In this document: positions 1-64,000 of the stretch, piece by piece
Layout: every line of letters starts with the position of its first letter
How positions within the stretch are numbered: the stretch's first letter is position 1
Sequence record: MN022785.1
Length of the DNA: 64,000 nucleotides
Source: Escherichia phage VEc20
Strand: one strand, 5' to 3'
Notes under the pieces: model-generated
Seen by the model: the letters and a program-made list of their open reading frames with translations, nothing else
What the model was told of the DNA's origin: nothing
Databases searched by the model: none
Position numbers and translations under genes: made by a program

Positions 1-954
1 GGATTATCATCAAATGCTGAAGTAACAGCAGGAGATTTGATGGAAGCTTGGGACTTCTTTGCTGACCGTGAATCTGTTGACGTTCAACTGTTTATTGCGG
101 GTTCTTGTGCTGGTGAATCTTTAGAAACAGCATCTACTGTCCAAAAACACGTCGTTTCAATTGGTGATGCTCGTCAAGATTGCTTAGTATTGTGCTCACC
201 ACCGCGTGAAACTGTAGTTGGAATTCCTGTAACCCGTGCTGTTGATAACTTAGTCAATTGGAGAACTGCAGCAGGTTCATACACTGATAATAACTTTAAT
301 ATCAGTTCAACCTACGCAGCAATTGATGGTAACTACAAATATCAGTATGACAAATATAATGATGTGAATCGTTGGGTCCCATTAGCAGCTGATATTGCTG
401 GATTGTGTGCAAGAACTGATAACGTATCTCAGACTTGGATGTCTCCAGCTGGTTATAATCGTGGCCAGATTCTTAACGTTATTAAACTTGCTATTGAAAC
501 TCGCCAGGCTCAGCGCGACCGTTTATACCAAGAAGCTATCAACCCAGTAACTGGTACAGGTGGTGATGGTTACGTATTGTATGGTGATAAAACAGCTACT
601 TCTGTTCCTTCTCCATTTGATCGTATTAACGTTCGTCGTCTGTTTAATATGTTGAAAACGAATATCGGACGTAGTTCAAAATATCGTTTGTTCGAATTAA
701 ACAACGCGTTTACTCGTTCATCATTCCGCACAGAAACTGCCCAATACTTACAGGGAATTAAAGCTCTCGGTGGAATTTATGAATATCGTGTAGTTTGCGA
801 TACAACAAATAACACTCCGTCAGTAATTGATAGAAATGAGTTTGTTGCAACATTCTACATCCAACCGGCTCGTAGTATAAATTATATCCAACTTAATTTC
901 GTCGCAACTGCTACTGGTGCAGATTTTGATGAGTTAACTGGTCTTGCAGGTTAA
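1..954 (+). CDS. 18: tail sheath protein, C-terminal part (5' end outside window)
   Basis: Frame 1 open from base 1 to TAA at 952-954; sits directly upstream of tail tube gene as in T4; assignment by synteny and memory. Confidence 0.8.
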   Translation, partial: GLSSNAEVTAGDLMEAWDFFADRESVDVQLFIAGSCAGESLETASTVQKHVVSIGDARQDCLVLCSPPRETVVGIPVTRAVDNLVNWRTAAGSYTDNNFNISSTYAAIDGNYKYQYDKYNDVNRWVPLAADIAGLCARTDNVSQTWMSPAGYNRGQILNVIKLAIETRQAQRDRLYQEAINPVTGTGGDGYVLYGDKTATSVPSPFDRINVRRLFNMLKTNIGRSSKYRLFELNNAFTRSSFRTETAQYLQGIKALGGIYEYRVVCDTTNNTPSVIDRNEFVATFYIQPARSINYIQLNFVATATGADFDELTGLAG

Positions 955-1599
955 TTGATTATGGGGCTTCGGCCCCTATTCTCGAGGAAACAAGTGATTA
1001 TTTCTAAGTTTGTTACAATAAAACCAAGAAATCATTCAAAAATGTGGTCGACAATTCTGGGATATAAAGTATCATATCATGATACAGTATCTGTTCCAAT
1101 AGAATTAATGCCAAAGAATAGTAATAAAATAGTTGACGCTAAATGTGATTTGTGTGGTATTAAATTTAGTAGAAGCATTCAGCTTTTAAATAGAACACCC
1201 ACACATGCATGTAGAAAATGTAGCATTAAACAAGTTGCTATTAAAAATTCGGAAGTTCAATCTGGAATAAGTAGACCATGGCAAAGAGGTGATAAACATC
1301 CTCGATGGACTGGTAAAAGAAAAGAGTTTGCATTATATGCTAGTAGAGTTCATTCTATAACTAAGTCAGCTAAAATAAGAAAAATTTGGTCAAAATGGCC
1401 GAATGCTGATAAAATAGGAGTGTGTGGCGTAGAAGGTGCTTACCAACTCGATCATAAAGTATCTATCAAATATGGATTTGATAATTTAATTCCGCCGGAA
1501 ATTATAGCAAGCGTAAAAAATTTAGAAATAATCACTTGGGAATCTAACCGAGAAAAGTCAAAAAGAAATAGCGTAGATCTTTGGGATTTACTAGAATGA
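955..1599 (+). CDS. HNH-family endonuclease-like protein with Cys-rich zinc-ribbon; true start uncertain (track start is TTG; ATG candidates at 961 and 1042)
   Basis: CDLCG...CRKCS zinc-ribbon-like motif and C-terminal DHKVSIKYGFDN...N...N HNH-like motif; AT-rich codon usage unlike flanking late genes. Confidence 0.5.
   Translation: MIMGLRPLFSRKQVIISKFVTIKPRNHSKMWSTILGYKVSYHDTVSVPIELMPKNSNKIVDAKCDLCGIKFSRSIQLLNRTPTHACRKCSIKQVAIKNSEVQSGISRPWQRGDKHPRWTGKRKEFALYASRVHSITKSAKIRKIWSKWPNADKIGVCGVEGAYQLDHKVSIKYGFDNLIPPEIIASVKNLEIITWESNREKSKRNSVDLWDLLE
963..976 (+). terminator. GC-rich tetraloop hairpin GGGGC-TTCG-GCCCC immediately after gene 18 stop
   Basis: perfect 5-bp GC stem with UUCG loop seen in sequence. 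Confidence 0.4.
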
Positions 1600-1684
1600 T
1601 TCTAAAGGCCTGTTTCGGCAGGCCATATAAATACACTATATCCTTAATTCTTTAATTCTATATGCCCTAGGTTAAACATAGGGA

Positions 1685-1692
1685 TATAAATA
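1685..1692 (+). promoter_or_regulatory. late promoter motif TATAAATA upstream of gene 19 (second copy near 1626-1633)
   Basis: exact TATAAATA about 15 nt upstream of ATG 1707. Confidence 0.55.
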
Positions 1693-1706
1693 CTACAGAG
1701 GCTAAT

Positions 1707-2198
1707 ATGTTTGTAGATGATGTAACACGAGCGTTTGAATCTGGTGATTTTGCTCGACCTAACTTATTCCAAGTAGAAATTTCTTATCTTGGACAAAATT
1801 TTACATTCCAATGTAAAGCCACTGCTTTACCAGCTGGTATTGTAGAAAAAATTCCAGTCGGATTTATGAACCGTAAAATTAACGTAGCAGGCGATCGTAC
1901 ATTCGATGACTGGACTGTTACAGTAATGAACGATGAAGCTCATGATGCTCGCCAGAAGTTTGTTGATTGGCAAAGCATTGCTGCTGGTCAAGGAAACGAA
2001 ATTACTGGTGGAAAACCTGCAGAGTATAAAAAGAGCGCTATTGTTCGTCAATATGCTCGTGATGCTAAAACAGTAACAAAAGAAATTGAAATTAAAGGTC
2101 TGTGGCCTACTAACGTGGGTGAACTTCAATTAGATTGGGATTCAAACAATGAAATCCAAACCTTTGAAGTAACTCTTGCTCTCGATTATTGGGAATAA
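1707..2198 (+). CDS. 19: tail tube protein
   Basis: 163 aa, length and position match T4 gp19; ATG start after late promoter. Confidence 0.85.
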   Translation: MFVDDVTRAFESGDFARPNLFQVEISYLGQNFTFQCKATALPAGIVEKIPVGFMNRKINVAGDRTFDDWTVTVMNDEAHDARQKFVDWQSIAAGQGNEITGGKPAEYKKSAIVRQYARDAKTVTKEIEIKGLWPTNVGELQLDWDSNNEIQTFEVTLALDYWE

Positions 2199-2230
2199 AA
2201 TGAATGGGGAGAAATCCCCATCCTGCTTAA

Positions 2231-3855
<1,625 letters not shown>

Positions 3856-3856
<1 letters not shown>

Positions 3857-4095
3857 TGGAAGGTTTAATTGAAGCTATTAAATCAAACGACCTCGTAGCC
3901 GCTCGTAAATTATTTGCTGAAGCCATGGCTGCAAGAACGACTGATTTAATTAAAGAAGAAAAAATCGCTATCGCTCGTAATTTCTTAATCGAAGGTGAAG
4001 AACCTGATGACGAGGATGATGACGAAGACGAAGATAGTGATGATAAAGACGACAAAAAAGACAAAGACTCTGACGAAGACGAGGATGATGAATAA
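3856..4095 (+). CDS. 67: prohead core protein with polyacidic C-terminus
   Basis: 79 aa, D/E-rich tail; ATG overlaps gene 20 stop (TAATG). Confidence 0.75.
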
Positions 4096-4520
4096 TGCTT
4101 CTGATCCCTGAAACTCATGAATTAGTTCTCGAGAATGTCGAAGCACTTATTCCTGAAGCACAGGGTCGCTTTGACGAATTGTCTTCTGCTTTAAATAAAG
4201 ACGATATAAATACAATTGTCGAGAATATGCTTGATGATGAAACTGATTTAGCGGTTGCATTAGCTTCTATTAATGAAAATATGCCGTTAAATGAATTTAT
4301 CGTTAAACATGTTTCCGCCCGTGGTGAAATTACTCGCACTAAAGACCGCAAAACGCGTGAACGTAATGCATTTCAAACCACTGGGCTGTCTAAAGCAAAA
4401 CGTAGACAAATTGCTCGTAAAGCTACCAAAACGAAGATTGCCAATCCAGCAGGTCAATCTCGTGCTCAGCGTAAGCGTAAAAAAGCTCTTAAACGCCGTA
4501 AAGCATTAGGATTAAGCTAA
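4095..4520 (+). CDS. 68: prohead core protein
   Basis: 141 aa, basic C-terminus; start overlaps gp67 stop; synteny. Confidence 0.7.
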
Positions 4521-5158
4521 TGAATGAACCCCAATTACTAATTGAAACTTGGGGTCAACCTGGCGAAATTATTGATGGCGTACCAATGCTTGAATCTCAC
4601 GATGGAAAAGACTTAGGTTTAAAACCGGGTTTATACATCGAAGGAATATTCATGCAAGCGGAAGTCGTCAATAGAAATAAACGTCTTTATCCAAAACGTA
4701 TATTAGAAAAAGCGGTAAAAGACTATATTAATGAGCAAGTTTTAACTAAACAAGCTCTCGGAGAATTAAATCATCCTCCACGCGCTAATGTTGACCCGAT
4801 GCAAGCCGCTATCATTATAGAAGATATGTGGTGGAAAGGAAATGACGTATACGGACGAGCTCGTGTTATTGAAGGTGACCATGGTCCTGGAGATAAATTA
4901 GCAGCTAATATTCGTGCCGGATGGATTCCAGGAGTTTCTTCTCGTGGATTAGGTTCATTGACTGACACGAATAAAGGTTATCGTATCGTAAACGAAGGAT
5001 TCAAATTAACTGTAGGTGTTGATGCAGTATGGGGTCCAAGTGCTCCAGATGCATGGGTAACTCCTAAGGAAATTACCGAATCACAGACGGCGGAAGCCGA
5101 TACAAGTGCCGATGACGCCTATATGGCTCTCGCAGAGGCCATGAAAAAAGCGTTATAA
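4520..5158 (+). CDS. 21: prohead core protease
   Basis: 212 aa; position between 68 and 22; resembles T4 gp21 from memory. Confidence 0.85.
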   Translation: MNEPQLLIETWGQPGEIIDGVPMLESHDGKDLGLKPGLYIEGIFMQAEVVNRNKRLYPKRILEKAVKDYINEQVLTKQALGELNHPPRANVDPMQAAIIIEDMWWKGNDVYGRARVIEGDHGPGDKLAANIRAGWIPGVSSRGLGSLTDTNKGYRIVNEGFKLTVGVDAVWGPSAPDAWVTPKEITESQTAEADTSADDAYMALAEAMKKAL

Positions 5159-5161
5159 ATA
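5154..5161 (+). promoter_or_regulatory. late promoter motif TATAAATA upstream of gene 22
   Basis: exact TATAAATA overlapping gene 21 stop, about 28 nt upstream of ATG 5189. Confidence 0.5.
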
Positions 5162-5188
5162 TTATTATCTAAACAACAGGACTACAAA

Positions 5189-5998
5189 ATGCTTAAAGAA
5201 CAACTGATTGCCGAAGCGCAGAAAATTGATGCTTCCGTTGCTCTTGATAGTATTTTCGAATCAGTTAATATTTCTCCGGAAGCAAAAGAAACTTTCGGCA
5301 CTGTATTCGAAGCTACCGTCAAGCAGCACGCCGTTAAATTAGCTGAATCTCATATCGCTAAAATTGCTGAAAAAGCAGAAGAAGAAGTAGAAAAAAATAA
5401 AGAAGAAGCAGAAGAAAAAGCTGAGAAGAAAATCGCTGAGCAAGCTTCTAAATTCCTTGACCATCTTGCAAAAGAATGGCTCACTGAAAATAAATTAGCA
5501 GTTGATAAAGGCATCAAAGCCGAACTGTTTGAATCCATGCTTGGTGGATTAAAAGAGCTCTTTGTTGAACACAACGTTGTTGTTCCAGAAGAATCAGTTG
5601 ATGTTGTAGCTGAAATGGAAGAAGAGCTGCAAGAACATAAAGAAGAATCAGCTCGTCTGTTCGAAGAACTCAATAAGCGTGACGCATATATCAATTATGT
5701 GCAGCGTGAAGTGGCATTGAGCGAAAGTACTAAAGATCTGACTGAGTCTCAAAAAGAAAAAGTCTCTGCTCTGGTCGAAGGTATGGATTATTCAGATGCA
5801 TTCTCAAGTAAATTGAGTGCAATCGTAGAAATGGTGAAGAAATCTAATAAAGATGAAAGCACTATTACTGAGAGTATAAATACTCCTGATACTGAAGCAG
5901 CCGGACTGAATTTCGTCACTGAAGCTGTAGAAGATAAAGCTGCACCTGGTGCAGAAGATATTGTAAGTGTATATGCGAAAGTCGCATCTCGTTTCTAA
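5189..5998 (+). CDS. 22: prohead core scaffold protein
   Basis: 269 aa, highly charged E/K-rich helical protein; synteny. Confidence 0.85.
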   Translation: MLKEQLIAEAQKIDASVALDSIFESVNISPEAKETFGTVFEATVKQHAVKLAESHIAKIAEKAEEEVEKNKEEAEEKAEKKIAEQASKFLDHLAKEWLTENKLAVDKGIKAELFESMLGGLKELFVEHNVVVPEESVDVVAEMEEELQEHKEESARLFEELNKRDAYINYVQREVALSESTKDLTESQKEKVSALVEGMDYSDAFSSKLSAIVEMVKKSNKDESTITESINTPDTEAAGLNFVTEAVEDKAAPGAEDIVSVYAKVASRF

Positions 5999-6016
5999 TT
6001 TTAAAGGTTAACACAA

Positions 6017-7582
6017 ATGACTATCAAAACTAAAGCTGAACTTTTGAACAAATGGAAGCCATTACTGGAAGGTGAAGGTTTACCGGAAATTGCTAATAGC
6101 AAACAAGCGATTATCGCTAAAATCTTTGAAAACCAGGAAAAAGATTTCCAGACAGCTCCGGAATATAAAGACGAAAAAATTGCTCAGGCATTTGGTTCTT
6201 TCTTAACAGAAGCTGAAATCGGTGGTGACCACGGTTACAATGCTACCAACATCGCTGCAGGTCAGACTTCTGGCGCAGTAACTCAGATTGGCCCAGCTGT
6301 TATGGGTATGGTACGTCGTGCTATTCCTAACCTGATTGCTTTCGATATTTGTGGTGTTCAGCCGATGAACAGCCCAACCGGTCAGGTATTCGCACTCCGC
6401 GCGGTATATGGTAAAGACCCAATCGCTGCCGATGCTAAAGAAGCATTCCACCCAATGTATGGTCCAGATGCAATGTTCTCTGGTCAGGGTGCTGCTAAGA
6501 AATTCCCAGCTCTGGCTGCTAGCACACAAACCACAGTAGGTGATATCTATACTCACTTCTTCCAGGACACTGGTACTGTGTATCTGCAAGCTTCTGCTCA
6601 AGTAACAATCGATGCTGGTGCGACTGATGCTGCTAAATTAGATGCTGAAATTAAGAAACAAATGGAAGCTGGTGCACTGGTAGAAATCGCTGAAGGTATG
6701 GCTACTTCTATCGCTGAACTTCAGGAAGGTTTCAATGGTTCTACCGATAACCCATGGAATGAAATGGGCTTCCGTATCGATAAGCAAGTTATCGAAGCTA
6801 AATCTCGTCAGCTGAAAGCTGCTTACTCTATTGAATTAGCACAAGACCTCCGCGCTGTTCACGGTATGGATGCTGATGCTGAACTGTCTGGTATTCTGGC
6901 TACCGAAATCATGCTGGAAATCAACCGTGAAGTTGTTGATTGGATTAACTACTCCGCACAGGTTGGTAAATCTGGTATGACCCTGACTCCGGGTTCTAAA
7001 GCTGGTGTATTTGACTTCCAGGACCCAATCGATATTCGTGGTGCTCGCTGGGCAGGTGAATCCTTTAAAGCTCTGTTGTTCCAGATTGACAAAGAAGCAG
7101 TTGAAATTGCTCGTCAAACCGGTCGCGGCGAAGGTAACTTCATTATCGCTTCTCGTAACGTAGTTAACGTACTGGCTTCTGTTGATACTGGCATTTCTTA
7201 TGCTGCTCAAGGTTTGGCAACCGGTTTTAATACTGATACTACTAAGTCAGTATTTGCAGGTGTTCTGGGTGGTAAATACCGTGTATATATCGACCAGTAT
7301 GCTAAACAGGATTATTTCACTGTAGGTTATAAAGGTCCGAACGAAATGGATGCTGGTATTTACTATGCTCCATATGTAGCTCTGACTCCGCTGCGTGGTT
7401 CCGATCCGAAGAACTTCCAACCGGTAATGGGATTCAAAACTCGTTACGGTATCGGTATCAACCCATTTGCAGAATCCGCTGTTCAGGCTCCGGCTTCTCG
7501 CATCCAGAGCGGTATGCCTTCTATTCTGAATAGCCTTGGTAAAAACGCTTACTTCCGCCGTGTATATGTTAAAGGTATCTAA
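6017..7582 (+). CDS. 23: major capsid protein
   Basis: 521 aa; N-terminus MTIKTKAELLNKWKPLLEGEG matches T4 gp23 from memory. Confidence 0.95.
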   Translation: MTIKTKAELLNKWKPLLEGEGLPEIANSKQAIIAKIFENQEKDFQTAPEYKDEKIAQAFGSFLTEAEIGGDHGYNATNIAAGQTSGAVTQIGPAVMGMVRRAIPNLIAFDICGVQPMNSPTGQVFALRAVYGKDPIAADAKEAFHPMYGPDAMFSGQGAAKKFPALAASTQTTVGDIYTHFFQDTGTVYLQASAQVTIDAGATDAAKLDAEIKKQMEAGALVEIAEGMATSIAELQEGFNGSTDNPWNEMGFRIDKQVIEAKSRQLKAAYSIELAQDLRAVHGMDADAELSGILATEIMLEINREVVDWINYSAQVGKSGMTLTPGSKAGVFDFQDPIDIRGARWAGESFKALLFQIDKEAVEIARQTGRGEGNFIIASRNVVNVLASVDTGISYAAQGLATGFNTDTTKSVFAGVLGGKYRVYIDQYAKQDYFTVGYKGPNEMDAGIYYAPYVALTPLRGSDPKNFQPVMGFKTRYGIGINPFAESAVQAPASRIQSGMPSILNSLGKNAYFRRVYVKGI

Positions 7583-7597
7583 TCTTTGACGATTTAA

Positions 7598-7613
7598 GGG
7601 ACCTTCGGGTCCC
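7598..7613 (+). terminator. hairpin GGGACC-TTCG-GGTCCC followed by T-run, downstream of gene 23
   Basis: perfect 6-bp stem, UUCG loop, T-rich tail. Confidence 0.55.
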
Positions 7614-7630
7614 TTTAGTTGTTTTTATGG

Positions 7631-7638
7631 TATAAATA
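7631..7638 (+). promoter_or_regulatory. late promoter motif TATAAATA upstream of gene 24
   Basis: exact TATAAATA about 28 nt upstream of ATG 7666. Confidence 0.55.
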
Positions 7639-7665
7639 AATCATATAAACCAAAAGGAAAGCGCA

Positions 7666-8949
7666 ATGGCTAAAATCAACGAACTTCTGCGCGAATCAAC
7701 CACAACGAATAGCAACTCAATCGGTCGCCCAAATCTCGTTGCTTTGACTCGCGCTACCACTAAATTAATATATTCTGACATTGTAGCAACGCAAAGAACT
7801 AATCAACCTGTTGCTGCTTTTTATGGTATCAAATACCTTAACCCAGACAATGAATTTACATTTAAAACTGGTGCTACTTACGCTGGCGAAGCTGGATATG
7901 TAGACCGAGAACAAATCACAGAATTAACAGAAGAGTCTAAATTAACTCTCAATAAAGGCGATTTATTCAAATATAATAATATCGTTTATAAAGTATTAGA
8001 AGATACTCCATTTGCTGATATTGAAGAAAGCGACTTAGAGTTAGCTCTTCAGATTGCAATTGTTCTTTTAAAGGTTCGTCTATTTTCTGACGCAGCGTCA
8101 ACAAGCAAATTTGAAAGCTCTGATAGTGAAATTGCGGATGCTAGATTCCAGATTAATAAATGGCAAACCGCAGTTAAATCTCGTAAACTTAAAACTGGCA
8201 TCACAGTTGAATTAGCGCAAGATTTAGAAGCAAATGGATTCGATGCTCCTAATTTCTTGGAAGATTTGCTTGCAACTGAAATGGCGGATGAAATAAATAA
8301 AGATATTTTACAGTCTTTGATTACAGTGTCAAAACGCTATAAAGTTACAGGAATTACTGATAATGGATTCATCGATTTGAGTTATGCATCTGCACCTGAA
8401 GCTGGTCGTTCATTATATCGAATGGTATGTGAAATGGTTTCACATATCCAAAAAGAATCAACTTATACAGCAACATTTTGTGTAGCTTCAGCTCGTGCTG
8501 CTGCGATTCTTGCTGCATCAGGTTGGTTAAAACATAAACCGGAAGATGATAAATATCTTTCACAAAATGCCTACGGGTTCTTAGCTAATGGTTTACCGCT
8601 TTATTGCGATACTAACAGCCCATTAGATTATGTAATCGTTGGTGTAGTAGAAAATATCGGTGAAAAAGAAATTGTTGGTTCAATTTTCTATGCTCCGTAT
8701 ACAGAAGGTCTTGACTTAGATGACCCTGAACATGTAGGTGCATTTAAAGTTGTTGTTGATCCAGAAAGCTTACAACCGTCTATCGGTTTATTAGTTAGAT
8801 ATGCTTTATCAGCAAATCCTTATACCGTAGCAAAAGATGAAAAAGAAGCAAGAATAATTGATGGTGGAGACATGGATAAAATGGCGGGTCGTTCAGATTT
8901 GTCTGTTTTATTAGGTGTTAAATTACCAAAAATTATTATTGATGAATAA
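7666..8949 (+). CDS. 24: capsid vertex protein (gp23 paralog)
   Basis: 427 aa; synteny; resembles T4 gp24. Confidence 0.9.
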   Translation: MAKINELLRESTTTNSNSIGRPNLVALTRATTKLIYSDIVATQRTNQPVAAFYGIKYLNPDNEFTFKTGATYAGEAGYVDREQITELTEESKLTLNKGDLFKYNNIVYKVLEDTPFADIEESDLELALQIAIVLLKVRLFSDAASTSKFESSDSEIADARFQINKWQTAVKSRKLKTGITVELAQDLEANGFDAPNFLEDLLATEMADEINKDILQSLITVSKRYKVTGITDNGFIDLSYASAPEAGRSLYRMVCEMVSHIQKESTYTATFCVASARAAAILAASGWLKHKPEDDKYLSQNAYGFLANGLPLYCDTNSPLDYVIVGVVENIGEKEIVGSIFYAPYTEGLDLDDPEHVGAFKVVVDPESLQPSIGLLVRYALSANPYTVAKDEKEARIIDGGDMDKMAGRSDLSVLLGVKLPKIIIDE

Positions 8950-8954
8950 AACAA

Positions 8955-8972
8955 AGGGACCGAAAGGTCCCT
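8955..8972. terminator. bidirectional hairpin between convergent genes 24 and rnlB
   Basis: AGGGACC-GAAA-GGTCCCT with flanking T-run. Confidence 0.5.
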
Positions 8973-8978
8973 TTTTAT

Positions 8979-9986
8979 TTAGCTCACCAACTCAATCCAA
9001 GCTGGACGAAGTACATCTTGTACCATTTTAACTAATTCCTTTTTAATCAAAGAAGGATTATCTGCTTGAGTTAGAGTAATACCTTCACGAGAAGTTTCTT
9101 CCAAAATATCTTGAACAGTTAGCCCCATCACCTTTCCAAAATCCTTTGGACCAATTTCGCCAATTTTAGAAATAACGTTATTTACGCGGTTTAGTGTAAC
9201 GTAACAAGCTAAAATTCCAACCAATTTGTTATCAGCTTCTGATAGTTCAACTTTAGCTTTAATAGGCTTATCAGACTTTTTCTTTTCACTAAATTTAGAG
9301 TTCTTGCATTTAATCGCTACACGAGCACCGTTTGGCAGCCATTTAGGGAAACAAGGCTTCAGAACATAACCTTCTGCAGTATTATCACCAATAACATTAG
9401 CATCAAATACACAATTATTTGCTTCGACAAGGTCTTCCGATGCCGTAACGTTATAAGCGGCTAAGACGGAATCAAGGTCGTTTGGAATCATGATAAGAGC
9501 ATCAAATGTTCCACGTCCAAGCATTGGTGCCATTTTAAAACCAAACGTATTACAGAAATCTTGCATTTCGTAATCACTCATGTAATAAGTATCACCGCTT
9601 TCCGTGTTTATGATGATATCGAATACATAGAAATCTTTTTCACCGTAGTCAACACCTTTCTGAATTCCACCACCAGCGAATTCACCAAAGACTTGATATG
9701 TCACCGGCATTGAAGTTGAAATACTGTCCATGACTTCTTGAACGCCTTTAATAGCTTTATCATACTTTTTGAGTACTATTTCATAGCCATAAAAATCTTC
9801 TGCTGGAAGAATAGGGCCAGTACGTTTAGCGCAAGTTACTTTATCACGCTCAATAATCAATGAGAAATTTGTACCATGAATCTTTTCACGAGCTACCCAC
9901 TCCCCACCAGTCAATCCCAAGCTATAAAGTTTTTCAATGAATTTAGAATTGTAATGATTTTCAAGACTGCTATATTTTTTAAACAT
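8979..9986 (-). CDS. rnlB: RNA ligase 2
   Basis: 335 aa; nucleotidyltransferase motif I KIHGTN; matches T4 Rnl2 from memory. Confidence 0.9.
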
Positions 9987-9995
9987 AATTAATCC

Positions 9996-10274
9996 TCAAA
10001 ATGTAATTTCTAACCAATCACCATCACGCTGATCACTATTGACTTTAAAGCTGAATCCTTCTTTTCTCAGCCAATCACCAATTTCTTCAGTAATCAATTT
10101 ATCACGAGCAATACAATAATAATTAAAATGTGTTTTACCTTGTTCAGCTGCTTTATTAGCAAGTTCCGAAAAATCTTTAATAAAACATTCTAGCTTAAAC
10201 TGTTTACTTTTGAATGCTTTTTCGCGTAATTGATTAGCAAAAGATTCATTTTCATAAAGATCATACTGTTCCAT
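9996..10274 (-). CDS. hypothetical small protein (24.2-like position)
   Basis: 92-aa ORF, same strand, tight packing. Confidence 0.5.
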   Translation of the reverse strand: MEQYDLYENESFANQLREKAFKSKQFKLECFIKDFSELANKAAEQGKTHFNYYCIARDKLITEEIGDWLRKEGFSFKVNSDQRDGDWLEITF

Positions 10275-10476
10275 TTTTCACCTTTTTATTGATATGTCTT
10301 TTTCTATAGACAACTTTTTCTCGAGTTTCAAATTTATTCTTAGCAGTCATAGCTCGAGCCCATAATACAGCCACTTCTTTTGCCTGTAAGTTTAATTCAC
10401 GAGCAATTTCAATGAATGACTTTCCAGACTCATGAAGAGTAAACACCACAACCTCAGTTCTCATAATCAATCTCAT
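10261..10476 (-). CDS. small putative helix-turn-helix DNA-binding protein (24.3-like position)
   Basis: 71 aa; segment SGKSFIEIARELNLQAKEVAVLW resembles a sigma-region-4/LuxR-type HTH. Confidence 0.45.
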   Translation of the reverse strand: MRLIMRTEVVVFTLHESGKSFIEIARELNLQAKEVAVLWARAMTAKNKFETREKVVYRKRHINKKVKNGTV

Positions 10477-10546
10477 GTTATCGAGTTGGTGCCATTATAT
10501 ACATCATTTTCTGATTGTGTTTTGTGTGCTTTCAAAATGAAGAAAG

Positions 10547-10559
10547 GGGCCGAAGCCCC
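10547..10559 (-). terminator. GC hairpin GGGGC-CGAA-GCCCC downstream of hoc
   Basis: seen in sequence. Confidence 0.4.
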
Positions 10560-10565
10560 TTATGA

Positions 10566-11984
10566 TTATGGATAGGTATAGATGATACCAGTTTCTAAAG
10601 CAGTTTTATGAATGATATATCCATTACGCGATTCTTGGACATCAACTTCTGGATAGTCTTTCATCATCTTCTGAAGAGTGTAACGATGCAGGTAGTATTT
10701 ACTATCTGGATCTTCAGTTTTCCAATCTTTACCTTCTTCAGTCATTTTTTGAATTTCATCCATAACCCACCAACCGCACCAGATGTAAGCTGAGCTACGG
10801 TGTGGAAGAGGATGAACATAAGGTAATTCACCTTCTGGTTCTGGAGCAACTTTATCAGTTACCTGAACTTGACCTTCTGCCGTAATAGTTTTGCTATCAT
10901 AATCAGCAGCAGTAACAGTTGCAGTAACTTCAATAGTTTGACTTCCAATAGATGAGGTATCAACAGTATATACGTTAGTTGACCCTTCCACAGGAGAAGA
11001 ATCTTTCTTCCATGAGTAAGTAATTTGTGCTGCTTCAGGTGCGCCATTAACATTAGCAGTAAATGTAGCCGAAGCATCTTGCTGAACATTAATAGAAGGA
11101 GGAGTCAATGTAACCTGTGGATTCATTGTCTTCTTATTAACTGTCAATGATACTTCATTGGAAGTAACTTCCTTTTCATTATAATTTTCTGCAGTTACTT
11201 GGGCTACGCATTTAATTCTTTTTACTCCACTTGTAGTTGGAGTATAGTTAAATGTAGAGTTAGTTTCTCCACCAACTTGTGAATCATCTACATACCACTG
11301 ATACGTAGCAGACGCTCCGTCAGGTTGAGAAGCTAATGCAGCAGTAAATTGAACCGGGGTTCCAATTACTCCAGCAGCAGGACTAGCAGGAGTTACTGCC
11401 AAGGTAGTTGTCTGTGTCTTTTTATTAACTGTCAATGATACTTCATTGGAAGTAACGCTCAGTGCATCATAATCTGTCGCAGTTACTTGAGCTACACACT
11501 TAATTTTTTTAACTCCGCTTGTAGTAGGAGTATAATTGAATGTAGCAGAAGTTGCTTCGCTCACAGGAGAACCGTCAACGTACCATTGATACGTAGCAGA
11601 TGCGCCCGATGGCTGTGAAGCTAAGGCAGCAGTAAATTCAACGGCTGTTCCGATTACTCCTTCTGGAGGACTATTAGGAGTTACAGCTAAGGTAGTTGTT
11701 TGTGTCTTATTTTGAACTGTGATAGTTGTACTAATTTCAGCTGTTTCAGCTTCAGAATCAGGAATAGTATTTGTTGCAACTACCTTAATAGTCTTTTGAC
11801 CAGCAGGTCCTTTTAATACATAATCAAAAGTTGCTGCTGATCCTTCTTGGGGAGCATTATCTACGCTCCAAGCATAGGTAATAGTTCCACCTCCAGTTTC
11901 ACCACTGGGTGTAGCAGTAAACTGCTTGGTTTCATCAATAACCCCTGTCGGTGTTTTAGGAGTTATATCAACTGTAAAAGTCAT
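10566..11984 (-). CDS. hoc: Hoc outer capsid decoration protein with four Ig-like domains plus C-terminal capsid-binding domain
   Basis: 472 aa; repeated Ig-like units with conserved W/Y/C pattern; two central units about 85% identical; synteny. Confidence 0.85.
   Translation of the reverse strand: MTFTVDITPKTPTGVIDETKQFTATPSGETGGGTITYAWSVDNAPQEGSAATFDYVLKGPAGQKTIKVVATNTIPDSEAETAEISTTITVQNKTQTTTLAVTPNSPPEGVIGTAVEFTAALASQPSGASATYQWYVDGSPVSEATSATFNYTPTTSGVKKIKCVAQVTATDYDALSVTSNEVSLTVNKKTQTTTLAVTPASPAAGVIGTPVQFTAALASQPDGASATYQWYVDDSQVGGETNSTFNYTPTTSGVKRIKCVAQVTAENYNEKEVTSNEVSLTVNKKTMNPQVTLTPPSINVQQDASATFTANVNGAPEAAQITYSWKKDSSPVEGSTNVYTVDTSSIGSQTIEVTATVTAADYDSKTITAEGQVQVTDKVAPEPEGELPYVHPLPHRSSAYIWCGWWVMDEIQKMTEEGKDWKTEDPDSKYYLHRYTLQKMMKDYPEVDVQESRNGYIIHKTALETGIIYTYP
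11120..11695 (-). repeat. tandem 288-bp duplication inside hoc (two adjacent Ig-domain coding units)
   Basis: near-identical 35-mer TTATTAACTGTCAATGATACTTCATTGGAAGTAAC at about 11134 and 11422; protein repeats QTTTLAVTP...VSLTVNKKT twice. Confidence 0.8.
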
Positions 11985-11993
11985 AAGTTATCC

Positions 11994-12674
11994 TTATTTT
12001 AATGTTACGAAAGAAGAATTACGTGTTTCACGAATTAGAACTGATCCGTCACGATTAATGTAGTAAATTAAGCTAAATAAAGTTTGGTGTGCCGACGCAT
12101 GTTCAAAACTAGTTGGATGAGATTTCCAATCAGGAGTTTCAGCGATCCATTGATAAATCCACCAAGGAACCGTACAGAATCCTGGATTTTTCCCCAATAA
12201 TTGAAGATTCGGGCTAAAGTTTTCCGGAAGAGTAAATACAGACGGCTTTTCAGATTCAATAATCTCAGCTACAGCTTGTTCGAATTTTTCTTCAACAAAA
12301 GGAGTATCTTCAATCAAAACATCAGTATTTTCAGGAATTTTATCCGTTTCTACCACTTCAATTTTAATATCAGATTTAACTGGAGAATCAATCAGAAGTG
12401 CTGCTTCTGGATTAACTTCTTCATCGTCATATTTTAACCCCTCTGCAGCATCAGCAGCATCAATTAAGTCTTTAATAGATAACCCATCAGTCTCTGGCAT
12501 AGGTTCACTAGCGAGCTTCTGGAGGGCTTCTTCAATATCAGCAACGATATTATCAAAAGATTTATTCTTTTTGACCTTTATACCAAACTGTTCAGCATAT
12601 TCAGCTAATTTAGCTTTAGCTTCTTTATTATCATCAAGAGCCTTCAGCTCTGCAATATAATCTTTATCTATCAT
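11994..12674 (-). CDS. inh: inhibitor of prohead protease
   Basis: 226 aa, acidic; position between hoc and segE; length matches T4 Inh from memory. Confidence 0.65.
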   Translation of the reverse strand: MIDKDYIAELKALDDNKEAKAKLAEYAEQFGIKVKKNKSFDNIVADIEEALQKLASEPMPETDGLSIKDLIDAADAAEGLKYDDEEVNPEAALLIDSPVKSDIKIEVVETDKIPENTDVLIEDTPFVEEKFEQAVAEIIESEKPSVFTLPENFSPNLQLLGKNPGFCTVPWWIYQWIAETPDWKSHPTSFEHASAHQTLFSLIYYINRDGSVLIRETRNSSFVTLK

Positions 12675-12723
12675 AATATTTCCTCAGTATAAATATAGAT
12701 ATATTTATTACTCGGAAAATAGT

Positions 12724-13341
12724 ATGTACCACTTTGTATATGAAACAACAAATCTAATAAATGGTAAAAAGTATATAGGAAAACACTCTACTGATGACTT
12801 GAATGATGGTTACCTTGGTTCCGGTAAGGCAATTCAGCAGGCTATAAAGAAATATGGTGAAAACAATTTCTCTAGAACAATACTAAAAGAGTTTAAAACT
12901 TCCGAAGAAGCGTACATGTATGAAGAAGAAATTATAACTCCTGAACTAATAAAAAGCAAAAATTATTATAATATGAAACCTGGTGGAATTGGTGGAATTG
13001 TTATGACTACAGAGGTTATAGCAAAGATGAAAGAATCTTCCGCTAAAAGATTTGAAAACTCACCAGGCACGGTATTAGGTAAAACTTGTTACACCAATGG
13101 AACTAAAAATATTTTTATTAAACCTGGAGAACTTGTTCCAGAAGGATTTGTAAAAGGGATGGTTCATCCTAATAGAAAGTCCAGAAAAGGATGTAAAGTC
13201 AAACCGACTACCACAGGAACTTTTTGGGTCAATAATGGCGCAATAAATAAATTAATACAACCAGACGGTATTATTCCCGACGGATTTATTAAAGGTCGTC
13301 TCATGAAAAGAGATTCTAAAGGCAAATTTAGTAAGGCATAA
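12724..13341 (+). CDS. segE: GIY-YIG homing endonuclease
   Basis: N-terminal HFVYETTN...KKYIGKH GIY-YIG motif; located between inh and uvsW as in T4. Confidence 0.75.
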   Translation: MYHFVYETTNLINGKKYIGKHSTDDLNDGYLGSGKAIQQAIKKYGENNFSRTILKEFKTSEEAYMYEEEIITPELIKSKNYYNMKPGGIGGIVMTTEVIAKMKESSAKRFENSPGTVLGKTCYTNGTKNIFIKPGELVPEGFVKGMVHPNRKSRKGCKVKPTTTGTFWVNNGAINKLIQPDGIIPDGFIKGRLMKRDSKGKFSKA

Positions 13342-13343
13342 TT

Positions 13344-14852
13344 ATGGATATTAAAGTACATTTTCACGACTTCAGTCATGTACGCATCGATTGTGAAGAG
13401 AGCACGTTCCACGAATTAAGAGATTTCTTTTCGTTTGAGGCCGATGGATATAGATTTAACCCTCGCTTCAGATATGGCAACTGGGATGGGCGAATCCGTC
13501 TTTTAGATTATAATCGTCTTCTTCCATTCGGCTTAGTCGGGCAAATTAAAAAGTTCTGCGATAACTTTGGCTATAAAGCCTGGATTGACCCACAGATTAA
13601 CGAAAAAGAAGAATTATCAAGAAAAGATTTTGATGAATGGCTTTCTAAATTAGAAATCTATTCAGGAAATAAAAGAATTGAACCGCATTGGTATCAAAAA
13701 GATGCAGTGTTCGAAGGATTAGTTAATCGTCGTAGAATTCTTAATCTTCCAACATCCGCTGGTAAATCGTTAATTCAAGCTTTGCTTGCGCGATATTATT
13801 TGGAAAATTATGAAGGTAAAATTCTTATCATTGTTCCAACAACTGCTCTAACAACTCAGATGGCTGATGACTTCGTTGACTATCGTTTATTCAGTCATGC
13901 AATGATAAAGAAAATTGGTGGCGGAGCATCAAAAGATGATAAATATAAAAATGATGCACCAGTCGTTGTTGGTACATGGCAAACTGTAGTAAAACAACCG
14001 AAAGAATGGTTCTCACAGTTTGGAATGATGATGAATGATGAATGCCATCTTGCTACAGGAAAAAGTATTTCATCTATCATATCAGGTTTAAATAACTGCA
14101 TGTTCAAATTTGGTCTATCTGGTTCATTACGTGATGGCAAAGCCAATATCATGCAGTATGTTGGAATGTTTGGTGAAATATTTAAGCCAGTAACGACTTC
14201 TAAGTTAATGGAAGATGGACAAGTAACTGAGCTAAAAATTAATAGTATTTTTCTTCGCTATCCCGATGAGTTCACTACTAAATTAAAGGGAAAAACTTAT
14301 CAAGAAGAAATAAAAATTATTACGGGGCTTAGTAAAAGAAATAAATGGATCGCTAAATTGGCTATTAAGCTTGCACAAAAAGATGAAAACGCTTTTGTCA
14401 TGTTTAAACATGTATCACATGGTAAAGCTATTTTCGATTTAATTAAAAATGAATACGATAAAGTTTATTACGTATCAGGGGAAGTTGATACCGAAACCCG
14501 CAATATAATGAAAACCTTAGCTGAAAATGGTAAAGGAATAATTATAGTAGCTAGTTATGGTGTATTTTCTACTGGTATTTCAGTTAAAAATCTGCATCAC
14601 GTTGTTTTAGCGCACGGTGTTAAATCAAAAATCATTGTATTACAAACAATCGGTCGTGTATTACGTAAGCATGGTTCTAAAACAATCGCAACAGTCTGGG
14701 ACCTCATAGATGACTGTGGTGTCAAGCCAAAATCTGCTAATACTAAAAAGAAATATGTTCACTTGAACTATCTTTTAAAACACGGCATTGATCGTATTCA
14801 GCGCTACGCAGATGAAAAATTTAATTACGTAATGAAAACAGTTAATTTATAA
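13344..14852 (+). CDS. uvsW: UvsW RNA-DNA and DNA-DNA helicase
   Basis: 502 aa; N-terminus MDIKVHFHDFSHVRIDC matches T4 UvsW; helicase motifs DECH. Confidence 0.9.
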   Translation: MDIKVHFHDFSHVRIDCEESTFHELRDFFSFEADGYRFNPRFRYGNWDGRIRLLDYNRLLPFGLVGQIKKFCDNFGYKAWIDPQINEKEELSRKDFDEWLSKLEIYSGNKRIEPHWYQKDAVFEGLVNRRRILNLPTSAGKSLIQALLARYYLENYEGKILIIVPTTALTTQMADDFVDYRLFSHAMIKKIGGGASKDDKYKNDAPVVVGTWQTVVKQPKEWFSQFGMMMNDECHLATGKSISSIISGLNNCMFKFGLSGSLRDGKANIMQYVGMFGEIFKPVTTSKLMEDGQVTELKINSIFLRYPDEFTTKLKGKTYQEEIKIITGLSKRNKWIAKLAIKLAQKDENAFVMFKHVSHGKAIFDLIKNEYDKVYYVSGEVDTETRNIMKTLAENGKGIIIVASYGVFSTGISVKNLHHVVLAHGVKSKIIVLQTIGRVLRKHGSKTIATVWDLIDDCGVKPKSANTKKKYVHLNYLLKHGIDRIQRYADEKFNYVMKTVNL

Positions 14853-14864
14853 GGGCTTCGGCCC
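14853..14864 (+). terminator. GC hairpin GGGC-TTCG-GCCC after uvsW
   Basis: seen in sequence. Confidence 0.35.
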
Positions 14865-14877
14865 TTTGGAGAAAAAG

Positions 14878-15108
14878 ATGTTACTAGAATTTAAACAATT
14901 TCTTTATGAAGCTTCTATTGATGAATTTATGGGTAAAATTGCCTCTTGTCAAACATTAGAAGGTTTAGAAGAACTTGAAGCTTATTATAAGAAAAGAGTT
15001 AAAGAAACTGAATTAAAAGATACTGATGACATCTCAGTCAGAGATGCTTTGGCAGGAAAAAGAGCTGAATTAGAAGATTCAGACGATGAAGTAGAAGAAA
15101 GCTTTTAA
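14878..15108 (+). CDS. uvsW.1: UvsW.1 small acidic protein
   Basis: 76 aa from ATG preceded by GGAG; matches T4 UvsW.1 from memory. Confidence 0.6.
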   Translation: MLLEFKQFLYEASIDEFMGKIASCQTLEGLEELEAYYKKRVKETELKDTDDISVRDALAGKRAELEDSDDEVEESF

Positions 15109-15163
15109 ATTAAAAAAGGCCCAACCAAAAAGGAAGGGCCAAAACTATAGACTAAAGGTCACA

Positions 15164-15331
15164 CTATAGCAAAAGTTGCGTTTCATTTAATTGTTCTTCC
15201 GAACTTTCTGAAACTGGTAGTTCTTTAATGTAATTATAGCAAGGCCCAGGATGTACAGGACCTTTGTCTGTTTCAACAACCAATGCAGAATCGATTGGAG
15301 TTTTACAGACAACACAAATCTTATCTGACAT
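15164..15331 (-). CDS. small Cys-containing protein (uvsY.-2-like position), below track size cutoff
   Basis: 55-codon ORF hand-translated: MSDKICVVCKTPIDSALVVETDKGPVHPGPCYNY...; CxxC...C pattern. Confidence 0.35.
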   Translation of the reverse strand: MSDKICVVCKTPIDSALVVETDKGPVHPGPCYNYIKELPVSESSEEQLNETQLLL

Positions 15332-15359
15332 GATTGTCTCCTCTGAATTATATATCTAT

Positions 15360-15584
15360 TTATACAACTCTCATATGCATATCAATGCCCATATCTTTAG
15401 AATAAAAATATTCATCAAGATATCCGGCAAATTTTCCTTTAATATAAAGAACATCTTCACCGCACGGGTGGTCAGCCAGGATACGAATATCCTGACGCTT
15501 GAGATTATACTTTTTCATTAAGAATTGAATTTCCGTTTCAAATTCTTCTTCATAATTAAAAGCATCATCAATGCTATATCTCAT
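15360..15584 (-). CDS. hypothetical protein (uvsY.-1-like position)
   Basis: 74-aa ORF, start overlaps uvsY stop. Confidence 0.5.
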   Translation of the reverse strand: MRYSIDDAFNYEEEFETEIQFLMKKYNLKRQDIRILADHPCGEDVLYIKGKFAGYLDEYFYSKDMGIDMHMRVV

Positions 15585-15997
15585 TATTTTCCAGCCTCAA
15601 ATGCTCGCATGTCTTGAATATGCTTAATAGCAAATCCACGTGATTTAATAGCATCAAGAGCTCCGCTACAGAAATCTAATAAAATCCCCCAATACTGTAA
15701 CGAGGTATCAACCTTTAAAACATCCTTATCAGCTGATAGAACTGTCTTCATTTCTGATTTCTCGTAACGATCCATACTAAATTCATCACCATCTCCTCGT
15801 CCCGAGTAGTAGTCTAATTTAGCTTTAAGAGCAACTTTTTTCTGTGCTTCAATTCTAAGCATTTCCTTTTTAATACTTGAATGCTTATTAAGCCATTTAC
15901 TATATAACATCACATTATTAGCTGCTTCATATTGTAATTTAGTCGAATCTATAAACACATCTTTCTTCAATTCTTCTTGAAGATCTTCTAATTTCAT
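15584..15997 (-). CDS. uvsY: UvsY recombination mediator
   Basis: 137 aa; synteny and resemblance to T4 UvsY. Confidence 0.85.
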   Translation of the reverse strand: MKLEDLQEELKKDVFIDSTKLQYEAANNVMLYSKWLNKHSSIKKEMLRIEAQKKVALKAKLDYYSGRGDGDEFSMDRYEKSEMKTVLSADKDVLKVDTSLQYWGILLDFCSGALDAIKSRGFAIKHIQDMRAFEAGK

Positions 15998-16035
15998 ACT
16001 GTTCTCTATTCAATTGTTATTGGATGGACTTAGAT

Positions 16036-16068
16036 TCATTATACCACGTTTATACGTGAAGCATTATA
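16036..16068 (-). promoter_or_regulatory. putative middle promoter (MotA box TGCTT plus -10 TATAAT) upstream of uvsY
   Basis: minus strand reads TAATGCTTCACGTATAAACGTGGTATAAT. Confidence 0.35.
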
Positions 16069-16462
16069 CTCTATTACTGGAAGCCAGTTGCAGTTTTATC
16101 TGCTCAATATCATCAGGGTTATCAATGACCGAAAAGCGTATTTCTACTATCAGAGTATAATCATCATAAACCGGTATTACATTAACTGCTAATTTATCAA
16201 TACGTGGCTCATAGTTTCTTACTGCGCTTTCGATGTTACGCTCAACCGTATCAGCAGTAAGAGGAGTCATATTTTCAAAAAGCTGATCTGATAAATCACA
16301 TCCAAATTCAGGGTCAAAAGGTCTCGACCCCTTTCTGGTTGTAATAATTCCTAAAAGACTGTTTTTAATTGACCTTAATCCAAGAGATCTGGAAACGTCT
16401 TTGTCCCAATCCATTTTCATTTCTGGGTCAATGTCAGAATAAAGCTTATTAATATTTGCCAT
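16064..16462 (-). CDS. 25: baseplate wedge protein
   Basis: 132 aa; synteny; resembles T4 gp25. Confidence 0.85.
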   Translation of the reverse strand: MANINKLYSDIDPEMKMDWDKDVSRSLGLRSIKNSLLGIITTRKGSRPFDPEFGCDLSDQLFENMTPLTADTVERNIESAVRNYEPRIDKLAVNVIPVYDDYTLIVEIRFSVIDNPDDIEQIKLQLASSNRV

Positions 16463-17088
16463 TACAATAGCTCAAAGAATTCTTTGAGTCCTCTTATTAC
16501 ATGAGCGTGAGATTTTCCACACTCTGGACACTTAATTGGAACAGCCAAATAAACAGTAGGCTTTAAAAGCATATCTTTTATAGCTACAATATCTGACTCT
16601 GTGATGATAGAATATAAATCTTCCAACTCTTTTTCATTCAAGTCTTCAATTGGAATGCTTTCCCCGTTAGCATGAATCGTTTCTATGCATGATACTATCA
16701 TGTGGGCTATATTTTTATCATCAAAAATTTTAGGGTAATGGAACTTAATTTTGATGTCACCCAGTGTATACCAGAGGTCTTCTGGTGCATCTATTTGTGT
16801 ATGTAATAGATTTATATGGGTTGGTATTTCAGTTCCACAGGTGCACTTCCAGGAGTTTTCGTGATTAACTTCGCCGAGAGAATGTGCCCATAAATGAATC
16901 AACAATAGTTCTGATTCTTGGCGGTTTAAATCTTTTGCATTTGTGCAGTCTTTGATTAGCTTTTTAACAATTACTTCTACGGAACCATTATTTTTGGCAG
17001 TAATAAGTTCTAGATATTCTTTAAGCGTGAATGCGCGACAATTGATTATTTTAGAACCAACTCTCACATCAAATTTGTATTCATACAT
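16462..17088 (-). CDS. 26: baseplate hub protein
   Basis: 208 aa; synteny. Confidence 0.8.
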
Positions 17089-17109
17089 ATTTAGCTCCTT
17101 TATTTATCA

Positions 17110-17121
17110 TATTTATAAATA
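17110..17121. promoter_or_regulatory. overlapping divergent late promoter motifs between genes 26 and 51
   Basis: TATTTATAAATA contains TATAAATA on both strands. Confidence 0.5.
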
Positions 17122-17138
17122 GAATAAAAGGAGCATCT

Positions 17139-17888
17139 ATGGCAAACATTATTCGTTGTAAATTACCAGATGGTGTTCATCGTTTTAAACCATTTACGGT
17201 AGAAGATTATCGAGATTTTTTGTTAGTTCGAAACGATATAGAACATCGGTCACCACAAGAACAAAAAGAAATAATTACTGATTTAATTGATGATTATTTT
17301 GGAGACTATCCGAAGACTTGGCAACCATTTATATTTTTGCAGGTATTTGTAGGGTCAATAGGTAAAACTAAAGTACCAGTCACATTCGTATGTCCAAAAT
17401 GTAAAAAAGAAAAGACAGTTCCATTTGAAATATATCAAAAAGAATTAAAGGAACCTGTTTTTGATGTAGCTAATGTTAAAATTAAATTAAAGTTTCCTTC
17501 TGAGTTTTATGAAAATAAAGCAAAGATGATTACTGAAAATATTCATTCCGTCCAAGTAGATGAAATTTGGTATGATTGGAAGGAAATTAGCGAGTCCAGT
17601 CAAATAGAACTAGTTGACGCCATCGAGATAGAAACATTAGAAAAAATTCTCGATGCAATGAATCCTATTAATTTAACTCTACATATGTCATGCTGTAATA
17701 AGTACATTAAAAAATACACTGATATAGTAGACGTGTTTAAGCTATTAGTTAACCCAGATGAGATATTTACTTTTTATCAAATTAATCACACACTCGTAAA
17801 AAGTAATTATAGCTTAAATTCAATAATGAAAATGATTCCTGCCGAGCGCGGATTCGTATTAAAACTGATTGAGAAGGATAAACAATAA
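17139..17888 (+). CDS. 51: baseplate hub assembly protein
   Basis: 249 aa; synteny. Confidence 0.8.
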
Positions 17889-19063
17889 TGAGTATGTTGC
17901 AACGCCCCGGATATCCAAATCTCAGCGTTAAATTATTTGATAGCTACGACGCTTGGAGTAATAATAGATTTGTTGAATTAGCTGCTACTATTACCACATT
18001 AACTATGCGGGATTCTCTTTATGGCCGAAATGAAGGAATGCTGCAGTTTTATGATTCTAAAAACATCCATACAAAAATGGATGGAAATGAAATAATTCAG
18101 ATTTCTGTAGCTAATGCAAATGATATTAATAATGTTAAAACACGAATTTATGGATGTAAGCATTTTTCCGTGTCAGTAGATTCAAAAGGTGATAACATCA
18201 TTGCTATTGAATTGGGAACTATTCATTCTATAGAAAATCTTAAATTTGGTAGACCATTTTTCCCTGATGCGGGTGAATCTATAAAAGAAATGCTTGGCGT
18301 CATTTATCAAGACCGTACATTATTAACTCCAGCGATAAATGCTATAAATGCTTATGTTCCTGATATTCCATGGACTAGCACATTTGAAAACTATTTGTCA
18401 TATGTCAGAGAAGTTGCTCTAGCTGTAGGAAGCGACAAATTTGTATTTGTGTGGCAAGACATCATGGGAGTTAACATGATGGACTATGATATGATGATAA
18501 ATCAAGAACCATATCCAATGATTGTCGGTGAGCCATCTTTAATAGGTCAATTTGTCCAAGAATTAAAATATCCATTAGCATATGATTTTGTTTGGTTGAC
18601 TAAATCGAATCCTCACAAACGTGACCCAATGAAAAACGCTACTATCTATGCGCATTCATTTTTAGATTCTTCATTGCCAATGATTACTACAGGAAAGGGT
18701 GAAAACTCTATTGTAGTGTCAAGGTCAGGTGCTTATTCTGAAATGACTTATAGGAATGGATATGAAGAAGCTATTCGTCTTCAAACTATGGCACAATATG
18801 ACGGCTATGCTAAATGTTCTACTGTCGGTAATTTTAACTTGACTCCTGGTGTTAAAATTATTTTTAATGATAGTAAAAACCAATTTAAAACAGAATTTTA
18901 CGTTGATGAAGTTATCCATGAATTATCCAATAATAATTCAGTAACTCATCTATATATGTTCACTAATGCAACGAAACTGGAAACAATAGACCCAGTTAAG
19001 GTTAAAAATGAATTTAAATCTGATACTACCACTGAAGAAAGTAGTTCTTCCAATAAGCAATAA
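17888..19063 (+). CDS. 27: baseplate hub protein
   Basis: 391 aa; synteny. Confidence 0.85.
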
Positions 19064-19541
19064 AGAAGTTTCTATTCCTAAAATGGGTCTTAAACATTAT
19101 AACATTTTAAAAGATGTTAAAGGTCCTGATGAAAATTTAAAACTTCTTATTGATTCTATTTGTCCGAATTTATCGCCGGCAGAAGTTGATTTCGTTTCTA
19201 TTCATTTATTGGAATTTAATGGAAAGATTAAATCTCGTAAAGAAATAGATGGCTATACTTATGACATTAATGATGTCTATGTATGCCAAAGATTGGAATT
19301 TCAATACCAAGGAAATACATTTTATTTTAGACCTCCTGGAAAATTTGAACAATTTTTAACGGTGAGCGATATGTTATCTAAATGCTTGCTTAAGGTCAAC
19401 GATGAAGTTAAAGAAATTAATTTTCTTGAGATGCCAGCATTCGTTTTAAAATGGGCAAATGATATTTTTACAACTTTAGCAATTCCTGGCCCTAATGGTC
19501 CAATAACTGGAATTGGCAATATTATTGGATTATTTGAATGA
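19008..19541 (+). CDS. 28: baseplate hub distal subunit
   Basis: 177 aa; overlaps gene 27 3' end; synteny. Confidence 0.75.
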
Positions 19542-21310
19542 AAAAGCCACAAGAAATGCAAACGATGCGTAGAAAAGTTATTTCAGATAATAAACCAACA
19601 CAGGAAGCGGCTAAATCCGCTTCCAACACTTTATCTGGGCTTAATGACATTTCTACAAAATTGGATGATGCTCAAGCTGCTTCTGAATTAATTGCTCAAA
19701 CTGTCGAAGAAAAATCGAATGAAATAATTGGAGCAATTGACAATGTAGAAAGTGCAGTGAGTGATACTACTGCTGGTTCTGAGTTAATTGCTGAAACTGT
19801 CGAAATTGGCAACAATATTAATAAAGAAATCGGTGAATCACTCGGAAGCAAATTAGATAAATTAACAAGTTTACTAGAGCAAAAAATCCAGACAGCTGGA
19901 ATTCAACAGACTGGAACTAGTTTAGCCACTGTTGAAAGCGCTATTCCTGTTAAAGTCGTTGAGGATGATACTGCCGAATCTGTGGGTCCTTTATTACCAG
20001 CTCCCGAAGCAGTTAATAATGATCCTGACGCTGATTTTTTCCCTACCCCTCAACCAGTTGAACCCAAACAAGAATCGCCAGAAGAAAAACAGAAAAAAGA
20101 AGCATTTAACTTAAAATTATCTCAAGCTTTAGATAAATTAACAAAGACTGTTGATTTTGGATTTAAGAAATCCATTTCAATTAGTGATAAAATATCAAGC
20201 ATGTTATTTAAGTACACCATAAGTGCTGCTATTGAAGCTGCTAAAATGACTGCAATGATATTGGCTGTTGTTGTTGGAATAGACCTTTTGATGGTTCATT
20301 TTAAATACTGGTCAGATAAATTTTCAAAAGCCTGGGATTTATTTAATACTGACTTTACTAAATTCTCTAGCGAAACCGGAACATGGGGTCCTTTATTACA
20401 GAGCATCTTTAGTTCTATTGATGAAATTAAAAAGTTTTGGGAAGCCGGAGATTGGGGTGGATTGACAGTAGCTATTGTTGAAGGGCTTGGAAGTGTTCTT
20501 TATAATTTAGGAGAGCTTATTCAATTAGGTATGGCTAAATTATCTGCAGCAATTCTTCGAGTCATTCCTGGCATGAAGGATACTGCTGATGAAGTAGAAG
20601 GAAGAGCATTAGAAAATTTCCAAAATTCTACTGGAGCATCTCTTAATAAAGAAGACCAAGAAAAAGTAGCAAATTATCAAGATAAACGAATGAATGATGA
20701 TCTTGGCCCAATAGCAAAAGGATTAGACAAAATTGCGAACTGGAAAACTCGTGCATCTAACTGGATTCGTGGTGTAGATAATAAAGAAGCATTGACTACT
20801 GACGAAGAACGTGCAGCAGAAGAAGAAAAATTAAAACAACTTTCACCGGAAGAAAGAAAAAATGCTTTAATGAAAGCTAATGAAGCTCGTGCTGCGATGA
20901 TTCGTTTTGAAAAATATGCTGATTCAGCTGATATGAGCAAAGACTCGACAGTTAAATCAATTGAAGCTGCTCATGAAGACCTTAAAAAACGAATGAATGA
21001 TCCGGATTTAAATAATTCACCAGCAGTTAAAAAAGAACTTGCTTCTAGATTTGCTAAAATTGATGCCACTTATCAAGAGCTCAAGAAAAATCAACCTGAA
21101 GCAAAACCTGAAACTTCTGCTAAATCACCAGAAGCAAAACAGGTCCAGGTGATTGAAAAGAACAAAGCACAGCAAGCTCCTGTTCAACAAGCATCTCCTT
21201 CAATCAATAATACTAATAATGTTATTAAGAAAAATACTGTCGTTCATAATATGACACCCGTAACGAGCACGACTGCTCCTGGTGTATTTGATGCGACTGG
21301 AGTTAATTAA
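19538..21310 (+). CDS. 29: tail tube tape-measure/hub protein
   Basis: 590 aa; synteny. Confidence 0.85.
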   Translation: MKKPQEMQTMRRKVISDNKPTQEAAKSASNTLSGLNDISTKLDDAQAASELIAQTVEEKSNEIIGAIDNVESAVSDTTAGSELIAETVEIGNNINKEIGESLGSKLDKLTSLLEQKIQTAGIQQTGTSLATVESAIPVKVVEDDTAESVGPLLPAPEAVNNDPDADFFPTPQPVEPKQESPEEKQKKEAFNLKLSQALDKLTKTVDFGFKKSISISDKISSMLFKYTISAAIEAAKMTAMILAVVVGIDLLMVHFKYWSDKFSKAWDLFNTDFTKFSSETGTWGPLLQSIFSSIDEIKKFWEAGDWGGLTVAIVEGLGSVLYNLGELIQLGMAKLSAAILRVIPGMKDTADEVEGRALENFQNSTGASLNKEDQEKVANYQDKRMNDDLGPIAKGLDKIANWKTRASNWIRGVDNKEALTTDEERAAEEEKLKQLSPEERKNALMKANEARAAMIRFEKYADSADMSKDSTVKSIEAAHEDLKKRMNDPDLNNSPAVKKELASRFAKIDATYQELKKNQPEAKPETSAKSPEAKQVQVIEKNKAQQAPVQQASPSINNTNNVIKKNTVVHNMTPVTSTTAPGVFDATGVN

Positions 21311-21318
21311 GGAATAAT

Positions 21319-22413
21319 ATGGCAATTGTTAAAGAAATAACTGCTGATTTAATTAAAAAGTCCGGTGAGAAAATTTCAGCCGGACAGAGTACTAAATCAG
21401 AAGTAGGAACTAAAACATACACTGCCCAGTTTCCAACTGGGCGTGCTAGTGGTAATGACACTACAGGGGACTTCCAGGTAACAGATCTATATAAGAATGG
21501 ATTATTATTTACTGCATACAATATGTCATCTAGGGATTCTGGAAGTCTTAGATCGATGAGATCTAACTACTCTTCTTCATCTTCGAGTATTTTACGTACA
21601 ACAAGAAACACTATTAGTAGTACAGTATCAAAACTATCAAATGGATTAATATCAAATAATAATTCAGGAACAATAAGTAAAGCTCCTATCGCAAACATTC
21701 TTTTACCGAGATCTAAATCTGATGTTGATACATCATCACATAGATTTAATGATGTTCAAGAAAGCCTTATCAGTAGAGGTGGAGGTACTGCTACTGGAGT
21801 GCTAAGTAATATTGCTTCAACTGCAGTATTTGGGGCGTTGGAAAGTATAACACAAGGTATAATGGCTGATAATAATGAACAGATTTATACGACAGCCAGA
21901 AGTATGTATGGTGGTGCTGAAAATAGAACTAAAGTGTTTACATGGGATTTGACTCCACGTTCAACAGAAGATTTAATGGCTATTATTAATATCTATCAAT
22001 ATTTTAACTATTTTTCTTATGGTGAAACGGGTAAATCTCAATATGCTGCTGAAATAAAGGGGTATTTAGATGATTGGTATCGTTCTACGTTAATTGAACC
22101 TTTATCTCCGGAAGACGCAGCTAAAAATAAAACACTATTTGAGAAAATGACATCGAGTTTAACTAACGTTCTAGTGGTTTCAAACCCGACAATTTGGATG
22201 GTGAAAAACTTTGGTGCAACATCTAAGTTTGATGGAAAAACGGAAATATTTGGCCCATGCCAAATACAGAGCATCAGATTTGATAAAACACCTAATGGTA
22301 ACTTTAACGGATTAGCTATTGCTCCAAACCTCCCTAGTACATTTACTCTCGAGATTACTATGAGAGAAATTATCACGTTAAACCGTGCTTCTTTATATGC
22401 GGGGACTTTTTAA
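21319..22413 (+). CDS. 48: baseplate-tail tube junction protein
   Basis: 364 aa; synteny. Confidence 0.8.
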   Translation: MAIVKEITADLIKKSGEKISAGQSTKSEVGTKTYTAQFPTGRASGNDTTGDFQVTDLYKNGLLFTAYNMSSRDSGSLRSMRSNYSSSSSSILRTTRNTISSTVSKLSNGLISNNNSGTISKAPIANILLPRSKSDVDTSSHRFNDVQESLISRGGGTATGVLSNIASTAVFGALESITQGIMADNNEQIYTTARSMYGGAENRTKVFTWDLTPRSTEDLMAIINIYQYFNYFSYGETGKSQYAAEIKGYLDDWYRSTLIEPLSPEDAAKNKTLFEKMTSSLTNVLVVSNPTIWMVKNFGATSKFDGKTEIFGPCQIQSIRFDKTPNGNFNGLAIAPNLPSTFTLEITMREIITLNRASLYAGTF

Positions 22414-23378
22414 TGTATTCTTTAGAGGAATTTAATAATCAAGCAATAAACGCAGATTTCCAACGTAATAATATGTTTAGCTGCGTTTTTGCAACAACTC
22501 CATCAACTAAAAGCTCTTCGTTGATAAGTTCAATTAGCAACTTTTCTTATAATAACTTGGGCCTAAATTCAGATTGGTTAGGATTAACTCAAGGTGATAT
22601 TAATCAGGGAATTACCACGCTAATTACAGCTGGCACACAAAAACTGATAAGAAAATCAGGGGTTAGTAAATATCTTATTGGTGCCATGAGTCAACGTACA
22701 GTTCAAAGTTTATTAGGCTCATTTACAGTTGGTACATATTTAATTGACTTCTTTAACATGGCATATAACTCATCTGGATTGATGATATATTCTGTAAAAA
22801 TGCCAGAGAACAGATTATCCTATGAAACTGACTGGAACTATAATTCTCCTAATATTCGTATAACCGGAAGAGAATTAGACCCTTTGGTTATTTCATTTAG
22901 AATGGATTCAGAAGCTTGTAACTATCGTGCAATGCAAGACTGGGTTAACTCTGTTCAAGACCCAGTAACTGGACTGCGTGCTTTGCCGCAAGATGTCGAG
23001 GCAGATATTCAGGTTAATCTTCATTCTCGCAATGGATTACCACATACTGCGGTGATGTTCACTGGATGCATTCCAGTGTCCGTAAGCGCTCCTGAGTTAT
23101 CATATGATGGAGATAACCAAATAACTACATTTGATGTTACTTTTGCGTATAGAGTGATGCAGGCTGGAGCAGTTGATAGACAAGCTGCCCTTGAATGGCT
23201 TGAATCTGCTACTATAAATGGTATTCAAAGCGTTCTCGGAAATAGTGGAGGTGTTACTGGACTATCTAATTCGCTTTCACGACTTAGTAGATTAGGGGGA
23301 ACTGCAGGAAGCATTTCAAACATTAATACTATGACAGGAATTGTCAATTCGCAAAGTAAAATATTAGGAGCAATATAA
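22413..23378 (+). CDS. 54: baseplate tail tube initiator
   Basis: 321 aa; synteny. Confidence 0.8.
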   Translation: MYSLEEFNNQAINADFQRNNMFSCVFATTPSTKSSSLISSISNFSYNNLGLNSDWLGLTQGDINQGITTLITAGTQKLIRKSGVSKYLIGAMSQRTVQSLLGSFTVGTYLIDFFNMAYNSSGLMIYSVKMPENRLSYETDWNYNSPNIRITGRELDPLVISFRMDSEACNYRAMQDWVNSVQDPVTGLRALPQDVEADIQVNLHSRNGLPHTAVMFTGCIPVSVSAPELSYDGDNQITTFDVTFAYRVMQAGAVDRQAALEWLESATINGIQSVLGNSGGVTGLSNSLSRLSRLGGTAGSISNINTMTGIVNSQSKILGAI

Positions 23379-23382
23379 CAAC

Positions 23383-23400
23383 GGGGACCTTTCGGTCCCC
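23383..23400. terminator. hairpin GGGGACC-TTTC-GGTCCCC between convergent gene 54 and alt operon
   Basis: perfect 7-bp stem followed by T-run. Confidence 0.5.
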
Positions 23401-23406
23401 ATATTT

Positions 23407-23697
23407 TTATTTGCGGAATGAAATGAAAGCAGAAACTGAAGCAACTAAACTGTCTTCAATATAAACTTCAATTTTTACCGGAGCTTCTGACTCAAATTTA
23501 CCTGTTACTACACCCTGAAAAATACTTTCAGTCTGTTCTGGCTTTGAAAAATTTTCAGAAGGAAAAATTCCGAACTTTTTATCTGTTCCAAAAATTTTAA
23601 TAAATTCATCGTAAACCGCTTCGTTAAAAGCATTATCAGCAGGAATAACGCCTTCAACTACAAGTTCTTGACCTAAAAAGCGTAAAGAAGATTTCAT
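23407..23697 (-). CDS. hypothetical protein (alt.-3-like position)
   Basis: 96-aa ORF; GAGGA about 6 nt upstream of ATG. Confidence 0.5.
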   Translation of the reverse strand: MKSSLRFLGQELVVEGVIPADNAFNEAVYDEFIKIFGTDKKFGIFPSENFSKPEQTESIFQGVVTGKFESEAPVKIEVYIEDSLVASVSAFISFRK

Positions 23698-23704
23698 TTT
23701 GTGT

Positions 23705-23758
23705 TCCTCATGTTATGTCAGTAAGACTACTATAACACAACACGAGGGACTTGTAAAC
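23705..23758 (-). repeat. copy A of a perfect 54-bp repeat carrying a sigma70-type early promoter and Shine-Dalgarno leader
   Basis: identical 54-mer also at 37981-38034; minus strand reads GTTTAC-18nt-TATAGT (TGn-extended) then GAGGA. Confidence 0.8.
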
Positions 23759-24115
23759 TACATTTTGAACTTTTTAGTACGCGGAATAGGCATGCGTCGA
23801 TTTTATACTGTTTCATTGTTTGAAGAGCAGTATCAAAAACAGCATTAATGACACCAATTGGATTTCCACTCAAGTTTTTAAGCTTAACTAATGATAGTTT
23901 CTCATTAACACCTATCATTACGATATGCATCATTTTATCGCCTGGTTTAACGTTTTATTTGTATCACCGTCAGAGGTGTATGTACAAAATCTAAATCCAG
24001 GAAGTACGCTTTCTTCACCGGCTTGAATAGCAAAAATTTGAGGTATTTTATGCTTAGGATTTAAGTTAACAACCGGCGCCGAAGCGCCGTCAAATAATTC
24101 TGTAATAAGTTCCAT
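23730..24115 (-). pseudogene. truncated, frameshifted paralog of the Alt N-terminal region (two ORFs of 61 and 67 aa)
   Basis: the two ORFs align to Alt residues about 1-60 and 64-120 but are in different frames, overlapping by 4 nt. Confidence 0.55.
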
Positions 24116-24118
24116 GAT

Positions 24119-26215
24119 TTATCCTTGAACGAACTTGTAAGGCATGTTTGTAATATCTATGCAAGACGCAATAATTCCAAGAGATGATTCGACTTTCTGT
24201 TTAACATTTGATGAAACAAATGATGCAAAATCAACTCTATCTTCTATTTCAATATCACCAGTCATTGCAACTACTTCACCAGTTTCCATTAGACGGTCAC
24301 CGTCATAAATTACTGATTCGGTGAGTTCTTCCGTAGTCATAACTTCAGCTTGAATGAGTTTTGTATTATTAGATGTTGTTCCGTCGTTATTAGAAGCATC
24401 AGTTATTTTATTGACTTTGACCATCAATCCACGCGGTAGAATAACTTCAGCTTCTGTTGCTATTCCGAGACTTCCTGGATATACAACATTAACTTTATGA
24501 GCTCCATCAATTGCCCATCCTATTTGAACTTTAACGTATTCAGGATTTTCTTTATACGCTCTTATTTCGTTTGGATTAATAGTTATTCCTTCTTCATTTT
24601 TATCAACTGTTAATTCATTGCGAGCTTCTGGTTCTAAAAGACCAATACCAGCATGTGTAATTCCAAAACGTCCAAAAATGATAGGAGTTAAAGAAGTAGA
24701 TACAAAATTTCTGAAATAGAATACTTTATTTTTAACTAGTGCTTCGTATATAGGAGCAGTCATACTTTGAGCACGATAAACTGTAATGCCTTCTGGTATA
24801 CGATCACCATTTTCAAAAGCAGAATCTAAATTAGTTATAGCAGCTTCAATTTCTTTTTCACTCATTACTTCATAACGTTCTGGATCATAACGACCCAAAA
24901 GAAGATTATTGATGTCAGTATATCCTGAACCGCAATACTCTCTAATGCCACGCTTTTGTGATGGAGTATATTTAGAACCATCACGGGCAATAGTAATATC
25001 AATCATTGGACCTGCACCAATTCCAGAGAAACTATAAATCATTCTTTTGAGGAATTTAGTTTTTGTCGCGTTCCAGGAATTTTTAGTTATTTCTTCCCAG
25101 ACTTCATCTGGCTGTCCTTTACGGGTTTTATTATGTTTATCAAGCCAAGTATCTTTATATTCTTCAAATAATTGATTAACAGCTGCTGCGTATTTCTCTA
25201 AACATTTTATTGAAGTAGTCGGTTCATTTTTAATCGCATTAAGAATTACATCTTTAATTTTTTCAGAAACTTCATTAACCTCACTTTTTGAAAAGAATTT
25301 ATAGTCATAATGAAGTTCATCTGCAGTTCCTTCGGCAATGATTTTTGCTGCCTTAGTTTTAGAAGCTAATGAATTAATTCCAATTTTCATTTCTTCTGCT
25401 TCGGGAATTAAAGGTGCAGTAGCTGGTTTATTAAAATTAGCTGCTGTAGATTCATACTTCTGGAATAATTCACTTTCAAATCTAGAAGACTCTAATGATT
25501 GACTTTGTGCAATTGCTCTACGGGAAATTTTAACTTTAACGATTACAGCTTGGTCAGAACGTTTATCATTTTCTTGTGCAATAGATGCTGCAATTGCCTC
25601 ATTTTTAGTTACTTGAGCTCCAGTATCTTTATTGATATAAACATCACCGACCTTCGATTCAACTTTAGTAAAGAGCTCGGTACTAATTTCCGGAACCCCT
25701 GGAATGTCTTCTAGTGATACATTTTTGCGATGTATAAGAATATATGCATACTTTTTATCATAATCCCAGAGTTCCTTAAGAAGGACGTATCTGCCACCTG
25801 AACGACTACGGATAAGTCTATCAGCAATAACTTGAATTTGTCGAGCTTGACCAGCAGTTTTAGACTTAAGAATACGGAGCATACAGGCATCAATTTTATA
25901 CTGACGCATTGTTTGCATTGCAACAGTAAAAACCGAATTGATATAATTAATTGGGCTTGGACCAAGACCTTTCAATTTAGCAATTGAACCTTTAGCGGTT
26001 AATGTAAAAGGAACAATATGCATCATTTTATCGCCCATCTTTAAATCACGATTAGTATCACCTCCAGATGTATAGGTACATAAACGAAAGCCTGGTTGTT
26101 CAATTGCATCATCAACATGAACTGAAAAAATTTGTGGTATTTTCTTCTTTGGATTTAAGTTTGTAATCGGAAGAGTAGTATCTTCGTCAAATAATTCTGT
26201 AATTAGTTCCATCAT
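24119..26215 (-). CDS. alt: Alt ADP-ribosyltransferase (virion-packaged)
   Basis: 698 aa; N-terminus MELITELF...; resembles T4 Alt from memory; synteny. Confidence 0.85.
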   Translation of the reverse strand: MMELITELFDEDTTLPITNLNPKKKIPQIFSVHVDDAIEQPGFRLCTYTSGGDTNRDLKMGDKMMHIVPFTLTAKGSIAKLKGLGPSPINYINSVFTVAMQTMRQYKIDACMLRILKSKTAGQARQIQVIADRLIRSRSGGRYVLLKELWDYDKKYAYILIHRKNVSLEDIPGVPEISTELFTKVESKVGDVYINKDTGAQVTKNEAIAASIAQENDKRSDQAVIVKVKISRRAIAQSQSLESSRFESELFQKYESTAANFNKPATAPLIPEAEEMKIGINSLASKTKAAKIIAEGTADELHYDYKFFSKSEVNEVSEKIKDVILNAIKNEPTTSIKCLEKYAAAVNQLFEEYKDTWLDKHNKTRKGQPDEVWEEITKNSWNATKTKFLKRMIYSFSGIGAGPMIDITIARDGSKYTPSQKRGIREYCGSGYTDINNLLLGRYDPERYEVMSEKEIEAAITNLDSAFENGDRIPEGITVYRAQSMTAPIYEALVKNKVFYFRNFVSTSLTPIIFGRFGITHAGIGLLEPEARNELTVDKNEEGITINPNEIRAYKENPEYVKVQIGWAIDGAHKVNVVYPGSLGIATEAEVILPRGLMVKVNKITDASNNDGTTSNNTKLIQAEVMTTEELTESVIYDGDRLMETGEVVAMTGDIEIEDRVDFASFVSSNVKQKVESSLGIIASCIDITNMPYKFVQG

Positions 26216-26250
26216 ATCCTCTCTAGTGTTTATTCTATTTATAAAATTAA

Positions 26251-26265
26251 AGGCCCGAAGGCCTT
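26251..26265 (-). terminator. GC hairpin AGGCC-CGAA-GGCCT
   Basis: seen in sequence. Confidence 0.35.
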
Positions 26266-26453
26266 TAGTAATCTAGTGGTAAGAGAGTACGATATATTTC
26301 AAACTTTGGTCCTTTTTCATAGGCATCAAATGTTTCTGTAAATTTATTATAAGCGTATGCATCTACAAATTCGAGAATGACTTGTGATACAGAAGTAGAA
26401 ACATCTCCACCTTCTTTTTGAGCAATGACAATTGTTTCTAAGTAAGCTTTCAT
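26265..26453 (-). CDS. hypothetical small protein
   Basis: 62-aa ORF; start overlaps ligase stop. Confidence 0.45.
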   Translation of the reverse strand: MKAYLETIVIAQKEGGDVSTSVSQVILEFVDAYAYNKFTETFDAYEKGPKFEIYRTLLPLDY

Positions 26454-27913
26454 AGACCAGTTACCTCATGAAAATCACCAAATACATCCTCGAATGTATT
26501 AGCTTTAGTTTTATCTTCACGTAAACGAATCGCAATCGGAAGAAATAATTTAACGTAATCAGTGCGGCCATCAGATTTTAACCAACCGTTGCATTCGCAC
26601 TCTAGAATTTTTCCAATATAATAATTTTGGTTTTCCATAATGCGAGTACGGTCAAGTTCATGTGATTTTACACCGGCTTTATCTTTTAAGCCTGAACCAG
26701 CATTTACCTTAATTTTTCCACACTCTGACTCAAGAATAAATCCACCCGCTTTAGTAGGGTCTTTACGGTGAGGATAAATTCCTACAATTTTTAAATCAAC
26801 ATCAATTACTTCTTTAAATTTATAGAGATTTTTTGAACGAGCATTTTCCCATAATCCATCGATATTTTTGAGAATAATACCTTCAAGACCTTGGTCAATA
26901 TACTTTTTATAAATTACCTTAGCTTCATCTAGGTTATTTACTACCTGGTTTTCAATTAAAATTACTTTATCATAGCCTGATGTCATTTGTTCTAGTTTAG
27001 AAAAACGTACATCATATTTTAAACGAAACGCCGGAAGACCGTATATTTCTACCAACGGGACATAATCCCAGACCTGAAACTTCATGCATTGAGCTTCTTT
27101 TTCGGAAATGGTTCCCTTTAAAGATTTATTAGCGATTCCATTAGAAGTAGTACGTGATTCAGCTACTTCGGCGAATTCTTTGGCTTTACTAATTTCAGGA
27201 TAAGCATCAAAAAGAAAATCTAGGCCTTCTGGCTCCTTTTTAACTTGCTCATGGTATACCAATTCGCCATCAATTAACACGCCTTCTGGATGAATCTGGC
27301 GGGCTTCAGCGGTCATTTTGATTAATTCTTCCTTAAGAAGATCTAATCCTAGATATTCATTACCGGCTCGTGATAAAAGACGAACATCATCTAATTCATC
27401 ACCTCTGACTTCGGCAAAGCACCGAGCCCCATCAGCTTTTAACTGGGCAAAGGCTGGAAATTTGATATTCTTATTAATGCCTTTTTCATCATAAGAACTT
27501 GCCAGCATTTGAGGTTGTTCAGGAATTAAACCTGGCCAAACTTTGTTTGCAATAGATACTGAAGCACCACATTCAAGGTCTCGCATCATCACTCGACGCA
27601 AAACTTCAACATCATCTTTTTTACCATCGGTGATATATCCAGTTAATTCCTCAATTGCTGCATTTCCAGTCAATTTCCGAGTAGCTAATGTGAATTCAAT
27701 GAAGTCAAGCATATCGGTAAGAGTCAACATTCCAAAACTCTGGGTAGCAATACCAGGTTTAGGCCATTTCTTGATATAATACTGCAGCCCACGAGAATAA
27801 GTCAGACGATATACTCGTTTAAGCAATTCATTATCTTTATTCTTTTCAAGAATTGCTTGCTTCTGCTTAGTTGAACCAATAGATGCTATTTCGTTCAGAA
27901 TTTTAAGAATCAT
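26450..27913 (-). CDS. 30: ATP-dependent DNA ligase
   Basis: 487 aa; adenylation motif KADGAR; N-terminus matches T4 ligase from memory. Confidence 0.9.
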   Translation of the reverse strand: MILKILNEIASIGSTKQKQAILEKNKDNELLKRVYRLTYSRGLQYYIKKWPKPGIATQSFGMLTLTDMLDFIEFTLATRKLTGNAAIEELTGYITDGKKDDVEVLRRVMMRDLECGASVSIANKVWPGLIPEQPQMLASSYDEKGINKNIKFPAFAQLKADGARCFAEVRGDELDDVRLLSRAGNEYLGLDLLKEELIKMTAEARQIHPEGVLIDGELVYHEQVKKEPEGLDFLFDAYPEISKAKEFAEVAESRTTSNGIANKSLKGTISEKEAQCMKFQVWDYVPLVEIYGLPAFRLKYDVRFSKLEQMTSGYDKVILIENQVVNNLDEAKVIYKKYIDQGLEGIILKNIDGLWENARSKNLYKFKEVIDVDLKIVGIYPHRKDPTKAGGFILESECGKIKVNAGSGLKDKAGVKSHELDRTRIMENQNYYIGKILECECNGWLKSDGRTDYVKLFLPIAIRLREDKTKANTFEDVFGDFHEVTGL

Positions 27914-28179
27914 TGTTCATCCTTCAGAGTTTGGTTTACAGCTCTATTATAAATCAATTCATCATTAAGCTCAGTCAAAGACTTATGATATGTGGTTCTA
28001 ACTTTATTTCCTTGCATCCAGTGCTTGATATAAATGAAACCTTGCTCTACGCATTTTTTAAAAATTCGTTCGTCTTTTTGAGCTCGGAATTCTGGATTGC
28101 ATCTAAAAAATTGATTTACGTGACCGTAATCACGTGTAGTATTACCTTCATTTTCATAAATAGTGTGAACAACAAACAT
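27910..28179 (-). CDS. hypothetical protein
   Basis: 89-aa ORF, overlapping stop/start with neighbours. Confidence 0.5.
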   Translation of the reverse strand: MFVVHTIYENEGNTTRDYGHVNQFFRCNPEFRAQKDERIFKKCVEQGFIYIKHWMQGNKVRTTYHKSLTELNDELIYNRAVNQTLKDEQ

Positions 28180-29018
28180 TAGAATGCTCCTTGGAAAATA
28201 TTATCACCACAAGTAGGTCTATTATACAAATACTCTATACCGCCGGGTTTAATATAGTTCCATGTCTGAAACGGATGTGTCTGATATGGATGATATAGAT
28301 GATTATAAGGATTAAATCCAGGAGTTCTCCAGGTAGTGTTCCAACGAAAAGAATCGTTTTTAATCATCTTTTCAATTACATCTTTTATAGCTTTTTCACT
28401 ATCAAAACTTTCTTTATTTTCCTTTGGTGAAAAAAGCTTATTCTCTACATCGTTCCATGTATAAACTCGCTGAGCAGTTTTTGGAATACTGTCACGTTCC
28501 CCTCGAGCCATCCAATAAACAGGAACACTTAATATTTCACTCGCGTGATCGCAGTGGTGAGCGAGATCGTCAATATAACAAATTACGTTATATTTCTCTT
28601 TTGCCTTTTTGAACAACTCTTCTTTTGAAGAATCATGACCACACATCAGTACTTCTGAGAAGGCACCAGGAAAAAGAGCATTCAAATTAAATTGACGATT
28701 CAGCAGAGCGTCAATAGAATCACCCAGCGCTGTAACAGCTACAAAATTATAATCTTCTTTTAATTTGTTAATTACACACAGAGCATCTTTATATGGAGAC
28801 AAGTAACGAATAAAATCTGAACGATTGTATTTTTCAATTAACTTGACACCAAGTTCTTCATCACAATTAAAAAGTTTACCAGGAGAAATAAATTTTTCAT
28901 CTTGGATCATTTTTAAAATATGTTCCAACGGAAGATTATATTTCTGAGCAAAATAAGGAAGGCCTGATTGCCAGCTTAAACACACTCCATCAATATCAGT
29001 TAAAATAGTAGGCTTCAT
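28179..29018 (-). CDS. HAD-superfamily phosphatase-like protein
   Basis: motif I ILTDIDGV near N-terminus and motif IV YIDD; 279 aa. Confidence 0.55.
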   Translation of the reverse strand: MKPTILTDIDGVCLSWQSGLPYFAQKYNLPLEHILKMIQDEKFISPGKLFNCDEELGVKLIEKYNRSDFIRYLSPYKDALCVINKLKEDYNFVAVTALGDSIDALLNRQFNLNALFPGAFSEVLMCGHDSSKEELFKKAKEKYNVICYIDDLAHHCDHASEILSVPVYWMARGERDSIPKTAQRVYTWNDVENKLFSPKENKESFDSEKAIKDVIEKMIKNDSFRWNTTWRTPGFNPYNHLYHPYQTHPFQTWNYIKPGGIEYLYNRPTCGDNIFQGAF

Positions 29019-29479
29019 AGAGAGTCTCTTAATAGGTTTAACACATCAATAAATTCAGCTTCGGTTAGTATTGTATCATCTTTTGTTAGACCACTAGCCA
29101 TGCTGTGCTTCAAAACTTTTCCTTTCGAGGCTTGTAACGCATCACGAAAGCCCTTGTTTTGGATCGCTGCTTCAAAATATGCATTTGTGTATAATTCTTT
29201 CCACGCCGGGGAGTATCTTGAAAATGGAACTCCAAGCCAGAAGAGGGTTCCACGGTCTTGAGCTCTTGCATAAGACCTTCCAGCTTGTTGGGCGGCAAGC
29301 CCGGATAACCCAAATATACGACGTTGTTGTTCAACGTTTTTCACCTTGCATCCTTGGAGGAATCCTTCAAGACCTCCAAATTGAATACCATCCATAACGA
29401 AAGGCCAATGGGCGAAATTACTTAATGCACATGATGGCCACCTAAAATTGCTTCTAATCTCTAACTCAGACATTTTCAA
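29015..29479 (-). CDS. NADAR (YbiA-like) domain protein
   Basis: ALSNFAHWPFVMDGIQFGGLEGFLQGCK resembles the NADAR/YbiA signature FSNFA.WP..DG....SEH.FQA.K. Confidence 0.55.
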   Translation of the reverse strand: MKMSELEIRSNFRWPSCALSNFAHWPFVMDGIQFGGLEGFLQGCKVKNVEQQRRIFGLSGLAAQQAGRSYARAQDRGTLFWLGVPFSRYSPAWKELYTNAYFEAAIQNKGFRDALQASKGKVLKHSMASGLTKDDTILTEAEFIDVLNLLRDSL

Positions 29480-29672
29480 TGCTTATAATTTCAACATCAG
29501 CCCAATGACCATAGCAAGGAAGACGAAATTCAACTGGCCAGTTAGGGTCCTTTTCTAATATAATAGACTCAACTCGTGGTTCTTCACGTTCATCAGTATA
29601 TGGATTTTTATCTGTTACTTTATATGTGACCTTAATGTACTGAATTCCAAAAATCTTATTAATTATATTCAT
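29466..29672 (-). CDS. hypothetical protein
   Basis: 68-aa ORF. Confidence 0.45.
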   Translation of the reverse strand: MNIINKIFGIQYIKVTYKVTDKNPYTDEREEPRVESIILEKDPNWPVEFRLPCYGHWADVEIISIENV

Positions 29673-29866
29673 ACTAATTCCTTTAATCCGTAGATAGGAG
29701 ATAATTCATCACCCATACGAAGGTCTTCATTTCCATCTACCCAGGAAACAATATAAGCCTCTTTTATTTGAATACCACTCCATTTAAATGGAGGTAGAAC
29801 CTTAGAAATTAATCCAGGTATACCAACTCCCTTTAATTCAACAGTTTGACCTAAAAAGAATTTCAT
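29669..29866 (-). CDS. hypothetical protein
   Basis: 65-aa ORF. Confidence 0.45.
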   Translation of the reverse strand: MKFFLGQTVELKGVGIPGLISKVLPPFKWSGIQIKEAYIVSWVDGNEDLRMGDELSPIYGLKELV

Positions 29867-30153
29867 TAGAACCTCATCTGAAAACCGTGCGATTTAACAT
29901 TACCGCCGCCAATATCAGAGATATTAATTTCGCGCGCAATTGAAGGGTCAATGTCAATTTCACGATTGAGTTTAGTGATAGCTAAAGTATCGCGCCCATT
30001 TACAGTACGAAACTCTAAAGGACAAACCACATCAACGTAGTTTTTAATCGATTCACTGGTAGGCTGCAAATGAGCAGGAAGGTCTTTAGGCGCCTTTGAG
30101 AAAACCACTTCACAGAAATTTTTGCGGGTATCAAAATAAGTAGTCATAAACAT
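29866..30153 (-). CDS. hypothetical protein
   Basis: 95-aa ORF. Confidence 0.5.
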   Translation of the reverse strand: MFMTTYFDTRKNFCEVVFSKAPKDLPAHLQPTSESIKNYVDVVCPLEFRTVNGRDTLAITKLNREIDIDPSIAREINISDIGGGNVKSHGFQMRF

Positions 30154-30170
30154 AGTATTTTCCTCAGTAA

Positions 30171-30185
30171 GGGGCCGAAGCCCCT
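30171..30185 (-). terminator. GC hairpin GGGGC-CGAA-GCCCC
   Basis: seen in sequence. Confidence 0.35.
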
Positions 30186-30194
30186 CATTTTATT

Positions 30195-30572
30195 TTAAAT
30201 ATCAAATTCGTTAAGAACTACATCAAAGATTGCTTCAAGATGCTCAGGTTTAGCTCTGTTACTCAGAATATGACGAATCCAAGTTTTAACCAGAAGCTTG
30301 CGATTAACGCCATTCCAGCAAGGATGAGTCCCTAAATCGCGTTGACGAAAATCATCATCCAAAGCAATTTTGAAGTTGGAACCTTCCATTGTGATTGAAA
30401 CCGTGATGCCATTTTCAAATCGCATATAAACGTAGTTAGGAGTCATATACTGTTCAATTTCGCATACTGATCCATTTTGATGTTTCCAAAGGCAGATGGT
30501 ATCAATAGAACCTGCAATACCATTAGAAACATATTTACGTTCAAAGTTAATGTAGTTCATTTTATTCTCCAA
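30195..30572 (-). CDS. hypothetical protein
   Basis: 125-aa ORF. Confidence 0.5.
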   Translation of the reverse strand: MENKMNYINFERKYVSNGIAGSIDTICLWKHQNGSVCEIEQYMTPNYVYMRFENGITVSITMEGSNFKIALDDDFRQRDLGTHPCWNGVNRKLLVKTWIRHILSNRAKPEHLEAIFDVVLNEFDI

Positions 30573-30627
30573 GATGTTTAATTGCGGTACAGGTATATAA
30601 TATCATGTCCTGTACCAAAGTAAACAA

Positions 30628-30960
30628 TTATTTTACTACTTTCCAATGCTGCATGTCAAGTTTACCAACTTTTTTCATCTTCTCAATTAAGCGTTCGGCA
30701 CGTTGGCGAGCTGTAACATAATACCATTCACCTAATTCATTTTGTTCAATTTTTCCAACGATTACTGTATTCAATTCATAAATCCAACCAGTAAAGAAAT
30801 TATGAACTTGAATTGTAAAGGTGAAATCTGTTCCCATACCTTCTGTTGTTTCTACTTCAATAATATCACCTTCAACTGCCATTAAGAACCACATAGTTTC
30901 ATCATATTTACCATTGAAGCATTTAGTTTTAACTGCAGCGTTCAGATTAATCGTTTTCAT
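30628..30960 (-). CDS. hypothetical protein
   Basis: 110-aa ORF. Confidence 0.5.
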   Translation of the reverse strand: MKTINLNAAVKTKCFNGKYDETMWFLMAVEGDIIEVETTEGMGTDFTFTIQVHNFFTGWIYELNTVIVGKIEQNELGEWYYVTARQRAERLIEKMKKVGKLDMQHWKVVK

Positions 30961-31046
30961 TTTATTCTCCTTTGTTTGTGTAAGATAATACTATCACAAA
31001 GGAACCATACTGTAAACAACTTTATGCAATCTTTGGAAAATAAAAA

Positions 31047-31066
31047 AGGACTCCCGAAGGAGTCCT
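31047..31066 (-). terminator. hairpin AGGACTCC-CGAA-GGAGTCCT
   Basis: perfect 8-bp stem. Confidence 0.4.
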
Positions 31067-31070
31067 CAAC

Positions 31071-31289
31071 TTATGCTTTCTGCTTACCAAAACGAGAAGC
31101 ATCATCTCGAAGAACCGCACGTGCTCGGCGCATGATCTTCTCAACAGTTTGATTGATACGAGAGTTCGACCCACGCTTGTAGCCAGCGCGTTTAGAATCA
31201 CCAACTTTCTTTTCAACTGCTTTCTTTGCTTTAGCTTGTTTTGCCATTATAAATTCTCTTTTAAATGAAAATGCAGGACTTATTGGCAT
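31071..31289 (-). CDS. small basic protein (likely start at internal ATG, MAKQAKAKK...)
   Basis: K/R-rich 58-72 aa ORF. Confidence 0.4.
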   Translation of the reverse strand: MPISPAFSFKREFIMAKQAKAKKAVEKKVGDSKRAGYKRGSNSRINQTVEKIMRRARAVLRDDASRFGKQKA

Positions 31290-31645
31290 TGCCTGCGCAA
31301 GCCCTCAAGGGGAACATAGGTTTTTGGATATTTAACGACCAGGATAACCATAAACCCGTCATCATACCTTATAGCTCTTATCTGTTGCACACCGTTAGCT
31401 TAAAGGTTCCGGGTTCGATTTCTCGAGGATAAGATATATACTGATGGATATATAGGCCTTGAGGCGTACTCCCGATTGGCCATCACCTCGGGGTAGCATG
31501 CACTTGCCGCTATAAGAATAACATTCAAGAGGTACACCGTAAAACTGCCGGGGTCTTAAAACTATAATGATTCGCAAATCATTAATCAGACAGTTCGACG
31601 GCTCCTCGATTTTAGCTCACACTAAGGCAGTGAATCTCCAGTAAA

Positions 31646-31894
31646 TTACTTCAGTGTTACCACAAAGTGACGAACTGCTTTTCGTGCAGCAGAAGCCAAA
31701 GGCTTAGCATATTTAAGTTCATCTTTTTCCTGAAGCTCAGCAGCTAATGCAGTTTGAGCAGGATTCAGATGTTTGAAATAACGCAGGATTTCAAGAGCTT
31801 CGGCTTCAACATCAATAGATGCGCCATAGTTTTCGTGACCATTATTCCATGCGTTTCGTTGCAGTTCAAGAGCGTGTTGTAATTGTTTAATCAT
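31646..31894 (-). CDS. rIII: probable RIII lysis-inhibition accessory protein
   Basis: 82 aa, immediately downstream of gene 31 on the same strand as in T4; length matches T4 RIII from memory. Confidence 0.55.
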   Translation of the reverse strand: MIKQLQHALELQRNAWNNGHENYGASIDVEAEALEILRYFKHLNPAQTALAAELQEKDELKYAKPLASAARKAVRHFVVTLK

Positions 31895-32041
31895 TTAAAA
31901 ATTCTCGTTAGAGATTAAAACTCGGTAGTCACGTTCTTCTGAATTTCATCTTCTTTCGACAGATCTCTCAGTTGTAGACTACCACATAGAATTGTTCGGT
32001 TAACTTATTATTCCGACACCCAATTCATATTATTATTTATA

Positions 32042-32377
32042 TCACTTATAAAGACACGGAATAGCTTTATAGTGACAGGTAACAAATTTTTGTTTAATTT
32101 CTTTTGGCTGCTTAAGACCCAGAGCTACAAAAGGATGCGGAACATTTCGAATTTGACCAACTGGGAGAGAAGTCAAATCACCAACTTCGCAGAAACCTTC
32201 AGGAACATCAGGACCGACAGAGTGAATTACACACAGTTCAGGAACTTCACCTTGAACACGTTTACCGATAATAAGTCCTGATTCTGTAACTTCTTCATCA
32301 CCGGCTTGTGAAGGTTCAGAAACTAAAATAACATATTCACCGACAGCGCGAATTGGTAGCTGTTGTACTTCAGACAT
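32042..32377 (-). CDS. 31: GroES-like co-chaperonin for capsid protein folding
   Basis: 111 aa; [22 protein letters not shown]... matches T4 gp31 from memory. Confidence 0.9.
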
Positions 32378-32433
32378 CGTTTTTCCTTTTTGTTAACAGA
32401 TGAGTTAATAATAACAAATAATTCTTAAAGCAT

Positions 32434-32742
32434 TTATTTACCAATAAATTGGAGCAAATGCTCAACTTTCATACCATTAACAGAAATCAATTTGTCAATA
32501 GAAAAACCTCGCCAAGCGCCAAGTTCAACATCAAATACTGGAATCATATCCGTAGATTCTTTCCGAGTAGATTCAGTCAATTTACCGGTTTGCATGGTTG
32601 GCATAAAGTCTGCATCACGAGTACCTTTCATAGTACGAATAGTACCATCAGACTTTTCAAAAACTACGTTTGAAACACCCATGGACAATTTAGTTTTCAA
32701 AATTTCACGAATTGCTACTTTCTGCTCAGTTGTTAGTTTCAT
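32434..32742 (-). CDS. hypothetical protein
   Basis: 102-aa ORF. Confidence 0.5.
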   Translation of the reverse strand: MKLTTEQKVAIREILKTKLSMGVSNVVFEKSDGTIRTMKGTRDADFMPTMQTGKLTESTRKESTDMIPVFDVELGAWRGFSIDKLISVNGMKVEHLLQFIGK

Positions 32743-32979
32743 TTATTTACCTATCACAGTTTTAATATGAGTTGTTCCACGTTCTTTAAGGGTGGAAAGT
32801 AATTTTTGGCATTTTTCTAAATCAGATTTCCAACTATGTGGTCTATCAATACAAACCCAGTTTGACTTATAATACTGCTTCCATTTAGAGAAAAAATACT
32901 TCTTATACTCTACAGCAAATGAAATGTTCTCGTTGGAATAAGAACTAATTGCTGTGAGCTGTACCAAACGAAATTTCAT
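32743..32979 (-). CDS. hypothetical protein
   Basis: 78-aa ORF. Confidence 0.45.
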   Translation of the reverse strand: MKFRLVQLTAISSYSNENISFAVEYKKYFFSKWKQYYKSNWVCIDRPHSWKSDLEKCQKLLSTLKERGTTHIKTVIGK

Positions 32980-33560
32980 TATTCACCACAGAATTCGTTG
33001 ATATTTTCCCAGTTTAACTTATTCAAGTTTTTCTTAGGAACATTAAACACTTCAATACCTGCATTTCGCAGAATATCATCCCAGCCAGGTTTATTTTTAT
33101 CGTATGTTTCACAATAAACCAGCTTTTTAATTCCAGATTGAGCTATCGCTTTTGCGCAATCTGGACATGGAGAAAGTGTTACATACATAGTAGCACCTTC
33201 AATAGAAGAACCATTTCGTGCAGCAAACAAAATTGCATTTAGTTCAGCATGAATTTCATTTTTAGATGACCATTCCGAGTGAGCACTACGATGTTCTTTC
33301 GCCAAGACAAAACGATCAGTTGAACCAAATGATACACATTCGGGCTTATGGCCTTGAATGATAGTGTGTTTAGGCTTATTCAACAACCAACCTTGCTCAG
33401 CAGCATAATCACAGCAATTTACTCCACCTGCGGGTGAACCATTATACCCAGTAGAAATAATACGTCCATTCTTTTCAATTACTGCTCCTACCTTCCAGGA
33501 ACAACATTTTGATTCCTGCGATACTAAATATGCAATTTGAAGTACTGTACTCGCTTTCAT
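32979..33560 (-). CDS. cd: dCMP deaminase
   Basis: 193 aa; zinc-binding motifs HAE and PCxxC (SPCPDCAKAI). Confidence 0.9.
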   Translation of the reverse strand: MKASTVLQIAYLVSQESKCCSWKVGAVIEKNGRIISTGYNGSPAGGVNCCDYAAEQGWLLNKPKHTIIQGHKPECVSFGSTDRFVLAKEHRSAHSEWSSKNEIHAELNAILFAARNGSSIEGATMYVTLSPCPDCAKAIAQSGIKKLVYCETYDKNKPGWDDILRNAGIEVFNVPKKNLNKLNWENINEFCGE

Positions 33561-33895
33561 TTCATAATCACCAGATAAGCAGATTTAGCAGTTTCAACAC
33601 GATAAATTTCGTGACGAAGTTTAGTTATACTTTTAATAACAGAACTAATTATATTCTGCCCATCTTTAAAGCGGTTTTTCTTATCAATAAAAACTGCGCC
33701 AGTCATCTTTTTGTGAAGCTCAACTGGATACTTCGTCACAATAATAGCATCATACACAGAAGGATGAATACTATTCACCAGAGTATCATTCATTAAAGTT
33801 ATTCTAATGAACTGTGCTGTTTCAGAATCAAGCGCTCTATGATCGCCAGTATCATTTTCAAGACAATTATCAATTATATCAGTTAAATTCATCAT
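33557..33895 (-). CDS. hypothetical protein
   Basis: 112-aa ORF. Confidence 0.5.
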   Translation of the reverse strand: MMNLTDIIDNCLENDTGDHRALDSETAQFIRITLMNDTLVNSIHPSVYDAIIVTKYPVELHKKMTGAVFIDKKNRFKDGQNIISSVIKSITKLRHEIYRVETAKSAYLVIMK

Positions 33896-34128
33896 AGTAC
33901 GCCATACACCCTTTGTGCTTCAACTAATCCATCAAAATCCAGTTTAAGATGCGATATTTGATCGCCATCACCTGGATTCACAATTACTAATACTGAACGA
34001 GGAGTTTCGGTAATAACACGAACCGATGTTTCAGGAAATCGTTCAGAAACCTTATTTACCAATTCCTGAGCAAATAGTTTAACTTTTTCTTGGAATTCTT
34101 TAACAGTAATTGGTTTTTCACTTAGCAT
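33892..34128 (-). CDS. hypothetical protein
   Basis: 78-aa ORF. Confidence 0.45.
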   Translation of the reverse strand: MLSEKPITVKEFQEKVKLFAQELVNKVSERFPETSVRVITETPRSVLVIVNPGDGDQISHLKLDFDGLVEAQRVYGVL

Positions 34129-34649
34129 GTTGATCCCAGCTCCTTACTTTCAACGTTTTTAACTAATTTGACAGAAACTAATTCAGCATCTTGAGTAATC
34201 ATTACCGGGCCTTCTTCATACTCTTCAAGATATTCTAGAGCTTTCTTTTTAGCTTCTTCCTTCGTATCAGTTTGAGCATAGATATAAAACATACAACCAG
34301 TAATACCTACTACTTTCCACTTAATTTCTTTATCAGTTTTAATTTCAAATTTACTGACAGAATCATCTTTTTGAACTTCTTCGAAAAAAGAATATTCTAA
34401 CATATAAGCAATTGAAAATAACGGGCTAACTTTATAAGATTCGCCCATTACATCAACAGCTTTATACCAACAATCATCAATTTCGCGTTTAATGCTAATA
34501 ACATTTTTCGCAGGATCTATTTTTACTTTAAATGAATTTTCCCCAATAAACTGGGCAATTCGTTTATTAGCCCCGCAAGTTTCATTAAAAATATCTTTAT
34601 ATCCAGCTTTAAAGCGATAAACCTTATCTTCTTCAAACCATTCGCTCAT
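34122..34649 (-). CDS. hypothetical protein
   Basis: 175-aa ORF. Confidence 0.5.
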   Translation of the reverse strand: MSEWFEEDKVYRFKAGYKDIFNETCGANKRIAQFIGENSFKVKIDPAKNVISIKREIDDCWYKAVDVMGESYKVSPLFSIAYMLEYSFFEEVQKDDSVSKFEIKTDKEIKWKVVGITGCMFYIYAQTDTKEEAKKKALEYLEEYEEGPVMITQDAELVSVKLVKNVESKELGSTC

Positions 34650-34711
34650 TTCAATTTCCTCATTTGTTTTGGTAGAGCTATAATATCACAACTCTACCGT
34701 AAAGTAAACTA

Positions 34712-35017
34712 TTAAATTGCTTTGAATTCTGATGTCTGTGATTCAAAGCGAATATCGCCTTTGATGACTAGCTCAGCATCAAGACCGAATACAACAATGA
34801 TATGCGCTGAACCTGGATACAACGTGATGGCAACAGAATCCACCTGGTCTGGAAGCAAAGTATTCAATACATGAGTCACTTGAGCGTGGATTCGAAGTTC
34901 AGCTGCATTATCAAGCTTTTCAAACATGTTATTAGCGATAATTTGGCTAAACACTACTTCTACGATTTTAGAGTAAGTCGGAAACATATTTACCTCACAT
35001 AATTTTCTTCGAGCCAA
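34712..35017 (-). CDS. hypothetical protein
   Basis: 101-aa ORF. Confidence 0.45.
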   Translation of the reverse strand: MARRKLCEVNMFPTYSKIVEVVFSQIIANNMFEKLDNAAELRIHAQVTHVLNTLLPDQVDSVAITLYPGSAHIIVVFGLDAELVIKGDIRFESQTSEFKAI

Positions 35018-35190
35018 TCAATAACATCCAAAGCGTTATCAAAAGTTGAACCATCTACTTTGTCTTCTGTTTCATAATCAAGAACATCTAGGCCTACTCT
35101 TCCGTCAACAATAGGCCATAAACAAAATAGATATTTCTTTTCTTTTTCAATTTTATCACAAAGACGATAAATCTTTTCTATATTATTCAT
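34990..35190 (-). CDS. hypothetical protein
   Basis: 66-aa ORF. Confidence 0.4.
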   Translation of the reverse strand: MNNIEKIYRLCDKIEKEKKYLFCLWPIVDGRVGLDVLDYETEDKVDGSTFDNALDVIDWLEENYVR

Positions 35191-35379
35191 AAGTTTTCCA
35201 TGGTAAAGGCAGTTTAGTTTTCTTTACTGTTAGTTCAATATCAGGATTCTTTTCTCTTAATTTAAGGCATTCCTCCCAAGCTCTGATTTCACTAGTGAAT
35301 ACACAAAATTGCCCATTACTAGTACCAACTAAACCACTATTTACAATAACAATAGACCAAGTTTCATGATGCCACGCCA

Positions 35380-35380
<1 letters not shown>
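35183..35380 (-). CDS. hypothetical protein
   Basis: 65-aa ORF. Confidence 0.4.
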
Positions 35381-36605
<1,225 letters not shown>

Positions 36606-36608
36606 TTA

Positions 36609-36839
36609 TTATTTCTCAACCAATGATTGAATATAATCATGCAGGTCTTTAGATGCTTTACCCCACTTATTTTGGTATTCATTTTTAAGATTAGCCCGAG
36701 ATTGAGCTAATAAAACATCATTAGTTGGAGGTAAAGATTCTAACCGTTGAATCTGGCGTCCATAAATCATTGCAGCCATCTCGGATTCATAAATCAATCC
36801 TTTGAGATGTTCAAATTGATGCCATGAAATCATTTGCAT
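36609..36839 (-). CDS. hypothetical protein
   Basis: 76-aa ORF. Confidence 0.45.
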   Translation of the reverse strand: MQMISWHQFEHLKGLIYESEMAAMIYGRQIQRLESLPPTNDVLLAQSRANLKNEYQNKWGKASKDLHDYIQSLVEK

Positions 36840-37129
36840 TTATCCTCTTTTAGCTCTTGACGATAATAACATATCATAGTTTTTTGGTCATGTACATATC
36901 GTTTTACATCATTAAGCCAAATACGAAATTCCTGGGAATCTTCAAATGGCATACCGACCCAAGCTTTACCATCAATAACTTTAACTTGCCAAGATAGTTT
37001 AGCTTCATCATATGACTTTATTTGTACAGGCCAATTAGGATGAACTGTTTCTTTCTTTACTTCTAGAGGCTTTGTCGAACAACCAACTAGAAGACCAATA
37101 GATAATATTACTGCTGATAGTTTAATCAT
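36830..37129 (-). CDS. predicted lipoprotein
   Basis: N-terminus MIKLSAVILSIGLLVGC: hydrophobic core followed by lipobox L-V-G-C; Ser at +2. Confidence 0.55.
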   Translation of the reverse strand: MIKLSAVILSIGLLVGCSTKPLEVKKETVHPNWPVQIKSYDEAKLSWQVKVIDGKAWVGMPFEDSQEFRIWLNDVKRYVHDQKTMICYYRQELKEDKCK

Positions 37130-37479
37130 TTAGAAAGGTCCTGGATGTCTTCTGCGAACTTGTTGAAGGAGTTGTTGATTTGTTTTTCAACCAATCCTGG
37201 CTTATGAGCCACCACATCCGCCTTCTTTGCGTCTTTGCGCAGTTTTTCATTTTCACGCTCAATAGCAGCAATTGCCTCACGATTTTTATTATTCATCGCA
37301 TCAATATAATTATACTGAATTCGCAAATTGTTTAATGCTAAAGCGTTTTCATTGGCCGTTTTTGTAATTTCTACAACAGACGTTTCTAATCTTTCAATTT
37401 TATTTTTTAAAATTAAAGAAGTTCCGCCCAATGCAATTACAATTAATAGCAAACCTGTTGTCGTATTACTTAATTGCAT
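37126..37479 (-). CDS. predicted membrane-anchored coiled-coil protein
   Basis: single N-terminal hydrophobic helix GLLLIVIALGGTSLIL, then charged helical region. Confidence 0.5.
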   Translation of the reverse strand: MQLSNTTTGLLLIVIALGGTSLILKNKIERLETSVVEITKTANENALALNNLRIQYNYIDAMNNKNREAIAAIERENEKLRKDAKKADVVAHKPGLVEKQINNSFNKFAEDIQDLSK

Positions 37480-37976
37480 AAAGTTTTAATAACCTCTATA
37501 ATATCGTCTTGAGAAAGACCGTTAATTAAAATATGATGTTCCGCCGGAGATTTAGAAATTTTAAAGCATGCCGCAACATCTTCTGCCATATCTGATGCAC
37601 TACGATTTGGATTACTAATCCCAAGGCGGTGTTTTCCCGTTAAAGGATTAACGATGATATAGCATTTACAGTTGTTAATATGAACATTAGGTTGAGTCTG
37701 ATTAATGAACACATCACAATCATATTTCGCAAGCTGATTTTCTAAAAAGACTTTCATCTCCTCAACCGCATCAGGAAGCATATCACGGGCTTGCTCAAGA
37801 CGACGATTTCGATATTCTTTAATGGTCGTTTTCCGCTTGACTTGCTTAGCTAAATCTTTCTTAAGATCGGTGATATATCCAACTCGACGATTTCCTTTGA
37901 ATACAGAAATCCCATCTGTAGTATCACCGTATGCTTCAACGACCATTTCAGTAGTAATAAGTTGTAAATCCATCAT
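37470..37976 (-). CDS. alc: probable Alc (inhibitor of host transcription elongation)
   Basis: about 167 aa, immediately downstream of rnlA as in T4. Confidence 0.65.
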   Translation of the reverse strand: MMDLQLITTEMVVEAYGDTTDGISVFKGNRRVGYITDLKKDLAKQVKRKTTIKEYRNRRLEQARDMLPDAVEEMKVFLENQLAKYDCDVFINQTQPNVHINNCKCYIIVNPLTGKHRLGISNPNRSASDMAEDVAACFKISKSPAEHHILINGLSQDDIIEVIKTLCN

Positions 37977-37980
37977 AAAG

Positions 37981-38034
37981 TCCTCATGTTATGTCAGTAA
38001 GACTACTATAACACAACACGAGGGACTTGTAAAC
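37981..38034 (-). repeat. copy B of the perfect 54-bp promoter/leader repeat
   Basis: identical to 23705-23758; GAGGA 4 nt upstream of alc ATG. Confidence 0.8.
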
Positions 38035-38037
38035 AGC

Positions 38038-39625
<1,588 letters not shown>

Positions 39626-39633
39626 AATAAAAT

Positions 39634-39647
39634 GGGCCTTGCGGCCC
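39634..39647 (-). terminator. GC hairpin GGGCC-TTGC-GGCCC
   Basis: seen in sequence. Confidence 0.35.
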
Positions 39648-39652
39648 ACTCC

Positions 39653-40822
39653 TTAAAAATATTTTTTAAAACTCATCATAACTTTATCATCAACATCATT
39701 ATCAATCTGTGCTACAAGGTAAGATGACAGTTCTACTTCTTGCGGCGCGGATTGAACATTATCAGAATTAAGGTATTCACGAATCCAAGGATATGGATGT
39801 TTAACCGGAGCATCGGTAATTGGGCATGGAAGACCGCACTGTTTCATACGAGATACAGTTAAGTAATCAATAAAGCTCCACATGCTATTTGTATTTAATC
39901 CAGGAACATCACCATCTTTAAATAAATGAACTGCCCAATCTTTTTCTTGGCGGTTAACTTCCATGAAAATATCAACTGCTTCTTGTTCACACTCTTGAGC
40001 AATTTTAACCCATTCATCGCCATCAGTGCCAAGTTGAAGTTGACGAATAATATATTGAGTGCCTTTAAGGTGAAGCTGCTCATCACGTGCAATGAACTTC
40101 ATAATCTTGGCATTACCTTCCATGATTTCCATATTCTTGTGGAAGTTAAAGGTACATGCGAAAGATACATAAAAACGAATAGCTTCTAAGGCATTAATAA
40201 CGTGCAAACAGAGGTAAAGAGATTTCATTAGCTCTCGTTTGGCGTATTCAACGACTTTACCAAGTTCATCTTTGCGCCAACCTTCAGACAAAATTCCTTC
40301 GTATTCTTCTTTAGCGTTTTCCCAATAACGAGTTTTAATCAGAACATCATCATAATAACGTCCAATGGATTCAGCACGTTTCATAATAGCTTCATCTAGT
40401 ACAATCTCATCAAATACCTTTGACGGATCAGTATAAAGATTTCGCATGATATGTGTATATGAACGGCTGTGAATAGTTTCACTAAAAGTCCATGTAGCAA
40501 CCCATGTATCAAGGCTTGGGTCTGAAATTAATGACATAAGTACAGCAGACGGTGCACGACCCTGAATGCTATCCAAAAGTGATTGATACTTCAGGTTATT
40601 AGTAAAAATATTTTGCTGATACTGAGGAAGCTTATTAAACTGTGCAGCATCCATCATTAAGTTTACTTCTTCAGGACGCCAGAAAAATGATAAAGATTTC
40701 TCAATAAGTTCTTCAAATACTCTATGCCGTTGAATATCATATCGAGCTAAACCCAATCCAGAACCAAAAAACATCGGCTCAGTCAAAATATTAACAGGGG
40801 ATGTATTAAAAACTGTACTCAT
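39653..40822 (-). CDS. nrdB: ribonucleotide reductase small subunit, uninterrupted (no intron)
   Basis: continuous 389-codon ORF; resembles T4 NrdB. Confidence 0.9.
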   Translation of the reverse strand: MSTVFNTSPVNILTEPMFFGSGLGLARYDIQRHRVFEELIEKSLSFFWRPEEVNLMMDAAQFNKLPQYQQNIFTNNLKYQSLLDSIQGRAPSAVLMSLISDPSLDTWVATWTFSETIHSRSYTHIMRNLYTDPSKVFDEIVLDEAIMKRAESIGRYYDDVLIKTRYWENAKEEYEGILSEGWRKDELGKVVEYAKRELMKSLYLCLHVINALEAIRFYVSFACTFNFHKNMEIMEGNAKIMKFIARDEQLHLKGTQYIIRQLQLGTDGDEWVKIAQECEQEAVDIFMEVNRQEKDWAVHLFKDGDVPGLNTNSMWSFIDYLTVSRMKQCGLPCPITDAPVKHPYPWIREYLNSDNVQSAPQEVELSSYLVAQIDNDVDDKVMMSFKKYF

Positions 40823-41460
40823 TTAGAATCCTTAAATTTACATTTATCATAATGCCATCTTAGAGCATTGCCTTTATTAACTTTCTTGCCACAATGCGGA
40901 CAAGGCGGATACTCTATACTTTGCTTAGTTCTCAAAGAAATCAAATCGCGAGTTTCTTTAGTATGAGGAACATCTCTTGTCGGAGAGATTGTACCATACA
41001 TCGGATTAAGCACGCCGACTTTAGCAGCAGCTATATTCTTTTTAGCTTCTTCGGTTTTAGGTTTTCTCATGCGAGCTAAATGCTCTTTGGTAAATTTCCT
41101 TCCTTTAAGAGCTCTACTTATCTTTTCCCTGGTTTCTATAGAAACTTCACGTCCTATAGCAGCTTCAGATAAACGTCGTCTACCTAATTCGTATAGTTGA
41201 GAAGAAATTTTATATGAGCGATTTTTACCAGTCAAGCACATTAAACCAAAAGCTTTCTTTAATCCTGGGGTGTCATATATTTTGCATAAAAGCCAATGAG
41301 CTATAAAATGCTCTCTACCTGTTAATTCAACTAAATTTTCTTTATCATCAGAACCTCCCATGCATCTAGGGATTATATGATGAGTCTCTTTATATCCTAA
41401 TAAAGGTTCCCGAGCCTGAGCTCGGGAAATTAGGTCATTATAGATTTTTTGATAATTCAT
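40819..41460 (-). CDS. mobE: free-standing HNH homing endonuclease between nrdA and nrdB
   Basis: HNH motif HHIIPRCMGGSDDKENLVELTGREHFIAHW; repeated ETREKIS-like NUMOD-type motifs; position as T4 mobE. Confidence 0.7.
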   Translation of the reverse strand: MNYQKIYNDLISRAQAREPLLGYKETHHIIPRCMGGSDDKENLVELTGREHFIAHWLLCKIYDTPGLKKAFGLMCLTGKNRSYKISSQLYELGRRRLSEAAIGREVSIETREKISRALKGRKFTKEHLARMRKPKTEEAKKNIAAAKVGVLNPMYGTISPTRDVPHTKETRDLISLRTKQSIEYPPCPHCGKKVNKGNALRWHYDKCKFKDSK

Positions 41461-43724
41461 TACAATTTACACGCTGCACAATCTTCAGCTTTTGGAGTTT
41501 CTATTTCATAATCATCAGTACCAGAACCATCGCGGGTATTATGATAATAGAAATTTTTTCCGCCAAAATACCAAAAATACAAAAGGTCATCAATCATTAT
41601 TGACATTGGAACCTTGCCTTTAGGGAAGATTTGGGGGTCATAGTATGTATTCGCCGAAGCTGATTGACAAACCCATTTCAGCATAATAGCTACCTGCGTA
41701 AGATAAGGTTTATTACCTTTCTTAGCTAATTTCCATGTATAGTCGTAAAGGTCTATGTTATGCTCAATATTGGGCACGACCTGATTAAAGGAGCCCTCTT
41801 TTGATTCTTTAACAGAGACTGGTCCACGTGGAGGCTCGATACCGTTTGTACTGTTAGAAACTTGGGAAGATGACTCACATGGCATAAGTGCTGATAATGT
41901 GCTATTACGGATGCCAAAGAGCTTAAGGTCTTCCCGCAGCGACGACCAGTCACAAACGTATTTTGGAGCTGCGATTTGGTCAATCTTTTTATTGTACCAG
42001 TCGATAGGTAATTCGCCTCGAGACCAACGAGTGTCTGAATAATATTCGCAAGGTCCTTTTTCTTTGGCGAGCTTAATGGATGCTTTAATGAGTCCATACT
42101 GTAATCTCTCAAATAGTTCATGTGTTAAATCGTTAGCATCTTCATAAGAAGCAAAGTTACTTGCCAGCCAAGCTGCATAGTTAGTAACACCTACACCGAG
42201 GTTACGACGCTTTTTAGCTTTTTCTGCTTCAGGAACTGGATATCCTTGGTAATCCAAAAGATTATCAAGAGCACGAACTTGGACTTCTGCCAATTCATTA
42301 ATTTTATCTTGGTCTTGCCAATCAAAATTATCCAGTACGAATGCAGAAAGAGTACACAATCCAATTTCAGCATCAGGACTATTCACATCATTTGTTGGAA
42401 TAGCAATTTCACAGCACAAGTTACTCTGACGAATAGGTGCCTTTTCACGAATAAACGGAGTATAGTTATTCGTATTATCAATGAACTGCACATAAATCCT
42501 TGCTGTTCCTGAACGTTCAGTCATGAGCAATTCAAATAGTTCACGGGCTTTAATACGCTTTTTACGAATATTAGGGTCTTTTTCTGCGGCTTCGTATAAT
42601 TCACGGAAACGGTCTTGGTCTTTAAAATAAGAATAATAAAGCTCGCCACCCATTTCATGCGGACTGAACAAAGTAATGTAATCGTTCTTTCCGAATCGTT
42701 CCATCATCAAATCATTCAGCTGAACACCATAATCCATATGACGAATGCGGTTTTCTTCTACGCCTTTGTTATTTTTCAAAACGAGAAGATTTTCAACTTC
42801 CAAATGCCAAATAGGATAATAAGCAGTAGCAGCGCCGCCACGAATTCCACCCTGTGAACATGATTTAACTGCAGTCTGAAAATGTTTCCAAAAAGGAATA
42901 ACACCAGTATGACGTACTTCACCCATGTCAATCTTAGAACCTTCAGCACGAATCATACCAACGTTAATACCAATTCCAGCGCGTTTAGAGATATATTCAA
43001 CAATTGAAGCAGAAGCTTTATTAATTGACTTCAATGAATCACCAGCTTCAATAACAACACATGAACTAAACTGTCGAGTCGGAGTACGGCAACCAGCCAT
43101 AATAGGAGTTGGCAATGAAATCTGTCGAGTAGATACCGCTTCATAAAAACGAATAACATGTTTTAATCTATCAACAGGTTCATCTTGATGCAATGCCATT
43201 CCAATAGTCATAAATGCAAACTGTGGAGTTTCATAAATTTGACCAGTGGTTTTATCTTTAACTAGATATTTTTCTTTTAATTGCATCGCCCCGGAATAAG
43301 TAAATTCCATATCCCGCTCGTGCTTAATTTTTGATTCTAAAAATGTAATTTCTTCTGCTGAATATTTTGACAATAATTCAGGGTCGTATTTACCTTCATT
43401 TACACAGTAAGAAATATGGTCAATAAATGAACGTGGTTCATACTGCCCATAAACATGCTTACGAAGAGCAAACATTAAACAGCGTGCAGCTACATATTGA
43501 TAATCAGGCTCTTCAACCGAAATAGAATTCGCAGCGGCCTTAATGACAATAGTCTGAATATCATCAGTTGTCATTCCATCACGGAGATAAGATTTAATAT
43601 TTTCATATAATTCATAAGGATCTACTGATGTTCCCTCAGCTGCCCAAGATAAAACTTTAATAATTTTTTGCGGGTCAAAGCTCTGAGAAACACCACTACT
43701 TTTGATAACATTAATTAATTGCAT
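41460..43724 (-). CDS. nrdA: ribonucleotide reductase large subunit
   Basis: 754 aa; synteny and resemblance to T4 NrdA. Confidence 0.9.
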   Translation of the reverse strand: MQLINVIKSSGVSQSFDPQKIIKVLSWAAEGTSVDPYELYENIKSYLRDGMTTDDIQTIVIKAAANSISVEEPDYQYVAARCLMFALRKHVYGQYEPRSFIDHISYCVNEGKYDPELLSKYSAEEITFLESKIKHERDMEFTYSGAMQLKEKYLVKDKTTGQIYETPQFAFMTIGMALHQDEPVDRLKHVIRFYEAVSTRQISLPTPIMAGCRTPTRQFSSCVVIEAGDSLKSINKASASIVEYISKRAGIGINVGMIRAEGSKIDMGEVRHTGVIPFWKHFQTAVKSCSQGGIRGGAATAYYPIWHLEVENLLVLKNNKGVEENRIRHMDYGVQLNDLMMERFGKNDYITLFSPHEMGGELYYSYFKDQDRFRELYEAAEKDPNIRKKRIKARELFELLMTERSGTARIYVQFIDNTNNYTPFIREKAPIRQSNLCCEIAIPTNDVNSPDAEIGLCTLSAFVLDNFDWQDQDKINELAEVQVRALDNLLDYQGYPVPEAEKAKKRRNLGVGVTNYAAWLASNFASYEDANDLTHELFERLQYGLIKASIKLAKEKGPCEYYSDTRWSRGELPIDWYNKKIDQIAAPKYVCDWSSLREDLKLFGIRNSTLSALMPCESSSQVSNSTNGIEPPRGPVSVKESKEGSFNQVVPNIEHNIDLYDYTWKLAKKGNKPYLTQVAIMLKWVCQSASANTYYDPQIFPKGKVPMSIMIDDLLYFWYFGGKNFYYHNTRDGSGTDDYEIETPKAEDCAACKL

Positions 43725-44041
43725 AAGTCCTCAACTTGAAAATCGTCTTTAAACAATCGGTTAACTATATGAGCTATTATATCACCATGACACGGCTTTG
43801 GTTTACATGTGCATCCTAGCCTCATTCCGCGTAAAGGCTCTAAATGTGCTTTAGTTATTTCTCCGGATTTAATTCGACGTATAAAATCTTTTTTGAATAA
43901 TTCAATGGCAGCCTCCCGGCTGCCAGCATCTTTACCGACGTAATTTCCCCAAAATGTACCGCGGTGAATATTAATATCAAAGTCGGATTTATATTTATTC
44001 ACTACCTGGCATAGACGGCCCGCGCGACGATAATTCGTCAT
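43715..44041 (-). CDS. hypothetical protein with Cys/His motif
   Basis: 108 aa; [13 protein letters not shown] motif. Confidence 0.5.
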
Positions 44042-44270
44042 ATTGTTTTTCCGTTAAAACAGTAATATCATAGTAACAATCAGAAGAAGTTTTAACTGTA
44101 GAAATTTTATTATCAAAATACTCACGAGTCATTTTATGAGTATAATATTTTTTACCATAAATGATAATAGGCTGATTTGGTCCTGGAACTTCTAACTCGC
44201 TTGGGTTAGGAAGTGTAAAAAGAATGGCACCAGAAGTATCTTTAAATCGTAAAATCATATATCCTCTCAA
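43995..44270 (-). CDS. hypothetical protein
   Basis: 91-aa ORF. Confidence 0.45.
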
Positions 44271-44281
44271 TTAAATTAAAA

Positions 44282-44593
44282 TTATACCGCCATTTTTCCT
44301 TTCAAGACACCGTGGGATTGATAATCTTTGAGAACGAAATCTTTAGGCCTAAGTTTAAGAACATATTTTAATTGTTCTTTAGTAGAAAGATATCGGAATT
44401 TATAAGGTAGACCACTTATTACCAGCTCACAAAGCTCTTTAGGTTCACGCCTCAAAATTTCTTTACATTGTTCTACGTGATTCATATAGATATGAGTATT
44501 ACCACCAGAAAATATCAAATCTCCTGGAATAAGATTACACATCTTAGCTACAATATGCGTCAAGGCAGCGTACGAGGCAATGTTGAACGGTAG
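44282..44593 (-). CDS. td: thymidylate synthase, exon 2
   Basis: in-frame continuation LPFNIASYA... after intron; exon1+exon2 = 286 codons. Confidence 0.9.
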   Translation of the reverse strand, partial: LPFNIASYAALTHIVAKMCNLIPGDLIFSGGNTHIYMNHVEQCKEILRREPKELCELVISGLPYKFRYLSTKEQLKYVLKLRPKDFVLKDYQSHGVLKGKMAV

Positions 44594-45609
44594 CATTATG
44601 TTCAGATAAGGTCGTTAATCTTATCCCGGAATTATATCCAGCTGCATGTCACCATGCAGAGCAGACTATATCTCCAACTTGTTAAAGCAAGTTGTCTATC
44701 GTTTCGAGTCACTTGACCCTACTCCCTAAAGGGATAGTCGTTAGGCATTTATGTAGAACCAATTCCACTTATCAGATTTTACACGGTAAGTAACTAATCC
44801 TGATGAAATTTCAAAATGTCTAGCCGCATCGGCTGCACATTCAAAAATAATCCCATCGCATGAAATCTTTTTGATGTTAGCTGGCTTTTTGCCTTTCATC
44901 TTTTCAGATAGTTTAGTTTTAGTTTTTTCTGAATGTTTGTGATTAAAGAACGGGTTATTTTCACCTGAACGTTTTCGGCACTTTCCACAAGTATCGGCCG
45001 AAGATGGTATGCGAACACCGCATTTACAAAACTTGTGGTTTTCTGGATTCCATCGGCCATTTTTACTTCCGTGTTTACCATAAAGAGCTTTCCGACCATC
45101 AGGACCAAGCTTAAGCATCTTAGCTTTAACAGTTTCAGCTCGTTTCTTAGCAATTTCTTCTTTTAATGGATGATTTGAAAGCACATCGCCAAAAGACGCA
45201 TCAGCAATATTATATCCATTAATTTTAGAATTTAGCTCTTTAATCCAAAAATTTTCTCGTTCAATAATCAAATCTTTCTCATATGGAATTTCTTCCAGTA
45301 CAGAGCATTCAAAAACATTACCATGTTTATTAAAAGACCTTTGAAATTTTATAGAAGAGTGAACACCGTTTTCAAGGTCTTTAAAATGTCTCTTCCATCT
45401 TTTCTCAAAATCTTTAGCACTTCCAACATACACTTTACCGTTTAAAGTGTTTTTAATCTGATAAATTCCGCTTTTCATAAACACCTCTTTTTATATAGAA
45501 GTATTTATTAAAGGGTAGTCCTACAATTTAGCACGGGATTGTCTACTAGAGAGGTCCCCCGTTTAGATAGATTACAAGTATAAGTCACCTTATACCTAGG
45601 CCTAAATTA
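44594..45609 (-). mobile_element. td group I self-splicing intron (1016 nt) carrying I-TevI
   Basis: 5' intron sequence TAATTTAGGCCTAGGTATAAGGTGACTTATACTTGTAATCTATCTAAACGGGG... matches T4 td intron from memory; ends in G before exon 2; length 1016 as in T4. Confidence 0.9.
44741..45478 (-). CDS. I-TevI: intron-encoded GIY-YIG homing endonuclease
   Basis: MKSGIYQIKNTLNGKVYVGSAKDFEKRWKRHF... matches I-TevI from memory; 245 aa. Confidence 0.9.
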   Translation of the reverse strand: MKSGIYQIKNTLNGKVYVGSAKDFEKRWKRHFKDLENGVHSSIKFQRSFNKHGNVFECSVLEEIPYEKDLIIERENFWIKELNSKINGYNIADASFGDVLSNHPLKEEIAKKRAETVKAKMLKLGPDGRKALYGKHGSKNGRWNPENHKFCKCGVRIPSSADTCGKCRKRSGENNPFFNHKHSEKTKTKLSEKMKGKKPANIKKISCDGIIFECAADAARHFEISSGLVTYRVKSDKWNWFYINA

Positions 45610-46158
45610 ACCCAAGAAAACATCTACACTGCGTTGATACCACTGCAAATCCAAATAGCCATTACGCACATTAAACTGATAGAACATATGACAAGGCGGT
45701 AATGCCATATATTTAAGTTCAGCTGGATTCCACGCAGAAACAATTTGTCGCCTATCATTCGGCAGTTTTTTAATACGATCAATAACTTCTACAATTTGGT
45801 CTACACCGCCAAAATCACGCCACTGTTTTCCATAAATTGGACCAAGTTCACCGCTATGGTATCCTAAATCTTTTGCTTGATTTTCGTAATTTTCATCCCA
45901 GACTGTTTTGCCTTGAATTAATGAATCATGCTGAATTAATCGTAAATCATTGACATTTGTGCTTCCTGATAAAAACCAAAGTAGCTCAGCAATGCATGCA
46001 TTCCAGGCGAGCTTTTTAGTTGTTACTGCAGGAAAACCTTTACTTAAATCCCAGCGTAATTTAGTACCGAACAAAGCAATTGTTCCTGTGCCTGTTCGAT
46101 CATCGGTTTCATAGCCATTTTCAAAAATGTCTTTAATTAAATCTTGGTATTGTTTCAT
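45610..46158 (-). CDS. td: thymidylate synthase, exon 1
   Basis: 183 codons ending ...VDVFLG at the 5' splice site. Confidence 0.9.
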
Positions 46159-46203
46159 TTAGTACCTTATATAAATTATAATACATTTTATGAAGCTAAA
46201 TAA

Positions 46204-46563
46204 TCAATACGGTTTAGCATCAAATTTTCTTTCGATTTCAGGAGTGAAATATAATTCTTTACCGCGTTTAGAAAAGCGACCAATAATATGATAATTATTC
46301 TCATCAAACGTGATATTACCAATATCCATAGCTTTCAACCAAATATCGATATTTCTATCCAGCTTTATGTCAAAATTCCAATACGGAGAACTATTACCGA
46401 AAATACTGCAAGCGGATTCAGTGAAACAACTGCTATAAATCTTGTCTTTAGGAACTACTAATTGATAGACACCTTTAATAAACTGAGGACCTTGCCATTT
46501 TGGCTGTTTTGCGTCTTTTTCTAATAGAATAGGATAATAATTAAAGTTCATATTTTCCGCCAC
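46204..46563 (-). CDS. hypothetical protein inserted between frd and td
   Basis: 119-aa ORF occupying a junction that I recall as a direct frd/td overlap in T4. Confidence 0.5.
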   Translation of the reverse strand: MAENMNFNYYPILLEKDAKQPKWQGPQFIKGVYQLVVPKDKIYSSCFTESACSIFGNSSPYWNFDIKLDRNIDIWLKAMDIGNITFDENNYHIIGRFSKRGKELYFTPEIERKFDAKPY

Positions 46564-46571
46564 GCGTTATT

Positions 46572-47398
<827 letters not shown>

Positions 47399-47408
47399 AT
47401 TATTTTCC

Positions 47409-47651
47409 TTAAATAGACTTTTTCACAATTTTCCAATCAGCTTTAAACTGCTCGACGTCAGAATGGTAAATCCAGAATCCTGCGCTTTCTCCGTCTTCAT
47501 AAAGAGGACATCCATCACATTCATCTTCCCATCCCATGCCACGTAAAAGGTGTTCAGCTTTTTCAACAAGTTCAGAATCTTTACCGATGATATTAAAATA
47601 CCATTTACCTCTAACTTCTGAATCTTTGATGCTCTGGCGTTGTAATCTCAT
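47409..47651 (-). CDS. hypothetical protein
   Basis: 80-aa ORF. Confidence 0.45.
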   Translation of the reverse strand: MRLQRQSIKDSEVRGKWYFNIIGKDSELVEKAEHLLRGMGWEDECDGCPLYEDGESAGFWIYHSDVEQFKADWKIVKKSI

Positions 47652-47807
47652 TTTATTCTCCTTAGCAAGCTTTAATCAAAAGATATAAACAGACCAACAT
47701 AACTGCTGCCATAATATAAGGTGCGAACATTTTCTTTTCTCCATTAGTTTTGATAGGGTAATAGTATCACACTACTACCCTTCTGTAAACTACTTTTTGA
47801 AAGTTTT

Positions 47808-48155
47808 TCACAAAAGTTCAATGATTTCATCTACATTGTTTTCGTCAACAATGCAGTGAATTTTTGTTACGCCAGAAACTTTGTCTTTGACTTCATCTTC
47901 TTCAGAAGTCGGTTCTTTATACTCACGAAAACAATGAAATTCGTCTTCACAAACGTTAAAGTAAAAATGCTTTCCATTTGCGCATTCAATGTGTTTTATT
48001 ACTCTAAATCCATCAACAAAGAAAGCTTCTTTAACTTCAAACCATCCGCCATTTTCTTGAATAATTTTAACTATTGCTGAATTAGAACGTGGGCGATAAT
48101 TAATAAATGTATCAATAAGTCTTGGAACAAGTTCATACTTTTTACCGATATACAT
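47808..48155 (-). CDS. hypothetical protein
   Basis: 115-aa ORF. Confidence 0.5.
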   Translation of the reverse strand: MYIGKKYELVPRLIDTFINYRPRSNSAIVKIIQENGGWFEVKEAFFVDGFRVIKHIECANGKHFYFNVCEDEFHCFREYKEPTSEEDEVKDKVSGVTKIHCIVDENNVDEIIELL

Positions 48156-48199
48156 TATGTTTTCCTCATTTTAACGGGGCTGTAATAGCCCCTTGATAA

Positions 48200-48490
48200 T
48201 TATTGTTCAATCAATCCCATGTAAAATTCTGCGTCTTCAGAATCCATACCATCACAATATTCATTAGCCATAAAGCGGGTGAGGTCTTCAAGAGGACCTT
48301 CAATAACGATTTGAATACTCCAAAACTTAGAATCTTGCACGCTTGTGATACTAAGTTCAGGATAACGATTACGAATAATTTCTTCGATATATTCAAAATC
48401 AACGATGTCAATATCAACTTTAGCCATATTATTTTCCTCTTTAATCATCAGCAGTATTGCCGATAGTTGTATAGTACCATGGAAGGACAA
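48200..48490 (-). CDS. hypothetical acidic protein
   Basis: 96-aa ORF. Confidence 0.45.
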
Positions 48491-48530
48491 GGATGTAAAC
48501 CGTTTTGTGAAAAAATTTTTGAAATAAAAA

Positions 48531-48549
48531 GGGGACCTCTAGGGTCCCC
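48531..48549 (-). terminator. hairpin GGGGACC-TCTAG-GGTCCCC downstream of gene 32
   Basis: perfect 7-bp stem. Confidence 0.45.
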
Positions 48550-48571
48550 AATTAATTAGTAATATAATCTA

Positions 48572-49477
48572 TTAAAGGTCATTCAAAAGGTCATCTAGGT
48601 CCGTGTCATCAGCACTAGATGAACTGCCAGAGCTTGAGCTCATAAAATCATCTTCAGTTTTTGTATTGAAGTCATCAACATTGAATGCATCCAAATCATC
48701 AGCAACTTTATCAGCTTTCTTAGCAGCAGTTGCAGCAGCACCGCCCATCACAGCAGTTCCCATAACTTGACCGAATTTAGTATTCAGTTCTTCAAATGAT
48801 TTGAATTTATCTTTAGAAGTCATTTCAGAAAGGTCAACCATTTGTTCGAACAGTTCTTTCTGGAAAGATTCATCATCAATGTTTGGAATCGCAGATTGAT
48901 TCAGGAATTTAGATTCATCGTAGTTACTAAATCCGGAAACTTGTTTAACTTTCAGTACAAAGTTAGCACCTTCCCACGGACAAGTTACATCAACCGGAGT
49001 TTCACCCATTTCAACATCAACCGCAATCATTGCATTGATTTTATCCCAGATTTTCTTACCGAAACGATATTTAAATACTTTACCTTCATTTTCTGGAGCA
49101 GCTGGGTCTTTTACAACAAGAATATTAGCCCAGTAAGAAGTTTTACGTTTAACAAGACTGTACTCTTTATTGTCAGTGTTGTACAGATCATTTTTACTGA
49201 TGTACTGACATACTGGGCAAGAATCGTAATCACCATGGGTAGATGAACATGTTTCAATATACCATTTACCATTTTTCTTGAAACCGTGATTTACAAGAAT
49301 TGCGAATGGTGCTTGTTCATCATTTTTAGACGGAAGAAAACGAATTACTGCTTGACCGTTACCCGCATTATCGAGTTTCAGTTTCCACTCGCCTTTATCT
49401 TCAGAAGAAAAACCTTTATTGCCATTCAGTTTAGCCATTTGTGCAGCAAGTTCAGCAGTAGATTTACGTTTAAACAT
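48572..49477 (-). CDS. 32: single-stranded DNA-binding protein
   Basis: 301 aa; [23 protein letters not shown]... matches T4 gp32 from memory; acidic C-terminus. Confidence 0.95.
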
Positions 49478-49560
49478 TTTATTTCCTTTTTAATTTAATT
49501 TAATTAACAGTTGGTGCTATGACACTTTACCTCATAGCTGGCATAATTCGCAATACTCTG
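49478..49560 (-). promoter_or_regulatory. gene 32 mRNA leader / translational autoregulatory operator
   Basis: minus strand reads ...AATTAAATTAAATTAAAAAGGAAATAAAATG, the A/U-rich UUAAA-repeat leader known for T4 gene 32. Confidence 0.55.
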
Positions 49561-50164
49561 GGTCTTCGAGAGGTATCCAACCTAAGTTGAAATACTTTAC
49601 CATCGATTTAGCAGTTGTATCAGTTATATTTATATTACCTTTAACTCTTCGCCATCCAGGAGTTTTACCGTACAGATTAGAGGATAATAATAACACATAA
49701 TTCTCGTAAGCAATATGAGATAATTTCCAAGACTCTATATTAGCTCGTGATGTTTTCCAAGGTCTAAAATCGTCACGGTTCATATAATTAGCCAATCTCA
49801 TATGCTCTCTAACTTCCGGGTCTTTGGCTGGATGAGTTTCACCACTCACACCAAATCCACCACCAGCATATACCAGATTAAAATAGTCTGGATTATCTCT
49901 TGCATTTACTTCAAGTTGGTATTTTCGTTCTGCTTCAATAACATCCAAGTCATCATCAATTTGAATTATTTTAACGCTCGGTTTTTGAAGCATTAGCGCA
50001 TTCAAAAATCTTTTTTGTTTACATGAGCTCCAGTATTCCTTTCCGGAAGAGTCATATATTATTCCGTTCTCAAATGAGCAATTTAATTTACTACCGATAT
50101 AATAGTATGGCGGAGTCTTATTTTTGACACGGTCTTCAAATGTAAACCAATATACTATATTCAT
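49532..50164 (-). CDS. segG: GIY-YIG homing endonuclease-like protein between 32 and 59
   Basis: N-terminal NIVYWFTF...YYYIGSK GIY-YIG motif; position as T4 segG. Confidence 0.6.
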   Translation of the reverse strand: MNIVYWFTFEDRVKNKTPPYYYIGSKLNCSFENGIIYDSSGKEYWSSCKQKRFLNALMLQKPSVKIIQIDDDLDVIEAERKYQLEVNARDNPDYFNLVYAGGGFGVSGETHPAKDPEVREHMRLANYMNRDDFRPWKTSRANIESWKLSHIAYENYVLLLSSNLYGKTPGWRRVKGNINITDTTAKSMVKYFNLGWIPLEDPEYCELCQL

Positions 50165-50165
50165 A

Positions 50166-50819
50166 TCAATACTTGCAAGATTTCACAATTTCAATGAAAA
50201 CATTTTTAGCTTTCTGTGAATCAATATTTAAAATTTTTCTATAAGCCTTTAACTTTATAGAATAATTATTCCAGACTAAATTATCAGTCTGTTCATCGTG
50301 TTTATCAATTATATTTAAAAACGAATCAAGCAAGATAAACGTTTCAAACGAAATTATGTTCGATTGAAGTAGTTTAAAAATATAACTTGATTGAACTTTT
50401 GGATTATATTCAAAAATTTCTTTAAAAGCAGAAACTTCAACTTTTTTACTGAAATAGTAAATGTTGCGAATATCTTCTTCAAACTTAAATTTAATTTGCT
50501 TCAAGCGTCCGATATATTCACGATAAAACACAAGTGCATCAGCGTCAGAGATGTCGCCAATCCAAGCATCCTGGTTAGCAACCAGATTGCTTATAAAGAT
50601 TAAAGCAAGTTCCTTTAATTTATATTTTTCTGATAACTTCTGGAAAAAATACTTATCCCTTCGCTTTTGATAAGCGGCATCAGACACCCGCATGCACCAA
50701 TTATACTTAATTACATCATACTTTCCATTCATATGTTGTTTTATCATTAAGTATAATTTATAAACTGATTTACCATCAATATATCTTTCACCACCAGCAG
50801 GCATGCGGAGTTTAATCAT
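50166..50819 (-). CDS. 59: helicase loader
   Basis: 217 aa; matches T4 gp59 from memory. Confidence 0.9.
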   Translation of the reverse strand: MIKLRMPAGGERYIDGKSVYKLYLMIKQHMNGKYDVIKYNWCMRVSDAAYQKRRDKYFFQKLSEKYKLKELALIFISNLVANQDAWIGDISDADALVFYREYIGRLKQIKFKFEEDIRNIYYFSKKVEVSAFKEIFEYNPKVQSSYIFKLLQSNIISFETFILLDSFLNIIDKHDEQTDNLVWNNYSIKLKAYRKILNIDSQKAKNVFIEIVKSCKY

Positions 50820-51154
50820 AGTAGAAAATCTAATGTATTAGTTTTTTCACAACGAACAACAGAAGGACGTAAAAGATTTTCGTCAATAGCTTCTGACTGA
50901 ATTTTTTCAATTATACCCGAAGGAATAAATTTAGCAAATTGAGTTTCAGGAATAGAATTTTCTTCCAAGAATGCTGTTGTAGCTTCAAGATAACTCATTC
51001 CAAACTCTTCTACCATTTTTTCAATAATAAATCCATTTTCTTGACGATCAAGAAGCTTTGCTATTTCATCCTTTTCTTTCTTGATTGAAAGTTCTTTTTC
51101 TGAAAGACCGGTCTCATCGACCGGACGAATATCATTTAGAGAAAACTGTGTCAT
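50816..51154 (-). CDS. 33: late transcription co-activator
   Basis: 112 aa from MTQFSLNDIRPV; matches T4 gp33 from memory. Confidence 0.85.
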   Translation of the reverse strand: MTQFSLNDIRPVDETGLSEKELSIKKEKDEIAKLLDRQENGFIIEKMVEEFGMSYLEATTAFLEENSIPETQFAKFIPSGIIEKIQSEAIDENLLRPSVVRCEKTNTLDFLL

Positions 51155-51401
51155 AAAGTTCAACTACCTCTTCAGTTTCAGCTTCAAACACATCACGGTT
51201 ATCTTTATGATACAAAGCTAACAAACGATTAAACATCTTACCATCAACGCCAAGTTCATCTTTAGCACGAATTCGAATATCTTTAATCAGTTCATTATAA
51301 CCGGAAATTTTCAGTTTATGATCAGATGCTTCTTTAATAAATTTAGCCAAGTCTTCGCCATGGATAGCTTCATCAAATTCAACCATTTCTTTTTTAGCCA
51401 T
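51132..51401 (-). CDS. dsbA: dsDNA-binding protein
   Basis: 89 aa; synteny. Confidence 0.8.
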   Translation of the reverse strand: MAKKEMVEFDEAIHGEDLAKFIKEASDHKLKISGYNELIKDIRIRAKDELGVDGKMFNRLLALYHKDNRDVFEAETEEVVELYDTVFSK

Positions 51402-51409
51402 TATTCACC

Positions 51410-52327
51410 TCAAAATTCATTAATGCTATTAGTTAATTTAGAAAGACCCGCTTTTACAAAATATGAATAAATTTTGCCACGCGGTGGTAATTTATATGAA
51501 TTATAGTAATTCACAATGTTTGAAGCAATATTATCAGGAATATAATCAAAATCAATTAGAACTAAATTTTCTTTATAACGATTATATTCAGATTCTGTGA
51601 GAAGCACCTTAGCTTGCTCACGGTCATTAGCAATAGCTTCAACGATTGAAGTTTTCATTGAAGGAGTTCGTTCACCTTCAACTCTGGTAAACCAAAAGTC
51701 AGATCGTACTTTAACTGAAGCAACGTTATCCTTTTTGTCGCCCTTAAGGATTTTAGTCATACAGTCAATTTCAGCAGAACCGCTTTTAATTTTAACCCAT
51801 TTCTTATGCATCGGTGACCATTGCTTAACATTTGGATATTTGTGAAGCTGTGTAAAGTCACCATCCGATGAAATGATTAAAATCTTATGTCCTTCTAAAG
51901 AGAACTTTTTAACAAGAACAGCAATGTGGTCATCTGCTTCATACTTATCAATATCCATAACAATGTATGGCATATAAGCTTTCAATTCATCTATAACTTT
52001 ATGGCTGGATTCAAAATAACCTTCCCAGTCCCAAGTAGATTCTTCTCGTGCTTTTCCACGGTTTTTCTTGTAATAATACGCGAAATCACGACGCCAATAT
52101 CCAGATTTCGCGTTATCAATACACAGTACAATTTTAGTGTATCCAAGTGTTTTTGCTTTTTTGACATTAAACTTAATTGAGTTCAATATCAAATGACGAA
52201 CCATTGATAAATTAATTTTTTCTTTATCTGGGAAGTTTACCAGAGCAGTTGAAAGAGCAATTTGACTAAAGTCAATAAAGCAAATTCCTTCTTTGTAATC
52301 TTCATCCAGCATCATTTCTAAATCCAT
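51410..52327 (-). CDS. rnh: RNase H (5'-3' exonuclease)
   Basis: 305 aa from MDLEMMLDEDYKEG; matches T4 RNase H from memory. Confidence 0.9.
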   Translation of the reverse strand: MDLEMMLDEDYKEGICFIDFSQIALSTALVNFPDKEKINLSMVRHLILNSIKFNVKKAKTLGYTKIVLCIDNAKSGYWRRDFAYYYKKNRGKAREESTWDWEGYFESSHKVIDELKAYMPYIVMDIDKYEADDHIAVLVKKFSLEGHKILIISSDGDFTQLHKYPNVKQWSPMHKKWVKIKSGSAEIDCMTKILKGDKKDNVASVKVRSDFWFTRVEGERTPSMKTSIVEAIANDREQAKVLLTESEYNRYKENLVLIDFDYIPDNIASNIVNYYNSYKLPPRGKIYSYFVKAGLSKLTNSINEF

Positions 52328-52389
52328 ATGAACCTCGTTCAATTAGTGAGATTTCTATTATATACTATCTAAATCTTAAAGTAAACAGG

Positions 52390-52397
52390 TATAAATA
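52390..52397 (+). promoter_or_regulatory. late promoter motif TATAAATA upstream of gene 34
   Basis: exact TATAAATA about 35 nt upstream of ATG 52432. Confidence 0.55.
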
Positions 52398-52431
52398 CTT
52401 ATTATTGAAAACACAATAGGAGCCCGGGAGA

Positions 52432-55400
52432 ATGGCCGAGATTAAAAGAAAGTTCAGAGCAGAAGATGGTCTGGACGCAGGTGGCGATAAAATAATCAAC
52501 GTAGCTTTAGCTGATCGTACCGTAGGAACTGACGGTGTTAACGTTGATTACTTAATTCAAGAAAACACAGTTCAGCAATATGATCCAACTCGTGGATATT
52601 TAAAAGATTTTGTAATCATTTATAATAATCGTTTTTGGGCAGCAACGGATAATATTCCAAAACCTGCTGGAAATTTTAATAGAATTCGTTGGAAAGCATT
52701 ACGTACTGATGCCGTATATACAACCGTATCATCTGGACCATATCAATTAAAATCCGGAGAAGCAATTTCAGTAGATACATCAGTTGGCAATGACATTGAG
52801 TTTACTTTACCAGCTTCTCCGCTTGATGGAGAAACCGTAATAATTCAAGATATCGGTGGAAAACCTGGCATAAATCAGGTTAAAATAAATTCTTCAAATC
52901 AGAGTATTGTCAATTTTAGAGGTGAACAGGTACGTTCAGTTTTAATGACTCATCCAAAGTCACAGATGGTATTCATTTTTAATAATCGTTTGTGGCAAAT
53001 GTATATTGCTGATTATAGCAGAGAAGCTGCGATTGTTACTCCATCGACTGCATATCAAGCACAATCTAATGATTTTATCGTACGTAGATTTACTTCTGCC
53101 GCGCCGATTAATGTTAAGCTCCCAAGATTTGCCAATCATGGAGATATCATTAATTTCGTTGATTTAGATAAATTAAATCCACTTTATCATACAATTGTTA
53201 CGACATATGATGAAACGACGTCAGTGCAAGAAGTTGGAACTCATTCCATTGAAGGCCGTACATCGATTGACGGTTTCTTGATGTTTGATGATAATGAGAA
53301 ATTGTGGAGATTGTTTGACGGGGATAGTAATGCGCGTTTACGCATTATAACAACTAATTCTAATATTCGTCCAAATGAAGAAGTCATGGTATTTGGCGCG
53401 AATAATGGAACAACCCAAACAATTGAACTTCAGCTTCCAACCGATATTTCCATTGGTGATACTGTTAAAATTTCCATGAATTACATGAGAAAAGGACAAA
53501 CAGTTAAAATCAAAGCTGCCGGTGAAGATAAAATTGCTTCTTCAGTTCAATTGCTGCAATTCCCAAAACGCTCAGAATATCCGCCTGAAGCTGAATGGGT
53601 AACAGTTCAAGAATTAGTTTTTAATGGTGAAACTAATTATGTACCAGTTTTGCAACTTGCTTATATAGAAGATTCTAATGGAAAATACTGGGTTGTACAG
53701 CAAAACGTTCCGACAGTTGAAAGAGTCGATTCTTTAAATAATTCTACTAGAGCAAGATTAGGCGTAATTGCTTTAGCTACGCAAGCTCAAGCAAATGTCG
53801 ATTTAGAAAATTCTCCACAAAAAGAATTAGCAATTACTCCAGAAACGTTAGCTAATCGTACTGCTACTGAAACTCGCAGAGGTATTGCAAGAATAGCAAC
53901 TACTGCTCAAGTGAATCAGAACACCACATTCTCTTTTGCAGATGACCTTATCATCACTCCTAAAAAGCTGAATGAAAGAACTGCTACAGAAACTCGTAGA
54001 GGTGTCGCTGAAATTGCTACGCAGCAGGAAACTAATACAGGTACTGATGATACTACAATCATCACTCCTAAAAAGCTTCAAGCTCGTCAAGGTTCTGAAT
54101 CATTATCTGGTATTGTAACTTTTGTATCTACCGCAGAAGCTACTCCAGCTTCTAGCCGTGAATTAAATGGTACGAATGTTTATAATAAAAACACTAATAA
54201 TTTAGTTGTTTCACCTAAAGCTTTGGATCAGTATAAAGCTACTCCAACGCAACAAGGCGCAGTAATTTTAGCAGTTGAAAGTGAAGTAATTGCTGGACAA
54301 AGCCAAGAAGGATGGGCAAATGCGGTTGTAACGCCAGAAACGTTACATAAAAAGACATCAACTGATGCAAGAATTGGTTTAATTGAAATTGCTACACAAA
54401 GCGAAGTTAATACAGGAACTGATTATACTCGTGCAGTCACTCCTAAAACTTTAAATGACCGTAGAGCAACTGAAAGTTTAAGTGGTATAGCTGAAATTGC
54501 TACACAGGTTGAATTCGACGCAGGCGTCGACGATACTCGTATCTCTACACCATTAAAAATTAAAACCAGATTTAATAGTACTGATCGTACTTCTGTTGTT
54601 GCTCTATCTGGATTAGTTGAATCAGGAACTCTCTGGGACCATTATACCCTTAATATTCTTGAAGCAAATGAGACACAGCGTGGTACACTTCGTGTAGCTA
54701 CACAAGTTGAAGCTGCTGCAGGAACATTAGATAATGTTTTGATAACTCCTAAAAAGCTTTTAGGTACTAAATCTACTGAAGCACAGGAAGGTGTCATTAA
54801 AGTTGCAACTCAGTCTGAAACTGTGGCTGGAACGTCAGCAAATACTGCTGTATCTCCAAAAAATTTAAAATGGATTGTGCAGAGTGAACCTACTTGGGCA
54901 GCTACTACTGCAATAAGAGGTTTTGTTAAAACTTCATCTGGTTCAATTACATTCGTTGGTAATGATACGGTAGGTTCAACACAGCCATTAGAATCATATG
55001 AGAAAAATGGTTATGCAGTATCACCATATGAATTAAATCGCGTATTAGCAAATTATTTGCCATTAAAAGCAAAAGCTGTAGATAGTAATTTATTAGATGG
55101 TCTAGATTCGCTCCAGTTCATTCGTAGGGACATTGCACAAACAGTTAATGGTTCACTAACCTTAACCCAACAAACGAATCTGAGTGCCCCTCTTGTATCA
55201 TCTAGTACTGCTACATTCGGTGGATCAGTTTCAGCAAATAGTACATTAACTATTTCTAATACTGGAACGGCAACTCGTCTGATTTTTGAGAAAGGACCTC
55301 AAACTGGAACAAACCCAGCTCAAACGATGACAGTCAGAGTGTGGGGAAATCAATTTAGTGGGGAATCAGACACAACACGTTCTACCGTATTTGAAGTTAG

Positions 55401-56301
55401 TGATGAAACGTCTAGTCATTTTTATTCTCAGCGTAATAAAGCTGGAAATATAACATTTAATATCAACGGTACAGTAACACCGATAAATGTTAATGCTTCA
55501 GGAACATTGAATGCAAATGGTGTAGCAACATTTGGTAATTCAGTCACTGCAACTGGTGAAATTATTTCTCGAAGCGCAAATGCTTTCCGTGCTATTAACG
55601 GAAATTATGGTTTCATTGTTCGCAATGATGGGTCAGTAACGAATTTTATGCTTACTGCATCGGGTGATCAAACTGGCGTATTTAATGGATTGCGTCCTTT
55701 AGCTATTAATAATGCATCTGGCCAAGTAACGATTGGTGAAAGCTTAATCATTGCAAAAGGTGCTACTATAAGTTCAGGCGGTTTAACTGTTAACTCGAGA
55801 ATTCGTTCTCAGGGTACTAAAACCTCTGATTTATATACCCGTGCGCCAACATCTGATACAGTAGGATTCTGGTCAATCGATATTAATGATTCAGCCACTT
55901 ATAACCAGTTCCCGGGTTATTTTAAAATGGTTGAAAAAACTAATGAAGTGACTGGACTTCCATACTTAGAACGTGGTGAAGAAGTTAAATCTCCTGGTAC
56001 ATTGACTCAGTTTGGTAACACACTTGATTCACTTTACCAAGATTGGATTACTTATCCAACGACCCCAGAAGCACGTACCACTCGCTGGACACGTACATGG
56101 CAGAAAACCAAAAACTCTTGGTCAAGTTTTGTTCAGGTATTTGACGGAGGTAACCCTCCTCAACCTTCAGATATAGGAGCGATCCCATCTGATAATGGAA
56201 TAATAGGTAATCTTACTATTCGCGATTTCTTGCGAATTGGTAATGTTCGCATTATTCCTGACCCAGTGAATAAAACTGTTAAATTTGAGTGGATTGAATA
56301 A
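52432..56301 (+). CDS. 34: long tail fibre proximal subunit
   Basis: 1289 aa; internal ITPKKL...ATETRRG.AEIAT repeats; matches T4 gp34 size and N-terminus. Confidence 0.9.
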   Translation: MAEIKRKFRAEDGLDAGGDKIINVALADRTVGTDGVNVDYLIQENTVQQYDPTRGYLKDFVIIYNNRFWAATDNIPKPAGNFNRIRWKALRTDAVYTTVSSGPYQLKSGEAISVDTSVGNDIEFTLPASPLDGETVIIQDIGGKPGINQVKINSSNQSIVNFRGEQVRSVLMTHPKSQMVFIFNNRLWQMYIADYSREAAIVTPSTAYQAQSNDFIVRRFTSAAPINVKLPRFANHGDIINFVDLDKLNPLYHTIVTTYDETTSVQEVGTHSIEGRTSIDGFLMFDDNEKLWRLFDGDSNARLRIITTNSNIRPNEEVMVFGANNGTTQTIELQLPTDISIGDTVKISMNYMRKGQTVKIKAAGEDKIASSVQLLQFPKRSEYPPEAEWVTVQELVFNGETNYVPVLQLAYIEDSNGKYWVVQQNVPTVERVDSLNNSTRARLGVIALATQAQANVDLENSPQKELAITPETLANRTATETRRGIARIATTAQVNQNTTFSFADDLIITPKKLNERTATETRRGVAEIATQQETNTGTDDTTIITPKKLQARQGSESLSGIVTFVSTAEATPASSRELNGTNVYNKNTNNLVVSPKALDQYKATPTQQGAVILAVESEVIAGQSQEGWANAVVTPETLHKKTSTDARIGLIEIATQSEVNTGTDYTRAVTPKTLNDRRATESLSGIAEIATQVEFDAGVDDTRISTPLKIKTRFNSTDRTSVVALSGLVESGTLWDHYTLNILEANETQRGTLRVATQVEAAAGTLDNVLITPKKLLGTKSTEAQEGVIKVATQSETVAGTSANTAVSPKNLKWIVQSEPTWAATTAIRGFVKTSSGSITFVGNDTVGSTQPLESYEKNGYAVSPYELNRVLANYLPLKAKAVDSNLLDGLDSLQFIRRDIAQTVNGSLTLTQQTNLSAPLVSSSTATFGGSVSANSTLTISNTGTATRLIFEKGPQTGTNPAQTMTVRVWGNQFSGESDTTRSTVFEVSDETSSHFYSQRNKAGNITFNINGTVTPINVNASGTLNANGVATFGNSVTATGEIISRSANAFRAINGNYGFIVRNDGSVTNFMLTASGDQTGVFNGLRPLAINNASGQVTIGESLIIAKGATISSGGLTVNSRIRSQGTKTSDLYTRAPTSDTVGFWSIDINDSATYNQFPGYFKMVEKTNEVTGLPYLERGEEVKSPGTLTQFGNTLDSLYQDWITYPTTPEARTTRWTRTWQKTKNSWSSFVQVFDGGNPPQPSDIGAIPSDNGIIGNLTIRDFLRIGNVRIIPDPVNKTVKFEWIE

Positions 56302-56309
56302 GAGGTATT

Positions 56310-57425
56310 ATGGAAAAATTTATGGCAGAGTTTGGACAAGGATATGTCCAAACGCCATTTTTATCGGAAAGCAATTCAGTAAGATATAAAATAAGCATAG
56401 CGGGTTCTTGCCCGCTTTCTACTGCGGGGCCATATGTTAAATTTCAGGATAATCCCGTTGGAAATCAAACATTTAGTGCAGGTCTTCATTTAAGAGTTTT
56501 TGACCCTTCTACGGGAGCATTAGTTGATAGCAAGTCATATGCTTTTTCTGCTTCAAACAATACAACATCTGCCGCTTTTGTCAGTTTCATGAATTCTTTG
56601 TCAAACAATAGACTTGTTGCTATATTAACTAGCGGAAAGGTTAATTTTCCTCCTGAAGTGGTATCTTGGTTAAGGGGAGCAGGAACTTCAGTTTTTCCAT
56701 CAGATTCAGTATTGTCAAGATTTGACGTGTCATATGCTGCTTTTTATACTTCTTCTAAAAGAGCTATTGCATTAGAGCATGTTAAACTAAGTAATAGAAA
56801 AAGCACAGATGATTATCAAACTATTTTAGATGTTGTATTTGATAGTTTAGAAGACGTCGGAGCTACAGGATTTCCTAAAAGAACATACGAAAGCGTTGAG
56901 CAATTTATGTCTGCGGTTGGAGGAACTAATAATGAAATTGCGCGATTGCCAACTTCAGCTGCTATAAGTAAACTTTCTGACTACAATTTAATTCCTGGTG
57001 ATGTTCTTTATCTTAAAGCACAACTATATGCTGATGCTGATTTACTTGATCTTGGAACTACAAATATATCTATTCGTTTTTATGATGCATCAAATGGATA
57101 TATTTCCTCGACCCAAGCTGAGTTTACTGGGCAAGCTGGGTCTTGGGAATTAAAAGAAGATTATGTAGTTGTTCCTGAAAATGCAGTAGGATTTACGATA
57201 TATGCACAAAGAACTGCCCAAGCAGGTCAAGGCGGCATGAGAAATTTAAGCTTTTCTGAAGTATCAAGAAATGGCGGCATTTCAAAACCTGCCGAATTTG
57301 GCGTCAACGGTATTCGCGTTAATTATGTCTGCGAATCGGCTTCACCTCCAGATATAATGGTACTTCCTACACAAGCCTCTTCTAAAACTGGCAAAGTGTT
57401 TGGGCAAGAATTTAGAGAAGTTTAA
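56310..57425 (+). CDS. 35: long tail fibre hinge protein
   Basis: 371 aa; synteny. Confidence 0.85.
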   Translation: MEKFMAEFGQGYVQTPFLSESNSVRYKISIAGSCPLSTAGPYVKFQDNPVGNQTFSAGLHLRVFDPSTGALVDSKSYAFSASNNTTSAAFVSFMNSLSNNRLVAILTSGKVNFPPEVVSWLRGAGTSVFPSDSVLSRFDVSYAAFYTSSKRAIALEHVKLSNRKSTDDYQTILDVVFDSLEDVGATGFPKRTYESVEQFMSAVGGTNNEIARLPTSAAISKLSDYNLIPGDVLYLKAQLYADADLLDLGTTNISIRFYDASNGYISSTQAEFTGQAGSWELKEDYVVVPENAVGFTIYAQRTAQAGQGGMRNLSFSEVSRNGGISKPAEFGVNGIRVNYVCESASPPDIMVLPTQASSKTGKVFGQEFREV

Positions 57426-57430
57426 ACTGA

Positions 57431-57448
57431 GGGAGCCTTCGGGTTCCC
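57431..57448 (+). terminator. hairpin GGGAGCC-TTCG-GGTTCCC plus T-run after gene 35
   Basis: seen in sequence. Confidence 0.5.
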
Positions 57449-57456
57449 TTTTTCTT

Positions 57457-57464
57457 TATAAATA
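57457..57464 (+). promoter_or_regulatory. late promoter motif TATAAATA upstream of gene 36
   Basis: exact TATAAATA about 24 nt upstream of ATG 57488. Confidence 0.55.
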
Positions 57465-57487
57465 ATATTAAAATAAAGGGGCATATA

Positions 57488-58138
57488 ATGGCTGATTTAA
57501 AAGTAGGTTCAACTGTAGGTGGATCTGTCATTTGGCATCAAGGAAATTTTCCATTGAATTCAGCCGGTGACGATGTACTCTACAAATCATTTAAAATATA
57601 TTCAGAATATAATAAACCACAGGCAGCTGATAACGATTTCGTTTCTAAAGCTAATGGTGGTACTTACACCGGTCCAATTACTATTAATTACGGGGTAAAT
57701 AGTTATCTTCAATTAAGTAATAATGAAACCCCCATTCGAATTCGTTCTGGTGGCGGTACCGGTAATACTCTTGTAGTTGGCGGCTCTTCCGGCGGTATTA
57801 GTTTTAGACCTGCAGGTAGTGAAATCACTACTGGACAAATTACTATTACACCAGAAGGTTTGACAACATTTACCAGGGCTGTAACGGCTCCATCGGTAAC
57901 TGTTACATCTACTCCTTCCGCAGCATCTGATGTTACTCGTAAAGATTATGTTGATGGAGCAATAAATACTGTTACAGCAAATGCAAACTCTAGGGTATTA
58001 CGCTCTGGAGACACTATGACAGGAAATTTAACTGCGCCAAACCTTTTTTCACAGAATCCTGCATCTCAACCTTCACACGTTCCACGATTTGACCAAATCG
58101 TAATTAAGGATTCTGTTCAAGATTTCGGCTATTATTAA
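57488..58138 (+). CDS. 36: long tail fibre distal connector
   Basis: 216 aa; synteny. Confidence 0.85.
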
Positions 58139-58146
58139 GAGGACTT

Positions 58147-61100
58147 ATGGCTACTTTAAAACAAATACAATTTAAAAGAAGCAAAACTGCAGGTCAACGT
58201 CCTGCTGCTTCAGTATTAGCCGAAGGTGAATTGGCTATAAACTTAAAAGATAAAACAATTTTCACAAAAGATGACTTAGGTAGTGTTATAGAATTAGGTT
58301 TAAAATATGGAGGAACAATTGATGGTTCTTTAACTGTTAATGGAAACATAATTGGAAATTTAACAGGTAACGCTGCAACTGCAACGAAATTAAAAACAGC
58401 ACGAAAAATTAATGGTATATCCTTTGATGGGTCAAAAGATATCACGCTAACTCCATCTGACATAAATGTCAATAGCACAACGTTTATAAAAAATAACGGC
58501 GAATTACCTGTTGATGCTAATTTAGATGAGTATGGGCCTGTTGAAGAATATCTTGGAGTTTGGTCGAAAGCAACTTCAACCAACGCTCAACCAGCAAATA
58601 AATTTCCAGAAGAAAATGCTGTAGGTGTTCTAGAAGTATTTGTGGCCGGTCAATTTGCTGGTACTCAGAGATATACAACTAGATACGGAAATGTTTATAT
58701 TCGTTCCTTGACTGCTACATGGAACGGAGTAAACGGTCCGTGGAGTGCGTGGCGAAATATTCAATCTGGTACTCGTCCACTGTCAACAACGATTGATCTT
58801 AATGATCTAGGAGGCGCTGAACACCTTGGTTTGTGGCGAAATAGTTCAAATTCCATTGCTACCTTTGACAGAAATTTCCCAGAAGAAGGATCGTCAGCTC
58901 AAGGACTTTTAGAAGTATATGAAGGTGGAAACTATTCTCGCACACAGAGATATACGACCAGATTTGGTGTTGTTTATACTCGCTGTCTTGCTGCTGCATG
59001 GGATGCATCTGCACCTAAATGGGGACCGTGGCAACAAGTCGGTAATGTCACACCGGCGACTTTCTATGACGGAGACCTGAATGATTTTAAAGCTCCTGGG
59101 TTATATAACATTTTAGGCACTGATGCCGTTATTAACTGTCCTACCGGTGAAGGTTTGCCGACTGTTATTGTTGGTTTGCTGGAAGTTAAACAGCGTGCTT
59201 CTGGCGGTGCTATTTTCCAAAAATTTACTACTGCCGGAACGGGTGCAACTACTCGCGATCGTATTTTTGAGCGTGCATATACTGGTGGTGTGTGGGGTGC
59301 ATGGAACGAAGTATATACATCTTATTCCCTGCCAATTACTTTGGGTATGGGTGGTATTAAATCTAACTTAGCAGAGTTAGACTGGCAAACATTTGATTTT
59401 GTTCCTGGTAGTATGTTTAGCGTTCCTTTGAACAAAATAAAGAACATGCCAGCTAATATGGATTGGGGTACGATTGACGGAAACTTAATTATGTTTTCTG
59501 TTGGTCCTAGCGAGCACACCAGCACAGGACGTACTGTTCAGGTTTGGCGTGGTACTGTATCCCAGACAAACTACCGTTATTTTGTCGTTCGTGTATTCGG
59601 TAATTCAGGAAATAGAACTTGCACAGTTCGTCGCGTTGTTCTTGAAGATGGTCGCCACAAATGGACAGCGCAACAAGATTTTAATGGCGCAGTTAACTTC
59701 GGTGCTCCTACCAATTTTAACTCTACTGTTAACCTTAATAACACTACCACTTTTAAAACAGAAGTTAAATTTCGCTCATTGAATGCATTCCGTATGTATG
59801 GCGGAAAATTTGGTACAATTTTCCGTAATGATGGAGAGAGTCTTTATATTCTTTCCACCGACGAAGATGATCAAGATGGAAACTTTAATAAAAATAGACC
59901 TTTCCGCTATCAATTAAAAACTGGCGATGTTACTTTGGGTGGCACTAGTGGTGCTAACGTTTTAAAATTAAAACGTGATTCTCTCACCGCATTTTTTGGT
60001 GGTGATATTAACATGAAAGGCTTGATGACTTTTGACGCCGGACGTTTAGGATCACGAGATTATTTTAAATTTAACCATTGGGGTGATAGTAATAATGCGC
60101 GCGATAACATTATTCAGTTAGAAGACAGCAAAGGCGTTCATTTTTCCACTGAACGTACTTTAGCGACAGGTGCAATTAAAACTAAATTTTTTGGTGAAAC
60201 CTTCACTGACGGTACATTATACCTAAATCAGATGAATAATAGCTCTGAACGATTCTCTATCAACAATTGGGGAAATTCAGAAGTTGGACGCGCGGCAATC
60301 TTAGAAATCAGCGATTCACAAGGTTATCACTTCTATACGGAACGTAGAACAGATGACAGTTTGGTGTTTGATATATCCGGTGCGTTGACCGTGCGTGGAC
60401 CTAACGGAATAACCGTCAAAAACTCAACTGGTGCACGCCATATCTGGTTTAGAGATGATAGCGAAACAGAAAAGGCTGTTATTTGGGTGACCGATGATGG
60501 TATTTTACATATACGAAATAATCGTGGGGGTTCATTTAGTCATCACTTCCAAGGTGCAATGATTAAAGCGGGAGAGCGTGTTCCTTATGCCGGAGATCAA
60601 GGGCTTATTCGCGGTGAAGTTTCTGGTGGTGCATGGGTAGACTGGCGAGATCGTCCGGCTGGATTGTTGGTAGACTGTCAGGACTCACGAAGTCAAGCAT
60701 ATAACATTTGGAAAGCTACTCATTGGGGCGAACAGCACCTTGCGGCGATGGGTGTTCATGCTGGCGGTGGTAATCCTCATGTTGTATTGCATGTGGGTGG
60801 GAGTGATTATGCATTTGCATCTAACGGTGATTTTACTGCTGGTGCTGCTGTATATTGTAACGACGTTTATATTCGTTCTGACCGTCGTCTGAAAAATAAT
60901 GTTGAAGACTACGAAGAGAATGCGGTGGATAAGGTAAATAAACTCAAAGTTAAAACCTATGATAAAGTTAAATCTCTTTCTGACCGCGAAGTTATCGGCC
61001 ATGAGATTGGTATTATCGCACAGGATTTGCAAGAAGTATTACCGGAAGCTGTTAGCACTTCTAGTGTCGGATCTCAGGATAACCCAGAAGAAATTTTAAC

Positions 61101-61230
61101 AATTTCTAACTCTGCTGTGAACGCGCTTTTAATTAAGGCTATCCAAGAAATGAGCGAAGAAATTAAAGAATTAAAAACGCCTTTCTTCACTAAAATTGCT
61201 CGCAAAATTAGTAATTATTTTAAATTCTAA
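58147..61230 (+). CDS. 37: long tail fibre distal subunit with C-terminal intramolecular chaperone domain
   Basis: 1027 aa; last 117 aa carry S-D-R-R-L-K...[15 protein letters not shown]...LLIKAIQEM signature. Confidence 0.9.
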
Positions 61231-61236
61231 CAACAA

Positions 61237-61249
61237 GGGGCTTTGCCCC
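61237..61249 (+). terminator. GC hairpin GGGGC-TTTG-CCCC between genes 37 and 38
   Basis: seen in sequence. Confidence 0.4.
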
Positions 61250-61262
61250 TTTGGAGAAAATT

Positions 61263-62063
61263 ATGGCAGTAGTTGGAGTTCCTGGCTGGATTGGAAGTTC
61301 AGCCGTAAATGAAACGGGTCAGCGCTGGATGAGTCAAGCAGCTGGTCAATTAAGATTGGGTGTTCCTTGCTGGATGAGTCAATTTGCAGGTCGCTCAAGA
61401 GAAATTATTCATACACTTGGAGCAGACCATAACTTCAATGGTCAATGGTTCCGAGATAGATGTTTTGAGGCCGGTAGTGCACCTATAGTGTTTAATATTA
61501 CAGGTGATTTAGTATCATATTCTAAAGATGTTCCTTTATTCTTCATGTACGGGGATACGCCTAATGAATATGTTGTTCTTAATATTCATGGTGGTGTTCA
61601 TATGTGGGGTCGTGGTGGTAATGGTGGATACACTCACTCGGGAGGCGACGGTAACGGTACACAAGGTGGTCATGTTATTCAAAATGATATCGGTGGACGG
61701 CTTCGTATTTGGAACTACGGTGTTATAGCTGCTGGCGGTGGCGGCGGTGGTGGTATTGCATATCGTCCACACTCAGGGGCAAACTGGCAAGATATCGGTG
61801 GCGGTGGTGGTCGACCTTTCGGTGGCGCTGGCGGTGGCGGTTATTCCGGTGGTGCTGCTTCGTATGAAGGTCCGGGTGGTGGTTATGACTATGGTAACGC
61901 ACACTCCGGCGCTGGTGGTAATGCTGGTGCTGCTGGTCAGAATGCATGGTCTGACGGCGGTAAAGTTCTTAAAGTTGGTGTTGGTGGTGCGTCTGGTCAT
62001 GCAGTGTTTGGATCTTCTCCAACTTGGGGTGTTGTTGGAACAATTTACGGACCAAGAGTATAA
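61263..62063 (+). CDS. 38: gp38 tail-fibre adhesin with glycine-rich motifs (T2/T6 type)
   Basis: [30 protein letters not shown]-terminus; central poly-Gly islands separated by short variable segments; GGAG before ATG. Confidence 0.8.
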
Positions 62064-62093
62064 TGTGAATAAATACCCTTAAAAGGAGGGTCT

Positions 62094-62750
62094 ATGGCAG
62101 CACCTAGAATATCATTTTCGCCCTCTGATATTCTGTTGGGTGTTCTAGATCGCTTGTTCAAAGATAACGCTACCGGGAAGGTTCTTGCTTCCCGGGTAGC
62201 TGTCGTAATTCTTTTGTTTATAATGGCGATTGTTTGGTATAGGGGAGATAGTTTCTTTGAGTACTATAAGCAATCAAAGTATGAAACATACCGTGAAATT
62301 ATTGAAAAGGAAAGAAATGCACGCTTTGAATCTGTCGCCCTGGAACAACTCCAGATAGTTCATATATCATCTGAGGCAGACTTTAGTGCGGTGTATTCTT
62401 TCCGCCCTAAAAACTTAAACTATTTTGTTGATATTATAGCATATGAAGGAAGATTACCTTCAACAATAACTGAAAAATCACTTGGAGGATATCCTGTTGA
62501 TAAAACTATGGATGAATATACAGTTCATTTAAATGGACGTCATTATTATTCCAACTCAAAATTTGCTTTTTTACCAACTAAAAAGCCTACTCCCGAAATA
62601 AACTACATGTACAGTTGTCCATATTTTAATTTGGATAATATCTATGCTGGAACGATAACCATGTACTGGTATAGAAATGATCATATAAGTAATGACCGCC
62701 TTGAATCAATATGTGCTCAGGCGGCCAGAATATTAGGAAGGGCTAAATAA
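62094..62750 (+). CDS. t: holin
   Basis: 218 aa; N-terminal TM segment VAVVILLFIMAIVWY; matches T4 holin T from memory. Confidence 0.9.
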   Translation: MAAPRISFSPSDILLGVLDRLFKDNATGKVLASRVAVVILLFIMAIVWYRGDSFFEYYKQSKYETYREIIEKERNARFESVALEQLQIVHISSEADFSAVYSFRPKNLNYFVDIIAYEGRLPSTITEKSLGGYPVDKTMDEYTVHLNGRHYYSNSKFAFLPTKKPTPEINYMYSCPYFNLDNIYAGTITMYWYRNDHISNDRLESICAQAARILGRAK

Positions 62751-63023
62751 TTATTTGTTCGTATACATCTCTAAATATCGATATACACTCTCAAAACCCT
62801 CGTTGAATTCGTCGATGAGGGTTTTCTTATCTTCTTGAGTTAATTCAGAAACAATTTTACGGAATGAATTCTGATTTAACTTTCTACCTTCATGCGTTAC
62901 TCCAATCTCATTCAGAAATGCAATAAAATTAGCACGATTTTCAACAATATCTTCTCTGGAAAATTTAATCAAAATAGACGCAACAGTAATAATTTCACGA
63001 ACTGTATCAATGTTTTTATTCAT
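62751..63023 (-). CDS. asiA: anti-sigma70 factor
   Basis: 90 aa; MNKNIDTVREIITVASILIKF... matches T4 AsiA from memory. Confidence 0.9.
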   Translation of the reverse strand: MNKNIDTVREIITVASILIKFSREDIVENRANFIAFLNEIGVTHEGRKLNQNSFRKIVSELTQEDKKTLIDEFNEGFESVYRYLEMYTNK

Positions 63024-63035
63024 TAACTATACCAC

Positions 63036-63188
63036 TCAATTAGTTGACTTTGTTATAATATCATCAGACACTTGATTTGTAAACTGGTCTGTGTTATTTT
63101 CTTCAAAAATTTTTTCTACGAATTCCTTGAACGACTCACGTTCCTGAGCTACATTATGCTCGATTACCTTTTCAAGATTATGACTCAT
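63036..63188 (-). CDS. small acidic protein, below track cutoff
   Basis: 50-codon ORF hand-translated (MSHNLEKVIEHNVAQERE...). Confidence 0.3.
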   Translation of the reverse strand: MSHNLEKVIEHNVAQERESFKEFVEKIFEENNTDQFTNQVSDDIITKSTN

Positions 63189-63463
63189 TCGAAATAATCT
63201 TCAATTTCGTAATCATGGACATAAATCATTATAGTTTTTAATACATCATCAATACTTTTTCCTGGAGCTGGAATTACGTAAAAATATCCTGCTTTTGAGA
63301 GGTCTTTATAAGTTCCAACCAAGAAATCATTATTCTCGAGATGTAATTCTTCAACTAATTCATTAACAATTGAATGGTATAAATTTGGTAGAAACTTATA
63401 TAGCTTTTCTAGAATATCAATTTTGATTGTATATTGAACCACAGATTGAGAATCAATAATCAT
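63185..63463 (-). CDS. arn: possible Arn anti-restriction protein
   Basis: 92 aa, acidic, located beyond asiA as in T4; length matches T4 Arn from memory, sequence not verified. Confidence 0.4.
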   Translation of the reverse strand: MIIDSQSVVQYTIKIDILEKLYKFLPNLYHSIVNELVEELHLENNDFLVGTYKDLSKAGYFYVIPAPGKSIDDVLKTIMIYVHDYEIEDYFE

Positions 63464-63546
63464 AGACCTTCCCCTTATGTTTCTGTTTGCGATTAGATTC
63501 TTTAAACGCTTTCTTCTTATCCTTATGAACAGAAGCTTTATTAAAA

Positions 63547-63765
63547 TTATGTTTTGCGACTAAATTGTTCATAGTGCTGAATTACCTCTCTCAAACATTT
63601 GCATGTGAATGAAAACTTTTTAGCTACACCACATTCAAATATATGTTCTCTTAAATCACGTGTGTCAGTATATCCCATCTCAACAATAAAATGTCGTATT
63701 AGATTTTTATCTTTATCATTGAGAGAATTAAAATAATCGGATTTTGAATTAATTTCCCTGGCCAA
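63547..63765 (-). CDS. hypothetical protein with CxxC...C motif
   Basis: 72-aa ORF. Confidence 0.4.
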   Translation of the reverse strand: MAREINSKSDYFNSLNDKDKNLIRHFIVEMGYTDTRDLREHIFECGVAKKFSFTCKCLREVIQHYEQFSRKT

Positions 63766-63994
63766 ATTGAATCACCTTCAGTTGACGTTTTAGTTCTTTT
63801 ATCATTTCTTCATTCATCGCAATATAAAGATCGCGTAAAGCGGGTTTTAACATTCCATTTACTGGAGAACTAAATGGACATACATAATCTTTTCCTACGA
63901 GCTTTTTAGTGAATTCCATATTACAGAACTGAAATGCCGGTTCATTAGCATAAATTCCCCAATTGGTTGACATCATTTTATTGGCATATTCCAA
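63749..63994 (-). CDS. hypothetical protein
   Basis: 81-aa ORF. Confidence 0.4.
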   Translation of the reverse strand: MEYANKMMSTNWGIYANEPAFQFCNMEFTKKLVGKDYVCPFSSPVNGMLKPALRDLYIAMNEEMIKELKRQLKVIQFGQGN

Positions 63995-64000
63995 TGCTTG

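Follow-up and report, generated by a model that had tools for sequence, protein, structure and literature searches.

Predicted self-cleavage of gp37 and an Ox2-type gp38 adhesin at the long tail fibre tip of Escherichia phage VEc20

We asked which protein of Escherichia phage VEc20 carries the receptor-binding tip of the long tail fibre, and to which of the known kinds of T-even fibre tip it belongs. The window analysed is a stretch of 64,000 nucleotides (sequence record MN022785.1), and all coordinates below refer to its plus strand. With a probability of about 0.93, the genes analysed specify a T-even distal fibre tip like those of T2, T6 and Ox2, in which gp37 is cleaved and gp38 serves as the adhesin, with OmpA as the most likely receptor; nothing found here argues directly against this reading.

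The C-terminal chaperone domain of gp37

Gene 37 (58147..61230) is an open reading frame for the precursor of the distal subunit of the long tail fibre (1027 aa, 112.9 kDa), and phrog_1699 ('long tail fiber protein distal subunit') matches residues 1-1022 of its product with an E value of 1.9e-233. A preliminary description of this DNA had placed the signature of an intramolecular chaperone in the last 117 residues of gp37, beginning with a serine encoded at 60877. We found the domain at exactly this place: nucleotides 60877..60879 encode Ser911, and the Pfam profile Peptidase_S74 (PF13884) matches residues 911-969 (E 2.8e-15, 56.8 bits against a cut-off of 22) over model positions 1-57 of 58, with model position 1 on Ser911. 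A match of this strength lies far outside chance. Many PHROG tail-fibre profiles likewise start to match gp37 at Ser911. The alignment to peptidase S74 domains that the description had proposed as a check thus gives a clear match with an intact Ser/Lys pair, and the strings that it quoted, LLIKAIQEM among them, are all present in the translation of gp37.

The domain (60877..61227; residues 911-1027, 13.2 kDa) makes up the last 117 of the 1027 residues of the distal subunit and is predicted to be released by autoproteolysis. Ser911 is the predicted nucleophile, with Arg910-Ser911 as the scissile bond, and Lys916 (60892..60894), five residues past Ser911, is the predicted general base. Ser911, Asp912, Arg914, Leu915 and Lys916 were invariant in all 21 aligned S74 domains, down to 34% identity. 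These came from a homologue search with the 117-residue domain, which returned 29 proteins, mostly short or annotated as partial, so that the set, used both for this invariance test and for the alignment behind the structure prediction described below, does not sample the family widely. In a separate alignment, Ser911 and Lys916 were also kept in gp37 of T2, T6 and Ox2. The Ser/Lys mechanism has been described for T5 and K1F, and in T5 pb1 the pair Ser1264/Lys1269 has the same spacing as Ser911/Lys916 and the S1264A substitution blocks cleavage (PMC4690869).

The AF2 model of the 117-residue domain, computed as a monomer, had a pLDDT of 86.7 and reproduced the fold of solved chaperone domains, in which a mixed alpha/beta part is followed by a long coiled-coil helix. 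With Foldseek, the only PDB entries that matched the model with a probability of at least 0.94 were intramolecular chaperone domains, namely the MyRF ICA domain 7dc3 (the best match, TM 0.73), the GA-1 chaperone 3gud and the endoNF chaperone 3gw6. The domain also aligns to the S16 gp37 structure 6f45_A. Profile, alignment and model agree that gp37 ends in an intramolecular chaperone of the S74 type whose Ser/Lys pair is intact. A search of NCBIfam with gp37 and gp38 gave no match to either protein, which is uninformative because this library covers bacterial and archaeal annotation.

Where would the mature protein end? The junction VYIR/SD.RLK is common to gp37 of this phage, T2, T6 and Ox2 in the alignment. 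In S16 gp37 the cleavage site has been mapped to the homologous junction DLNVS^SDRRIKK, and in the fPS phages a site has been predicted at the same DVYIR^SD.RLK junction (PMC7917993). From the conserved junction and these sites we infer that gp37 of VEc20 is cleaved autoproteolytically, and the predicted mature protein (58147..60876) comprises residues 1-910 (99.7 kDa) with the C-terminus ...NDVYIR, ending at Arg910.

The gp38 adhesin and its likely receptor

Gene 38 lies directly downstream of the chaperone-bearing gene 37: the stop of g37 at 61230 is followed by the start of g38 at 61263 and then by the t holin gene. The gene (61263..62063, the latter being the last base of the stop codon) encodes a predicted tail-fibre tip adhesin of the Ox2 subtype (266 aa, 26.9 kDa). 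Its true start is almost certainly the ATG at 61263, because a GGAG ribosome-binding site (61253..61256) stands 6 nt ahead of it, position 1 of the Gp38_N profile falls on that Met, and the Ox2 and RB32 proteins are annotated with 266 aa. The TTG at 61251, given as the start in a mechanical list of open reading frames and in the T6 annotation in AP018814, was rejected in favour of this ATG.

The Pfam profiles GP38 (PF05268; E 2.5e-67, 227 bits against a cut-off of 25) and Gp38_N (PF21721; E 2.9e-20, 72 bits against a cut-off of 25) both match gp38, as do the sequences of solved structures, PP01 gp38 (9v85, E 3.2e-65) and S16 gp38 (6f45_D, E 5e-43, residues 5-263). The Gp38_N match marks the predicted N-terminal attachment domain (61263..61388; residues 1-42), which contains Trp9, Trp22 and Trp37, all invariant across eight gp38 sequences. 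In S16 the corresponding tryptophans dock onto the cleaved tip of gp37 (PMC6851490). By analogy with such adhesins, gp38 should be present in the virions of this phage.

Glycine accounts for 26% of gp38 overall and for 39% of residues 116-250, with runs at residues 158-164, 179-183, 190-193 and 205-207. The conserved N-terminus and poly-glycine islands announced in the preliminary description are thus in place, and the hypervariable segments that it expected between them became visible when identity was scored segment by segment (the window's gp38 residue against RB32, T6 and T2, hence four non-redundant sequences only). Five glycine-rich motifs with identities of 0.67-1.0 alternate with four variable segments with identities of 0.38-0.61. 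Motif 1 (GRGGNGG, 61608..61628, residues 116-122, identity 0.86) is followed by hypervariable segment 1 (61629..61733, residues 123-157, 0.61), motif 2 (GGGGGGG, 61734..61754, residues 158-164, 0.95) by the 14-residue segment 2 (61755..61796, residues 165-178, 0.38), and motif 3 (GGGGGRPFG, 61797..61823, residues 179-187, 1.0) by segment 3 (61824..61907, residues 188-215, 0.49). Motif 4 (GAGGNAGAAG, 61908..61937, residues 216-225, 0.67) and motif 5 (GGASGHAV, 61983..62006, residues 241-248, 0.75) enclose segment 4 (61938..61982, residues 226-240, 0.40). Variable segments between glycine-rich motifs are known host-range determinants (PMC3157838), and by analogy the determinants of this phage are predicted to lie within nucleotides 61629-61982.

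Can the receptor be predicted from these segments? Comparison with the adhesins of T2, T6 and Ox2, which had also been suggested beforehand, places gp38 as an Ox2 subtype within the T2/T6 class: it is identical to Ox2 gp38 at 263 of 266 residues (99%), to T6 gp38 at 74% and to T2 gp38 at 50%. Residues 16-266, which include the specificity domain, match phages ESh28 and ph0021 without a single difference. T2 uses FadL/OmpF and T6 uses Tsx, receptors that differ from the OmpA assigned to the Ox2 type. The near-identity of the specificity domain to that of Ox2 therefore points to OmpA rather than to FadL/OmpF or Tsx, and OmpA, possibly with an influence of LPS, is by analogy the most likely receptor. 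Ox2 has been found to bind OmpA (PMC12032242). In addition, the motif RPHSGA in variable segment 2 resembles the R-V-H-S-G-A stretch of type 1 adhesins, which is reported to contact OmpA (PMC12032242).

OmpA alone may nevertheless be too simple an answer, because the receptor behaviour reported for Ox2 and RB32 is more complex: RB32 is reported to use OmpA plus LPS, and for neither phage does a single surface component reportedly suffice, with LPS among the influences described (PMC3157838). The architecture could thus be as described while the receptor is another one, or not OmpA by itself, either through dependence on LPS or through a shift caused by the differences from Ox2. These differences are three, A14 (S in Ox2), N174 (K) and G193 (R), and the latter two lie in or beside variable segments 2 and 3, where single substitutions can switch the receptor (PMC12032242; PMC12892980). 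Against this reading, N174 and G193 are what modern Ox2-like adhesins commonly carry, as judged from four of them (ESh28, DalCa, ph0021 and that of the window), and segment 2 contains the motif similar to the part of type 1 adhesins that contacts OmpA. We consider a different or additional receptor unlikely, though still a distinctly more serious prospect than the two readings of the architecture weighed in the next section.

Relation to known fibre tips and other readings

T2 and T6 have the same Pfam pattern as VEc20 and the same junction, and PMC3157838 states, citing Drexler 1986, that processing of T2 gp37 was shown experimentally and that in T2 and T6 gp38 caps gp37 after its cleavage. 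T2 gp37 differs in its length of 1341 aa and in a chaperone domain without the last 13-17 residues present here. The C-terminal tail of 17 residues that T2 lacks might have a role of its own.

The S16 complex (PDB 6F45) shows the same architecture at atomic resolution. There, a gp37 trimer auto-cleaved at ...S^SDRRIKK is capped by a single gp38 through tryptophan prongs, and gp38 displays a polyglycine sandwich. S16 is only remotely similar in sequence (gp38 E 5e-43, gp37 tip E 3e-12), its host and variable loops differ, and its chaperone domain has 113 residues compared with 117 in this phage. The structure is reportedly that of Dunne et al. 2018. Further afield, the S74 domains of K1F endosialidase, the GA-1 neck appendage, T5 pb1 and MyRF have the same fold and the same Ser...Lys(i+5) motif, and they too sit at the C-terminus of a trimeric fibre or spike; in those proteins, however, the cleaved protein is itself the receptor-binding or enzymatic one, whereas here cleavage would uncover the docking site of a separate adhesin.

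Does gp38 of VEc20 belong on the fibre at all? In T4, the textbook member of the genus, the genes stand in the same order (g37, g38, t), yet gp38 is an assembly chaperone absent from virions and the C-terminus of gp37 binds the receptor. The same Pfam scan run on controls separates the two systems: T4 gp37 consists of Collar and fibre-repeat domains without S74 and T4 gp38 matches no Pfam family, whereas T2 and T6 have S74 on gp37 and GP38 plus Gp38_N on gp38. The proteins of the window show the pattern opposite to that of T4, with a gp37 that has no T4-type tip domains and a gp38 that matches adhesin families and solved adhesins with E values of 1e-43 to 1e-67. A tip of the T4 type is therefore extremely improbable here, and the preliminary description was right to call the module T2/T6-type and unlike that of T4.

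It is also conceivable that the S74-like domain is a degenerate remnant that does not cleave and stays on the mature fibre. Cleavage is argued here from homologues, and the residues that assist the proposed oxyanion hole (Arg/Asp in T5, upstream of the scissile bond) could not be mapped onto the different tip fold of gp37. But the full SD.RLK motif, with its Ser/Lys pair, is intact and does not vary, the domain shares 98-100% identity with its RB32 counterpart (residues 901-1027) and is highly similar to those of T6 and Ox2, gp37 processing is reported for T2 and T6 (PMC3157838), and a retained domain would cover the surface on which gp38 docks (PMC7917993). We regard such a remnant as very improbable and prefer a gp37 that is cleaved and capped by gp38.

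Proposed assembly, mosaic structure and flanking signals

The assembly of the cleaved and capped tip can be pictured as follows. Gp37 would be made as the 1027-residue precursor, and its last 117 residues, the S74-type chaperone, would trimerise and serve as a template on which the beta-helical fibre tip folds. In a correctly folded trimer, Lys916 would then activate Ser911 to cut the Arg910-Ser911 bond and the 13-kDa domain would leave, exposing the flat trimeric end of gp37 (...DVYIR). One gp38 would then dock on this end via the three tryptophans of its N-terminal domain, in a 3:1 assembly of gp37 and gp38 predicted from homologues. The bound gp38 would display the polyglycine sandwich formed by its glycine-rich motifs, and the variable loops between them would touch the receptor, most likely OmpA as the specificity domain is essentially that of Ox2.

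This module of gp37 chaperone and gp38 adhesin is already known, ordinary and well studied. Processing of gp37 and capping by gp38 were reportedly demonstrated in 1986 for T2 and in 2018 for S16, and the receptor-recognising protein of Ox2 gene 38 (X05675) was reportedly studied in the Henning laboratory in 1987-1991, its sequence appearing in 1987. Since the literature already contains the mechanism, the structures and the adhesin sequence itself, nothing is added here to tail-fibre biology. The use of the analysis lies in annotation, where the mature fibre protein would end at Arg910 and the receptor-binding protein would be gp38, not gp37, and in host-range prediction or engineering of this phage, for which it offers a most likely target and the nucleotides predicted to determine it.

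The two closest relatives resemble different parts of the locus. In Ox2, where g38 likewise stands between g37 and t, the glycine-rich motifs of gp38 are all identical to those of VEc20 and the variable segments nearly all so, and gp37 is almost identical over its final ~60 residues. Ox2 gp37 is, however, unrelated before the cleavage site (about 50% identity when the last 250 aa are compared), a mismatch that we attribute to an RB32-type tip in this phage. RB32/RB33 (NC_008515) have a gp37 of equal length (1027 aa) that is 89% identical, with a chaperone domain 98-100% identical and a patchily divergent proximal shaft, and a gp38 of equal length and of the same subtype family, with an identical N-terminal domain but a specificity domain only 65-95% identical per 20-residue block. 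In sequence the locus is a mosaic of a DalCa-like shaft, an RB32-like gp37 tip that includes the chaperone domain, and an Ox2-like specificity domain of gp38. There is about an even chance that it is a three-part recombinant, in which a gp37 tip of RB32 type with its chaperone (about 60200-61150) came to lie behind a shaft of DalCa/Ox2 type and ahead of a gp38 specificity domain of Ox2 type. The pairing of an RB32-type tip with an Ox2-type adhesin was absent from the records examined (Ox2, DalCa and RB32), and the two partners share the DVYIR end and an identical N-terminal domain of gp38. If the mosaic is genuine and yields a working fibre, tip and chaperone together would be swapped independently of the specificity domain of the adhesin, and compatibility would need only the DVYIR end of gp37 and the N-terminal domain of gp38.

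Between the two genes, the fold of 61215-61275 (61 nt) contains a stem-loop (AGGGGC-UUU-GCCCCU, 61236..61250). The z-score of that whole stretch, -1.6, is not significant alone, and since the terminator scan gave no match there either, we rejected the stem-loop as a terminator. A sequence scan found a late-promoter box, TATAAATA, upstream of g36 at 57457..57464. Between 57465 and 64000 there is no further TATAAATA box, so none directly upstream of g37 or g38, and a separate late promoter for g38 was rejected. By analogy with T4 late promoters, the box at 57457..57464 probably drives g36, g37 and g38.

The gp37 chaperone domain and its predicted cleavage

The preliminary description of Escherichia phage VEc20 placed the signature of an intramolecular chaperone at the gp37 C-terminus, from a serine encoded at about 60877. 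Nucleotides 60877-60879 indeed encode Ser911, from which 117 residues run to the end of gp37, and the three motifs quoted there were all found in the gp37 translation. When the C-terminus was compared with S74 chaperone domains, the Pfam model Peptidase_S74 ('chaperone of endosialidase') matched residues 911-969 (E 2.8e-15, 56.8 bits, cut-off 22), with its position 1 at Ser911. The observation is real and far beyond chance. The boundary of the domain is sharp, since many PHROG tail-fibre profiles start matching the isolated chaperone fragment at its first residue. In alignments, the VYIR/SD.RLK junction and the core G-I-(I/V)-A-Q..L...LPEAV were both common to gp37 of the window, T2, T6 and Ox2, and Ser911, Asp912, Arg914, Leu915 and Lys916 were invariant across 21 aligned S74 domains, down to 34% identity. 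Among proteins of solved structure, S16 gp37 (the construct of PDB 6F45) aligned directly with the domain, and a phage tail fibre (8jov) and the domain of myelin regulatory factor (7dc3) aligned weakly. When the 117 residues were modelled with AlphaFold2 (mean pLDDT 86.7), the model matched only three PDB entries with confidence: 7dc3 (TM 0.73), 3gud (the GA-1 chaperone) and 3gw6 (the chaperone of endoNF). By every criterion of sequence and modelled fold, the domain belongs to the S74 family.

In the L-shaped fibre of T5, Ser1264 and Lys1269 are the equivalent residues and cleave the Thr1263-Ser1264 bond by a mechanism taken to be the same as that of K1F endosialidase, and an S1264A mutant remains uncleaved (PMC4690869). 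The bond cleaved in S16 is S^S within DLNVS^SDRRIKK, and cleavage at the identical DVYIR^SD.RLK junction was previously predicted for Yersinia T-even phages (PMC7917993). By analogy, we infer that gp37 undergoes autocleavage; the predicted products are a mature gp37 of residues 1-910 (99.7 kDa) and a released domain of 13.2 kDa. That the S74 domain is instead a non-cleaving remnant is unlikely, because its motif has been kept intact, with near-identity to T6 and Ox2, and because processing of T2 and T6 gp37 has been reported. An arrangement of the T4 type, in which gp37 itself would bind the receptor, is excluded by the family tests. The contrast with T4 drawn in the preliminary description was correct: gp37 of T2 and T6 carries Peptidase_S74, whereas T4 gp37 carries Collar and fibre-repeat domains; gp38 of T2 and T6 carries GP38 and Gp38_N, while T4 gp38 gave no family match in the same scan. 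The RefSeq note on T4 gene 38 draws this contrast too, as does the literature (PMC3157838, PMC6851490).

The last 17 residues of gp37 (1011-1027; 61177-61227) extend past the chaperone coiled-coil as a helix predicted with lower confidence (pLDDT about 70); they are found in T6, Ox2 and RB32 and missing from T2. The N-terminal half (residues ~105-400; 58450-59350) contains about three repeat units of ~90 residues each, visible as off-diagonal blastn matches (58600-58722 versus 58872-59001). The first unit carries a VYIRS string, which was ruled out as a second cleavage site because D.RLK does not come next.

The gp38 adhesin and its expected receptor

The adhesin matched Pfam GP38 (E 2.5e-67) and, at the N-terminus already described as conserved, Gp38_N (E 2.9e-20). 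It also matched the adhesin crystal structures of PP01 (9v85, E 3e-65) and S16 (6f45_D, E 5e-43, residues 5-263). Trp9, Trp22 and Trp37 were invariant in 8/8 gp38 sequences, and their S16 counterparts project as prongs into pockets at the end of cleaved gp37 (PMC6851490). Glycine makes up 26% of gp38, with runs at residues 158-164, 179-183, 190-193 and 205-207. The claim that poly-glycine islands frame variable loops held when the sequence was compared with RB32, T6 and T2 (identities of 0.67-1.0 in five motifs versus 0.38-0.61 in four segments). Trojet et al. (2011) described this arrangement of five glycine-rich motifs and four variable segments, and recombinant mapping has located host specificity in a ~400-bp stretch with the four variable segments (PMC3157838).

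We placed the gp38 start at ATG 61263, with GGAG upstream at 61253-61256, and rejected TTG 61251, which came from a mechanical ORF listing. The downstream ATG is favoured by the Ox2, RB32 and DalCa records and by the Gp38_N model; in the T6 record AP018814 (8711-9508), gp38 is annotated four residues longer at its N-terminus (MEKIM...), which corresponds to starting at TTG 61251.

Judged by sequence identity, the adhesin belongs to the Ox2 subtype: 263 of its 266 residues are identical to Ox2, compared with 74% for T6 and 50% for T2, and g38 shares 98.4% DNA identity with the Ox2 sequence of 1987. Of the three residues that differ from Ox2, two (N174 and G193) are alleles of all modern Ox2-like adhesins examined (ESh28, DalCa and ph0021), and gp38 of ESh28 and ph0021 is identical to ours from residue 16 onward. 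Because Ox2 binds OmpA (PMC12032242) and RB32, whose adhesin is the next closest, depends on OmpA and is affected by the composition of LPS (PMC3157838), OmpA would be the expected receptor of VEc20 gp38. There is a modest probability that the phage uses another receptor, either instead of OmpA or together with it.

Gene order, domain identities, conserved catalytic and docking residues, predicted fold and subtype come directly from our data; for the mechanism we draw on homologues with experimental data (T2, S16, T5 and K1F). The chaperone domain would trimerise and nucleate folding of the fibre tip. After trimer formation, Ser911 and Lys916 would cut the Arg910-Ser911 bond, the chaperone domain would depart and the exposed DVYIR end would dock one gp38, whose variable loops, at the distal face of its polyglycine sandwich, would bind OmpA.

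All of this has been described before, even this adhesin sequence, and our result is the correct annotation of an ordinary module. Drexler (1986) reportedly described T2 gp37 processing, Riede (1987) the adhesin concept, Drexler (1989) the motif and segment organisation and Dunne (2018) the atomic structure. The value lies in the practical receptor prediction and in a modest note on mosaicism; otherwise the module is of little interest.

Mosaic locus and operon context

By sequence comparison, the g37-g38 locus (58147-62063) appears as a three-part mosaic. The gp37 shaft (58147 to ~60200) is closest to DalCa (96-100% identical), the gp37 tip with the start of the chaperone domain (~60200 to 61150) is of the RB32 type (86-100%; only 30-69% to DalCa), and the gp38 specificity domain (61450 to 62063) is of the DalCa/Ox2 type (98-100%; only 73-88% to RB32). 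Shuffling of this kind is already known for the locus (PMC3157838). Several Tequatrovirus genomes are 95-96% identical to the window over 24 kb, and no record in the phage collection was identical to it.

The T-even long tail fibre operon spans 52432-62750 and comprises g34 (proximal fibre subunit, 52432-56301), g35 (hinge protein, 56310-57425), g36 (short distal subunit, 57488-58138), g37 (distal subunit, 58147-61230, 1027 aa), g38 (adhesin, 61263-62063, 266 aa) and the holin gene t (62094-62750). Two genes, g34 and g36, are each closely preceded by an exact T4-type late-promoter box (TATAAATA; 52390-52397 and 57457-57464, respectively); 17 such boxes were found in the window versus 8.1 expected by chance. 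As the box scan found none directly upstream of g37 or g38, g36, g37 and g38 are probably co-transcribed.

A short GC-rich stem-loop (AGGGGC-UUU-GCCCCU, 61236-61250) separates the stop codon of g37 from the ribosome-binding site of g38. Predicted folding of the 61-nt stretch around it was not significantly more stable than that of shuffled sequence (z -1.6), and the stem-loop was not among the hits of the terminator scan. Further upstream, gp35 residues 58-112 (56481-56645) matched Pfam ILEI, the interleukin-like EMT inducer or FAM3-type domain (E 8e-08, 33 bits, cut-off 27).
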